Both the position numbers and the translations under genes were made by a program. The notes beneath the pieces are model-generated. The model was not told the origin of the DNA. It made no database searches and saw nothing but the letters and a program-made list of their open reading frames with translations. This document shows positions 1 to 64,000 of a DNA stretch of 64,000 nucleotides, piece after piece; the stretch's first letter is position 1; every line of letters begins with the position of its first letter. The stretch is from Adineta vaga (lineage: Eukaryota; Animalia; Rotifera). The stretch spans positions 7,068,001-7,132,000 of the forward strand of contig CP075492.1 in the NCBI GenBank assembly GCA_021613535.1, read 5' to 3'.

Positions 1-45
1 TTTTTTTAACAACCTGAAGGAGAGCACTCGAAAAAGAGAATAACA

Positions 46-2148
46 ATGGTGTTGTCTGTGCTTTTTATTCATCTGATTATATTTATCTGTACTATTCCGT
101 TGGTACGAAATCAACAAACAAATAATTTCTCTTGTGAAATACGACCATCACAAGCAGATACAACAGAGAAATTACGAGCTTTACGTGCTCATTTAATTAG
201 TTACGATCTATTTGCTTATGTCATTTTTTCTCAAGATGAACATGATAGTGAATATGTACAATTATATGATGAACGACGAGCATGGATTACAGGTTTTCTT
301 GGTTCTGCTGGAACTGCTGTTGTTACACGAGATAATGCTGCATTATGGACCGATGGACGATATTGGACACAAGCAGAAGATGAACTTGATTGTAAAAACT
401 GGTACCTTATGCGTCAAGGACAATCAGGTGTACCTTCATTAACTAGTTGGTTGGCAAGTCAAGTTAGTGGTACACCACCATATAATCAAGTTGGTGTGGC
501 TGCTCAGTTTGCTTCATCAAGTTGGTGGTCAGGAGTAAATGATGTTCTTAATTCCAAGAATGCTACATTAGTAGAAGTCAGTGAACTGATTGATTTAATC
601 TGGAAATCACCTGAAAGACCAACAGCTGCAGCTAATCCAGTTTTTCATCATTCAATCGAATATGCAGGTGAGACTTGGAATGTAAGAGTCAATACGATTG
701 CTCAACTTGTACAAGCCAAAAAAGCAGATGCTTTTATTGTAACAGTACTCGATGAAAATGCTTGGTTATTCTGTTTACGTGGTTCTGATATTCCATATAA
801 TCCTTTTTTTAAAGTAGAGATACAAATGTTTATTTTATATTTTTACTAAAATTTTATATTTAGTCTTATGCAATAGTTTATGCAAATGGAACAGCACATC
901 TTTGGATGAATAAAAATCAATTAGATTCATCGGCACAGACGATATTACAAAACGTCAGCATTCATCCATACACATCATTTCTATCCGATCTACTCGTACT
1001 AGCTAATCGAAATGATATATCGAAAATATGGTTTTCATCATCTGCATCTCAAGCTATCTATAATCGAATTCCAGCTGAGAAACGTTTAATTGCGAGTAAG
1101 TCTGCTTAATTTCATAGTTATAATAAAACTATCCGAATTCATCTAGGTTCACCAGTCGAACTAAAGAAAGCAATAAAAAATCCCACTGAACAACAAGGCA
1201 TGCGTAATTGTGGTATTAGAGATAGTGTTGCACGTGTACGACATTTAGTTTGGCTTGAAGATCAATTGAATAAAAATATTTTCATTAATGAAACACGATC
1301 AGCTGATGAACTTGAACGATTTCAAAGCGAAGAACAATTATTTCAAACACTTAGTTTCGATGCAATCTCAGCATTCGGACCCAATGGTGCAATTATTCAT
1401 TACAGTCCAAAAGCAACAACAGCGGCACAAATTACTAAAAGTGGACTTTATTTACTTGATGCTGGTGCTCAATATCTTGATTGTACAACCGATGTTACGC
1501 GTACACATGTTTTCGGTACAGCAACACAAGAACAAAAGAAAGCTTATACACTTGTCTTTCAAGGTAACAACAAAAATGCTACTCTTTGCTTGGAAAACCA
1601 CTTGTTCTTTTTTTCTCTCTTTGCCAGGTTCGACTGATTTAGCCGATGCAATCTTTCCATATGGAGTCTACGGTCGAAGTCTTGATATTCTAGCTCGTCA
1701 ATCTCTTTACAAGAATTTTATGGACTATAATCATGGTACTGGACATGGCATTGGCCATTATCTTTCTGTTCACGAAGGTCCCTCATTTATTTCTATGGGT
1801 TATAGTTCAAGTGATATTCCGTTGATAGATGGCTTAGTATTTTCTGATGAACCTGGTTTCTATCTACCAGGTCAATTTGGTATTCGACTTGAAACGGATA
1901 TTATGGTGAAAAATTATACATTAAAAAATAATTATGGTGGTTCAACTGCACAATTTCTTCATTTTGAAATGTTAACCTGGGTTCCATTTGAACGAAATTT
2001 AATTATTTGTGAAATGCTAACACAAGCCCAGAAAGATTGGGTTAATTGGTACCATTCAGAAGTACGAAAGAAGCTTGAAAATACAGGTCGATTAAATGAC
2101 AATGAATTAGTTTATCTTCGAGAGAAAACACAAGAAATCAAGTGCTAA
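46..2148 (+). CDS. Secreted Xaa-Pro aminopeptidase (aminopeptidase P, M24B), 4 exons
   Basis: Signal peptide; motifs DEHDSEY, WITGFLGSAGT, LWTDGRYW, DAGAQY-D-TTDVTRT, HGTGHGIGHYLSVHEGP, SDEPGFY, GIRLE. GT-AG introns 814-863, 1096-1146 and 1564-1627 join the ORFs in frame. Confidence 0.95.
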
Positions 2149-2536
2149 AAAAAACATATATCTAATAATTGAATTTCCTTTTCTTTTTAATAAAAAAACA
2201 TCCATAACTCACTATTCAATTGAATGAAATAAAGATATAAAAGGTATTCCTTTTCGTATATTTTGGTTAATTTCTACATCAAATATAAGGCTGTTTTCAT
2301 ACGGTATGTTAAAAAAGTTTGATATAAATATAATATGCGATATTTTATTTATGAAATTTCGTTTCAATAAACAAATATTGAAGATTACAATAAAACACAA
2401 ATACAAGAAATATTGTCACAAAATATTTTCTCACTGTTGACATACAAGAAATCTACAGAATACGTTTCATCTATTATCACATTTATATATATAAAATCGA
2501 TATAAAATAGGGATTGCCATTCGTTAAGATGAACAT

Positions 2537-4041
2537 TCATCTGACTTGATATGCTACAATTGATGCATGATCTAATTTGCCAGGAATTTTACCAACTTTA
2601 TTTCGCATTTTTAATTCAAATTTACTACGATCGGAACCTTCAGTTTCTTCATTCTCACGAACACCTTGTTCTATCGTTTGTCTTAATTCATCTGTTAATC
2701 GAAGTACATATTTCATCAAACGATTACATAGTTCTCGAGCATTCATTTGTTCTCCATTACTAGCAATCGATAGTTGCATTTGATTCAGACTAGATAAATG
2801 TCTTTCGTACGCAGTCATTAACACAGGTGGTGTTGTCGATATTGTATTACTTGATTTTCGAGCAAGCAATGGAGTTTTAACACTCGCTGCAATACCACTT
2901 ACACATGGATCGAAATTATCACTAATTCCGTCAGTTGTTAAAAATACAAAATCACCCTGATCGACTTCCATTAATGAATATGTTAAATTGGCTAGATCAG
3001 CTTTTTCATCCATTGTCGTTCCCAACGCACCACCTGGTGAACGCATATCACGTTCATTATTTAGATCACGAGATCCTAGAAGAATACTACAATAAAATAT
3101 CAAGAAAAAAAGAAAAGATCAAAATAACCCTGAGTTAATTCGAAGACAGCTCTTTGTTTTCGACTATATACATATGCATTCGAATCACCAACAATTGCGG
3201 AACATACTAACCAACAACGATTCGATGGACATATGATACTCATTGTTAATGTTGTTAACGAACCTTCACTTTTGAAAATTAATTGTTGAGCTGCTTCAAT
3301 TGCTGCTCGAATTCGTTCAAAAACATCCTGTAAAGACAAACCTTTGTCATAACTTCAAACAAAACTAACTCTTACTCTTGTTGTAGATAACTTCTTGTCA
3401 AATAAATCTTGATTAAGACAAGTCATGGCACCATGTATTGCACATCGAGCAGCAAGTCGAGCTTTATATCCCCAATTCACACCATCAGCAATCATTAAAA
3501 TAGCATTATTTTCCTGAGCACATATTCCAAAACAATCAGCAATAGGTTCACCTTGAATGAAGATACATTATTTCATTACAAAGGAAAGCAAAATTCATTG
3601 TTTTACCATTCAATTCTCCCGTAAATGGATTACGATCATACAGTGATGTTGATAAACCACAAGCAAATTCATCATTAGGAATTTGCCAATCGTATTGTCC
3701 AGCAACTTTGATTGATTTATTTACTTTCAAAATTCCTTTTTCTATAGAAAATTTCATAGTCAAAGATTGATGATTGAAAAATAATTCGTTTACTTTGATG
3801 TCGAGCAATATCGACTAAACCAACATCTGGACCTGATTCACAAGCAATAGTATTTTTACTTAATGGTGAAATAATTTCTACAGGTAATTGTAAATAGTTG
3901 TCATTTGCATAGAGTTGATAACGTTGAAGACGATTCGATGGTGAGAAACTTAAATCAAACAATCTTCATTATAAATTTCAAATCAAAATCAACTTACAAT
4001 GAAGCAACTTTTTGCCAAATATAACGTCTTTCTGTAGTCAT
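2537..4041 (-). CDS. PP2C-like domain protein (Drosophila CG9801-like), multi-exon
   Basis: Spliced motifs [53 protein letters not shown]; ATG at 4041. Confidence 0.85.
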
Positions 4042-4114
4042 CTAGAAAGGAGAAAAGAAGCTATCACAAGTGATAAACGAATAACAGTAGTGTAACAAAA
4101 GACAAAAGACAATT

Positions 4115-4513
4115 TTATTTTGTTTCTGTTAAAATCGCTGGTAAAGTACATGAAATTGTAATTGTCGATACCCAACGTGTATCACTCATTGGTTCCAAAT
4201 CATCTAATAAAGGCATTAAATGATCAGTAACTTCGATACTTGCTATTGATGTCTGTAATTGACAATTCGTTTTCAACTGAAATTGTAATGCCAAATTAAT
4301 TGTTCGTTGTAAAGCTGAACCCATACCATAGATTGTTATTTCTCGATAATTTCCATTCGATGATATTAATTTCATACAACGTTCTAATTGTGCTTTGAAA
4401 TTTGTTTTACGTGTAACGTAAATATCATTTGGACGTTTTGAAAATTGTTTATTATTTAAACGTTTAAATATTGAATATTCTTCAGGATCACGATGAAATT
4501 TTTCTTCACTCAT
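4115..4513 (-). CDS. POP7: RNase P/MRP subunit Rpp20 (Alba-like), intronless
   Basis: RPNDIYVTRKTNFKAQLERC...EITIYGMGSALQRTINLALQ matches the Rpp20 consensus. Confidence 0.9.
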   Translation of the reverse strand: MSEEKFHRDPEEYSIFKRLNNKQFSKRPNDIYVTRKTNFKAQLERCMKLISSNGNYREITIYGMGSALQRTINLALQFQLKTNCQLQTSIASIEVTDHLMPLLDDLEPMSDTRWVSTITISCTLPAILTETK

Positions 4514-4543
4514 CTAGAATAAAATCGAGAAAAATTAAGAAAC

Positions 4544-5121
4544 TTATTTTAAATTAGGTAATGATGAACCAAAATAAATTCTTAAATCATTTAATGTAGT
4601 ACGAACAAGTTTAGCACGAATAGTTTGCGAATTTAAACGTTTATAAGCTCTGAAAACAATGATATTCAATTGATGAAGAAGAATAAACATAGAAAATATT
4701 GCTATCTTACTCCCAACGATGGCAGCCACCCATTGCAAAAAAATAATTATTTTTCGAATCAGGTGCTTCATACCAAAGAATATCAATTGGTGGAACTTGA
4801 TTAGTTTCCATTGTCTATAGGAAGAGAAGTACGATAAATACTTTAATGAGGAAAAAGTATAATTATTTTTACTTGAATAGTTTCCATTAGTGATTTAACT
4901 TTGTTTTCATCGAGTATTGATGGCAATGGACGTGTTATGTCTTTCATCGGTATATTGTAGATTGTGTCGATTGATGCAGAATGAATTGATGATGATGACG
5001 ATGATGATGATGAAGAGGAACAAGCATTATTACTTAACGATGAACTTGTTTTCATTGTCAAGTAAATGGAAGGAAATAGAGTCGTAGAAAATAAATTTAA
5101 GTAAATAAATCTTGTCAACAT
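4544..5121 (-). CDS. SRXN1: Sulfiredoxin, 3 exons
   Basis: IPMKDITRPLPSILDENKVKSLMETIQ | VPPIDILW...YFFAMGGCHRWE | AYKRL...DLRIYFGSS; catalytic GCHR motif present. Alternative ATG at 5055. Confidence 0.92.
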
Positions 5122-5243
5122 AATAGAATTTTCTTTTTTGAATGATCAAATTATAATCGAGCAGAGCCGAGCAAAGCAAGATAATGAGTCATCATTCAAT
5201 TGACGATTCGTGAACGTATAGCGACATCTTATTGATATGTAAG

Positions 5244-5265
5244 AATGAATGAATGAATGAATGAG

Positions 5266-5296
<31 letters not shown>
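5244..5296. repeat. (GAAT)n and (GAT)n microsatellites
   Basis: Directly visible tandem gaat and gat units. Confidence 0.9.
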
Positions 5297-5297
<1 letters not shown>

Positions 5298-6020
5298 GTT
5301 AGAAATTCTTTTGAAGAATTTCATGATAAATGACGAAAAAGTCAAAAGCTGAAATATGTTAATTTTACATAATAACTCTTCATTTGTATCATAGTACTTG
5401 TAATCTTCCTTTGATCTACAAACTTGAATTATTCACTAAACTTATAATCATAAGGAAATACACATTAGTATGTTAACAAATTGTTACTTACGAGTGTTTG
5501 TTCTATCAAAGCATAACTGCTAGTAAATGCCAAGCTCTCTCTCTTGAGTAATAGAGAGAGAAATCGCATATGCTCCCTTTCCTGTACAGACATTTCCTTC
5601 TGTCGTTTCTTATCCTTTTTACAACTAGCACGAAGACCTTAACATCGTTTCATCATCCAACATACACACACATCAATAGTTCCTGACACTTTATTGATTG
5701 ACTCGTTGTAGTGTACTGTTTATTCTGTTGTATCAACAATGAAAAAAATCTGGTTGCTGATTAAAATCATATGTGACCATTGTTTATTTCTACATTTGAT
5801 TTGTTGGTGTTTTCTCTCAACCATAAGAAGTTTTGAGGTCTTTTTCTATCTTTTGAAGGATTTAAATCCATTTCAAGTTTTTGATAAAAGTTGTTTATTT
5901 TTAAGAGAAAATGAAACAGAACATCATTCGTTATCTATTTTATGTGCACAAAGAATTCACACATGTTTAGAAAATGGACCGTCATTTGATTAATTTGTTC
6001 ATAACATGTTTTGGAAAATT

Positions 6021-7985
6021 TTAACGAAATTCTAATTGACCTTCGACGCCGTCAATTTCAGGAATAGTCATACCATTTTGAAGTAGAAACGTACGTTTTA
6101 TATAAGCATAAAGTAAATCAGAAATCAGAAATGTCTGAAAAGAAAACAGTTGAAAAATTTAGAACTCGATCGCTTTTTACATTAATATTTCTTACCTGAG
6201 CAACGTTGAAGACCATTGTCATTGCAAAGTAAAAATTAGCATTTGCACTTCCTGTATATATCCACAAGTACCATGTTATTGGTGCCATTAAAACAGCGAT
6301 CAATACCATACAAATAATTATTAAACTATGTCGAACATCTATACATGTATAAAACAAAAATCATTCATTTGAAATGACGAAATTTTCTTCTATTTACATC
6401 GAAAAAGAAAACTCCATATGGGTAGATAATTGAAATAGAATGTTGCATCACCATAAGCTGGATATGATTTAAATGTGCAAAAGATTGCACACAGAAGCCA
6501 AAAGAAGAATATTGGATCTTTTCTAGAATACGAAAAAAAACACCCCCAAATAATCAATTCTGCTTAAATCAGTTCACCATACCGTAATCGAATAGCAAAG
6601 GGAAATAGATAAAGTAAGAGTACATGCATTTGAAATGTCCAAACAAATAATGAACGAAAATGATCGAACATTTCGGTAAAAAAATACCAAAAGATTCCGA
6701 CATTTGGTGTATAATCTGGTACATGAAATCTATTAGAACAAACGAGTTAAAAAATCGTATAGAAAAGAAAATGACTTACATGAAACTATAGGTTGATTCA
6801 AGAAATGACCATGATTGATGATTAAGAAAGAAATTAAGAAAAAGTACACTAGTACTAACAATTGCAAAAAGAATAATCACAAAGAATGCACGAATAATTG
6901 AATGATTATTCTAAAAGAATAATAAAACATTAAATTCTTTCATAGTTAACAAAATTTACAGATTTAGTTTTGGAAAATTGCAATAAAGCTGGTACAATTA
7001 AAACAATAGGATAGAATGAAATTGAACTAGTTACAGCTAATATTATTATAAATGGTACCAATTGATCTAAAGATTCAATTCTTTGGAAATCTTTCATAAG
7101 AATAAAAGAAAATCTTACATGTGGTAAAGAAATAAAATGTCATAGTCAATAATAGATTATGAAAAACTAAACTTGATTTAGCTAGACATGTACCAATACC
7201 CAAGGGATTTATCATTGTACTATTAAAATAAGTATAAAACAATTGATTGAAGAAGAAAATTAGAAAGACTATCATACCATAACAGAACAGCTAATGCACT
7301 TTTTTCAACATTCTCTTTTGTTAACCATAAGGATTTGCTGTCTTCTTTATACGTTGCCTTTTCTTTGACTTCTTGTGCAAACTATGAACAAGAGAATTAG
7401 TTTTTTCTAATTCAAACGATGACATACAGTACTTACAAGTTCTGTTAAAATTCGACGTGCTATTTTGTAGGTGAATAAACCAATTAGAAGATCAGCTATC
7501 TAAATAATACAAATGAAATATGTATTGTGAACTTATAAATAAATGAGCACTATTTACAATAAATAAACCTTCGATATGTCCTTGTGTTAATGCATGTAGT
7601 TTGGAATAGAAGAAAAGTGATAGCGGTGTCTAAATAGAAGAAGAAATATACGGTTAAACTTTAATCGTGAACAATTGAAAATGAATTAGAAAAGAATTTC
7701 AATAGGAAAACTGTCTTTACATACTTCATGTACAACAGAACCAACAAATGGTGAAACGTTTAGTTTCTGTAAGTAAATTCCTTCAATAACTATAGAAAAA
7801 CAACAACAACAACATCATCAAACTTTTATTGCTATTCATCAATATTTACCTCTTTTCCATGAAGTCAATGGTGTTACAAATTCACCACTATCTTCAAAAT
7901 AATTCCTGATTCTTGTTTGAAAGAAAAGAAATACTCGTAACACAAGACCTATACCAATATAGGCTGTTTCAATTCTATCTAACAT
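6021..7985 (-). CDS. PIGU: GPI transamidase subunit PIG-U, multi-exon
   Basis: N-terminus EFVTPLTSWKR|VIEGIYL...SPFVGSVVHE; internal PNVGIFWYFFTEMF and FKSYPAYGD; C-terminus WYLWIYTGSANANFYFAMT. Confidence 0.92.
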
Positions 7986-8179
7986 CTTGAAAAAAAATTT
8001 ACAATAAAATATTTTGTTTTATTTTTAGAATAAAGAAGATTTAACGAATACATAAAGAAAACTCAGATACATAATTATTTGAGATTTAGTTTAATAAAAA
8101 CACACGCACATACACATACACATACACATAAAGAAACTGTTTAGATGAAAATGACTAGAGAGTCCCAGATACACATGAA

Positions 8180-11100
8180 TCATGGCTGGAATGCATCATA
8201 ACAGATAGAACCGGTTGTTACTTAGACGAAAAATAGAAATAATTATAAGAAAACATGATTTTCTGAAGAATCATCACGAGATGTTTGTCGTGATGACCTG
8301 CTGCTCTACTTAATTCTTCAATAATTGGATTAGAAACTATTGAAGACTTTCGTGGTGAACGAACAGACGTTTTTGCATTGTCATTTGCATCATCTTTATT
8401 TTCTTCATTCATACTTTTTTGTACTATATTTTGTCGTTTTCCTTTTCGACGATTTTTTATACCCATTTCTTTATCCATCATATCCTCTAATGTTCCATGA
8501 TCAACAACAGTTGATATCGGTGCAATTGATATATCACGTACAGCACGAAATTCTCCGCAATTATTCAGATGTTCGTTTTCTAAACGAAAATAATTCCAAA
8601 TAAAACGACGAAAAATCTCGATTAAACCAAAGATAAAACCAATAACATCTGCATATTCAGCTGAACGTGTTCGAAATTGCATAAAAACATTTATAATCCA
8701 TATATAACGAAAGAGAATATTCTCTACAATAGCCGCATAATAGTAAAATCTTGATGGATAAACAATTTGATCACGTAGAAATTTATTTTCACCTGCATTT
8801 TTATCAAAAAATCCCCAATCCATTTTTAAATCCCAAATAACTTTATATGTTGCACCAATAAATGATGCAATAATCCAAATATATAAAAATGGATTTGATG
8901 TTGGATTATCTAGATAATGAATCGCTGTTGCACGACGTGCTGCATTTGTACCAGTAACAAAAAATCCACTAGCATATTTACCAGCATTGACTAAATGTGG
9001 AAATTTTTGTTTCGTATCTCGATAACGTCTTAAACATTGTGCAAAACGAAACCATGATGGTAATACCATGAGAGCTGTTTGCAAAAGAACTTGAGGCCAA
9101 CCGTGACAAAGTATTCCACGTGTTGGAGATGAAGAATAGACTGGCCACCATCCAACATCATAAATATAGAAACAAAAGAAATATTCAATATCGAAAAAGA
9201 TCAATTCAAGTGATGTTAATTGATCACCAAGCCAAAAGTCAGCGAAACCAATACGATAAAATGGTGCGCAAATAACTCGACCTAAAGTTTTGAGAAACCA
9301 AAATCGAGCATGATGATAAAGCGTATGTGTTGGATTGAATAGAAATAAAAGAATTAATGTAACAAAACCAAGTGGTTGTATAAATGGATGAAAATCAAAA
9401 TAAGATGATAAAATAAATCCTGTAAAACTTAAAAACCATAAGACAAAAAGAAAAGTACCAAATTCAAGAAATTGTTGATAAGTTAAATGATTTCGTGGAT
9501 CAATTTCAAATATAAGAACATGATTGACGCCTGATGATGACCATCCGTAAACATTTATACCGACTAGAACAATATGAAGGACAACAAGAAAGGTTGACCG
9601 ATAGAGAAATAGTGCTTGTCGCCAAGCAAGTGGCTTCGTTGATTGACTATCATGAAGACTAGCTCCAAGAGCAATAACAGCAGGAAGTAAAAGACAAATC
9701 ATTCCTAGAGAGAGAGAGGGAGAGAAGAAAATCGTAGTATTGCTAAAGAGAAGAAAGTCTTTTACATTCGTACCAACGAAAACTCCGACACGAAATGTAA
9801 CAGCAGGTGATTGTTTTTCTTCCAATGGTGGTACACGTAAACGTTTCATTGCACGAGCTCGATCGCCTGATTCTAATGTATCAGTATACAAAGTTTCACA
9901 ATCATTTATTAACTGTTCAACTCGTTTCGATGTATGAAAAGGAGCTGAATCAATATGTAACTTTCTAGAATCCAATGATCATTCTTTTTTTTTCAAATGG
10001 AAACTAAATAGAAGAAATCGTTTTCTTACCGCCATTCTTCACCGCGTGCCGTTTGAAATAATTTATCATGTTTTTTTAATATTTTACGAAAGCCTGTGAA
10101 ATTCAATGTTTGATAATTTTGTAATAAAACTAACATTAAATAAAATTCACTGAAAGCTAATTTTAAATCATTTCGTTTTCGATATTGAACACGTTGTGTT
10201 TGTTTTTCACGAGTTTTTTCTACTAGTCGTTCTGGTAATACACGTGTTAATGGTGCCATAACAGTATGATCTTCTGAACGACGTTTAATTGTAGATGATT
10301 TCGTTTCATCATGTTGGTCATTATTGACAGATGCTTCAGCACCCGATGCACCTGAACGATGAGATACATGACGACGAGCTTGTTCCATATGACCAACCTC
10401 ATTTTTCAATGTTTCCCATCGTCGTAATGCTCTATTAAAATCGAACGATTTATATAACGTTTGTTAAATCATCACTGGATTTAGTGTTTACTGGAAATAT
10501 ACTCAAATTTAGCAGCTGATAAACTCATCGTACAATTCATACAGTCAGCTGTAAAGTTATTTTCGTAGGATTAAACTTGACATTTATATTAACCTTACTA
10601 TTGAGAACAAATATCAGGTGGTTAACAAACTAAACAATCGATACTCAAATCAAAACATGGAAAGTACGAAACGACTACAAGAATAAGATATATCTACACA
10701 TAAGAATCAATCATTACTATGACTTTAATTTCGGATTGATATCGATAAAGATAGGAATCACTTTATAGACAATAATATCAAAGAGTGTGCTATAGTTTTT
10801 GATTCTCATACATAAACGGCAATTGAAAAATAAATTTGACTTTGCATATACCTTTAGGCAAATCTTATTATCATTTTTGGTGTTATAAAAGCCAAAAAGA
10901 AATCGATTTACTTACTCAGCAAGTTTTTCTGCAAAAAATGTATTGATTTTCGTTGCTTCTTTTTCACAATACTACATGACAAAAACGTAAAAAGGCAGAT
11001 ATTGATGGTTGATTTTGTAGATTTTTACCTGGAAAAAATGTTCATCAACACGGATGAAAAATTGCTCACGTAAAACATTATCACTATCATCAACAAAAGG

Positions 11101-11211
11101 TTGTGCTTTAGCAACGGCTTGTGCCAATAATTCTTTCATATCATCATAACGAATATATTGACTATTCCATTCGGGTGTAACATGTGCTGATAAATGTTCG
11201 GCAAATTTCAT
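8180..11211 (-). CDS. XPR1: SPX-EXS phosphate exporter XPR1, multi-exon
   Basis: SPX start [22 protein letters not shown]; [15 protein letters not shown]; EXS motifs [10 protein letters not shown] and [27 protein letters not shown]. The last exon (stop about 8180) is inferred. Confidence 0.95.
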
Positions 11212-11668
11212 CGTAACACTATTCTTTCAAGTAAATATCATTTAGAATGACTGTCTAGGGATAAAAAAAAAGAAACGAAATATCAATAAGTTGATTTGAA
11301 AGAGAAAAGGATTTATTTGCTTAACAAAGCTATTTCTTTCGTGTTCTGTTAAAGAAATGAATGATATTTATATACATATACATAGAATCAAGATAAATGA
11401 GTTGAGTCAAAAAAAAAGAAAGAAGAAAAAAAGAGAAATGCCGAGTACGAAAGAGAAAACGAAGAAAAATAAGAGTGTCTACGTAATAATCAACTTTTGT
11501 CTTTTACGTACAATAGAAAATTGCTCATGCAGAAAAATCTAAAACGTACCGAATGAATTTGATCTAAGTTGATATGATTAATGAGATAAATTAATATCTA
11601 GAAAAAAAACAATAACAAAAACAAAATGTTTGTTATATTTTTTGGAACAAGAATATTTCTTATTATTT

Positions 11669-13266
11669 TTATCGTCGCCAAAGTTTTAATACTTTATCTT
11701 TTCCACCACTAGCAACTTTTTGTCCATCAGGACTATAATCAACTGCATAGATTTCATCCGCATGACCGGGTAAATCGAAAAGAAGACAACGTTTTTCAAT
11801 ATTCCAAATTTTCAATGTACTATCAGCACTACCCGAAACAAGTAAACGAGAATCAGCTGACCAAGCTATTTGATAAACAGCTTGTACATGACCACGTAAT
11901 GTTGATAGAAAAGCACCAGTACGACTTGACCATAATTTAATCGATTTATCAAAACTAGCTGATGCTAATAGACGTGTATCTGGAGAAAATTTCACATCAT
12001 TGATTAATTGTTGATGACCTGTCATACGTGCTAAAGGTTTCTTATCCGTTTCAGGTTTCCAAAGATAAAGTGTAAAATCATCCGAACCAGATACTAATCG
12101 TTCACCACCATTAGTATCAAATAATTTATAAACTTTTTCATATCTTTCAAGTGCTAATGTTTGCAATGTTGTTTCATCAAGATCTTCATAATCATCGGAT
12201 GCACGTTCTTTCGATGGTTCATATGCACCCGTTCGTAAAACATAATCTGTTGATAATGCAAGTGTATTAACCCAATGTGCATGTCCTTCTAGTGTTCGAC
12301 AGAGAACACCATCTGTTGTACGCCAGACTTTGATTGTACGATCTTGTGATGCTGAATAGAGTAGATTTTGTCCACCCCATTTAATACATGTTACTGACGC
12401 TGTATGACCGCTGAGTGTAAGCATACATTTAAATAAATGTGTATCCCAAAGTTTAATTGTTGTATCTTTACTGCCCGATGCTAATAGACGACAACTACCA
12501 TTTAAATGTAATGGTTGCCAACTTAAAGAATTTATCCATTGACGATGACCAGATAATAATTTTGTACCTAGAAAATCGTAGTTAGTATTCAGATATCTAC
12601 GTGAAATCACAATCGAAAACTTCTATATGCCAAATAAATTGTCTCTTCTGGAAAGAAAAAAGAAAAAAAAAGATTCTATTTACCATGTTGTTTCCCTGTT
12701 GCACCAATCCATAAACCAATAAGTCCTTGTTTACATGATGATGCTACAATTTTCCCATTCGGTGCCCAACTTAAACATAATATCCAATGTTTATGTGCTT
12801 TACCATATTCATCAAATGGTGTTTGTGTATTCAAATCCCAAAATCGAACAGTCGTATCTCCACTACCGGATGCTAAAAGTCTTCCATTGGGACTAAATTG
12901 TAAAATGGTAATGGCTTCTAAATGTCCTTCAATTGTTGCCGTACATCGTTCAACTGGTATAACTTGAAATCGTGCTTTAGGAACACAAACAATATTTAAA
13001 GTTTTTTCAAACATTTGTTTATTTGTTTGTTCTTGAAAATATTTTTCTAATGATTCTTTTATTTCAATTTCATCAACATAAAATGAATAGGGAATGGCAT
13101 CATTGCTATCATTTGATGTCAATGCTTCTTGTGCTTGAGCAAGTCCATTAGCGACGCTATTCAATTGACGAAGATTGACCATTAAAGGTATTTCAACAGG
13201 TCCACCAAGTAAAGTTCCATTTTCAAGTTGAAACTGACTGAGAATTGCTTTATCTGATGATGACAT
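11669..13266 (-). CDS. NLE1: Notchless homolog (WD40 ribosome assembly factor, Rsa4), 2 exons
   Basis: N-terminal NLE domain (PYSFYVDEIEI), WD40 repeats, GHAHWVNTLALSTDYVLRTGA, ERLVSGSDDFTLYLW, ASGGKDKVLKLWR. Confidence 0.95.
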
Positions 13267-13354
13267 GATCACTTGATGAATAATTTTATACTTATATAAA
13301 ACAAAAAGAAAAGAATGATAAACAAAACTGAGGGTAAATTCGACTAAATTATCT

Positions 13355-13618
13355 CTATTTTAATTCTTTATTTCGTTTATTTTCTAAATAATTTTCAATA
13401 TCATTAATCATCAATTCTTTTTCACGTCGTTGCATTGCTTTTTTACCAAATAAAGAAAATAATAATCCACCAGTTATCCATAGAAGAGCATAGCGTGTAT
13501 TAGTATTTTTAATTATACGTTTAAATAATGTTGACCATGCTGTTTGAGTCGGCCTCTGTTGATGTGTTGTTTCCGGTTTATGTTGATTAATAATCGGTGA
13601 TGGATGAGTTCCTATCAT
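13355..13618 (-). CDS. Hypothetical 87-aa single-pass membrane protein
   Basis: Clean ATG-to-stop ORF with one hydrophobic segment (YALLWITGGLLFSLFG) and a charged tail; sits inside the gene run with an acceptor-like upstream sequence. Confidence 0.65.
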   Translation of the reverse strand: MIGTHPSPIINQHKPETTHQQRPTQTAWSTLFKRIIKNTNTRYALLWITGGLLFSLFGKKAMQRREKELMINDIENYLENKRNKELK

Positions 13619-13669
13619 CTTATCTATCTAGAAAAAAAAACCGAACATACGATTAAACAAAAGAACACA

Positions 13670-13997
13670 TCATTTCGTAGTTTGTAATTTAAGATCTAAA
13701 AACAAAATAGAATTTATTTTTTCGAATCAAAATCATTGATGTCTATCGTCAAAGTACATTGCTCAAAGTGACGAAAGACATCGAATTATGAAAAATACCT
13801 CGTTCAGCTTCTGCTTGTCGTCTTGCTTGAATTTCTTTTAATGCTTCTCGTCTTTCAATCGCTTCTTTCGCTTGTTGAAGACCAGGCTTGAATGTATAAA
13901 CACCAGCTATAACACCAATAACACAAGCAACTGTAAAATCAAACCATGACATTCGTTTTCGAAAGGCAATATTAGGAATACGAAATCTAAAAGCCAT
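13670..13997 (-). CDS. PIGBOS1-like mitochondrial outer membrane microprotein
   Basis: RMSWFDFTVACVIGVIAGVYTFKPGLQQ resembles human PIGBOS1 as recalled ([28 protein letters not shown]). A probable intron at 13696-13798 gives the C-terminus ...DLKLQTTK*; unspliced stop is at 13749. Confidence 0.7.
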
Positions 13998-14032
13998 TCT
14001 ATCTGAAATAAAACAAATTCACTTTTTTTGTA

Positions 14033-14983
14033 TTAAGATTTTGTTAAATGATAAACACGTTTGCCAGCTTTCAAACAAATATCATCAATAGGTATAATCA
14101 TTGAATTAGGTTGACATCGATATTGTTTAAAGACAGACTAAAAACAAAGAATTCATTTGTTCGTTCATAGTTATAAAACTTATCGAATAGAAAATGTGGT
14201 TTGTATTCGAAGAAAGGTATTATTTTATTCTACAGGTATTGTTTGGAAGTGTACTTACCTGACATTTCTCTTTCCAATCATGTGGTAGTTTTTCTTCTCG
14301 ATTTTTATGAGTTGAACATCCAAAACTGACATGAAAACATGGATTCTAAAACAAAACGATTGATCGAACGAGAAAAAAACAAGAAATTACTTCATAATAA
14401 CATGGATATCGATGTTCATTGAGTATTTTATCAATAATTTCTACTAATCGTGAAAACTGTCGATGTTGATCTAGAGTAAATACTAGAAACGATCTATAGC
14501 AAGAAAATCTATGTTAATTAAACACTCGAATATTTTTTACTTATACATACGTTGATCCATCTTCATTGTTTAATATCGTTACGTCTTCAACATGCGTAGA
14601 AAATCTATTCATTGATATAGCTAATTCATTTTGAATATTTTTTCGAATCGATTCAATATGATGAAAACGAACAGGAAATGTTTTGGATAAACTTATGTGT
14701 AATTCTCCCAAACGTTTCCAAATTTCCGTCTTCTCATTAAAAATATCGATGACATCATCAATCATTGTATCTATATACGATGAACAATCCACTAAAAAGA
14801 GTAAAAAATCGTCATTTTTTTTATTTTCATAATTCTATCAAAATGTTTACCAAATGCATAAATCGCTAAGGCCCAATTTCCTTCTTCATGAGCAAATAAT
14901 CTCACTCGATCATTTTGATTTTGTTCAGTTGATACACGTTCTTCATTTTCTGATTCCGAAGAACTATATAACACAAGACTCAT
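14033..14983 (-). CDS. USB1: U6 snRNA phosphodiesterase Usb1/Mpn1 (2H phosphoesterase), multi-exon
   Basis: MSLVLYSSSESE...RVRLFAHEEGNWA; two HxS motifs (LHISLS, FHVSFG); C-terminus ICLKAGKRVY. Confidence 0.9.
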
Positions 14984-15167
14984 TTCTTTGGAAGAAAAAT
15001 AAAAACTCCTATACTTTTTTCCTGAAGACAAAATCTTATTCGTTTGAAATTGTCCAATGAAAATCGTTGTTGTTGTCCTCCATTTTTATTTCGCAACCAA
15101 AGAGAGTAAAGAAGGAAGCAAGAAAAAAGCTAGAGCAGCTGATTACTTTTATTTTTTTTTCATTCAA
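14984..15167. promoter_or_regulatory. Probable bidirectional promoter between USB1 and CUL1
   Basis: Head-to-head start codons only 184 bp apart. Confidence 0.55.
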
Positions 15168-18477
<3,310 letters not shown>

Positions 18478-19099
18478 CCTTGATGAAAACAAATATGTCT
18501 ACACAATTTTTTGTTGTTGTTTATTATGCATTGTGTGCGTGTGTATATCCTTCTATCTGTATGGCTTACATAATCTTTGCATTAATAACACAAAGAAATA
18601 TTATCTTTATTATGAATCCAAAACGTTTTTTTTTCCTCTCGAATATTGTCGTATAGATATATTTAATAGGCTCAACTCTCGATGTTGTATAAAATAATGT
18701 GCTATTTCTTTCTTTTTCTGTGGGTTGTCACATTTTATTTCTTTTCTTTGTCTCTTTTTGCTGTCTTACGACGCCTAACTCATATAAAAATCATTCTGGA
18801 ATATTCTGTTAATGAATCCGTTTGTTTTTTCAATCAAACACAGATCGAATCGATCTTTTTATTGGTTGTTTTCATGACGAATGATCGTAAAATCGGTTTT
18901 TATTGAAACTCATTCATGTGTCGGTGTCGAGAGAGTAAAAGCAAAAACAAACAAATATTCGGACATATATAGTTCTCGTCACATAGTAATTAAAAGAGAT
19001 TCTTTAAAAATGTAGTTTTACTATTGTAAAAACACGATTTCAGCTGACAATTATGCAGTGAATAACAAAAATCATTATTGTTTAAATTTCTTTTTAAAA

Positions 19100-19670
19100 C
19101 CTCCATCAATTGAACTAACGAAACAATGTCAAGTTTGTTTTGATGAAAAATCCGAAGAAGACTTTCGACCAAATTACAATCGTCAATGTAGTCATACTAA
19201 ACGTCAAATGTGTACAGATTATGTTCGTTGTCCGGAATTGAATTGTGGCATGGATTTTATTGAGTTATAAGGATAAAGTTTTATTAGAAAAATACGAACG
19301 TTTTATGTTTCTTCGACAGTTGGAAACTATGCGAGTGTTTATTTGGTGTGCACATGGATGTGGAATGGGACAATTAAATGAAGGTGGAGATGAAAATAAT
19401 ATTGTTACATGTGCGAAATGCTCAGAAAGAATATGTTTTACACATAAAATACAGTGACATACAGATCTTACATGTTCAGAGTAAGTTTCTTTCTTGAATA
19501 ATTACGAAATATAAAAAGCTTCGTTTCTCTTTAAATTTCAGATATGATTCAGTTTATGATCGAGAACAACGAGCATCACAATCGTGGATTACTCAAAATT
19601 GCAAGAAATGTCCTAAATATTCTTTTAGAATAGAAAAAGCATCGGGATGTGGAATATGTTGATATGAATC
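19100..19670 (+). pseudogene. Decayed RBR (RING-IBR-RING) E3 ligase
   Basis: Fragments CQVCFDE..C.H..MC, RCPELNC, WCAHGCG..Q...VTCAKC..ICFTH, KKCPK..RIEKASGC; apparent internal deletions, a frameshift near 19260 and TGA in place of Trp (KIQ*HTDLTC). Confidence 0.8.
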
Positions 19671-19966
19671 TTCTTGTAAACATTATGCTGCTTTTTAAAA
19701 ATGAAATAAATTAATTTGATTTAAAAAAATATAAGTGTATTTAATGAAACCCATAGGCTCGCATTCATTTGTATTCGAAAGTGACAAAAAACTAAAAACT
19801 CTTTCGTATCTATTATATCTTATCAACGAGCAAAAGAGTCATAACTTAACATCACGTTATCCACAACTTACAGTTGAAGTATGTGAAAGAGTTAAAATAA
19901 AATATCTGTATTTTCGTAACTACACTTCTTTTATAAGAAGAAAAAACATTAAACTTTACTATCAAA

Positions 19967-22225
19967 ATGGTTGGTAATCGAGGATTTATAATTATTATCA
20001 CGAGTTTTATTTGGTTAGTATGGTTGTCTATGGTTAATTCACATTCGAATGTACATTCACAATATACACGAAGAACATGGGATCAAGCGATTGCTATGGC
20101 GAAATCCTTTGTACAACAATTGAATTTAACAGAAAAATGCTCAATGACATCTGGTGTAAAAGGTCATTGTGCTGGTAATGTTTTGTCTATACCACGTCTT
20201 AACTTCACTGGTATGTGTTTTCAAGATTCACCATCAGGTGTTGGTGATGGAGTTCTTTATGCAACAGCTTTTGTACCTGGTATACAAACTGCAGCGACAT
20301 GGGATCGAGATCTATTTTACAAACGTGCTGTTGCCATAGGTAGAGAATTTTATGGCAAAGGTGTTCATTTTGCTTTAGGTCCAATGATGAATATTGATCG
20401 AAATGCTCGACATGGTCGAAATTGGGAAGGATTTGGTGCTGATCCTTATCTTTCGGGAGAAAATGCTTTCTTTTATATTCAAGGTGTTCAAGATCAAGGT
20501 GTAGTTGCAACAGCAAAACATTATATTTGTAACGAACAAGAAACCAATCGTATTTATGATCTACAAGACATTGGAAATAATATGCCAAATATGAATTACA
20601 TACGAAGTTATTCAGCTAATCTTGATGATAAAACTATGCATGAAATTTATCTTTGGCCATTTGCTTCGAGTGTTGCTGCTGGTGTTGGTTCTATTATGTG
20701 TTCGTACAATGAAGTAAATGGTACACCAGCTTGTCAAAATGATAAAACATTGAATAAGCTTTTGAAGGAAGAACTCGAATATCGTGGCAATGTTATGTCT
20801 GATTGGGGTGCAACTAAAACAGGTGTTCAATCAGCATTAGGAGGTTTAGATATCGATATGCCAGGTACTGACGGATTGATGGGTATTTCACTTGTTGAAG
20901 CAGTTCAAAAAGGAACAATTTCAGAAGAAAGAATTAATGATATGATTGTTCGACTTTTATCATCCTATTATCTTCTCGGACAAGATCAGGGATATCCAAC
21001 ACTCGATTTAGAACGAGATGTTCTGGGAGATCATTATAAAATTAATCGTCAAATCAGTACAGCAGGAATTGTCTTACTCAAAAATACAAATAATATTTTA
21101 CCATTCAATATTACTATGGATAAGAATTTTTTTATTTATGGTGACGCTGCAGGTCAATCTAGACAAGGTTTTGGTGCAGCAGGCTTAGCACAACATGGAG
21201 GAGCTATATATCAAGGTGGTGGTTCAGGCTATGTTGAACCAACTTATGCCATTGATCCTCTTACTGCACTTCTCTTAAAAAGTCGCGATGCACATCTTCA
21301 AATTAGATATGTTGCTGAACAATCTGATTATATTATTATTGAAAGTTCGTTCAAGTCTCGTGGTTTTTCCACAGCAAAATGTCTCGTTTTCATTAGTGCT
21401 TTTTCTTCCGAAGGATTCGATAGATTAGATTTACTTCCTTCAAATAATGGTGATCTATTAGTTAAAACTGTTGCTTCTCATTGTGCTAATACAATCGTTG
21501 TGATTAATAGTGTTTCACAACTGAATCTAGAAGCATGGATTGATCATCCAAATGTTACCGGTGTTGTTTGGTCAGGTATGCCAGCATCAGAATATGGGCC
21601 AGCTATTGTTGACGTTCTATTCGGTGATTATAATCCAGGTGGTAAACTTGTTTTTACATTAGCAAAGAAAAATTCTGATTATGGCACAGATATCACCTTA
21701 TCATTTAATTCTAATTATATTGAAGGTGTCTTCTTAGATTATCGTCATTTTGATAAAAATAATATTTCACCACGATATCATTTTGGTTATGGTCTTTCTT
21801 ATACAACGTTCTCATTCTCACAGCTTATTATTTCAAAAACAACAAAACATTATCAACATCAACAACAACAACAGCGAATGCGATCGTATGCTAATCCGGG
21901 TACATCAACACTCTATGAACCTATCTATGAGATAAGATTTACTGTAATCAATACGGGCAAAGTTTATGGTTCAGAAGTACCTCAACTTTATCTTGGATTT
22001 CCTTCAGAAGCAGAAGAACCACCCAAAGTATTACGTGGTTTTCAAAGAGTGTATCTAGCAGCAGGCGAATCGAAATCAGTCACATTAGTATTATTACAAA
22101 AGGATATTTCATACTGGAATGTGATCAATCAGAAATGGATAATTGCTTCGGGTAATTACACGGTTTTGATTTCAACATCTGCTAATAATGCTGACATTAA
22201 ACTTCAAAGTTTTTTTAAAATATAA
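19967..22225 (+). CDS. Secreted GH3 beta-glucosidase, fungal Cel3A-like, intronless
   Basis: Signal peptide; QDSPSG, GRNWEGFGADPYL, KHYICNEQE, MCSYN, nucleophile motif VMSDW, SSEGFDR, FGYGLSYT, C-terminal FnIII-like EVPQLY...LRGF. Confidence 0.95.
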   Translation: MVGNRGFIIIITSFIWLVWLSMVNSHSNVHSQYTRRTWDQAIAMAKSFVQQLNLTEKCSMTSGVKGHCAGNVLSIPRLNFTGMCFQDSPSGVGDGVLYATAFVPGIQTAATWDRDLFYKRAVAIGREFYGKGVHFALGPMMNIDRNARHGRNWEGFGADPYLSGENAFFYIQGVQDQGVVATAKHYICNEQETNRIYDLQDIGNNMPNMNYIRSYSANLDDKTMHEIYLWPFASSVAAGVGSIMCSYNEVNGTPACQNDKTLNKLLKEELEYRGNVMSDWGATKTGVQSALGGLDIDMPGTDGLMGISLVEAVQKGTISEERINDMIVRLLSSYYLLGQDQGYPTLDLERDVLGDHYKINRQISTAGIVLLKNTNNILPFNITMDKNFFIYGDAAGQSRQGFGAAGLAQHGGAIYQGGGSGYVEPTYAIDPLTALLLKSRDAHLQIRYVAEQSDYIIIESSFKSRGFSTAKCLVFISAFSSEGFDRLDLLPSNNGDLLVKTVASHCANTIVVINSVSQLNLEAWIDHPNVTGVVWSGMPASEYGPAIVDVLFGDYNPGGKLVFTLAKKNSDYGTDITLSFNSNYIEGVFLDYRHFDKNNISPRYHFGYGLSYTTFSFSQLIISKTTKHYQHQQQQQRMRSYANPGTSTLYEPIYEIRFTVINTGKVYGSEVPQLYLGFPSEAEEPPKVLRGFQRVYLAAGESKSVTLVLLQKDISYWNVINQKWIIASGNYTVLISTSANNADIKLQSFFKI

Positions 22226-22298
22226 TTGATCTATGATATCTTTTTTTCTTTCATATGTTCTGAATGTTTATTTAGAAGGATATATAGTAGAAAAAAAT

Positions 22299-22940
22299 TC
22301 AGACGTTTTGATTCGATATGGTATTAATGGATGTTGCTGCCATAAGATATTGTAAAAGTTGAAATGCACTAGAAATTACTGGTCCTGCCATTGAATCAGC
22401 AGAGAATTGTTCGAGAAGTCCCTCACCAAAATATAATTGACCTGAGACTAAAAAACTCAATCGGCATCTACCCACTGTCGGAGGTGGATTTCTCTTTTCA
22501 AGCCATGGTCCAATACAATCAACTACATTTTGACTAGCTTGAAATAGATTATGTATCAGTTTATCAGACTCTTCGGTTCGGTTCTCCCATATAATGACTT
22601 TTTCAGCTTGATTGATATAACGTACACTTCCATCCTGATAAGCAGCCAACGTATCTTGACCATGAGCAAATCGTATTTCTATAATTACTCCAAGAAGTTC
22701 TTTTTTACTAACAGACTGATTCATTTGCTGCAAACGATGATAGGCTAATAGTCGAAGACGACTTTCTACATTCGTATGCTGTGATAATTTTGTTAACTTT
22801 TCTGAATCTGGTGCATCTGATAGTACCAAATACCACGGATCTTCAGACGAACTATTACTTCTTTTGTATAAGTCTAATTGATCACAGAATAGAAGATTGT
22901 AAATATGATTGTTTGCATCTTGTTGGTACGGAACTGACAT
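22299..22940 (-). CDS. Hypothetical 213-aa protein, bacterial-like, intronless
   Basis: Long clean ORF; ESRLRLLAY...KELLGVIIEI...DTLAAYQDGSVRYINQ...IGPW...SFLVSGQLYFGEG recalls bacterial uncharacterised proteins (from memory, not searched). Confidence 0.75.
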   Translation of the reverse strand: MSVPYQQDANNHIYNLLFCDQLDLYKRSNSSSEDPWYLVLSDAPDSEKLTKLSQHTNVESRLRLLAYHRLQQMNQSVSKKELLGVIIEIRFAHGQDTLAAYQDGSVRYINQAEKVIIWENRTEESDKLIHNLFQASQNVVDCIGPWLEKRNPPPTVGRCRLSFLVSGQLYFGEGLLEQFSADSMAGPVISSAFQLLQYLMAATSINTISNQNV

Positions 22941-23779
22941 CTAGACAGATGTTGGTGCTATAAAACAAAAGTATTAAAGAACTTTCAAATACATAGAAGT
23001 AACTCAGAATTATATTGATATTCATTGAGAGTCCGTTAGCAAAATTATACAAACATTAAAACAATATGTCAATTCTTTTTATCTATGAGAAAGTCACTTA
23101 GCATGTAATGGGCAGGATTTAATCTGTAATACTGACCGATAGATAATGTTTGTAGAAGAACCACAATTGGTGAAAATTTTTATGGAATATAGTCCCATAT
23201 ATAAAGGAGGGCAGAAAAGGAAGTGATTATACTACGGCAAAAACATGCTCTGTTGTATATTTTACTATGATTACCGAAGCGTGCACTATATTGCTGTTGA
23301 TGTAAACAGAGAAAATAACCACCATATTCATAGAGAATCGCTCAGATACATCATTGACTCTTTTATATAACGTCATTACTGTTTTCTAATTATTGTAAAT
23401 CAAAAGCAGCAAGGACAATATTGACATACCACTTTGTTAATCTTTTTTTTCTGTTTGCTTTATTTAACTACATAGAAAACAAGCAAAATCGAATAACTGA
23501 TAATTTCTTAGTTTATGCAAAAATAAAATGAACAGATCGCATGTTCAACAATGAAATTATTATACAAGTTATTTTTTATGTGCAAATTCGTGATGAAATA
23601 ACGATTGAATGTAAAAACACCGGAAAAATATCGACCATTTAATATGAAAAATAAAATATAGGGTATGATTTCAACATAGTATCAACAGTCTCATTCATAA
23701 AAACACATTCATATTCGCACCCTTCAGATGAATGAACGATCCTACATTTTCTGATTCAATGTCAGGAAACCGCTCTGCA

Positions 23780-25404
23780 TCAACCGGAGTTAGGTGTACA
23801 ACAGCAGTAGAATGCGTTGTTTGGAAAATTGCAAGCTGTATTACTGCCGAAGACATCAACAGAAAAGCGACCAACATAAGTAGTAACATCACCGTAAGAA
23901 GTTACACAACTACCACTTGCAGGACTCGTACGAATATTACAACTGTAAGTGCCACCACTGAGAGTACTAGTAATAGCAGTAACGGCATGAGCACCAAATG
24001 AACCCGAGCAGAAACTAGCACAATTGATAGTACTACTACTCTCAATAAGCATATCATCATAAGTATACGTATTTCGAACAGTAAATCCACAAGCGTTACA
24101 TGTTGGCGGTAATACCGTAGTTGTAGTTTGAGTAGTGCTTGTAGTGGTGGTAGTTTGAGTGGTGCTGGAAGCCTGAGTAGTACTGGTAGTTTGAGTAGTA
24201 CTGGTCGTTTGAGTAGTGTTGGTAGTACTAGTAGTCTGAATAGTACTGGCAGTCTGAGTAGTGCTGGTAATACTGGTAGTTCCGGTCTTCGTAGTGGTAC
24301 TGCTAAGATGTTCTGTTAAAGAGGTAGATTCAGACGGCGAAGTTTCATATGTTGTTACAGTTTTAGTGGATTGGATGGTTGTTGTATTGTAAGGATATTT
24401 AGAAAAAGTTACTCCATGAGTGAAGGTTGAGTCTCGATCCACATCTAAAAATTGTTGACAATAATTTAAAAAGATTATATACCTTGAAATAGTGTTTTCT
24501 CCGAATTAGTTATCATATAAAACATTAATGACAGTGAATGCAAAACAGCTAAAGAATGTCGATGATGTCCTATGTATCAGTTTATAGTTACCTGAGATGG
24601 GTTCGAATGTACAAAATTCAACTTCACTATTTATTGTTTGTCCATTATTCAGATGTATCATGAAAATTGGATGTATCTGAGAGTTTCGAATCGTATTTTG
24701 AATTTCGGTGATAAAGTTAGTTTGTCTCTTATAACTTGTAAAGTGTCTTGGAATAATGACTAAAAATTGAATGTTTAGTTGATAACCATTCAATGTCGGA
24801 GTTCGCTCACATGGCATTAATTTGAACAGTCTATCCATCAAATGATTAAAACGTGCCTTATATGTTGATAGACAATATTCATGCATGATATCTACCTTTT
24901 CTTTCGAGTCGTGATTGATGTTCTAATTTGCCTGCTAAATTGAATAGAAATAATCGAATCAATATATCCTTTCAGGTTGTATGTTTCTTCTAACTAAAAG
25001 GCAAAATAACTGAGAAAATTATCTTAATTAATCTTTGTAGACATGCATACCTGTAAAATCATTGTATTTTTATTCACTATCTGTACATAATTTGTATCAG
25101 TATAGTTCGTTCCAAAGGTAACTGTAAAAATCCTTATAACTAAAAAGATATAAATCAAATGGGATGACATTACAAGGCTATATACATTACAATGACTTTT
25201 ATCAGCTTTAACTGCTTTATTTGGTGAGTAAACCAAAATTAAAGAAATGATGATCATCATTATCACCACTCCGACAATAAATAACACACAATATAGACTA
25301 CAAAACCGTGGCTGTAGAGCCAGACATCGACGACTAAAATTACAATTATTATTACATTGGTAAAATGAAGTAGTAGAACAAAACGCATGTGACACTTCAC
25401 ACAT
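23780..25404 (-). CDS. Type II membrane mucin-like protein with Thr-rich stalk and Cys-rich C-terminal domain, multi-exon
   Basis: ORFs 25024-25404 (TM segment), 24506-24886 and 23780-24442 can be linked by GT-AG introns; the last exon has STTQTT repeats followed by 8 Cys. Confidence 0.65.
24118..24285 (-). repeat. Coding 18-bp minisatellite (STTQTT units)
   Basis: About 8 degenerate copies of agtactactcaaactacc on the minus strand. Confidence 0.85.
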
Positions 25405-26551
25405 TCAAACTCTTCGATTAGTTTCACCTTCCAAAACTTTCAGATAAATTATTCAAAACTATCTTAGAACTCGAGCTTTAGTGATAAGATTAGAAACATG
25501 TATAACATACCTACGGTCTTTTTTGATATTGTTTACTTTACCATTAATAAAAGCCATTCGATTTGAAGGAAATCCTATAGTATATTTTTATCTGAAAAAG
25601 AATCGATTTTAAACGAAGTCATTAATCTTGGTATAGCACAAATCTACTTCAACGGATGTACTTCATAATAATATCAAACGTATGAGAGAAAAAAAGCTAG
25701 TATCATATTTCAGGTATGTGGAATTTTGTGAAACTTTTCGTCATCTGTATATGATAACGATGCAAAATGAAATACTCTGAAAAGACACACTTCGTCATAA
25801 ATTTTCCTAACAGAGAGAAAAAGGTTCTCGGTGCATTCTATTCTTTTCAATCGATAGTACCACAACCTTACCTGCAATGCAAAATGTGTTGATTATTAAT
25901 ATAATTGAATATTGATATGCACACGTCACATTGTTAACGATTGTACATTATCAGGTGATATGATGTAAAAGCTTGTTAAATATTTATACATTACAACGTC
26001 CTATGTGATTACAGCATGTCCAAATGACTGATTAGTGCTATTAAAACGCAATTAAAATATCACAGTGTCAGTATGATGAATGAGGCATAACAGGTAATAC
26101 TTGCGAATCCTGTCTTATCGATTATAAAGCGAGTACATTTCATACAGGTAATCTCTACGTAGATATAGCTAGGTAGTTGTTTTGTTTTTGGGAAATAGGA
26201 TTCATTTTTTTAAATGTTTAAACAATTTAATGAGTATTCTATGTATAGTATCAATTAAAATAATGATATTAGTTTTGTTTGTACATTTATTGAGGGTGAA
26301 AAAGTTTCATCTAAATAAATAAGCGGTTAGAATCATTTGTTTATGTGTTGTTTTCCAGGTACAGATATTTGATGAAAAAAAAACGATTACATAAACAAAA
26401 TCTAATGAGTACGAGAGAGTATATCCTATTTTTTCGTATACTCAATTACCCGAATATGACACTTAATATTGAAAAAACAAGCATAGAATTATTGTACAAC
26501 GAAAGATGTTTTAAAATCTATTTACTGCTGTTATTTTTATTTTTCAGAGGA

Positions 26552-28464
26552 CTATTCACCACATTTTCGTTTTACGTAGGCGAGGTTTCTCTGCCAGTAT
26601 TGAAGACGAGGATGATTTGGAAGTAATGATCGTTTTCCGATATCAACAGCCTGTTGATGAAATTTACATGCTTCTGGATAACGCTCTAGTTTGCTGTACA
26701 CAGAACCAATTTTACTATACGACTGTGCTAAATCAGGATGATTTGAAGGAAGTAGTTTGTTTTCGATTTCGAGCGCTTTCTCATGTGATTCCAATGCTTT
26801 AGTATAATTATCCATTTTTTCATAGACAGAACCAAGATGATTGTAGGAATATGCTAATTTAATCTTATCTTTTGCAGGTAATTTTTTACGAACTTCAATA
26901 GCTTTTTGATGATATTCTATTGCTTTCGTATAATCCTTCATTTTGTCATAAACCGATCCAATATTACTGTAAGAATATCCTAACCCAACATGATTTGAAG
27001 ATGATGCACTCAATTGAAGTGTCAATCCTCTTTCATAAAAAAGTAACGCCTTCGAATAGTGCTCCATTTTTTCATAAACACCACCAATATCTGTGAAAAA
27101 AACAGCAAATGATGGATGATTTGGAGCTGAATTTTTCTCTTTGATTGCTAATGCTTTTTCATAAAAATCCACCGCTTCTTCATATCTCTTTTGACTTTTT
27201 GTGCTCCATCCAAGTTGCTGATAGCAATGAATTCTCTGATGATCATCATCGGTTTGATCGAGAAGGACTTCATATAATTCTTCTGATTTAGTGAATTGAC
27301 CAAGTTTATTAAGTAATTTACCCAAACGTTCCCATTCATTTGATCCAGCTAAATCCTTACGAATACTTTCTGTTAGATCGTTCAATTGTAAATCATTGTC
27401 ACTAGTTTGGATTAAATCGACTTGCCATAAACGCTCAGTTTTACCACTTTTAATCATGTTTCCAATACGAAAAATAGTATGCATTGAGAAAAGAATTTCA
27501 TCTTCCATTTCATGTTGACTAACTTCTTTAACAGCCGCAAATGGCGCAGATTTTATAGAAGGATCAACTTTTATTACAAAGACGATTCCTATAGAAGCTG
27601 GATTAGCAAGTGAACTACGTGCAAAACCATGAGCGACAGCTGGATCTTTACTAGTAGAAAGAAAATTGTTGAAAGATATAAGACCACCTTGTGTTTGTTC
27701 GAGTTTTTCAAAATCTACTCTAAATAAACCTTGACCTCGATACGTAGTGAATTTTTCTGTCGATGGATTTCTAACAAATTGTTTGTCATGTAATTCAGCT
27801 ATTTGGCCATGAATATCATGAATAAAAAATCCCATGTTAATTAGAGTATCCACTTCCATCATACGTAAAGCACGATTAAGTAACGAATAAAGAAAACATT
27901 CATGTGTATACCACCAAATAGGTGTATGATTTCTATACTGTTTTTCAAATTGATCAATATTTTGTAATTGAACAGCATTATCAAGAAAAAAAAAAAAAAA
28001 AACCTTTTTTTTTTTGACCATATACCTATCCATTGTTTTGAATGTGATTGTTTTTTACAAAAGATATAAATTGAATTGATTTGAATGATATCATGGATAA
28101 ATGGTACGATGTTTTCTGCAATTTCTTCTGATATAATCATAAGAATTTTTTCTTCTTCAAGTTCCGTCATAAAATCGACACATCCATCAACATCGGTAAA
28201 TACACGAGTGGTATGAACAACACGTCCAAATTCGGTAAGTGAATCTTTTAAGTCTTCTGTGTCATCTTCATCAATGTTAGGATCTAGCCAAACAACGATA
28301 AAATTTTGAACGATTCGAGAATTGAGAAATGAATGCGATTTAGTAGTTGTATGTGTATTGTACCCTTTCTTTCCTTTGTTTTTTGAAGAGAAGCTTTTCT
28401 TTTTAGGTATAGACACACCAAGAATCTGGAATATTTTCATCATTTCATCTGTATCGATATCCAT
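26552..28464 (-). pseudogene. Receiver-like domain + R-S-E ADP-ribosyltransferase + TPR protein, disrupted at about 27986-28016
   Basis: IVVWLD..C.DF..IYIFC N-terminal domain; PIWWYT, YRGQG, NNFLSTS and EMEDEILF ART motifs; about 6 TPRs. The N- and C-terminal parts are in different frames across a polyA/polyT tract, which could also be an assembly error. Confidence 0.75.
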
Positions 28465-28975
28465 GTGGTATGCAACTATTACCGTATACAATAACTACAA
28501 CACAAAAAGAAACTATAATGAAAATCAGTCAGACTTTTATTTTCTATTATCGCAACATTTCTATTCTTCGCCGGTTTCACTCGCTGCAACTCATGTAACT
28601 AAAGCGAATGAAAAGAGCAACAACATATATTTCTCAAAGATGGAGAAAAAAGAAGAATCTTTAAAATCATGTTTTAAAATAAAGTGTAGAATTTGTCGAT
28701 GAAATTTTTTTCTTTGTCAACAAACTCTATGAGTGGGTAAAAATCTGTCTGCGTTTTAATTTCATTTTTAGTCTTGCAATTTCACATATTTCTAGAACGT
28801 TGTGTTTAGTCTTGCAATTTCACATACATTAATAATTTTCACCTTATTCTTGCCGAATTTCTGCATTTAGTATGAGAAAATTCGCATGTGTCTTTATAAC
28901 GGTCATTATCATTGTCAAAATAAAAACTTCGTCCTGTGAACATAAGGTGATTTGTGATTTGAAAACAATATGATT

Positions 28976-29023
28976 TGGGTGTGGGTTAAGAGTATAGTCT
29001 GTCCCACACCCACGCCCACACCC
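28976..29023. repeat. Inverted TGTGGG/CCCACA telomere-like repeats
   Basis: tgggtgtggg, 17-nt spacer, cccacacccacgcccacaccc. Confidence 0.6.
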
Positions 29024-29972
29024 TCAACTCACATGCATTAAAATATATGTTATCTGTAACGAAATAATCATGGAAAGAAAAGTATGCGAGAAATTTGTAT
29101 ACAATGGTGCTTTCATTTCAAAAGTAAAAGAATAAATAGTCGTATATATTAGGGCTAGATACTCTACGATAATGCGACACGAAATTGCGGAAATTGTTCA
29201 TCAACTCGTTTTAGTCCGTTTTGTGGCGTGATCGAGTTTATCGCTTGTGTCGCGCCAATCTGATGAGTTCCAGCATTGTAGACGTTGATCGTTACACATG
29301 AGTTCTTTGTTCATGAATAAAAAAGATACAATGATAGTGGCAACGAAACAGAGACTTTTATAGACGAAAATGATACTTTTCAACTATAAAATTAGAAAAA
29401 TAAATATATACTTATCTTCGATAGATTTGCAATATTCAAATTGAAGATGAAATAGCAGTAATGTGTATCGATTTTTTTAAAACTAGAAGAATGTTTTTAA
29501 ATGATTTTCACAACGATTTTTCTGTGCATGTCCACTCGTCGGCATAATGGTGTATTGTGTTACTTGCATCCTCACGATTGCGTCTTTTCTTTATTGTACA
29601 CAGCTTGTATAAAAATGGTCATACATGAGAAAACAAAGGAAGGACATTGTCAGTGTCTGATAAGCAGTTCGCGTAGGTAAAGTATAGCTATGTGATGATA
29701 GTTACAATGACATCATTAAATATTCACCTTTTAATGAATTTCGGCTGGCTTTTTCCGATTTCAGTATGAGTCATACGATAGGAATCAGAGATAGAATACG
29801 CAAAAAGATCAAAGTAGCCCGCATGTCAAGAATAAAAAGGGTTGTTTGCGTGTGCTATCGTTACTTTCTTTTTGTCGAATCAAATGCAAAATAAAGCCTA
29901 ATACATTTATTTTAATTGATCTATATATATAAGTATTATACAAATATTATCTCAAAATTATTTAGTCCGCTT

Positions 29973-31770
29973 ATGAATCCGTTGAAAAGAAAAGTAAATC
30001 ATGTTGGTTTGTCTAAGAAGATGCGAGGTAAGTTTTAAAAAAATGTATGTTAATAATTTCTATTTTTTTTGTCATAAATTTATTAGTATCAAAATGTATT
30101 ACCTGCATCGAAGATCTATTCAATGAACTTTTCTTCGAAATCTTCGATTATCTAGATGGATATTATTTACACTACGCATTTTCCAATCTTAACAAACGCT
30201 TCCAATATATGCTTTCCTCACCATATCTTCGTCTCAAAATTACTATTGCAGTTGATGAAAAATCAACAAATCTAAATGATTATATGCAAATTATTCATCC
30301 AAATAGACATCAACTCACTTCACTTTGTTTATCAAATTCAACAACAATTGACCTCTTTTTACAAACAATGAAATTCGATTCAATGTTTCAACGTCTCGAA
30401 TCCATTGTACTTAATGGTTTAAAAGTTGCTGATCTTTTACCGATTCTTTTGGCACTGATTCCAATTCCACAACTCACACGATCGATATTTACCGTCTCCG
30501 ATAACACTATCAGTGATTTCAGTCACGTATACCGAGTGATTTTTGGTTTGTCTGCATTGAAATATAACAAACTTAGTTTTAAAGGACCATTGCCAACGCT
30601 TCTTTTAAGAAATATCAATAATCAACCTAGTCCGATCAAGCGTTTGAATTTGGATCATGCATGTCAATCCGATGATCTTGCTTATCTCTTGTCTTATACA
30701 CCATATCTTTCTTATCTTAGATGTGCAAGATTAATTCAATCACCGCAGACAATTGAGAAAATAACGATATCCTTACCTTATTTAACACATTTATTTATTG
30801 AAAGGAGTTATTTACGCTTTGATGAACTAGAGAAATTGATCACGAAAATTTCATCTCAATTACGAATATTTAATATAGCGGCATCGAATAATGCAGCTTA
30901 TCTCGATCCAGATCGATGGGAACGATTGATTCTATTACATATGCCACGCTTACATAGTTTTCATTTTATGAATCATCAATCAATGGGTGATAGTTTTGAC
31001 ATAACACCATATCATGAATCTATCCAAGGATTTACTTCGAGATTTTGGATTGAACGACAATGGATATTTCAAGTTCAAATTAATCTCAATTATTTGTCTC
31101 GAACAAATATCTTCTATTCCATTCATCCGAACAAGTATGTGTTGCGAAAAGGTTAATTTCTTTTATCTATTGAATTTGTATTTTTAGACGACAATGTAAT
31201 TCTGATGTTGCTTTGAATAACCCTAACTATACTGAACTATGGGTTCGTGAATCGAGCTTTGCACATTATTGTGCATCAGTTATTGACAATCTTGCTCCTT
31301 TATTTACTCTCGTTCAAATAATAAAAATACATATTATGTCTGACACAGCTTCTTCTCGTATGTTACTCGATCTTTTACGTTATTTACCAAATTTGGGTTA
31401 TCTTCGATTGAAAACATTATCAGTACCAAAACCACGATTCTTACATGCAGAAGAAAATCAAACCTTTCATTCTATATCAACTAGCAACAAAATAGTACAA
31501 GTGAGAATTCAGCAGCTAACTGATTTTGAACAAGTACAATTTCTTATCGATTTATGCCCAATGATGAAATTTCTCACAATTAATAATTCACATGCTATCG
31601 CTTCTATATCACTTGTTCGATTCGTTTTATCAAATAATTCAAAACATATATCTCATTTACGTATGTTATGCTTGGATTCTTCTATAATCAATCAACAAGT
31701 GCTTGAAGATATACAAGATCTAAAATATAGAACTAAACAGCAGAGAAATCAATTGTGGATTTTGTGTTGA
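29973..31770 (+). CDS. F-box-like/LRR-like protein (bdelloid-expanded type), 3 exons
   Basis: IEDLFNELFFEIFDYL...AFSNLNKRF F-box-like start, LxxLxL repeats, YLDPDRWERLI, FWIERQW; introns about 30028-30087 and 31135-31187. Confidence 0.85.
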
Positions 31771-32046
31771 TCATCTTTCGTTTTTCTTCTGATTTTGTTG
31801 TCCATCTAAAGTAAAATATGTTTGTTATATTTTCTGATGCATAGATTCTACTGTGTAATTGCTCAATAACTGAGTGTGAATTGATCTCTCGAATATATCT
31901 TGGTGAACTTAAATTGAATTATAACAAAACTATGAACGATATATACAGAAAAAGCAGTAAAACTCAAAAGGTAATGTCAAGAACGAAAAGTATTTTTATT
32001 ACTATAAACAAACATCTATTGACGAACAAGAGCAAAAGATATGAAA

Positions 32047-33071
32047 TCATCGAGGTTTGATTTGATTGATGATGATTCGATGTCGTGCTACCCAATGAGT
32101 TCGTGGAATTTGAAATAATACATAGATCAATTGACGACGATATCTTTCTGATGTACAAATATATATATAAAATGAATTCTAAAAAGAAAGTCAATTAGAA
32201 CGTTTTTCTTTCTTCACCAAATTGTACTTACCGCATAATAAACATAGTAAAGAATTAAAGTAATATGTGAACTCAGTTGAACTTTTGTCCGATAAAGTGA
32301 ATCACTACTATTGTCAGCATTTAATGAAATAATATTCACAATTGTATATGGTAAAAGTGTGAAAAAATTCACCATTATTTGTACTAAAACCATGATTGTT
32401 ATTTGTTGATCTAATTTTCGACGAGCAATTGGTATCGTAATACATGACAATCGTCGGAGATTATTATATGCCAATAGTCCAAAAACTATCGTGAGAGAAA
32501 AGGGTAAAAAACCAAGAAGAATTAAAACAATAAAATAAGTACGATATTGTAAATAGATTGTATCTGTCATGGTACACGTCGTTTTTTTTGATACTTGATG
32601 ATAGGAAAATATTGAATAGGGAATACCATGTAGAATCCAAATTAAACTGAATAGAAGAAATAGATTTCGAGCTACTTGAATTCGACATAATTGTTGTAAA
32701 CACGGACGTAACGATGTAGCAAAATATTGGTCAACAGTTGCAAGACAAAAACATGTTAATGAAATCATAACACATATATGAGAAAAATATAATCGAAATT
32801 TACAATAAAATAATGATGAGTCTGTTCCATCACTTCCATAAGCATACTGTAAAATACGTGGTAATAAGCCTGTAAATAATTGACCAAGATTAAAAATAGA
32901 CATGATAATCAAATAAAAAACACATGATTTTTGTCGAAATGTGCGAAGGGTAAGAAAAACAATAGTATTAAGTAAACCACCGAAAACGCCTAATGTAAAA
33001 ACTATCAAACCACCATGGACAGCTACATTTTTTATAATTGATTTCAAAAATAAAATATATGCAGACGACAT
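32047..33071 (-). CDS. Orphan class A GPCR, 2 exons
   Basis: 7 hydrophobic segments, GGLLN in TM1, CKFR, DQY (DRY-like); last exon NSFYIYICTSERYRRQL after an intron. Confidence 0.88.
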
Positions 33072-33730
33072 ATCGTAAAATTCTAATCAAACAGACCTTC
33101 TGTCACTTCCTTTTGAATGTAAATAGAAAAATAATGAGAGGATATGAAATTCTTCTAAAGAGAAAGTACGTGTTTAAATATTCGTAAATTTTTCTTTCTT
33201 TTAATAATCAAATATAATTAATTCTACTATCTTTAAACACAATTATCCTGAACATGTTTCTACACTTCAGAAAGTAATTTTATTTGATTATTTAAATTCT
33301 TTCGTACTTATACATACATAGAAGATAAAGAATGATAAAAACTAGGCCAGCAAAGACTTTTTTATTCTAAGAACAATCTAGAACATTTCTAAGATTTCAA
33401 TTGGCTTGTTCTATATACATATTTGACATGGAATAATTCTTCCTAATCAACTAAATGTATAACGTTTATATTTTAATGAGAAACACTCAGTGTTATATGT
33501 TTGACGAGTTTGTTTTTGTAAGTGACACACTTTACATATTTCAGTAATAGAATCTCTGGATGAAACAGAAGAAAAGGAAAGTAAATCATGTTGTTTTTCC
33601 CTTTTGACGAAAAAATCCCCAATACTAAATTCTGGGATTTTTCACTTCTAATCATTATAAAACGGCTAGCGTTTGCACAGATGAAGTTACATTTCAAAAC
33701 ATACTTTTTCCCACGCACTATTATTAATCG

Positions 33731-34176
33731 ATGACGTGTGATCAAATAATTGTATGGCTTGATGAGAATAGCAATGATGTTAACAGCAGCTTGCACACAA
33801 AATTATTCGAAAATCAAGATCAACATGTGAAAACTTTTACTACAGCTGATTCTTGTCTGACATTTCTCGAGAAGAATATTGATAGAAGACTATTTCTTAT
33901 TGTTTCCGGTTCATTTGGCTCTACGATAGTATCATCAATTTATAATTACGAACATATTCATCAGATTTATTTATTTTGTGGATCAATTTCAAATCATGTT
34001 AATTGGGCTTAGATTATACAGATAAATTAATTATGTTTGATCATGAAAATGATTTGATGGAAAGACTTTATCAAGATATTGAACATTATCTAAGACAACA
34101 AGCTGAACAACTTTTCATACGAGCGAATGATTTTAAAGAACGAGCAAAATATTTTGATAATGGACCTTGTGGTTGA
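33731..34176 (+). pseudogene. Stand-alone receiver-like domain protein with a 1-bp frameshift
   Basis: IVWLD...C.TFL...LFLIVSGSFG..IV...IYLFC..H.NWA, then continues in another frame as DYTDKLIMFDHENDLMERL...GPCG*. Confidence 0.7.
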
Positions 34177-34388
34177 TCGTGATTAACACTGTTTATTTTT
34201 TGAAAATAAAACTATCGGTTTAAAAAGTTTTTTGTGATAACAAGTTTTTGTTTTATTGACATAGAAACGACATACTTTGCAGTATAACGAGGAAAGGTTG
34301 ACATACTTAGTTTATTTTCATCTATATCTAATTAATAATACATGTACTTAATATTATCGGTAGATTCGACGTTCAGAAAATCAAATAT

Positions 34389-34390
<2 letters not shown>

Positions 34391-34422
<32 letters not shown>
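34391..34422. repeat. (ATT)n microsatellite
   Basis: About 10 att units. Confidence 0.9.
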
Positions 34423-34805
34423 CTCGACAATATAACATTTTCTCTATATTATCTTGATGCAATTCGATTTGCATAAGAGAATCTCACTACTCAAACATTG
34501 AATATGTGTACATTTAAATAGTTTCTATTTAGATAAATCAACTTATTCGATTTTTCATTAAAAAGTTGTCTTTATTTTTGATTCAAAACAGATTTATATG
34601 AAAAAGAAATGGCACATTGAATAAATTTTAAAATCAAGAACTTATTTAATTGAATGTGACAAATATGAAAATGAGAGAGGATGTGTATCTCTTGTGTACC
34701 TAAAAGCCCGTATCCATATCGATGATCGCAAAAGGGGATTTTTTGTCAGAAAGCTATTTATTCAATAACTAATACGAAGAACAACAATTGTATTTGATAT
34801 TTTCA

Positions 34806-36442
34806 TTAATAACCATAAACATAGTAATCACAATTATGACGTCGACGACGATTATAAATTCTTCCAAAAACAACAGATTGAATCAATGCACAACGAAACC
34901 TTCGATATCTTCTTCGTACCCAGCGTCGCCTTAATCGGATTCTCGGAGGAGAAAAATCCGAAAATGGATCAATAATTGAAACATAATGTGTCGAATCAGA
35001 AAGATCAACTTCATGAGTAAGACAATATCTTAAAGCGATTACACCGATGAATGTGCTAAGAACAAGTAGTCCATCACGTAGTATCACCCCAAAAAATGAC
35101 CATGACCAGTAATAAAAATTAGTCAAATCAAGGTTTTTATTGTCTATTATACCATGCAATTGATCATATAAAAATAATGCAAGAATATGTAGGACAGTTG
35201 ATGCAAAGACCAAGCTACGAAAAAAGAAATGGACCATTTTCCAACCAAAATAACGAAATATAGCAACATAAACAAAGACTAGAATAGTCGATGCTACTTG
35301 ATTTGACCACCATGATAATCTAAAAAAATAAAATGTAGTATTTTATAGAAATTTCATTTAACTACGCTTAGCATATTCACTATAAGAAAACTAATCTATG
35401 ACATTAATTGTGAACCTTTCTACAATATTTATTATTCTTTCAAAAAACCTGTCTTTAGTTATCGAATTCGATATTTCTTACATAGATAAATGATAATATT
35501 AGTTATTTATACAATTAAGTAAGGTTAAACTCACCCTGTTAGATTACTTCGTCAAGTCCATGTGATCAGAACCAGAATACATGGTATAGAAATTATAAAA
35601 TAAAGATATCGATATTTGTCTGTTATACATTTTTGAATGAAATGGATGATGAATTCGATTGATAATGACATAATATGATGAACAATATTTTGCACAAACA
35701 TATATCTACATAGAGGTGACGAGCAATGAAAAGATTGAACTAGTATGTGTATAGTCATTTATGTACGTCGAAGAAGAATGATCAAGAAAAGTTTCAAGTC
35801 ATGAACAGACATATATGATCATAGAGAGAGAGAACCATTATTTGCTTAACAGCAAAAAGAGTAACAACAGCAAAAGATCGGTGTGGTGCTGGAAAAGTAA
35901 TTTGTGATGGAAGTGAAATACCAAATCTCAAAATCCCAGTTAATATGCTTCCTGTCTTGTCATTAGCTGCCCATGTAAAATTAGTTGACAAATACTTTGG
36001 CTGTATACTAAGATGTTTTACTCCATGTTCATCAAAAGCTAAACCAGCAGCATAAAAAAAGACTTACACCCAGGTCGACAGAATCCGAAGTGATTCCGTC
36101 ACCAGGAATTCGACAGGATATTGTCGGATCATCGGATTCCGATAGAATCCGGCATGGGATCCGAGTATCGGATTGGTCGACCTGGGCAGTAACAACTAAA
36201 CTCACAGCATATCCCGTATATAATGTATGATCTAATTGTTCCAATCTGTTCTTTTCCTTTCGATGTTTTTCACATCGTTGTCGAATTTGTTGAAGCAATT
36301 CATTTCTATGGCGACCAGCATGTTCAGCCTTTTCAACTTTCAGTTGCAAATCGGCATTTTTAACTTGTAAAAATTTTACCATTCCGATTAAATCGCTTTT
36401 TGTCATGTCCTTCAATGTTTTTGGTGAAAACCGAGTGGCCAT
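34806..36442 (-). CDS. Hypothetical coiled-coil plus multi-pass membrane protein, multi-exon
   Basis: Exon 1 (coiled coil) splices via intron 36001-36067 in phase 0 into ORF 35794-35991, followed by hydrophobic exons down to 34806; the internal exon structure is only partly resolved. Confidence 0.6.
36069..36186. mobile_element. 118-bp MITE with 11-bp perfect TIRs and CA target duplication
   Basis: cccaggtcgac...gtcgacctggg flanked by ca on both sides; GC-rich interior of atccga/tcggat subrepeats. Confidence 0.9.
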
Positions 36443-39325
36443 ACTCTACTAAATGTAAAAAAATATATGTTCATCAACGAACAAAAAAATTTCTTGATTT
36501 ATTTAAGTATTAAGATAAAATTTGAACGAAAAAAAGACAAAATATTCTATTCGAATTCCCGATCATCTAAGTACATATAGAAAATTGTTTTTTCATCAAA
36601 TTTAGATAGAACAAATTGTTCTACACGATCAAAACTACTCTTATTTCAGTAAAACTGCAGTTGTTCATTTTTAATTTTGAAAAATTGAATTATTTTATAT
36701 AAAAATATGATCAACATGGTAATGAATTCATGATGATGATGATTAATTTTGAACAAATCCTTATTTATTCATATTTGATTTTACTTTCAATTAGAAACTT
36801 TCTTTTAAAATAAAAAAATGTTTAAATTTGATTATTTATTTGAAAAAATAGCTCTCATGTAGCAATTGTCAAATTTATTGAAAAAAATCAAAATATATTA
36901 GAAAAAATTTTATCATGTGAGAAATTTTCCGAAAAAAAATAAGTTAAGGTTATCTATGAATCAGTCGAAAAAGATATCTATTTCTTTATTATGATTTTTA
37001 TTTGGAAATTCATTAGAGAGAAAGAGCTTTTTCTATTGCAACTATCCATATTTCGAGAAGGATTTGAGACATGATCTTACTTTTTTTCGATTGCTAAAGA
37101 TGTATGTTCGTCGAAAAAGCAAGAAATTTGTAAGTGATTTACTTTTCTCTTTTGTTAAAATATATATACTGTACGAAGTACAAAAACAAAAGAAAACTAT
37201 CCACGCGCGTATCTGTAAAGAAATGCATTGAAACGAAAACGATCGATAGAACATTTTAAATGCCGTTCTTTAAGTTATTAAGAAATTATCTTCGCTCTCT
37301 TAATGTTTTTTTACTTGCTTGATCTCGATTCGAGGATGGTCGAATCGAGGAGAGAATATATAAGTGAATTTTCTCTCTCGATGGCATCGAGGTGCCAAGT
37401 CGGTATGAATGATTCATCTTGGTTCATAAATATGATAAACAATTAAATTCCTTCTCTGTACTTTTTAAAATTTATTAAACAAAGATCGCAGTGAATGACT
37501 TAATTAGTTAATCTTATATCTTTCAATTAATAAAATTGATTATTATAATTTGATATAATAAATTCCACCAATATATTTTTGTTTAATAGAAATCAATTTG
37601 ATCTACAAGGATTTTATTAGAAAAATAAAAATTCTTGTCTATTTTATTCACTTTTGAACACAAGATAATAAAATGATTACAATCTGTCGAGAAACAGATA
37701 TTTGAAATAATATTTTTAAAAACCAAATTAAATGAGAAATAAATATGAAAATGAAGAATCTTCTATAATTGCATGCTAATAGAGTATTTGCTTATTTTAT
37801 TTGTTTTTTACATCTTATCATACTATCAAATTATATACAGAGATTGTTGTTGACAATAAAAATAAAGAAAAAGCCATTTGTTTATTCTAGAAAGTTTATC
37901 AATAAAATACGGAATTGGATATTTCAACTACATTAGAATTATTTCGAAAATATTGTTTTCTATAAGATTCTTCTATAAACTAAATACAAATACAAATCAT
38001 ATGAATTAATTGAATAGGAACGACTTTTTCATATTATATTTAATAGCAAATATAATATCATCTTTTTAAAAGTTACAGATAGTATAATAGCTGCAAAACG
38101 GAATCCAAACGATTCTATCGTTTCCAGAAGAAATAAAGATTTTCTGTACAATTTGACAAGTGAATTAGATATGATTGAGAATTAAATTATGCACGTCGTT
38201 GACTATAACAATAATCGAACAGACAATACATGATAACAATATTTGATTTGTATTCATCTACGACGAAATTAAGAATGATGGTAATACATAAACATTCTCT
38301 TCCATAACATTCATTCCTTATTCCTTATCTTTTTCTAATACTTTCTGTTTTTATGAAAGATTCATCAATTGTATTTCAAATACCGAACGGAATTGAGAGG
38401 TTATCAATACTGTCTTACGAAACTGTCGCTACATGGAATCATTTTTTTTATTATATTCGATAATAATGAATTTTCATCACTTCAAACCATACAAAAATAT
38501 CTTTTTCGTTTCTAAAAATATAACAGATAATAGAAATCATTGCTCGTTTTTGTGTCGATGTTTCCGACATTAGAAAATTTGAAACGTATTCGTACGAAAA
38601 AGAACTGAATAATGGTAAGTACAACCGATCATATGTTGATTGAGACTTCAAAATAAATAGTACCTATTTTCGTCCTCAAGATATTCACAAACTAGTTCAA
38701 GGGTGTGATTTTGTCCAAAAAAATAGAAATTTATAACAAAATTCTTCAACAAATTTCATTGAAATGATATCATGTTTATATTCAATGTAGAAGAAAAATA
38801 CATACAAAATTACGTCAATTGCAATGCTATCAGGTAGATATGAAATCAGGATCAGACCTTAATCTACATCAATCAATCGTCAACATCAAACGATTTATCG
38901 AGAGAAGAGACAATTTAGTATAATTGTTCGTTTGTAAAATTTAGTCCTATGCGTCAATATGGTCAAAATTCTCGATATTTTCCGATGAAAGTCTAAGCAG
39001 TCTTATTTGGAAGTTCTACAATATAATTCAAAATAATAAAACGACTTTTACATGCTATATTGACGAAGGACATTGTTGGCAATTAGGAACCAAATAATGT
39101 AACGAGAATAGAGTTCTAATGAAAGCAAGAATCTTATGATCCTGCATATGTTGGATACGATGATGTATTATATCAATATTTTCTCCTTATTAAAACATCA
39201 CAATTATATTTCTAACGAAGTTATATAGAAAGTTAAAATTTCATACTTGGTTATTATCAGAAGTTACTTGTTATACATGAGATATATACTTTTCAAGATG
39301 ATTGTTAACATATATTCATGATCTA

Positions 39326-40464
39326 TTATTCAAACCATTGTCTTGTTCGATGATGATCAAAAATAGTTGGATACGGTCTTTTATGTGCTTTTCCCCATTG
39401 AGATGGGTCAGGATAAGTAGTAATATTCCATTTTTTCGCCAGAATACTCATAATCGTTTGATCATGACGATGTACACGAAATTCTGGATAATTTTTACTT
39501 CCAAGAACGTTATCATCATCTGTAATTGCTCGACTGTCTTGTGCGTAGGTTAACCATTCTGAGACAAAAGCCATACTATTGAAACTTTTTTTAATTACTA
39601 GATAAGACGCAAGATTTCCCCATGTATCAGTATATTGTGGTGTATCAGCATTCAGAAGAATAAATGTATCTCGTTTAGACCATCCTTTTTCCTAAAACAG
39701 AATAGAGAATAAGAGACGTTTTTTTTCGTCATAATGCATTTCTATACTGAGTATTGGACATTTATTCTATAGTATATCATTCTTTTCTACTCTGACCGTT
39801 ATGGTTGACTATTCTTTTATTACTCTTTTTTGCGCTTGTATAAAAACAGATTGATCTATCGTACTAATTACGCATAAATTAACTCTCAAATAACGTCAAA
39901 TTTCTAGTCTCTTACATGAAAACCTGTTAGTTCGAATAAAACAATATCTTGCTTTGCAGTTAATTTTATTAAATGAGATATATTTGCAACGAAATTGACT
40001 AGTACGTCAGAATAAATAATAATATCGTCATCTCGTGCATAATAAAGTTCTTGAAAGAGTATATATGGTTTCCATAACCAATAACCAGCACCACGTTTTC
40101 TATCGAGAATATCTTTATTACGATTAACAAAAGTTGGATTATTATTTAAACTATTTTTATTATACATCACACATTGTTGAATACCATAGTTTATACCAGT
40201 TGCACAATTTGTTTCTTGTGATTTCCGACAACATCCATGAGCAAAATTAATCAGAAGAGGATAACAACGTTTTTCTATTAAATTACTTCCATGCATAACA
40301 ATTGATTGACATGAATTCGAAGCAGTATAAATTCGAGTTGTAATTGGGACTGATACATTGTTCTCAATGAACTTGCATTTTATCAGATATATTAGAAAAA
40401 AAATACTAGTAACTAAAACACATAATCCACGAGTAATAGAAGAAGTCGGTTTACGAGATAACAT
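39326..40464 (-). CDS. Type II membrane glycosyltransferase-like protein, microbial-type family, 2 exons
   Basis: N-terminal TM; RGAGYWLWKPYIL, DIIIYSD, EKGWSKRDTF, EWLTY, HRHDQTIMSIL; intron 39692-39915 joins in frame. Confidence 0.8.
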
Positions 40465-41818
40465 CGATGTTAATTTTCATATCTTGAGTAAAATTGCAAT
40501 TAAAAAACTATGACGGATGAAGAAATTTAAATAACTACATAGAGAAAAAAGAATATCATCGAGCGCACATGTTCATGTATTACTGCTTTTTTCAATTCTG
40601 TAATGGAAAAAGGTGCATACATTTATTGACAAAAAGACGGCTCTCATATGTGTACACAAATCCATGGTAACACCGTCTATAAAAATCATCTACCGTCGTC
40701 AATGCGTGATTTAGAATAGAATAAAACGTTTTTCAAAAGAAATCAAACAGGAGCAAAAAAATGTAATCATCACAAAGGAAACAAACTGAAAAGTAGGAGG
40801 ACACAACAGTGAAATATGTATTAGCCAGTCCCAGCTTCACAACGAATAACTTTTTCCATGTGTATCCATTGTTACAGGCATGTATACAAACATGCCTTCA
40901 CATACTCTTCTTCATCTGTTTCTCTTATCTTCGATACACATTCTTTTTCATATCGTTTCGAATAAACAGATTGAGATTCGTCTCTCGAGTGAAGACATCG
41001 CTAATATCCATTATTCATAATTATGCAAAAAAAATCTGTACTGTTGATCATTAGTTGAGTGTATACTTAACTAATGTGTCGACGAAGGAATTGTAATGGA
41101 AAGTTATTACATTTGAAGTATATTCTTGATGAATTTAATTATTCATATGAGAAAACGATCTGTTTGTTGTATAGTCATTTCATTTGAAATCGAGCGTACA
41201 TTTTGAGAGTCTTTTGTGAATAAAGATATAAATAGAAAAGCTTACAAAATGTCTGTAACGATGCGAGTAGATTTCGTTTTGAATAATATGACAAGTAGAT
41301 GTCACTTAACTTTCATATAGATAAGGTAAAGAACTGGACAATTCGTTTTTGTTGGATTTCGTTTTCCCCAATAGTAATGTTTCGTCCTTTTTAACTATTT
41401 ACGACTCAAAATGTGTACTTAGAGTTAATTTAGATCTATATCATTACATCAGAAATTAGGAATAAACTGGTCGAGCAATGTTCATGTAAGTAAAATTTAT
41501 GTTTTATATTTATTATCTTATAATTGAGCAAACGATCTTTCCTTTTGTTTTATAATTCCCATTCATAACCTTTCAAATCAAATAGTTGTAGAAAACAATT
41601 TGGTTTCGAAAAATTCTTTCTCTTCTTCTTGAAAAAAAAACGAATTCCATCAAACAAAAACAATAAAACTCCATTTGAAAAAAAAAACATCTTTACACGC
41701 ATATACAGAATAAAACGAATCTATCAGTTGTTTTTCTTCCTATCTAAATAAGCGAAACTCATCCTATTCTTTCGTCTGAGTTTTGTTTTATCTTTTACTG
41801 TTCACAGAAACACAAAAG

Positions 41819-43332
41819 TTAAATATCTGGTTTAATTGGTGGTAAAAGATGAACTCTTTTACAAGCTACCGCCGCCGCAACTGTTGCTGCTGGTGACGGA
41901 TGTGGACGATATCGATAACTACTACAACATCGTCCAAATGTACCATTCCATAATTCAATACGAAATTGTTTCGATCGATAAGCATACACAATTGGATTTA
42001 CTAAGGAATTCACGTTAGCTATTAGAATAAGAACATGAATAATAAGATTATTTTTAAAATCCATCCATGTATGACTTAATAAATAGATTAATAGTGGTAA
42101 CCAACAAACGTAAAATCCAACGAGAAGAACAAGTAATGTACGAAGTGCACGAAGACTACGACGAATATTTACACGAAAAAGACCTGTTCGTTCTCGACCA
42201 TCATGGGATCGTTCTGAAAAGAAAAACAATCGAATTTAACATTGAATAATCACAAAAAGTATATATTCATACGTAGTGTTGAACATGATAATGACGAGCA
42301 ATTATGTAATTTTCTTTTATTAGTTAATTGATCTTTTGGTGTTAATAATGTCATTGCTGTTGCTGGTTGTTCATAAATCGATGATGATGCATATTGTGTT
42401 CTTAAACGTTCAATTTTCATTAAATGATCTCGAGCAAGAAAAAATATTCGAACATAAATGTACAGAATAACAATTGCGGCAAGAAGACTAATTGTTGCAA
42501 ATAATGAACAATAACCTGTTGTAAATACTCGATGAATTAAACACGTATTTGGTAAACATAAACCTTGTTTGGATGATGAACATCGTTTCATTTTATTCCA
42601 TCCAAATAATGGAAGAAGACCGACTAAGATCGATATTAACCATAAACTTGATATCCATAATAGACAACGACGTTTTGTAATAATCTTTTGATATGAATAC
42701 GGTTTAAATATATAAATATATTTATCAATAGATATTGATAATAGAATTGATACTGACATTAACATACCGGACATAATAAAAGCATAAGCAATTAAACATA
42801 TATGATAATTATTTCGTATGAGATTTAAACGTGTTAATAAAATTGAATTATAATTTACAACAGCATATTCAACAAGAATATTCATGACGCATGGATAGAG
42901 AAATGAACAACCGCTGAGAAAATCTGCAATGGATAAATTTAATAAGAAGATATTTGTTATAAATGAACGTAATTTAATTGATTTTAATATTGTTAATGTA
43001 ACAATTGTATTTAAGATAATCACAAGTAGAGATAAGATTATTCCAATAATGAATAGAATAAATTTTCGTCGTACTTCATTGGAATATTTTTCACATTCAT
43101 TATGATTCATTGTTTCAATGTAACGACGAAAATAATTTACTAATGGATCAATCGTTGTCGAAAGATTTGCATTAGTCGATAATGTTGGAGCATAGAGAAC
43201 TTCACATTGTGCAACTGTAAGAAGATGACAGATACGAGCATTGAATAATAAAAATGTGTATGTGTTTGTATGACGTTTTTGTAATGAGACAAGTTGATTA
43301 TATTCGATGAGATTTAACGTACAATTATTCAT
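41819..43332 (-). CDS. Class A GPCR (adenosine/melanocortin-like motifs), 2 exons
   Basis: NLSIADFL, SIDKY, LPLFGWN, CWLP, NSLVNPIVY. Confidence 0.9.
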
Positions 43333-43954
43333 AATTTCGTTTCGTATTCGTCTTGCTTGAGAGTTGACCTGTTGACGCGTCACGTACGACCATATGATAG
43401 TGATGACAGTAGTATATAGCTTAAATATCTTACATCTGCCGTTCGAACGTTGAAGGAGGAGTCATGAATGAATAAAGAATGAAGATATATACATTTAGAG
43501 ATACATGCACATACACGACAAACTTTTCTTACTCGCAAAAAGTTAGTCGACCGGAGCTTGTCTTTTGTTTCGAGTATCACGTCTCAATGAAAAATGATGA
43601 AGAAGAAGAAGAAGGAGAAAGAGGATTGTTTATTTTTCTTGCCTTTTTTTCGTTTGATAATTGAGCACAAACGATCGTTAACTCATGGCGAATGTTTTAT
43701 ATATCTATCTATGTATGTGTGTGTATGCGTGTGCATGATTGCATAAATCAATAAAATCATTTTGCCAATGGGACAAAAGTCAGCTGTAGAGAAAAGTCAA
43801 AGGGGAGTGGTGAGAGACACTATGGCTGACAAGATTAAACTATACACTTATGTTCATATTCATTCACATGAATAGATTTAATTAAATTTAATTATAAAAT
43901 TAAGAAAAACAACTATTTCTTTCTAATTCTTATAGATGGTTGTAATTAATTAGC

Positions 43955-44893
43955 ATGAGTTCTACACATGCATCGTCATCAATACCTTTTAATTCGATGA
44001 CATCTCGACCAAATTCCATAGTATCATCATCATCATTATCATCATACAAAAGGAGACATCATTCACCTGAATACATAGCAGGATTTCTTTCTTCAGCAAC
44101 AAATCTTATTCTAACATATCCTGTCAATAAATTAATTTTTCGACAACAAATTTATCGATTAAAAACACTTGATGCATATCAACAATTAAAACATGAAGGT
44201 CTTTCAATTTTATATCGTGGTATGTCCTTACCTTTATTACAGAAAACATTTTCATTAAGTATTATGTTTGGTACCAATTCTCATTATTTACATATATTTC
44301 AATCATTTTCAAGAAAAAATCAATGGTATCATCAACCATTAGCATCAGCTTTAGCTGGAAGTACTGAAGCTATTCTTACGCCATTAGAACGTACACAAGT
44401 TTTATTACAAACACCAAAATATAATCATTTAATTCGTAATGGTTTTCATGCATTTGTTTTAATGTATAAACATTATGGTATTACTGAATATTATCGTGGT
44501 TTAACTCTTATTCTAATACGTAATAGTATATCAAATATAATCTTTTTTGCTTGTCGAAAGCCGATTAAAGATTTTCTTCCTCAAACATCATCTCATATGC
44601 AACATTCTTTGTATGATTTCTTTACTGGTGGTTTACTCGGTGCACTTTTATCAACATTTATCTATCCATTGAATGTTTTAAAAAATGTTCAACAATCTGA
44701 ACTTGGTGGTCGATATGATCGTCCCATGTATATCTTTCGTTCTGTTTATAAACAACGTGGTAATTCGATAAAAGAATTTTATATTGGTGCAAAATGGAAT
44801 TTTGTTCGTAGTCTTGTATCGTGGGGTATTATTAATAGTACATATGAATATTATTTAACATTAATCGGAAAATCTATACATGATGGTGATTAA
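43955..44893 (+). CDS. SLC25A51: Mitochondrial carrier SLC25A51/MCART1-like (NAD+ transporter), intronless
   Basis: YPVNKLIFRQQ, PLLQKT..SIMFG, EAILTPLERTQVLLQ, EYYRGL..ILIRN, YPLNVLK, SWGIIN. Confidence 0.9.
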   Translation: MSSTHASSSIPFNSMTSRPNSIVSSSSLSSYKRRHHSPEYIAGFLSSATNLILTYPVNKLIFRQQIYRLKTLDAYQQLKHEGLSILYRGMSLPLLQKTFSLSIMFGTNSHYLHIFQSFSRKNQWYHQPLASALAGSTEAILTPLERTQVLLQTPKYNHLIRNGFHAFVLMYKHYGITEYYRGLTLILIRNSISNIIFFACRKPIKDFLPQTSSHMQHSLYDFFTGGLLGALLSTFIYPLNVLKNVQQSELGGRYDRPMYIFRSVYKQRGNSIKEFYIGAKWNFVRSLVSWGIINSTYEYYLTLIGKSIHDGD

Positions 44894-45107
44894 TCTTGTT
44901 CTCCGAAAATAACTCTAATCTCTTCAAGCAATCAAAAAGAAATTAATTTTTTGAATGTATTTATCTGTTTTTTTTGTATTTGACGATTACCTGTGTTTCT
45001 TCTTCTTCTTCTTCTTTTGTTCGAAGTTAGTAAAATGTAAAAAAAAAACAAAGAAAACTTGTATAATAACAGAAATAAATTATATGTTCATTATCTACAT
45101 TGAATAA

Positions 45108-45956
45108 CTAATAGAAACGAACTGAAAAAGAAAAAAGTATGATAGAAAAAATTCGATAAAATCCTTCCCGTTCTTTCTTTGCATGATTATTTATAGCTTT
45201 TTTTCCATATGCATAATCTCTTGATATATCTCTTATCTTTAGTAATATAGCCCTATGATCATTGCAATTATCAACATTACAGTTAACTAAATCATGGGTT
45301 GAATCAAGTTGAATTGTATAAGGTAATGGACAAATAAATTCGACATAAATACTCAGATTATTGTCGACTTTACATTCTTGTTTTAATTGTTTTGAATATG
45401 ATGTACAGATTTTATTTTGATCAGTTGTCATTGGACATCGTATATTTGTTTCACTATTGCTATCATAACAGACGAGCGTTTTCGGTTGAATATCAGAATA
45501 TATCAATGATTTTAATTGATTCAATGGATTGATCTGTTTGCGATATTTCTGAAAGAGATTTTTGATTTTTATCAATGCACATTCAGTATTATTTGTACAA
45601 TATATATCAGCAATGATTTGTGTTTCTTCAATTTTAGGATTGATAATTACTTGATACTTTATAAGATTCAGTAGACCATGTGCTTCGATTTGATTTTCAT
45701 AATCTTGTTCATTAGCATCAGCAATTTTACCCAAGGTATAATTGATATATTTTGGATACGTTTTATCATTGTAATAAGCCACGACTCGTCCTTTACATAT
45801 GTTAGTTGATGAATCATTCGTACAGGAATATTTAGTTGATGGTTCAACGAATGAAGAAGATCGTTTGGTTTGAATAGTTGAACAACTTTTCGAACAGAAT
45901 AATTCGAAACTTGATGAAACAAAGCCAAAAAGAATAAAGAAAACGATAGGATTCAT
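45108..45956 (-). CDS. Secreted or surface Cys-rich hypothetical protein
   Basis: Signal peptide, more than 12 Cys, CNVDNCN motif, hydrophobic C-terminus (possible GPI signal). Confidence 0.75.
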   Translation of the reverse strand: MNPIVFFILFGFVSSSFELFCSKSCSTIQTKRSSSFVEPSTKYSCTNDSSTNICKGRVVAYYNDKTYPKYINYTLGKIADANEQDYENQIEAHGLLNLIKYQVIINPKIEETQIIADIYCTNNTECALIKIKNLFQKYRKQINPLNQLKSLIYSDIQPKTLVCYDSNSETNIRCPMTTDQNKICTSYSKQLKQECKVDNNLSIYVEFICPLPYTIQLDSTHDLVNCNVDNCNDHRAILLKIRDISRDYAYGKKAINNHAKKEREGFYRIFSIILFSFSVRFY

Positions 45957-47037
45957 TGCTATTCGTGTAATTATCTAGAAAAGAAATGATATTTTCTTTG
46001 TGATAAATCGTATCAGAAAGAATGTCTATGAAAAATACTAACACGTACAAAACTCATTCATTGTCAATAGAATAAAGACGTGTAGTACGCCTGCTTATCA
46101 TGTTAGACAAAACTGTTTGATCATAAAATGAAAAAAGGATATACAATTATGAATCGAGTGCATTATTTCAGAAGCCATTCTTAGTATTGAAAACAAACAA
46201 TTTGATCGCTGGATCATATACACAAAAGTTGTTTTAGTTTGTAAAGAATTGTTGAATGTGTTCACTTCTAGAACTGAAGACTTTTTTTCTCTGTATTAAA
46301 AATGAAAACTTACGATGTGAAGGATCATAAACCACAAATGATAGTTAAACTATCGTGAAAGAGAGATTTATATATGAGCATTCATGCATGACATTCATTG
46401 ACAACAAATAAATGAATTTCAATTTCAATTTCGTCGAGTAATATTATCATCTATAGATAAACTTTCGTGGGATAAATTGGACTATCAAAGACAAATGTTT
46501 GTTATTTCATATTTATAGACACTTTATCATAGATACATAAACAATGTTCGACTTCGTGATAGTTATTTTTAGCAACATATACGAAATAATCATTTTCCTA
46601 AATTATACATTACCTTTACTCCACCCACAATGTGATAGAAGGAGTGTATAGCATTGAACACTCCCTTTTTCTCGCATTTTTCAAACTAATCATTATCTAT
46701 CATCAGTCAATTAGAATGTCATAGTAAATAATCAATCGGTTCAGATATTCTAATCTTTATATATATATATATATATTCGTGGAACACAAACACTTGTTCA
46801 TGTTTCACGAAAACAAAACGGAAAAAAAGAAACAAATGTACAGGAAATCACATACATACAATGACAAATTAAACATTAGGTTTTTTAGAAAAAAGAAATG
46901 TTCTTATGTGTAATCTAGAAACGAGATGATTCATTTGTCTATTATACGCTTCGTATTGACTAGTAAAACAATGCCCGTTGTAACAGCGACATAGGTTCGG
47001 AATTGCTCTGATTGAAGACGTTGTCGAAATCGATTAA

Positions 47038-48142
47038 TTAAAAAGACGTCTTCGCTTTTGTATGACGTTTTTGGTGTTTTGCAAGATGATCACTGCGCAT
47101 AAACGCCTTTTGACAAAATGAACAAACATGCTTCTTTTCACCAGTATGTGTTCGTCGATGACGACTTAATTCATCCGATCTTGCGAATGTTTTATCACAA
47201 CCTGGCCATGAACATGTAAATGGTTTTTCACCTAAAAGAAGAAAGCAAAAAAAGATTTTTTAATCCTGTAGACAAAACCATACACTTTTAGGTACGGTCG
47301 ACCTTCAAAGTTTTTATAGTAAAGATAAATATATCGCTCTCTTCTGTTTTCTTTTTCCTTCCTTGAGAATATATTTTCTTTCTTTTTTACGCTATAGTAA
47401 CACTATTTTGATTAAACTAACAAAAAAACATCAACAAATCTTACCAGTATGCAAGCGAATGTGCGCTTTGAGATGTGATGATTTAAAATATGATTTCGTA
47501 CAACCAGGATATGTGCAAACATGATTTTTCTTTCGAATTGGGGTTGGTTTTGATATAGATATATTATTTTCAGATGTAGATGGAGGAAGAAATGTTGTTT
47601 TAGCAACGGGAACATATTCACCGTTGACATTAACATAAAGAATGTGAAATTGTTGACTGTGATTATTGGGTGATGGCAATGATTGACTATCATCAATCGA
47701 TGGTAAGAATGGGGATCTACAAGGAGTTGATGGTGATTCCGAAGAACATTCATCAGATGGTGATGATGATGACATTGAATTCGATCGTTTTAATGAAGAT
47801 AGATTGTCGAATGTTGGTACGGGTGTTTGTAATGGCTCACTAATATACTAAAAAAAAACACCAGAAAATAGATGATCGAATCTAGACTATGATCAATGAA
47901 GTCTTACCGGTCGAAATTTTGGATGAAGTTTTCTAGGTTTTTCTTGTGTTGAACGAATTGAAAGTAATAATTCAGCATCTTGAACGCTGGTAGAAGGATA
48001 CTGAAATATATCATGTAATATTTTACATCAGTTTTCTGAATTATATTTCACTTACATTCATTTCTGTTTTGAAATTATCGATATCAAATTGATTCGATTG
48101 TGAATACATTATTGTATTTATACTTGGTAAATTTTGTTTCAT
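47038..48142 (-). CDS. Kruppel-like factor, KLF10/11 (TIEG/cabut) type, 4 exons
   Basis: SID-like DAELLLSI; three C2H2 fingers: [18 protein letters not shown]|[29 protein letters not shown]...[10 protein letters not shown]. Confidence 0.92.
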
Positions 48143-49443
48143 AGTTGTCTCAAAAGTAGCTGATGCAATGGAAGTAGTATTTGAATCATAAGTACACTTC
48201 TGATTCTTTCTTTTTCTGCGTATAGATTCCGATGTACAACTAACTTTTATGTGTGTCTGAACCGTGTACACAGTCAAAATAGGCAACTCAAGTACAATCA
48301 CGCTAAGAGCGCGTGATCACATCTATAGTCAGCCATCGATCACGCCGTGTAGTTGTGTAGAGAGAAAGAAAAAAATATACATTAGATCATATTCCACTGT
48401 TGATGGGAACAGAACAGAACACACCCCTTCATGGTAGAGGTGTGCGGAAAAGAAAAAAGATAGTAAAGAGCATGCGCTCGCTTTATGATCCGACAGGCGG
48501 AAGAATAACTTACTGACGATAGAAATGCATTGTCAAAGAGAAAAAAGAAAAGCGAAGAGAAGAAATAGTTTGCACTTTGACATATAGTTTAAATCACGAG
48601 TTATAAACATGCAATTTAAATGGACTTTCGAATCAAAATAAGAATGAAGACATCTATATCTCTTTTTTCTATCTAATTCATTGATCACATCGCCGTGAAT
48701 ATTATTTCATGTTCCTTTTACGAAATGTCCTTATCGAAAGAAAGAAAAACATGCCGAGTGCTTATCGAACAGTAAACACACACACACACACACAATTCGA
48801 CATGGAATTAGTCATAGGTTAATTTTATCTCGTAGAATGTCGTAAAACTTCTTTCTTTGTTCGTTTCGAAGAACGAAAAAAAAAGATTCATATAATAGAA
48901 CGATTACAAGTGCTTTTTATGGTTTTCGAAATGAAAGAAAAAAAAGTCACACCCATTCTAAGGTCGCATGTACCGCACCTTAATCGTTGCATTTTTTCAA
49001 AACTTCATTTACAGCACAAATTTTCGTATGATTGATTCATCAGTTATATATCTGTTGCATGACTTTGGACGGTGTGATAGATACAAAAAATGTTAAGCAT
49101 GCGCTTTATCTCTTTGACGAATAATAATAGATGAATATTTGTCCCTCTTTATACTTTACTATTTTTATCTCTATTAGCATGATATACATTATCATGCAAA
49201 ATGCTTTCACATCAATCGCTATCTAAATGTATATAAATGACATAGTTGAAAACACATGTTTCTTTTTATTGTAATTCATCATTCGTCAGCTTTGAAGGTG
49301 TCACGATTGTAATGATGACAGTGCAAAAAAATAGAATAAAACATTTTTTTATATACTTTGTTTCATGACAATGCATATCTGAAGTAACTTTACATTTGTT
49401 ATGAAAGAAGATTGAATTTAAAACGAGAATTCAAATCTAGTGT

Positions 49444-49917
49444 TTATTGTATTGGTTTAGATATACCATTGTAGAAAAGATGAAGTTGAGAAAGTTGATA
49501 ACGAATTGTTTGATTTTCAAATGCTAAACGCGAATTTTCTTGTTGTAAAAATTGGGCACGATCTTGTATTTCTTGTTCTTTCATTCTTCGTGTATCACGT
49601 GAACGTTTTGCAGATTCATTATTACGTGCACGTTTGTCATAATAACTTTCATCTTTTTCTTCAACTGGAACAAGACGTGGACGTCTCTTCATAGGAATAC
49701 CTGACGTACTTCTTGTTTCATTGAACGAATTAGATAGAAGTTCACGATGTTGATTTTCATCCGATTTGCTTTGATTTAAATAAATTGATGATGATAAATC
49801 TAGACGACTGGTATTGTAATCATTCTCCACAGATACTTGTGTTAGATGATTATGTACAGAAGATAAAACTGATGGATAATCATTTGAATGTTGAATATAA
49901 CATGCAGTAGAATGCAT
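49444..49917 (-). CDS. PAR-type bZIP transcription factor
   Basis: VPVEEKDESYYDKRARNNESAKRSRDTRRMKE followed by a leucine zipper. Confidence 0.9.
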   Translation of the reverse strand: MHSTACYIQHSNDYPSVLSSVHNHLTQVSVENDYNTSRLDLSSSIYLNQSKSDENQHRELLSNSFNETRSTSGIPMKRRPRLVPVEEKDESYYDKRARNNESAKRSRDTRRMKEQEIQDRAQFLQQENSRLAFENQTIRYQLSQLHLFYNGISKPIQ

Positions 49918-50685
49918 CCTTCAAGAAACGATTGTTGATGCTGATTGAAGTTAAAATCAATGTGTTAAATATTATTTCGATAATGTGAAAGAGATGAGAG
50001 AGATAGAGAGAAGAAGAGAGGGAGAGATTTTCTTGTTTCTCTGGGAAATGATATATCGATTATAATTGGTTGAAATACGAAATATTCAAATAAATTGATT
50101 ATATAATCACCAAACTAACCGACAAAAAGGATAAAGCATAGAAAATGAACTGCACCGATTGAGCTGGTGTTATTGTAGATCACACTTTCCTATTCATTAC
50201 TAGCGTTACATATAGACTTGGGAATAATGAATTGAGTCATCTTTCACAGAACAAATTTTTGAGCACAGACTGAACCAAAAACATCAGATATAGACTACGA
50301 ATAATTTCATTTCTAATACCTTTCCATCCATAAATAAATGTTAGATAATATGTGAAAGCAAAATAAAAGCTTAGACATTCTGATCATTTCATATATATAT
50401 ATATATATGTCTAATGAGATAATTGACTAGCATTTTCTCTTCCTCCAGAATGTATTTGTTGAATACAATGTCGAAAATTTATTTATCGTTGAACAAAAAA
50501 AGAAAGGTCTGTTAAAATGTTATCAACATTCATTATTTTATCTCGAAAGATTGGTTTGTTTCTTGAATAAAAAACTTCAATATAATCTTTTAGTTGAATA
50601 AAAAATAAGAAAAAAAAACGGTTGAGGGATCTATTCACAAGTGTACAGAAAAAGGAGTGTTTTTCACTACGGACGGAATGAATGA

Positions 50686-52235
50686 TTAACGTGGCATTGG
50701 TGTGATTACAGTACCAGCAGAAAATGGTGTGCTTTGTGGCGATGGTGAACATGGTAGACGATTGGTTTTTCTATCATGATTAAAATATCAAAGAATTATA
50801 AGAAGAAAACATATTTTTAAATTACTTTAAATGAATTTGATTCAGATTATTTTCATCCGTTGATTCATGACAAATTTTATTAATCTCAGCACGTCGTATT
50901 TGTAATTGATTCCGTGTTAATTTAATGGGTGATGGTGGTGTTAAAATCGGTAATGTTACACTAGTTGTTTTACTGGATAGAAATGATTGATCAAAATAAC
51001 TTGTATTATTATTACTTAATATCGTATTACGTAAACAGCTTATGATTTCTCCATCCGCTAACATTCGTCCATGTTGAGATTTATGTTCATGTGCACGTAA
51101 ATATCGATAGACATTGATAATACCTTCGTCGGTTTTACATTTTAATAGAATACATATACGAGTACCATCTCTATCATACTGAATACTCGGTATAGAGATA
51201 GATCAAAGAAAACATGATTTATGAAAATACTTACAACAGTAGCACGTAAACGTTTATTTAAAACAAGTTGTTTAAATGTTAAACGAATTGTATCAGAAAA
51301 AGTTGGTTTTACTGCCTCACTGAAAATACATTCAACAGTCTAAATAATAATCGAATCTTATTGATAAACTCAACGAGAAAATGTTTTACTTTGAAAGGAA
51401 ATAAATAGAATTGTTCTGGTAACCATTTTAATTGTGAAACATTAACATATAATGATGAACCATAATCGACAAGTCGAACACGAGCACTTGGTTGTGTCGT
51501 TATTGTTGGTCCTTCACTTTTTGACACAACTAATGCTCGATGCCAAGATGTTTCATAATGTAATGCAACTAATTGACCGACATAAACTTGTTTGAGAGAT
51601 TGATAACTAACAGCAATTAAGGAAAGTATATCAATAAACTGACGAAATTTACGTTCATTTTCATGAGATAATTCTCGTTCAACCCAGAATTCACCATCAC
51701 TAGTTAAAATATCTTTTACTGTACAATAGAATTTCGCACCTAAACAAAATATTTTCAATAGATTGTTTGTTTCGAATTTCAAAAGAAAAATACCATTAGT
51801 AAATCTAAATGGTTCACCTTCAAGTGTACATAAATCTGGTAAACGTTGTTCAATTAAAAATTGAAGATCTTCAGTAATATCATTATCTTCAATTGGACTT
51901 GGTTGATTTCGATTATAATTCCTACAAGAGAATATTCGTAATAATGATTGGTGCCAACTAAAACATTCTACAAACGGTGTATATATTATTTGTTCAATAG
52001 ATGAAGTATAGGATGAAGTCGATGGAGGTAACATTGGAGAAATGATCTTCTTCGATAATGATGATTGTTGGGAAGATAATTCATAGTGTTGGGGAGTCGT
52101 ATTTGTTAAGGGAGGATCATTTAATATATTCACAGTTTTACTTGTAATATATTTTCGAATTTTTTCATCGAATTTCGATTCTGTGGGACGATTTTGATCG
52201 AGAGAAAACATATCTTTTTTTACATCACCAGCCAT
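50686..52235 (-). CDS. Tudor domain protein, multi-exon
   Basis: VGQLVALHYETSWHRALV...VRLVDYGSS..V..SQLKWLPEQF..FPF extended Tudor domain; start and last exon inferred. Confidence 0.8.
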
Positions 52236-52476
52236 TTTAGCAAGTTTATGACGTAGATTTCTTATAGGATTTTCATATTTCTGAGAGAAAGATATAAATT
52301 CAAACAAAGCAATGAAGTTCTTTGTATATCTAGAGATTTATTGGTTTAAATTTTAAGCACATTCTATTTTCGATTCTTTCTTCTTAACGAATCATCATAT
52401 ATATTCAAAACGTTTTCATATAAAGATGTCCCTTTATATGAATATGTGATAATGATTAGAATTGTTTTAAAAACAA

Positions 52477-55400
52477 CTAATTAGTATGAATATCTTTTCC
52501 AAATGATAAAAATATTTGTTCAAGTGTTGTTTGTGAAATTGTATATGTTTCAATATTTAGTTGTTCTTTATTTTCTTCGATTAATTGAAATAATTCTGCT
52601 GGTGTACTTTCTCGAATTTGAAATAAACCAGTTGTATGTGTTGTTTCTTTCACATCGATTTGATAATTTCGTTGAGATAGTAGAAATCTTTCAACTTTTT
52701 GTATACCTGTTTCAGTACTGTCACCGGTAGTTGAACGAACTTTGATTTCAACTGTATAACCTTGACCAAATTTGGATTTTAAATGTTGAATTGTACCTAA
52801 ACAAGCTAATTGCCCACGAACCATGATACCAAGACGATTACAAACACGTTCACTAGATTTAGCAAAACAAAAAATAAATGCAATGTTGATTAAAGATCTT
52901 TTTTTTTGTTACCATTCGTCCATTGAATGACTGGTTAGAATAATTGTTAATTTTGCTTTATTAGCATTCAAAAAGATTTCTTGCATTCGTTGTCGAGCAT
53001 TTGGATCAACACCAGTTGTTGGTTCATCTAAAATTGCAACTGACGGTGGTCCTTAAATACAAATAAATGTCATCCTATTTTTCTTTGCTGCTTGATTTCC
53101 CTTACCAATTAATGCTAAAGCTGCATGTAATCGACGTTTAGTTCCACCACTTAATTGATGAATATAATTATTCAAAAAAGGATCAAGTAAAAACAATGAA
53201 CTCATCGTTTCAACAATGGTTTTTGTATATGCCATTTTAACACCACGAATACGTGCTAATAGATAGAGACTATCTTGAACAGTTAAAAAATCCATATTAC
53301 AATTTTCTTGTGGACAGTAACCTAGTTGACGTATGGATCGTAGAGAACCACGAACATTTTGTCCACGTATATATGCTGTGCCTTGTGTAGAGATTAAATC
53401 ACCAATTATAATACGGAATGTTGTCGTTTTTCCAGCACCCTATTCAAATCAATAAAAACGATTTTCTTTCAAAAAATATTGTGTCTATTTACATTATAGC
53501 CAAGTAAACCAAATAGTTCACCACGTTTTGCACCAAATGTTAAATGATTTACTGCTAAAACTTTCCGTCTTGGATAATATTTAACCAGATCATGGACTGT
53601 TAAATAATCCATACGTTCATTAGCGTTATTAGATACATTTGTTTGTAACTCTAATAATCGAGAACGTTCAGCTAGAACATCATCATCATCAAGTGTATTT
53701 TCATCAAAATTTGGTGTACATGATGGTGAAAATTTTAATAGACCACTATCAATTATTATCACCAATAATAATAGAACTAGTATATGTAAGATAAAAATCA
53801 AATAATTCCATTCAATTGCACCATTCTCCATCATTTTATTATGAAACAATTTGCGTAATTTGAAGATATATGCTTGACAAGTAGGATTATTTTTCGATAA
53901 AATATCTGTAATTATAATTTGTGCATTGATACTTGGAAATATGATATTGCATAACCAATAGACTAACTTTGGAATAGATGAATTCTTCATAAACGCTATT
54001 GTTGTAGTAGTAATCATACTTATGACATGAAGAATTACAAGTATCAAATTTATGAGCATACCACCCTGAAAAAATAGAAATAAATGTCATAATCATGTTA
54101 TAGTCTAAATAAAATCTTGAAATTGAATTCAATGAAGTGTAAGACAACCCACAACTCACTATATCGAAAAAAAACCTTCAAGATTACAAATACATACATT
54201 TATATCATTTTTAAAGATTTTCGTTAATAGATAAGTGAATGGTAACGTTGGTAATATAATTAATATTGTTAATGGATAAAATTTTATTCGTAAATTCCAT
54301 GGATTAAGAAATTCTGTTCGAAATAATTTTTCCATTCCAGATTGCTCGCGTGATACAACATTAAAAGTACTATAAAATATACAGAAAACTGCAAGTAAAT
54401 AACTAAACCATATGATGGAAATGACTATATCGAAAAGATAAGTAAAGATCCAATACAATGCTGGACTATAATGAAAAAAAAAGTTGAATACCAAATGAAG
54501 AAAAAGTTGATCAACTTACTGCAAACCACTGATGTTAATCAATGATAAGAAGCTATCTCTTCGTTCGCTGATTAGAAACACAGATACATAGAAGAATAAA
54601 ATGTAAAACATAACTCTAAAAAACGAAATTTTTAAAATTATTACTCGATATTATTTCATAAAACTTACATATCAACGAATAATGTTATCGGTAAGAATTT
54701 CAAATGACATGAAAATATACTAAGATAATTCAATTTAGTATCTAAATTTAGTTCGGTTGTAAAATTTTCTGTTTTTTGAAAGATTAGTGTTGTTTGAATT
54801 GATGCATCTGTATCATTCAATGCATATTTATAGAAGATATTTGATGCCAATGAAAGAATTTCATAACCAGATATTAAATTCGATGATAAGACTTGAATTT
54901 TATATTTATTTCTTACAATTGGTTTTAGAATCTTAATACCAAGATAAATATCTGTATAAGTATATGGTCGATCGATTCGTCTTCCTAAAAAAAGATGAAT
55001 AAAAAGATGAATTTTTTATTTAAATAATATTTCACTTACGTAAAATATCTTCATTCATTTGAGATAGATTTCCTATTTGAGTTTGTTCAAGTTTTGCACC
55101 ATTAATAGATGCACGAAAATATTTTTCCATGATTGAATCAGAATGATATAGAATTGTTTGAGGATTCAATAAATTAACATTCATTTGAAAGATTCCAGCT
55201 TTATTTCGATCCTTCAATGTCATATTTGTTAATAGATGGTACAAAATCGGTATTAATAAAATAATCAATGTTAATACCCAACGTCGAGAACGTACACGTA
55301 ATGTTTTGATTAATAAACCATAATATTGATGTAAATAATATCGAATACCAGTAGAAATATGTTGATTATCAAATACACGACGACATTGTTGTTCTAAAAA

Positions 55401-58400
55401 ATGATTCGAAAACTTTCACAAACTATAATGAACTACAAACCTATTGTTTCAGTATTGATTGGTATTGATTCGGATTCATTTTCAATATTTGTATTGCTTG
55501 TTATTTTGAGAAAAACATCATCCATTGTACTATTCTGAACTCCATAGTTTTTTATCTGATTTTCCTTTTTCATTGTTTCGAGTTGATGTAATGCTTGTAC
55601 AAATTGTTCAGTTGGCTGTTGATTTGTACGAAAAATAACATCACCATCGAAGATATCAGTTTCAATAGTTAGTTTTGGTAAATAGTGACGTAAGCTATTC
55701 ATGATGTAATTTGTAGAAAAATTATTTTGTTTATTGATAATTAATTTATAACCTAAATTAAACGAGTTGTTCATACTTCCCGTTGATACACATAAGATAC
55801 TTTACCTAGCCCATAATCTTCTTTCAATTTTGTAGATGTTCCATCAACTTTAATATGTCCATCAGAAATAATCATAATACGGTCGGATAAAGCATCACTT
55901 TCTTCCATAAAATGTGTTGTTAAAAGAAGTGTTTTGCCTTCTTTCATTGTACGTAACCAGTCCCATAATAAACGTCGATTTGATGGATCAAGTCCACTCG
56001 ATGGCTATTCGTGTACAAAAATTAATTTTTAATCAAATATAAAACATAACTGATAATTACCTCATCAAGGAGAATTACTTTTGTATCTCCAATGAACGCA
56101 CAAGCTAATGATAAACGTCTTTTCATTCCACCCGATAATGCTTTGCAATAGAGATCTTTCGATCTGTATAAATCCATGATATGAAGCATTTCATTAGCGA
56201 TTTTTTCTTTATTTTTTTCAAAACCACGAGCAACTGCATAGAATTCTAACTGTTCTTTAATTGTTAATAAATCAAAAAGAATATCATGTTGAGGACAATA
56301 ACCGATTGATTTTCGTAACATTTCCATATTTGTTCGTGTATCACAGTTTACACCTTCGTCATTTTCAATTGTTATTGTACCCGACGTTTGTTTGTATATA
56401 CCAATTAAACAATTAAAAATCGTAGTTTTACCTGAACCATTCGGGCCAAGTAATGATGTTATTTGATTTTCATATAAATCAAACGAAACATTATGAACAG
56501 CTATTTTATCTGGACCAAATTTTTTCACTAGATTATTAACATGAACAATCGCTGTACCATTGGAATTTCTTCTTGAAAGTAAGAATTCATCACGATTAAG
56601 TGATGCTGGTGTAAAATGATTACGTTTTTCAGCTTGCCAATAGTTTCGTTGAAAGAGAAAATTCCAATCAAGTGGAATTCCATATTCACCTGGATATATT
56701 TTTTCAAAATACCAAGATAAGAGCCAGTAGAAAGCACAACTGAACATCATAATGATCAAGACACAAAAGTAAGACGGTACACCACGATAGATTTCTTGAA
56801 ATAATGATATATCTCTTTTCGCAAACTCATTTAAAACAGCTTGCTAAATAAAGAAAATCATTATCTTCATATTTTGCTATCTAACAATTTCATTTCTTAC
56901 TTGAAAAAGTGAATATTGAGCAAAATGAGGAATTAAAAATATTAGAAGATATTGAATTCCTTTTGGCCAGTAGATAACATTTGAGTAAATAGATGACGAT
57001 AGAACGTAAATGAAAAAAATCGTTAATTCTGCACGAACATTTCTATCAAATAATTGTGCAATCAAAATACAGAATGAAATTAATTGTAAACTATATATGA
57101 AATAACTTAGAAAAAGAAAACCAAAATTAACGTTAAGAAAATATCCATATGGTTGTTGTTTCAATGCAAAACATAGGAGTAAGATTAAAATACCAAGGAT
57201 AATCAATGTACTATGTAAGAAAACAAAATATCGATTATTAATAGAGAAGATTGTTTTCTTTTACCGAATAGCATGTGCAAAATTATTTAGAATTGATTGT
57301 ATTCCAAGTACTTTGAGAATTTCTTTAACTTTAGCATTCTTCTCTTGAATTAGATTGGTTAGAAGCATGATATATCTAATCAATAAACAAATAAATTAAT
57401 CTATTCAATCGCCATTTTTCTGCACTTACGGAATTAGAAAGATGAAATCAATGAGAAATTTCATAAAACCCAAAAATTCTCCTTCTATAAGAGATAAAAA
57501 AAACTGTTATGAAATTCAATTCAATTTTCATATACCAGAAAGTATATTCGAACGAATTGATGTACAAATCATCGGAGTTTTTTCAATTTCATATTCAATC
57601 TTTACATTCGTTTGAAAGCCAATAAGTAATGAATCAATGAAGATTTTTACGTCTGCAAAAACTGGAAAATTCGAACCACGATTTAGCTCATCGAATCGAT
57701 CAGCAACACGTGCTAAATGATTTCATTTCAAAATAATCAAACTAGAAAAACAAACGACTCACTCGGATGTGAAAACGATTTGAATGACATATCAATTGGT
57801 TCGTTTCTCGGCATTTTATGTGGTCGTTCAGTAATAATATTATCTGAAGATAATCATTAATTCGTTTCATAGTCAGAAAACTTTTTGAATTCCTGTTGTT
57901 ATTGATATCTATACTCACAAGCAATATTTCTTTTCTTTTTAAGATCATTTGTTGAATCAAAAAAATCAATAATAATTAAATTGTGTTTCTCTCCCTGTAA
58001 TAAACGACTGATGTTTTCACGGTTTATATTTTCACTCCTATAGAAAATATGTTTTTTTTTGTATTCATTTCTTTTAGATTGGAATGTCAAATAAACTTAC
58101 CAGACATTTATATTATTGCAATTCATGTCTTGAAAACGTTTTTTAGTACGTTTAACCAATTCTTTCGTTTCATTTGTCATTGGATGGAAAACAAGATTTA
58201 CTGTATCCGGATTTCTATTGAGTTCATATGAATTCCATCTATTTCCTCGATAAACTGATGGAAATTGAAAACATTTCGTAAATAAATCATTTGATAAAGT
58301 TGTTGGAGGATTGACATTTTGTGAACATGGTTGACGATTTACTAATTCTGATACTCCATTAAGCGTTGGATTGCCTTTCGTTTCAAGATAACTGACTGAC

Positions 58401-58624
58401 CAATGTGTTAAAACTAGTAATGCAATTAATATAATTGGAAATAATAGTTCACAAAGTATCGTTGGACAACATTTACAACATCGTTTTCGATAAGAATAAC
58501 GAAATGAACGTTGAAGCAATAAATTTATCTTTCGAGTGGAACGAACAGGTGAATATTCACCTTTTGTTAGTTTTCGACACGATGGATTAGATTCATTTGG
58601 GATCTGTTCCATTGGATTCATCAT
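52477..58624 (-). CDS. ABCA-family full transporter, many exons
   Basis: Two NBDs: GPNGSGKTT/GYCPQ/LSGGMKRRL/LDE and GYNGAGKTT/LSGGTKRRL/LDEPTTGVDP; C-terminus TTLEQIFL; two TM domains. Confidence 0.95.
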
Positions 58625-59090
58625 TAGAGTTTTGTTTGAATTATACAAGTGCACGCTTATTGCGAACTGAAAGATAAAAACAAATACCATGACATTTATA
58701 GAATAAATATTATATGTGATTGCTATCGATGGGATTTTCCCAGCGATAGATGTTTTCATATTATGCTTTCAGAGACTAACCCTTTGTAAGCTTAAAGACA
58801 ACCGTAGTCATTATCCTTATCTCTTATAAATTTCTCGGGAAATTCCCATGCTGTGTACGTGATAACGCAAAAGCATTACCTTATCATCATAATTATCTTA
58901 TCTGAAAGGAAAACATAAAGACACGATAATATTTATATTTACTTCTGTGCTTTTCTGTCAATCAAATTAGAAAACACAATTAATTCAAATATTAACAATC
59001 TATGACAAACATACATATAAAAATAGAACTATGATAAGAGTTTTAAAAAAAATGAAAACTGAAGCAAAATATATAAAAGAAATTTTTCAT

Positions 59091-59136
59091 AATTTACGAG
59101 CTTTCGATGCTAATCATACATCATCATCAGGTAATT
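59091..59136 (-). ncRNA. Minimal type I hammerhead ribozyme (Penelope-type)
   Basis: Minus strand reads aauuac-CUGAUGA-U-GAUG(uaugauuag)CAUC-GAAA-GC-UC-guaaauu: stem I uuac/guaa, stem II GAUG/CAUC, palindromic AGCU stem III. Confidence 0.8.
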
Positions 59137-59700
59137 AACGCTAAAGAGATTTATTGATATATTAAGACAATTATAATAAATAAAATGTAATGAAATGATA
59201 GTTAAATTTGGTTAAAAAATAGATGTTTTAAATGAAATATCATTGATGGCAATATTTTTCATTTTTCTTGATATTATATTTCTTCCTTTTAGATTATTAA
59301 TAAAATTATCTCCAATTGTTCTGTTTCTTTTAAATAATTTATTTAATAATCTGCTGTATATAAAAGATTCATGACCCAAGTAAGTTACTACAATGTTAAT
59401 CTTGTCATTATCTTTATTGTTATTATTGATGTTATTATTGAAATTATTAAGATTATTATCATTAATATGACTGATGTTGTTATTAATATTGTTAAGATGA
59501 TTAAGGATATCTAGATTATTATTGAAATTATTATTATTGTTAAATTGATTAAAATTATTAGGATCGTTGTCTGATTCATTATTATTATTCGAATGATTAA
59601 AAATATTCATACTGTTATCAATGTTATTGTCATTTGAACGATTAAGAATATTTGGATTGTTTTTCATATTATTGTTGTTTTTGTTATGGTACTTGTTACA
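59091..59700 (-). mobile_element. Penelope-like retroelement relic (Asn-rich ORF fragment plus downstream hammerhead)
   Basis: Asn-rich ORF 59212-59667 ending [23 protein letters not shown], resembling the PLE post-RT linker, on the same strand and just upstream of the hammerhead. No RT or GIY-YIG core is visible. Confidence 0.6.
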
Positions 59701-60714
59701 GGCGACACCTATCTCTTCATATTCTAGTCTTCTCTTTCTTTTCCTTGATCTCGTCTTTCATCTTTCTCTCGACCTAGATCTTTTCTTTTGATGATGTCAT
59801 CTATTTCTTCTCTTTATTCGTGATATATGGGCATTCACTTTTCTTTGTGTGATTATATATATATACATGCTTTTCTTAGTAAAGTGTTAGAGAAGAGAGT
59901 GCATGCGTGTAATTAAGAACTAAACAAAGCATAGAATTCACCTTCTCATTTTATAAAGTAAATATGATACAATGAATGTTAGAATCTATTTCAATATATT
60001 CATTCTTTTATTCACACGAATGTTTGATGATATTTTCGAATTTATTAAGAACATTTGCAACAGGCGATGGTTTATATCATGTATTGGCACAATTCCACCA
60101 GCCAAAGAAAAGACGAACGAGATTTGAATAGGAAATGATGACAAAAAACATTGAGAAATTCATTTTAGTTTTCTAAAAAAACGTGACAATTTAATCAACC
60201 GTTTTCTTATGTTAAAAATTGCCATATATACAGTAAAATAACTAATATGTTCTCAGTTCATTATTTAAGTTTGAACACTCGATATTCTCATTATTCGTTG
60301 TCAAAATAGCTCTTCAACTGTTTCTGAAACATTGAAGATCATTTAAATTGTACAGACATACATTTCTAGGATTTCAAAATTTTACTTACACTATTTTGTC
60401 AAACGTATGATATTTATATGCATGCCTATTAAGCAATTTTCCTTTTATTATTATAGATTATTTTTTATCTTATACCTATGATAAGCAAACACAAAAATTT
60501 TCTTTTTTTTCTAATACAAGATTTTGATTGCTTGTATACAGATAACTTATTAACTTTAGCACAATTAATTCGTGTACTTTCTCGCGTAAAATTGTGTGTC
60601 ACTCGTTCTAAACATTCATGTGTAATATAAAGATTGACATTTTTTGATAGATGCGTCTTCGTATCAGTGAGAAATTGTTCTATATAATCATCATGAACAT
60701 ACGTAGGATATCTT

Positions 60715-61155
60715 AGCGACGGATTCGACTTTTTCCAGGATTTATTCGTTTTGTTATGCGTTCCAACTGAGATCTCACTCGTTCCAAGTAGAACTCGATG
60801 AGCTCTATCGATTCCAAAAAAGAAAAATTCAAAAACTCACTTTCTTACCCCCAAAAAAACCCCAAAACTGCGAAAAAACAGCAAAAAAACGTCGAATTTC
60901 GAGAAAATCCGTGGACGATTCGCCTTGAGACCTATTCCAAGAATTAAAACAATGATTCCAGATGTAACTCGATGAGCCCTATCGATTCCAATCATCAGAT
61001 TTCCGATAGGTCACTTCCTTGATTTCCAAAAACCTGAAAAACCACCCAAATTTGCTGAAAACCCTAGAAAAACCTCTGGCGATTCGCCGGGAGATCAGCT
61101 AAGAAGATTATGACAATGGTTCCAGATGTAACTCGATGAGATCTATCGATTTCAC
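60715..61155. repeat. Degenerate tandem repeat, about 165-175 bp x ~3
   Basis: aactcgatgagNtctatcgatt-like motif at about 60792, 60966 and 61130; gattcg motif at about 60722, 60917 and 61081. Confidence 0.8.
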
Positions 61156-62129
61156 ACTTGATTAAGGAATTTTGAACATTTGATTGCCAAGAACCAGATT
61201 AATCACTGTATTCACAGTATATTAGGGTTTCTAACGAAAATCTGAAACAAAACGTATGTGTACATTTTAGTTTTGTGAGCAAGGCGACATGTACATTTTG
61301 TTTTTGTAAGCGAAATATATCAGTGTACATATGCACACATGAAATTTAATTTGATGTAGAAAACGAAAAATAATAGATTGTCTATGTTTTTCTTTTGAAA
61401 ATGAATGACACGGTACTAGATGAACGAATAAACAACAAATGCATGTAGAGGTATCTATCGGACATACATATATACTTCAACGCAATGTGAAGAAGTAACA
61501 TAATAGGAGAACGTTCAAGTTTTCCTTTCATAAAAATATCAATCGGTACTAAATAAACGATAAACAAAAAATAACTCCCGTTTAATGCATTTAAAAGGAT
61601 ATTTCATATGAGAATACAGCATCTGATCACAGAAAGGCAAAAATGGTTCTCTACTGTTTCACCAAAATGAAAACAATAAAATGCAATTCATCGTGATTAT
61701 CTTCATGTTGGTCACTATGCATGTCAATATGATCCGAACAAAGCCAAATTGAATCTGTTGTAATTATTAATTTTACGATAAGTTCAGCCCATAAAGAGGA
61801 TTAAATATCATAATCAATATTTAGTCACCATGAGTTTTTTCAAGTTGATCGGCACGATCTCCTAGACAAGTCATGCAGCGACTATTTGTTGAACAGAGAT
61901 TAACGACCAGATAGTTTTCTTTTTTTCGTTAGAAGTAGATATCTTTTCGTAGCAATGAATAAAAGAACGATGAAATCAAAATACTTTTGTTGATGCAGAT
62001 TCAGTTTCAAATGGTATGTATCTTATTAATGAAATTTGTTCCGAATACAAACAATTATTTATACACGATGTATATCTACTCTACCTACTCACAGGATTGG
62101 ATGAGTAGTACAATAAAAATTCAATTGTT

Positions 62130-63020
62130 CGTGGCAACCTTATACGTGACTATCGGTTCTTGGTCGAATTCGAATGAGATCAGAAATATTTCAGAAAGAA
62201 GGAGGAAAAATTGCATTGTCAATGTGTGTCCGAAGAATGTAATCTGTTAACTTGAGAAAACAGTAATTGGCACCACTAAGTTTTTCAGTAATATCACAAA
62301 ATGCTGTCTGAATTTTTTGATGTGGTAATAAAGGCAGGGATAATACGTTTGCTATTTGGCGATGTGCTTCATTACCCTCGGAATATGCGATTACACCTTT
62401 CTTTTTTTATTTGTCGCCAAATATTTTGGTCAAAATAGAATTGACGTCCTTTTATATTTGCTCTTATAATAGTTTTTCAAAAATACATTTTAAATCATCA
62501 TCTTGAAATCGATTAATATTGATTGTGGAGCTAGAAAGATTTGATTATTTGAGCATAAACAATCAACTCAGCCAAAAGCCATGATACTATCAATGTTTTT
62601 GTAGGGAAAGCAGCATGAACAATAGGTTTCATGCTGAAATCATCCCATATATGTATGCTATAACTTTGGTAGAATAATCGAGGAGCAGTTCTAAAGCTTC
62701 CATTGCAATTTCAGTGTTGATTTGATTCAAGTACTTGAAGACTAATAAGCGAAGAAAACCCAAATATTGATCGAACGCGTTATCACAGAATAAGAAACTT
62801 TTATCTGTTGAAGTTCGACCAAGTGAGTAAGGCACCACGATCGCAGATAATGTCTTCGAAATTCCTGGTTATATCGACGAGCGATATTCATATAAAGAAG
62901 ATTTCACACGATCAAATACAAAAATTGTACCGGCATTGTCATTGTCACGTCTGAATTTTTTCGCTTGTTTATCGTATAACATAGAAACTGGTGCTGCTTG
63001 TTCTTTATCGATTCTTTGTT
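62130..63020 (-). pseudogene. Decayed Mutator-like (MULE) transposase
   Basis: Fragments KSSLYEYR, PQSILIDF, IKGRQFYFDQNIWRQIK (cf. GCxFHFxQxIWR), LSLPLLP, FPPSF*N, RPRTDSHV*GCH; many stops and frameshifts. Confidence 0.8.
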
Positions 63021-63373
63021 TGAAAGATTAAACACGTTCATATCTACTCAATAAATAAAAGAAGAAATCGCTAGATATATTCAAATCAGCATACAGAAAC
63101 TTACAACAAACGAATACTAAAACAGCCATTAATCGATAAAAACAACTTGGAAAGTACTTGATAACAAATATCATATTTTTTAAATCATATTTCTCTAAAT
63201 AATATGTTATTTTAATTATTGCGACACACTATATCCAATAAAGTATTACTCATTTAATCAAAACGAAACGCACAATTTCAACTAATCACATTCTATATTC
63301 CATTCATCCCTATGATCAATAAACGAATATAAATGAAAAGAATTTCTAAATAGTCACCCAGAAATAGTATATC

Positions 63374-63801
63374 GGGGGGAAAAGCGGATCCTCATAGATC
63401 CTAGGATCCAGAAGGAACCATGATATCCAAGAGGATGCAGTACGATTCACAAGGATCTCCTAGCATCCATCAAAATCTGGTAGGAGCTATCAAGATCCAT
63501 AAAGAGCTAATTCACTCGAATTTGTTTTTCAACTAAATATTTGAATTAACTATAGAGTTATCGATGGTAAACACAAAGTAAAGGAGAGATGATAAAAATT
63601 GAATGAATTTCACTAGATTTAGATATTTTATCCAATAAATTCTAGGGAGAGAAAAGCAAACTATGAATCCCATAAAGTTTTCGGATCTTTATAAACTCTC
63701 ATGGATTTTCACAACTCGTAGGATCCGTGAGGATCCATGCGGAGCTGTAACGATCCAAAAATCTTGGAGGATTCAGGGATCCAGGATCCGCTCTTCTCCC
63801 C
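63374..63801. mobile_element. GGATCC-rich MITE-like element
   Basis: Left end ggggggaaaagcggatcct versus right-end reverse complement ggggagaagagcggatcct; many ggatcc subrepeats; a second left-end-like copy at about 63645. Confidence 0.65.
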
Positions 63802-64000
63802 TTCTACTAAGTATAATTTTTTACTCAGAAAAAGTTAAGTCGTCATACTCATTGTGATTATATCCTTTTTATTTCTTATATAATATCATATATAAAACTC
63901 TTCAACATTCCGATACAACACTCTTTTTTTTCCACATTTCTCAATTTGAATAAAAATAAGTTTTATGTCAATTTTTCTTCATTTATAATTATTCCATATT

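Follow-up and report, generated by a model that had tools for sequence, protein, structure and literature searches.

[quoted passage not shown]

Three functionally unrelated genes, encoding a sulfiredoxin, the RNase P/MRP subunit Rpp20 (POP7) and a PP2C-like phosphatase, lie head-to-tail on the minus strand of the Adineta vaga genome with only 30 and 73 nt between them. The most economical reading is that the trio would be an operon resolved by spliced-leader (SL) trans-splicing, tunicate-like at its first junction, and its probability is put at roughly 0.6. Judged by their conservation, the splice acceptors that adjoin the start codons of the second and third genes are real and evolutionarily maintained, and it is very likely from their sequence context that SL trans-splicing takes place at both. 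From this evidence we infer co-transcription, SL addition at both sites, the positions of polyadenylation and the roles of the associated motifs. The initial annotation, which had interpreted the locus as an SL-resolved operon, is partly supported.

Gene Content of the Locus

The window, here the whole stretch of 64,000 nt that was analyzed (CP075492.1:7068001-7132000), belongs to a genome of 100.8 Mb in 6 contigs. All gene boundaries and signals are given in window coordinates in Table 1. The exon models of the sulfiredoxin and PP2C-like genes are based on frames and junctions read from the sequence (GT..AG junctions for sulfiredoxin), and the spliced models were searched exon by exon. The three identities and the spacer lengths had been proposed in the initial annotation. 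The coordinates that define the spacers (4544/4513/4115/4041) were all re-read and needed no correction, and the identities are borne out by human sulfiredoxin for the first gene, by PF12328 and human Rpp20 for the second and by PF13672 in orthologues of the third.

Model P0030, the A. vaga database model of the first gene, has human sulfiredoxin as a match at an E value of 6e-33, and the active-site motif GGCHRWE straddles the junction of exons 2 and 3. The corresponding database protein is "hypothetical protein I4U23_012954 [Adineta vaga]", with 100% identity across the matched part. The ATG at 5121, which is 22 codons upstream of the start given to P0030 by NCBI, is backed by the cross-species N-terminus MLT(K/R)IIYLNLFS. 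The gene ends with a TAA stop at 4546-4544, and the ATG of POP7 follows at 4513. POP7 matches the Pfam family PF12328 (Rpp20, E 7e-19) and human Rpp20 chains (E 4e-21), and its TAA stop at 4117-4115 is followed by the PP2C-like ATG at 4041. The PP2C-like product has the same length, 415 aa, as its orthologues in A. steineri and A. ricciae, both of which carry PF13672 (PP2C_2), and its start peptide is kept across orthologues; the PF13672 match in the A. vaga protein itself is weak, being confined to one exon with an E value of 0.003. An older duplicate of the trio was sought in the genome, where POP7 and the phosphatase are each present as a single copy. The spacers that flank the trio are much bigger than those within it, with 389 nt to the M24 peptidase gene and about 900 nt from PIG-U.

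Orthologous loci were compared in A. ricciae (L027), A. steineri (L014), environmental Adineta (L015, L016, L017 and L023), a further locus whose spacer lengths equal those of A. ricciae (L013), Rotaria (L019-L022) and Didymodactylos carnosus (L018). Exact-protein look-ups with the POP7 of the window and with the A. vaga sulfiredoxin model gave no record, and the contigs of L013, L015, L016, L017 and L023 are genomic DNA with introns.

Table 1. Features of the trio and of the region upstream of it, in window coordinates.
Feature	Position	Strand	Description
Candidate promoter element AGATGTCGCT	5220..5229	-	108 nt before sulfiredoxin ATG; sole match in the window
TGACTCA	5185..5191	-	AP-1/TRE-type palindrome, 70 nt before sulfiredoxin ATG; candidate stress-responsive element
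Candidate core-promoter (TATA-like) element TAATTTGATC	5144..5153	-	32 nt before sulfiredoxin ATG
Sulfiredoxin gene, first cistron	4544..5121	-	exons 5121-4873, 4814-4711, 4649-4544; 152 codons + stop
AAUAAG hexamer	4543..4548	-	overlaps sulfiredoxin stop; candidate poly(A) signal
Spacer 1	4514..4543	-	30 nt, reads gtttcttaatttttctcgattttattctag; pyrimidine-rich, CTAG adjoining POP7 ATG; candidate SL trans-splice acceptor
Rpp20/POP7 gene (RNase P/MRP subunit), second cistron	4115..4513	-	single exon, 132 aa
AAUAAA hexamer	4114..4119	-	overlaps POP7 stop; candidate poly(A) signal
Spacer 2	4042..4114	-	73 nt, ends cttcttttctcctttctag; candidate SL trans-splice acceptor adjoining PP2C-like ATG
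TTGTGAT motif	4063..4069	-	21 nt before spacer 2 acceptor AG; candidate branch site or intercistronic processing element
PP2C-like phosphatase gene, third cistron	2537..4041	-	six exons, 415 codons + stop
PP2C-like exons (frames and junctions read)	4041-3998, 3948-3794, 3741-3607, 3551-3376, 3327-3129, 3075-2537	-	

Splice Acceptors at the Start Codons

Spacer 2 terminates in a 15-mer that is 100% pyrimidine, followed by CTAG and then by the PP2C-like ATG. Among the 2,941 ATGs on both strands of the window, an AG directly precedes 4.9%, a pyrimidine-rich tract with AG 0.58% and CTAG 0.2%, and the start codons of POP7 and of the PP2C-like gene have all three features. Chance is excluded as the source of this context at the two junctions. 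A pyrimidine tract with AG is absent from the start codon of sulfiredoxin. The claim that a splice acceptor sits exactly at the two downstream start codons stands, with a pyrimidine tract and CTAG directly before each ATG and with the AG adjoining the ATG in 16 of the 17 orthologous spacers of Adineta and Rotaria, the sole exception being spacer 1 of A. steineri, in which the AG is 3 nt upstream. The orthologous spacers cannot be aligned and range overall from 20 to 82 nt. The length of spacer 1 is 20-32 nt across seven lineages of Adineta, against 81-82 nt in Rotaria, while spacer 2 has 43-79 nt across the two genera and ends with an AG adjoining the ATG in all of them. No conserved splice donor is found within the spacers. 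Since the AG is kept at the ATG while spacer length and sequence drift, the pattern is that of a selected 3' splice site without a partner donor.

Spacer 1 of A. vaga starts with GT, but its reading as a cis intron was rejected in view of its length of only 30 nt, the lack of conservation of the GT and the conservation of the stop codon. The idea of a conserved CCUAAU branch site in the final sulfiredoxin codons was also discarded, because synonymous positions there differ between species. In spacer 2, the TTGTGAT motif is present in every Adineta and Rotaria orthologue (as TTGTGAA in one lineage), 21-33 nt before the AG and 10-45 nt after the stop codon. The narrow distance to the AG and the variable distance to the stop indicate that the motif is placed relative to the acceptor, and it may serve as a branch site or as an intercistronic processing element.

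Very short spacers between genes that are all on the same strand would also suit a mature mRNA with two or three cistrons that needs no trans-splicing and is translated through reinitiation or internal entry, like that of insect-type dicistronic genes. This is very improbable. It leaves unexplained both the pyrimidine tract and AG at the two ATGs (16/17 spacers) and the AAUAAA hexamers kept at the two internal stops, and reinitiation after a 152-codon open reading frame is inefficient in eukaryotes.

The acceptors might instead act in cis. The sulfiredoxin unit would then supply POP7 and the PP2C-like gene with a common 5' exon, which could be a 5' UTR exon or exon 1 with its phase-0 donor at 4872, and the whole would be one alternatively spliced gene, with in-frame fusions of the sulfiredoxin N-terminus to POP7 or the phosphatase as possible products. 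The acceptors do resemble the cis acceptors of the same genes, and sulfiredoxin exon 1 ends in phase 0, so that joining it to an acceptor adjoining an ATG stays in frame. However, such a fusion would provide a nuclear RNase P subunit with a conserved targeting-like N-terminal peptide, which makes no obvious sense, and the public annotations of four bdelloid genomes give three separate genes. The genome also contains an abundant SL system, and Adineta is a genus for which SL trans-splicing has been documented (PMC3795323). Cis-splicing from a shared exon is therefore regarded as improbable.

The Spliced-Leader System

SL trans-splicing is established in bdelloids (Pouchkina-Stantcheva and Tunnacliffe 2005, as cited in PMC3795323), and the rotifer SL is GGCTTATTACAACTTACCAAGAG (PMC3795323, Table 1). 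A search with this single published rotifer SL, on which the count of SL genes rests, finds 59 copies in the A. vaga genome with up to 2 mismatches, and a reversed-pattern control finds 0. The copies often occur in divergent pairs about 154 bp apart. In all eight copies that were inspected, the leader is followed by a GTAAAT donor and a conserved part of the intron of about 80 nt. SL trans-splicing is thus available in this genome, and the assertion that bdelloids use it gains bona fide SL RNA genes as its local counterpart. The SL joined to the POP7 start has no match in a metagenome collection that is itself without bdelloid SL transcripts and is hence uninformative on this point; in a control with the SL 3' end followed by ATG, the same collection returned three genomic contigs, none of them with a true SL.

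3'-End Signals and Proposed Processing

The candidate poly(A) signals of the two upstream genes overlap their stop codons. At the sulfiredoxin stop, the orthologues have AATAAA, AATAAT or AATAGA in place of the A. vaga hexamer, and at the POP7 stop AATAAA is found in the identical place in all Adineta and Rotaria orthologues. Cleavage usually occurs 10-30 nt downstream of a poly(A) signal. With a spacer of 30 nt, this would put the poly(A) site of sulfiredoxin next to the POP7 acceptor, only a few bases away, and spacer 1 probably holds that site as well as the acceptor. No separate branch site fits downstream of the cleavage at junction 1, so cleavage and trans-splicing would share sequence, and on one precursor polyadenylation and trans-splicing may be mutually exclusive, as they are in tunicate operons and in those of the C. 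elegans SL1 type. In spacer 2, a remainder of 30-50 nt is expected after the predicted cleavage site.

In the proposed mechanism, RNA polymerase II would transcribe all three genes as one unit from the promoter-like region upstream of sulfiredoxin. The mRNAs of the two upstream genes would be cut and polyadenylated by means of the AAUAAA-like hexamers at their stop codons. The capped 5' ends of the POP7 and PP2C-like mRNAs would come from the 22-23 nt rotifer SL, trans-spliced to the AG adjoining each ATG, and these mRNAs would read ACTTACCAAGAG joined to 4513 and to 4041, respectively. As the leader would be joined directly before the ATG, their 5' UTRs would consist essentially of the leader alone. 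The two junctions would be processed differently. Junction 1 (20-32 nt in Adineta) would have no separate intercistronic region, its poly(A) site and acceptor being a few bases apart, and polyadenylation and trans-splicing may compete there on a single precursor. Junction 2 (43-79 nt) would have a mini intercistronic region, in which the conserved TTGTGAT precedes the acceptor by about 25 nt.

Gene Order in Other Bdelloids

The order and strand of the trio are kept in A. vaga, A. ricciae, A. steineri, four environmental Adineta, Rotaria and Didymodactylos, which answers the suggestion that synteny be checked in other bdelloids. The neighbors differ. The arrangement is M24 peptidase > trio > < PIG-U < SPX-EXS in A. 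steineri and trio > < PIG-U in Rotaria. In A. vaga, viewed on the plus strand, it is M24 > < trio < PIG-U < SPX-EXS, with PIG-U upstream of sulfiredoxin on the same strand, and in A. ricciae it is SPX-EXS > PIG-U > trio > ABC transporter. These arrangements indicate a block inversion of the trio in the lineage of A. vaga and A. ricciae, with its upstream region carried along. The downstream neighbor changed again after the inversion. Overall, the trio is seen in three different flanking contexts. Its persistence through these rearrangements agrees with its being one unit, although the evidence is weak, since spacers of 30-80 nt offer breakpoints very little to hit.

The three genes of Didymodactylos are separated by 899 and 1,312 nt, and no AG is found within 60 nt of the PP2C-like ATG. 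The order is kept in this genus without the need for an operon, so gene order alone is no proof of co-transcription. From the genomes compared, the tight form of the trio may be limited to Adineta and Rotaria.

The Region Upstream of Sulfiredoxin and the Case for Independent Genes

The initial annotation had pointed out that the spacers leave little room for a promoter, and at 30 and 73 nt (20-82 nt in the orthologues) they are indeed too short. No conservation between species is seen in the sulfiredoxin introns, and neither these introns nor the spacers contain a conserved non-coding block beyond the acceptor region. With unconserved introns and spacers that are too small, the sole visible promoter-like footprint is at the head of the trio, and it is a candidate promoter on the evidence of three conserved elements. 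The farthest from the gene, AGATGTCRCT, is found at -99 to -136 also in A. steineri, in an environmental Adineta and in Rotaria. AGATGTCGY was rejected as a general promoter motif, since one occurrence in the window is at chance level, and its weight comes from interspecies conservation only. A similar sequence, AGATGTCGTGCTCC, is found upstream of SL RNA genes. The second element is TGASTCA, the AP-1/TRE core, which A. vaga, A. steineri and Rotaria share at positions from -61 to -74; the whole window of 64 kb has only 4 occurrences of this 7-mer. Sulfiredoxin is a classical target of AP-1, Yap1 and Nrf2 in other eukaryotes (yeast, mammals). The element closest to the gene is an identical 10-mer at -30 to -35 in the same three groups and lies inside an invariant alignment block.

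Nevertheless, the trio may simply be three independent genes in a compact genome, with the promoters and transcription starts of POP7 and the PP2C-like gene located inside the exons or introns of the gene upstream. SL addition at the AG adjoining each ATG would then merely remove an overlapping 5' outron, and a polycistronic precursor would be unneeded. PIG-U lends some weight to this explanation, because its start codon also has an acceptor although it is outside the tight junctions. In A. vaga the ATG of PIG-U (7985) is directly preceded by tttttttttcaag, with an equal context in A. steineri. The PIG-U start context is ttttcaag directly before the ATG. In A. ricciae and A. steineri, the spacer upstream of the gene is 224-246 nt long and has conserved blocks, and PIG-U probably has its own promoter. 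An acceptor adjoining the ATG thus argues for trans-splicing and not, by itself, for an operon. The identical gene order in Didymodactylos, with spacers of 0.9-1.3 kb that are able to hold promoters, is also as expected for independent genes. Promoters hidden in the upstream coding exons are possible on sequence, and internal promoters inside operons are known in C. elegans.

Two observations stand against independent transcription and make it unlikely, if still a serious contender. Conserved non-coding blocks are found in the upstream regions of sulfiredoxin and PIG-U but not in the sulfiredoxin introns nor, the acceptor region apart, in the spacers. In addition, a polymerase that transcribes sulfiredoxin must presumably cross the POP7 acceptor 20-30 nt past the poly(A) signal, and once it does so it would be hard to avoid that some POP7 mRNA comes from the sulfiredoxin transcript.

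Comparison with Known Operon Systems

By its sequence features the trio is a candidate for the established class of operons resolved by SL addition, and judged by the literature searched it would be a first for the phylum. Operons of rotifers are listed as "ND" in one survey (PMC2481426) and as "not reported" in another from 2021 (PMC7986045), and full-text searching gave no paper that describes one.

The closest likeness of the first junction is to the operons of tunicates (Ciona, Oikopleura) and to the SL1-type operons of C. elegans, which also consist of functionally unrelated genes on the same strand, use a single SL type and have almost no intercistronic region, as in the spacer 1 of 20-32 nt in Adineta. 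With so little room, the upstream poly(A) site comes to lie at or beside the downstream trans-splice acceptor, and the 5' UTR would shrink to the leader in the same way. Unlike in those systems, processing at the A. vaga locus is read from the sequence only, and the junction in Rotaria is 81-82 nt. The phylum is also a different one from those of tunicates and nematodes, and trans-splicing is thought to have arisen independently (PMC12460157).

The second junction is more like the SL2-type operons of C. elegans. These have a short region between poly(A) signal and acceptor, comparable with the spacer 2 of 43-79 nt, and a short element at a set distance before the acceptor, for which TTGTGAT is the candidate here; in C. 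elegans this is the Ur element. Unlike the SL2-type, spacer 2 is below the typical nematode value of about 100 nt, and all 59 SL copies found with the one published rotifer SL are within 2 mismatches of it.

In the chaetognath Paraspadella gotoi, operons were defined as genes less than 250 bp apart together with SL evidence (PMC12460157). The trio resembles the operons of this fellow gnathiferan in its spacing of less than 250 bp, in its housekeeping-type genes and, going by the copies found with the one published SL, in having no operon-specific leader, and it differs from them in being known from genomic DNA alone. Trans-splicing and operons are treated as independently evolved in separate lineages (PMC12460157).

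A fuller picture can be drawn tentatively, and it is possible rather than probable: a rotifer operon with two kinds of junction, an AP-1/TRE-type stress promoter governing the whole unit, and a tight form that originated or was retained in the lineages of Adineta and Rotaria and not in Didymodactylos. If this is true, sulfiredoxin polyadenylation and POP7 trans-splicing would contest about 30 nt of sequence, while junction 2 would use a dedicated TTGTGAT element. A peroxiredoxin-repair enzyme would then be induced together with an RNase P/MRP subunit and a PP2C-like phosphatase whenever the animal meets oxidative stress or desiccation. The locus is a clean test case, with a single-exon middle gene, a junction of 20-32 nt, a candidate stress promoter and, in Didymodactylos, a natural counterpart with about 1 kb between the genes. 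If confirmed, the operon would lengthen by one the short list of phyla with SL-resolved polycistronic transcription, and it would bear on the question of a shared origin of operons in Gnathifera, the group of rotifers and chaetognaths.

Spacer structure in the trio and in putative operon A

In Didymodactylos carnosus the sulfiredoxin, Rpp20/POP7 and PP2C-like genes are separated by spacers of 899 and 1,312 nt, neither of which holds a long ORF, with an acceptor 11 nt 5' of the POP7 ATG and none within the 60 nt upstream of the PP2C-like ATG. The neighbouring gene cluster in the A. vaga window, putative operon A, is built in the same way as the trio, also with short spacers.

Spliced leader genes and leader matches

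Many of the spliced leader (SL) RNA genes in the A. vaga genome (loci L001-L010) are laid out as divergent pairs ~154 bp apart, and two large clusters of them lie on contig 5. The element AGATGTCGTGCTCC, ~34 nt upstream of the leader in these genes, is similar to AGATGTCGCT upstream of sulfiredoxin. Three metagenome contigs match the final 17 bases of the SL followed by ATG. These contigs contain neither the remainder of the leader nor an ORF; they are chance or unrelated matches rather than retrocopies of SL mRNAs.

Sulfiredoxin and PIG-U starts

In the NCBI model of A. vaga sulfiredoxin (P0030, 130 aa), translation begins 22 codons 3' of the ATG at 5121. The extended N-terminus, MLTRFIYLNLFSTTLFPSIY, resembles a targeting peptide and is conserved across all the bdelloid orthologues. 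The ATG of PIG-U, the next gene upstream on the same strand, is also directly preceded by a splice-acceptor-like context, here a pyrimidine tract and AAG. The spacer upstream of PIG-U shares the blocks AACCGGTT, ATGATGCATTCCA and CTCTAGTCAT with A. steineri and also contains a (TG)n run, and for these reasons PIG-U probably has its own promoter.

Coordinates of the features discussed
Feature	Sequence	Position	Strand	Detail
Sulfiredoxin–POP7 spacer	D. carnosus (L018)	4102-5000
POP7–PP2C-like spacer	D. carnosus (L018)	5445-6756
Operon A	window	13200-14120	minus
Operon A spacer end	window	13200-14120	minus	ttatttcag/ataga/ATG
Operon A spacer end	window	13200-14120	minus	tttttctag/atagataag/ATG
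Operon A third spacer	window	13200-14120	minus	AG 5 nt upstream of ATG
SL RNA gene cluster	A. vaga	G000:C5:9884356-9925969
SL RNA gene cluster	A. vaga	G000:C5:10912931-10934587
SL + ATG match	L024	4753-4772
SL + ATG match	L025	8276-8295
SL + ATG match	L026	113-132
Sulfiredoxin N-terminal extension	window	5056-5121	minus
(CAT)n microsatellite, then (CATT)n	window	5245-5293	minus	between PIG-U and sulfiredoxin upstream motifs
PIG-U ATG	window	7985	minus
PIG-U start and upstream spacer	window	7983-8300	minus	compared with A. steineri (L014) 9390-9690

Follow-up and report, generated by a model that had tools for sequence, protein, structure and literature searches.

A cluster of co-oriented genes on the minus strand of the genome of the bdelloid rotifer Adineta vaga is probably a spliced-leader-resolved operon, organised in the tunicate style and new for the phylum Rotifera. 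The unit comprises four, probably five, unrelated housekeeping genes, the fifth being an XPR1-like gene. USB1, a PIGBOS1-like gene, an 87-aa ORF and Notchless (NLE1) lie head to tail (Table 1), and the stop-to-ATG gaps of 35, 51 and 88 nt given in the initial annotation were reproduced exactly when recomputed by script. Gaps of this size leave no room for a 3' UTR, a promoter and a 5' UTR, and a pyrimidine tract with an AG occurs just before each downstream ATG. Five other bdelloid lineages show these genes in the same order and orientation, with gaps of 31-115 nt, which argues that the arrangement is more than chance.

Table 1. Features of the gene cluster, with positions in the window (the whole 64-kb stretch of DNA that was analysed)
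Feature	Position	Strand	Detail
USB1-cullin intergenic region	14984..15167	.	184 nt; putative bidirectional promoter region; holds conserved ATTGG box
USB1 (U6 snRNA phosphodiesterase, HVSL family)	14033..14983	-	Pfam HVSL and spliced RNA; stop TAA 14035-14033
USB1 exons	14983-14851, 14791-14551, 14493-14391, 14345-14259, 14137-14033	-	four introns removed in four RNA runs
USB1/PIGBOS1-like spacer, 35 nt	13998..14032	-	acceptor-like ttttatttcAG, AG 14004-14003, 5 nt before ATG
PIGBOS1-like microprotein, 74 aa	13670..13997	-	exons 13997-13799, 13695-13670; PF23670; ATG 13997; stop TGA 13672-13670
PIGBOS1-like/87-aa spacer, 51 nt	13619..13669	-	acceptor-like tttttttttctAG, AG 13629-13628, 9 nt before ATG
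87-aa single-pass membrane microprotein	13355..13618	-	narrow lineage; without known family; ATG 13618; stop 13357-13355
3'-end region of the upstream unit	13318..13381	-	AATAAA 13381 and 13372; ATTAAA 13364
87-aa/NLE1 spacer, 88 nt	13267..13354	-	rich in pyrimidine; spliced-leader acceptor ttttatataAG, AG 13292-13291
Notchless/NLE1 (ribosome biogenesis WD40 protein)	11669..13266	-	exons 13266-12684, 12567-11669; ATG 13266
NLE1/XPR1 spacer	11550..11668	-	acceptor ttttttttctAG, AG 11599-11598; non-coding mini-exon 11597-11550 (48 nt)
XPR1-like (SPX-EXS) gene start, probable fifth cistron	10972..11254	-	exon 2 from 11254; ATG 11211

The identities first proposed for USB1, the PIGBOS1-like gene and Notchless were upheld by Pfam searches carried out exon by exon. 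Exon 2 of USB1 alone matched PF09749 (HVSL 2H phosphodiesterase) at 35.4 bits (cut-off 26.8), exons 1 and 3 matched neighbouring portions of the same profile, and the translation contains two H-x-S motifs (HISLS and FHVSF). Exon 1 of the PIGBOS1-like gene matched PF23670 at 48.0 bits (cut-off 27; E 1.3e-12), and Rotaria proteins were among its 37 homologues. NLE1 carries the NLE domain (PF08154) and WD40 repeats and is single-copy in the genome, where a second copy (ohnologue) sought for spacer comparison was not found. The XPR1-like gene extends to about 8220, and its orthologues in bdelloid loci were matched by the Pfam SPX and EXS families.

The 87-aa ORF had no match in a Pfam search, and a profile run against 1.8 billion proteins returned only 12 cluster representatives, all small and none from a known family, while a protein atlas gave scores of 0.81 or less and no usable lead. 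Looking up the exact protein in public assemblies, from which records of this genome may have been withheld, returned no entry. The protein was kept in seven aligned bdelloid sequences with identity down to 46% and an invariant C-terminal motif, and its gene was always located between PIGBOS1 and NLE1 in the bdelloid loci examined. BLASTP found no similarity between this protein and the PIGBOS1-like protein, and the two are therefore not detectable paralogues.

The RNA evidence consisted of assembled contigs in runs from four studies (X1, X18 and X21 among them), and being assemblies, a contig over two genes does not prove one molecule. Nine GT..AG joints identified the contigs at the locus as RNA, and every intron drawn in the initial annotation was seen as such a joint across the four studies, including the PIGBOS1-like intron (13798-13696), which was spliced out precisely in all four runs, and the 116-nt intron of NLE1. 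Single contigs of 1261 nt in X1 and 1281 nt in X21 covered USB1, PIGBOS1-like and the 87-aa gene and ended at 13334/13328. Contigs from both X1 and X21 ran across the 35-nt spacer; X18 had one contig that ended at about 14000 and another near there. The 51-nt spacer was crossed in all four runs, while none of the listed contigs of the four runs covered 13293-13317 between the 87-aa gene and NLE1. The proposal of a polycistronic trans-spliced unit is supported in its core by the continuity of RNA over the first two spacers, by a spliced leader on NLE1 and by the conserved acceptors.

Contigs of the upstream unit stopped at 13334, 13328, 13328 and 13318, past AATAAA. The PIGBOS1-like acceptor lies 30 nt past the USB1 stop, the sole hexamer at that spacer was AATACA at 14034, and no polyA hexamer was present in the 51-nt spacer. 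In most of the species compared, neither the stretch from USB1 to the PIGBOS1 acceptor nor that from PIGBOS1 to the following acceptor held a canonical polyA hexamer. An apparently chimeric RNA at 13393, a 255-nt loose end in two runs, was rejected, since its match to a coiled-coil gene 1.95 Mb distant spans 18 nt and is spurious.

The spliced leader was detected at NLE1. Contigs of this gene from three studies ended at 13291/13292, and the X1 contig carried nine extra nucleotides identical to the 3'-terminal 9 nt of the rotifer leader (reverse complement CTTACCAAG), a 9-mer that was absent from the whole 64-kb window. A leader site predicted at about 13290 is thereby located at 13292/13291, which leaves NLE1 a 5' UTR of 13290-13267 with the acceptor 24 nt before the ATG. 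In the contigs, which drop rare branches, no leader was seen at the PIGBOS1-like, 87-aa and XPR1-like acceptors, and the 3' sequence of the leader was not found in the related-species loci L021-L027 and L031-L033.

That rotifers carry out trans-splicing with a spliced leader has been known since 2005. The 22-nt leader exon was present in 59 genome copies compared with none for a reversed-pattern control, each copy examined was followed by a gtaaata donor, and variant leader genes were also present. The sequence agrees with the published Rotifera consensus (PMC3795323). No match to SL1 (Rfam RF00198) was found in the whole genome, a weak result as the control genomes gave none either. The nearest named homologues were from Rotaria species, and the closest relatives were Rotaria and Adineta-like. 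With the 59 rotifer leader copies and the Rotaria homologues, the earlier comparison with nematode operons was replaced by an assignment to a bdelloid rotifer. Rotifers are not known to have an SL2-type leader.

The unit probably goes beyond NLE1, where the initial annotation had ended it. A conserved acceptor 71 nt past the NLE1 stop leads to the XPR1-like gene, which shares RNA contigs with NLE1. In X1 and X21, contigs passed from NLE1 over its stop and entered the XPR1-like gene by the splice 11550|11254.

Both the acceptors and the gene order, with a divergent cullin gene next to USB1 and then PIGBOS1, the microprotein, NLE1 and XPR1, were kept in the five other bdelloid lineages (L019, L024, L028/L029 from Rotaria socialis, L030 and L031), in each of which a pyrimidine-tract AG preceded every downstream ATG, and a sixth, partial bdelloid contig kept the acceptors as far as it was covered. 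The spacers were otherwise variable between species, and the acceptors were the conserved elements. The PIGBOS1-like acceptor TTTCAG|ATA was kept in L019, L024, L028, L030 and L031, the 87-aa acceptor core TTTT(G/C)TAG|AT in three loci and also in Rotaria and L030, and the XPR1-like acceptor, mini-exon and donor in L017, L019 and L028. A single RNA contig from another bdelloid (L021) contained USB1, PIGBOS1 and the microprotein ORF, all fully spliced, and RNA contigs L022 and L023 held USB1 and PIGBOS1 together. Sequences L024 and L032/L033 were considered as polycistronic RNA over the microprotein-NLE1 junction and rejected, since the introns present in them mark them as genomic DNA.

The position proposed for the promoter corresponds to the 184 nt between the ATG of USB1 and that of the divergent cullin gene at 15168. 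An ATTGG (inverted CCAAT) box at 15058-15054 lies in a block that aligned in five bdelloid loci, and the USB1 RNA contigs ended at 14985-14993 while those of the cullin gene began at 15152-15172. In the L017 copy of the locus, from which USB1 and PIGBOS1 have been lost, USB1 exon 1 persists in decayed form, and both the ATTGG box upstream and the acceptor of the microprotein are kept, the pattern expected if the upstream promoter is needed by the genes downstream of it. A single promoter may serve all four genes, with indirect support from this ATTGG/CCAAT block ahead of USB1.

A mechanism can be proposed in which RNA polymerase II would start at a short bidirectional CCAAT-box promoter (~14990-15150) shared with the cullin gene, and USB1, PIGBOS1-like and the 87-aa gene would be transcribed as one RNA, as the contig continuity and the removed introns suggest. 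This upstream unit would be cleaved and polyadenylated at ~13334-13318 past AATAAA, where its contigs ended, transcription may carry on beyond ~13318, and the downstream RNA receives the leader at AG 13292-13291, as the observed remnant shows. Past NLE1 the process would be repeated at acceptor 11598 and feed the XPR1-like gene through the 48-nt mini-exon; the continuity and the cis-splice were seen in the contigs, and the leader addition is predicted. PIGBOS1-like and the 87-aa gene, whose conserved acceptors lie 5 and 9 nt ahead of the respective ATGs, would presumably be leader-spliced too.

A more tentative suggestion, which we consider possible and somewhat doubtful, is a set of nested mRNAs with a common 3' end near 13330, comprising an unspliced tricistronic form for USB1, a leader-capped bicistronic form for PIGBOS1-like and the 87-aa protein, and a leader-capped 87-aa form. 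Such a set may arise because in most bdelloids neither USB1 nor PIGBOS1-like has its own 3'-end signal. If it is true, the choice of trans-splicing at each acceptor would decide which protein is made from a transcript, and animals would have at least one mature mRNA that is truly polycistronic.

The alternative that survives best, although it is unlikely, is that of two adjacent units, one of USB1, PIGBOS1-like and the 87-aa gene ending near 13330 and the other of NLE1 (with XPR1-like) driven by its own promoter inside the upstream genes, its outron being removed by leader trans-splicing as in what is termed a 'hybrid operon' in C. elegans. The gap at 13293-13317 would fit two units, as this was the stretch left unbridged while other spacers were bridged, and so would the ratio of NLE1 to upstream contig depth, which ranged among studies from ~1.2 to more than 10 (~7x in X1, ~1.2x in X18 and 12-20x in X21), although contig depth cannot rank genes. 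Fast processing of a precursor would also account for the missing bridge, however, and the upstream 3' ends lie only ~26-43 nt from the NLE1 acceptor, so that a separate NLE1 promoter would need to sit inside coding sequence. The 87-aa-to-NLE1 gap also stayed within 36-93 nt in every bdelloid examined, and the linkage was maintained from Adineta to Rotaria and in L031.

Considerably less probable is a set of independent monocistronic genes, tightly packed and overlapping, each with its own minimal promoter, in which case the continuity of the contigs would be an assembly effect of overlapping UTRs. The genome is compact and contigs spanning two genes leave room for this reading, but the leader on NLE1 shows that its 5' end was made by trans-splicing and not by initiation. 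The tri-cistronic contig was moreover found again in a second species, the conserved parts of otherwise variable spacers were the acceptors, and the absence, in most species, of canonical polyA hexamers ahead of the PIGBOS1 acceptor and of the next one does not fit separate genes. That the small ORFs are not genes and 13997-13355 is a USB1 3' UTR, which would agree with the presence of USB1 and both ORFs in one contig, was effectively refuted by the conservation at the protein level of the 87-aa product across bdelloids, together with the PIGBOS1 match above the Pfam cut-off and the precise splicing of its intron.

The spliced-leader-resolved operon would be a concrete and testable rotifer case, with RNA support in A. 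vaga, a mapped leader acceptor and conservation across the sampled bdelloid lineages from Adineta-like contigs to Rotaria. No published description of such an operon layout in rotifers was found in the literature searched. An earlier comparative table listed rotifer operons as 'ND' (PMC2481426), and a later source counted rotifers among the lineages that show trans-splicing and transcribe operons, without rotifer operon data (PMC12460157). If operons are general in rotifers, gene annotation and expression analysis would have to become operon-aware, the Gnathifera (rotifers and chaetognaths) would be a second protostome clade in which to study operon origins, and there would be a mechanistic explanation of why PIGBOS1 and NLE1 have long stayed linked to a lineage-restricted microprotein.

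On comparison with known systems the locus appears to resemble tunicate operons and the SL1-type operons of C. elegans more closely than the SL2-type operons of nematodes, given that its intercistronic regions are tiny or absent and that an operon-specific leader was not in evidence, as judged from a leader fragment of 9 nt. The SL2-type operons of C. elegans are similar in having co-oriented housekeeping genes under one promoter (inferred for the rotifer locus) and polyA formation followed by downstream trans-splicing, as at the NLE1 junction. They differ in that a specialised SL2-like leader was not seen in the rotifer, where only the 9-nt fragment was available, and in their spacers, typically ~100 nt, which are longer than those of the rotifer. 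In SL1-type operons the polyA site reportedly adjoins the trans-splice site (Williams et al. 1999). The USB1/PIGBOS1-like junction likewise has almost no intercistronic space and the downstream gene would take the general leader, whereas the rotifer locus is not nematode and its genome gave no SL1 match in what was a weak search. Chaetognath operons, described in Paraspadella gotoi (PMC12460157), belong to gnathiferan relatives of the rotifers, but their leaders differ from that of the rotifer.

Tunicate operons (Ciona intestinalis and Oikopleura dioica) share with the rotifer locus one leader type for monocistronic and operonic genes, very short intercistronic distances, housekeeping content and a first gene that is not necessarily trans-spliced. 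The median intercistronic distance in Ciona is 1 bp, and distances of 60 bp or less were used to define operons in Oikopleura, in a source that also mentions the SL1-type operons of C. elegans (PMC7986045). Tunicates nevertheless belong to another phylum and have an unrelated leader sequence, and compared with their operons the rotifer 87-aa/NLE1 junction has a real region of 26-43 nt between the polyA site and the acceptor.

The USB1, PIGBOS1-like, 87-aa microprotein and NLE1 genes are a genuine cluster in a bdelloid rotifer, conserved and backed by RNA contigs, and its behaviour resembles that of the spliced-leader operons of tunicates. Stop-to-ATG gaps recomputed by script were exactly 35, 51 and 88 nt, as the initial annotation had stated, and the acceptor-like sites that it had placed in the first two spacers were present in the sequence with ends at 14003 and 13628. 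Pfam scans of the spliced gene models, which used single exons as queries, matched USB1 exons 1-3 to HVSL (exon 2 above the cut-off), the PIGBOS1-like protein to PIGBOS1 (PF23670, E 1.3e-12) and NLE1 to NLE plus WD40 domains.

Genes of the cluster and the divergent cullin gene, with positions counted within the window
Gene	Coordinates	Strand	Remarks
USB1	ATG 14983, stop TAA 14035-14033	minus	5 exons; HVSL match
PIGBOS1-like	ATG 13997; exons 13997-13799, 13695-13670	minus	PF23670 match
87-aa ORF (microprotein)	13618-13355	minus	no Pfam match
Notchless/NLE1	ATG 13266; exons 13266-12684, 12567-11669	minus	NLE + WD40 match
XPR1-like SPX-EXS gene	10972-11668, on to ~8220	minus	apparent fifth cistron
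Divergent cullin gene	ATG 15168; window 15168-15500	plus	53-nt intron 15296-15348 spliced in RNA

RNA data were Logan contigs of four A. vaga runs from four studies (X1, X5, X18 and X21) over window positions 10800-15500; contigs of this kind do not reveal where a transcript starts or ends or whether it is a single molecule, and genes cannot be ranked by contig depth. Nine GT..AG joints in the contigs agreed exactly with the hand-drawn introns, and the contigs are therefore RNA in which every intron of the cluster was cis-spliced. X1 had a contig of 1261 nt and X21 one of 1281 nt that reached from the 5' end of USB1 (14993) across the 35-nt spacer, the spliced PIGBOS1-like gene and the 51-nt spacer and also covered the 87-aa ORF, with ends at 13334 and 13328, respectively, and the X18 and X5 contigs of this upstream unit ended at 13328 and 13318. 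RNA on contigs was thus continuous over the first two spacers, and the contig ends put one shared 3' end downstream of the 87-aa gene; ahead of these ends (13334-13318) come two copies of AATAAA (13381, 13372) and an ATTAAA (13364). An X18 contig with PIGBOS1-like and the 87-aa ORF (depth 33) ended at 14000 and the USB1-side contig of that run (depth 7.4) apparently ended within ~10 nt of 14011, which fits a branch near the predicted first acceptor, short of proof.

The published rotifer spliced leader is GGCTTATTACAACTTACCAAGAG (PMC3795323 Table 1). It had 59 matches at ≤2 mismatches in the A. vaga genome (100.8 Mb, 6 contigs) versus 0 for the reversed control, and a gtaaata donor and conserved small-RNA body followed every copy examined. 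Leader copies were often arranged as head-to-head pairs, ~154 nt apart, and also occurred in clusters (G000 C1:2551160-2551336, C5:9884356-9925969 and elsewhere; L001-L010), with several carrying variant exons in which A replaces C at position 9 or 12 of the exon. NLE1 contigs ended at 13292 in X1 and X18 and at 13291 in X5, and that of X1 had nine extra letters that read CTTACCAAG as the reverse complement. Joined to the genomic AG, this 9-mer gives the leader 3' end CTTACCAAGAG, and it was absent from the entire 64-kb window; the leader is therefore spliced onto NLE1 at AG 13292-13291, and the NLE1 exon begins at 13290, where the initial annotation had predicted a leader acceptor (~13290).

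The polycistronic RNA that had been proposed was supported by contigs over the first two spacers, but no listed contig in the four runs covered 13293-13317 between the 87-aa gene and NLE1. The main rival explanation, that NLE1 is driven by an internal promoter of its own, agrees with this lack of a bridging contig and with contig depths of NLE1 and of the upstream unit whose ratio varied between studies. Under the operon reading, transcription would continue past the polyA site of the 87-aa gene as far as the NLE1 acceptor, and the leader would be added at acceptors 14003, 13628 and 11598. The operon interpretation was partly supported, by the layout, contig continuity, NLE1 leader and conservation. 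The filing with nematode operons does not apply, as the genome is that of a rotifer with 59 rotifer leader copies and the closest named relatives of the PIGBOS1-like protein were from Rotaria species. That spliced leaders resolve operons is established for nematodes, tunicates, flatworms and chaetognaths (PMC7986045; PMC12460157), while rotifer operons are entered as 'ND' in a comparative table (PMC2481426). No description of a rotifer operon was found in the full-text literature, a coverage outside which most subscription journals lie, and only trans-splicing was documented for rotifers in the literature found.

The 87-aa single-pass microprotein is part of a very small family: a word search gave two relatives and a profile search of 1.8 billion proteins gave 12 cluster representatives, and all genomic copies examined were located in the same cluster between PIGBOS1 and NLE1. 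In most species compared no canonical polyA hexamer was present from the USB1 stop to the PIGBOS1 acceptor or from the PIGBOS1 stop to the next acceptor. AATAAA is spelled by the microprotein's conserved C-terminal E-N-K codons (homologue alignment A5) and is likely the polyA signal of the unit. With this placement and no hexamers upstream in most species, the unit might produce nested mRNAs that all end at one 3' site, or an mRNA that stays polycistronic when mature. A candidate chimeric RNA at 13393 within the 87-aa ORF, in long contigs of two runs whose remainder is a coiled-coil gene located 1.95 Mb from there (G000 C3:9018199-9018228, L020), was dismissed as a spurious local match since the shared sequence was only ~18 nt.

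A single promoter for the cluster would lie in 14984-15167. USB1 contigs ended at 14985-14993 and cullin contigs had their start at 15152-15172, and an ATTGG/CCAAT block in the interval between them is conserved. Because no AG acceptor is present before its ATG, the cullin gene probably has a genuine transcription start at its 5' end.

NLE1 contigs of X1 and X21 extended beyond the stop (11669) to 11550 and were spliced to 11254, 43 nt upstream of the XPR1-like ATG (11211), so that RNA on contigs was also continuous over this spacer. The 48-nt non-coding mini-exon (11597-11550), conserved and followed by a 295-nt 5'UTR intron, directly follows the strong acceptor ttttttttctAG, whose last base is 11598, 71 nt past the NLE1 stop. 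The cluster probably has five cistrons. Further downstream, AATAAA was located near 8026, ~235 nt past the XPR1-like stop, and a minus-strand PIG-U-like gene (window 7985-8243) had its ATG (7985) immediately 3' of tttttttttcAAG. Same-strand genes ran on to an 'operon B' candidate at 2537-5121, and the co-oriented block may comprise ~10 genes.

The cluster was conserved across bdelloids. Locus L019 (DRR314038) had the divergent cullin, USB1, PIGBOS1, an 88 aa protein, NLE1 and SPX with gaps of 31/60/41 nt, and gaps were 83/78/50 nt in L024 (SRR33465444), 52/46/36 nt in L030 (ERZ26165376) and 74/97/93 nt in Rotaria socialis (L028/L029), with 387 nt on to XPR1, mini-exon included. L031 (SRR27500695), with the most divergent microprotein, had gaps of ~87/76/86 nt and the XPR1 ATG 87 nt after the NLE1 stop without the 5'UTR intron. 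A T-rich tract and AG, mostly AG|ATA, preceded each downstream ATG in every species compared. Another bdelloid (L021, SRR22100225) gave a transcript contig, with Illumina adapter at its start, in which fully spliced USB1 is separated by 115 nt from PIGBOS1, also spliced, and the microprotein ORF follows after a spacer of 77 nt, and two further runs of that series (L022, L023) had USB1 and PIGBOS1. A natural deletion in L017 (ERR1598041; 700-1215) had lost USB1 and PIGBOS1 while a decayed USB1 exon 1 (ATG to ATA), the upstream ATTGG box and the microprotein acceptor were kept and the microprotein, NLE1 and XPR1 genes were intact, as would be expected of downstream genes that rely on the promoter upstream. 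This copy is from another bdelloid or is a second genomic copy. An Adineta-like metagenome contig (L025:1810-2400; also L026, L027) had a ~500-nt GC-rich insertion within the PIGBOS1 intron, and its apparent long inverted repeats suggest a MITE-like element.
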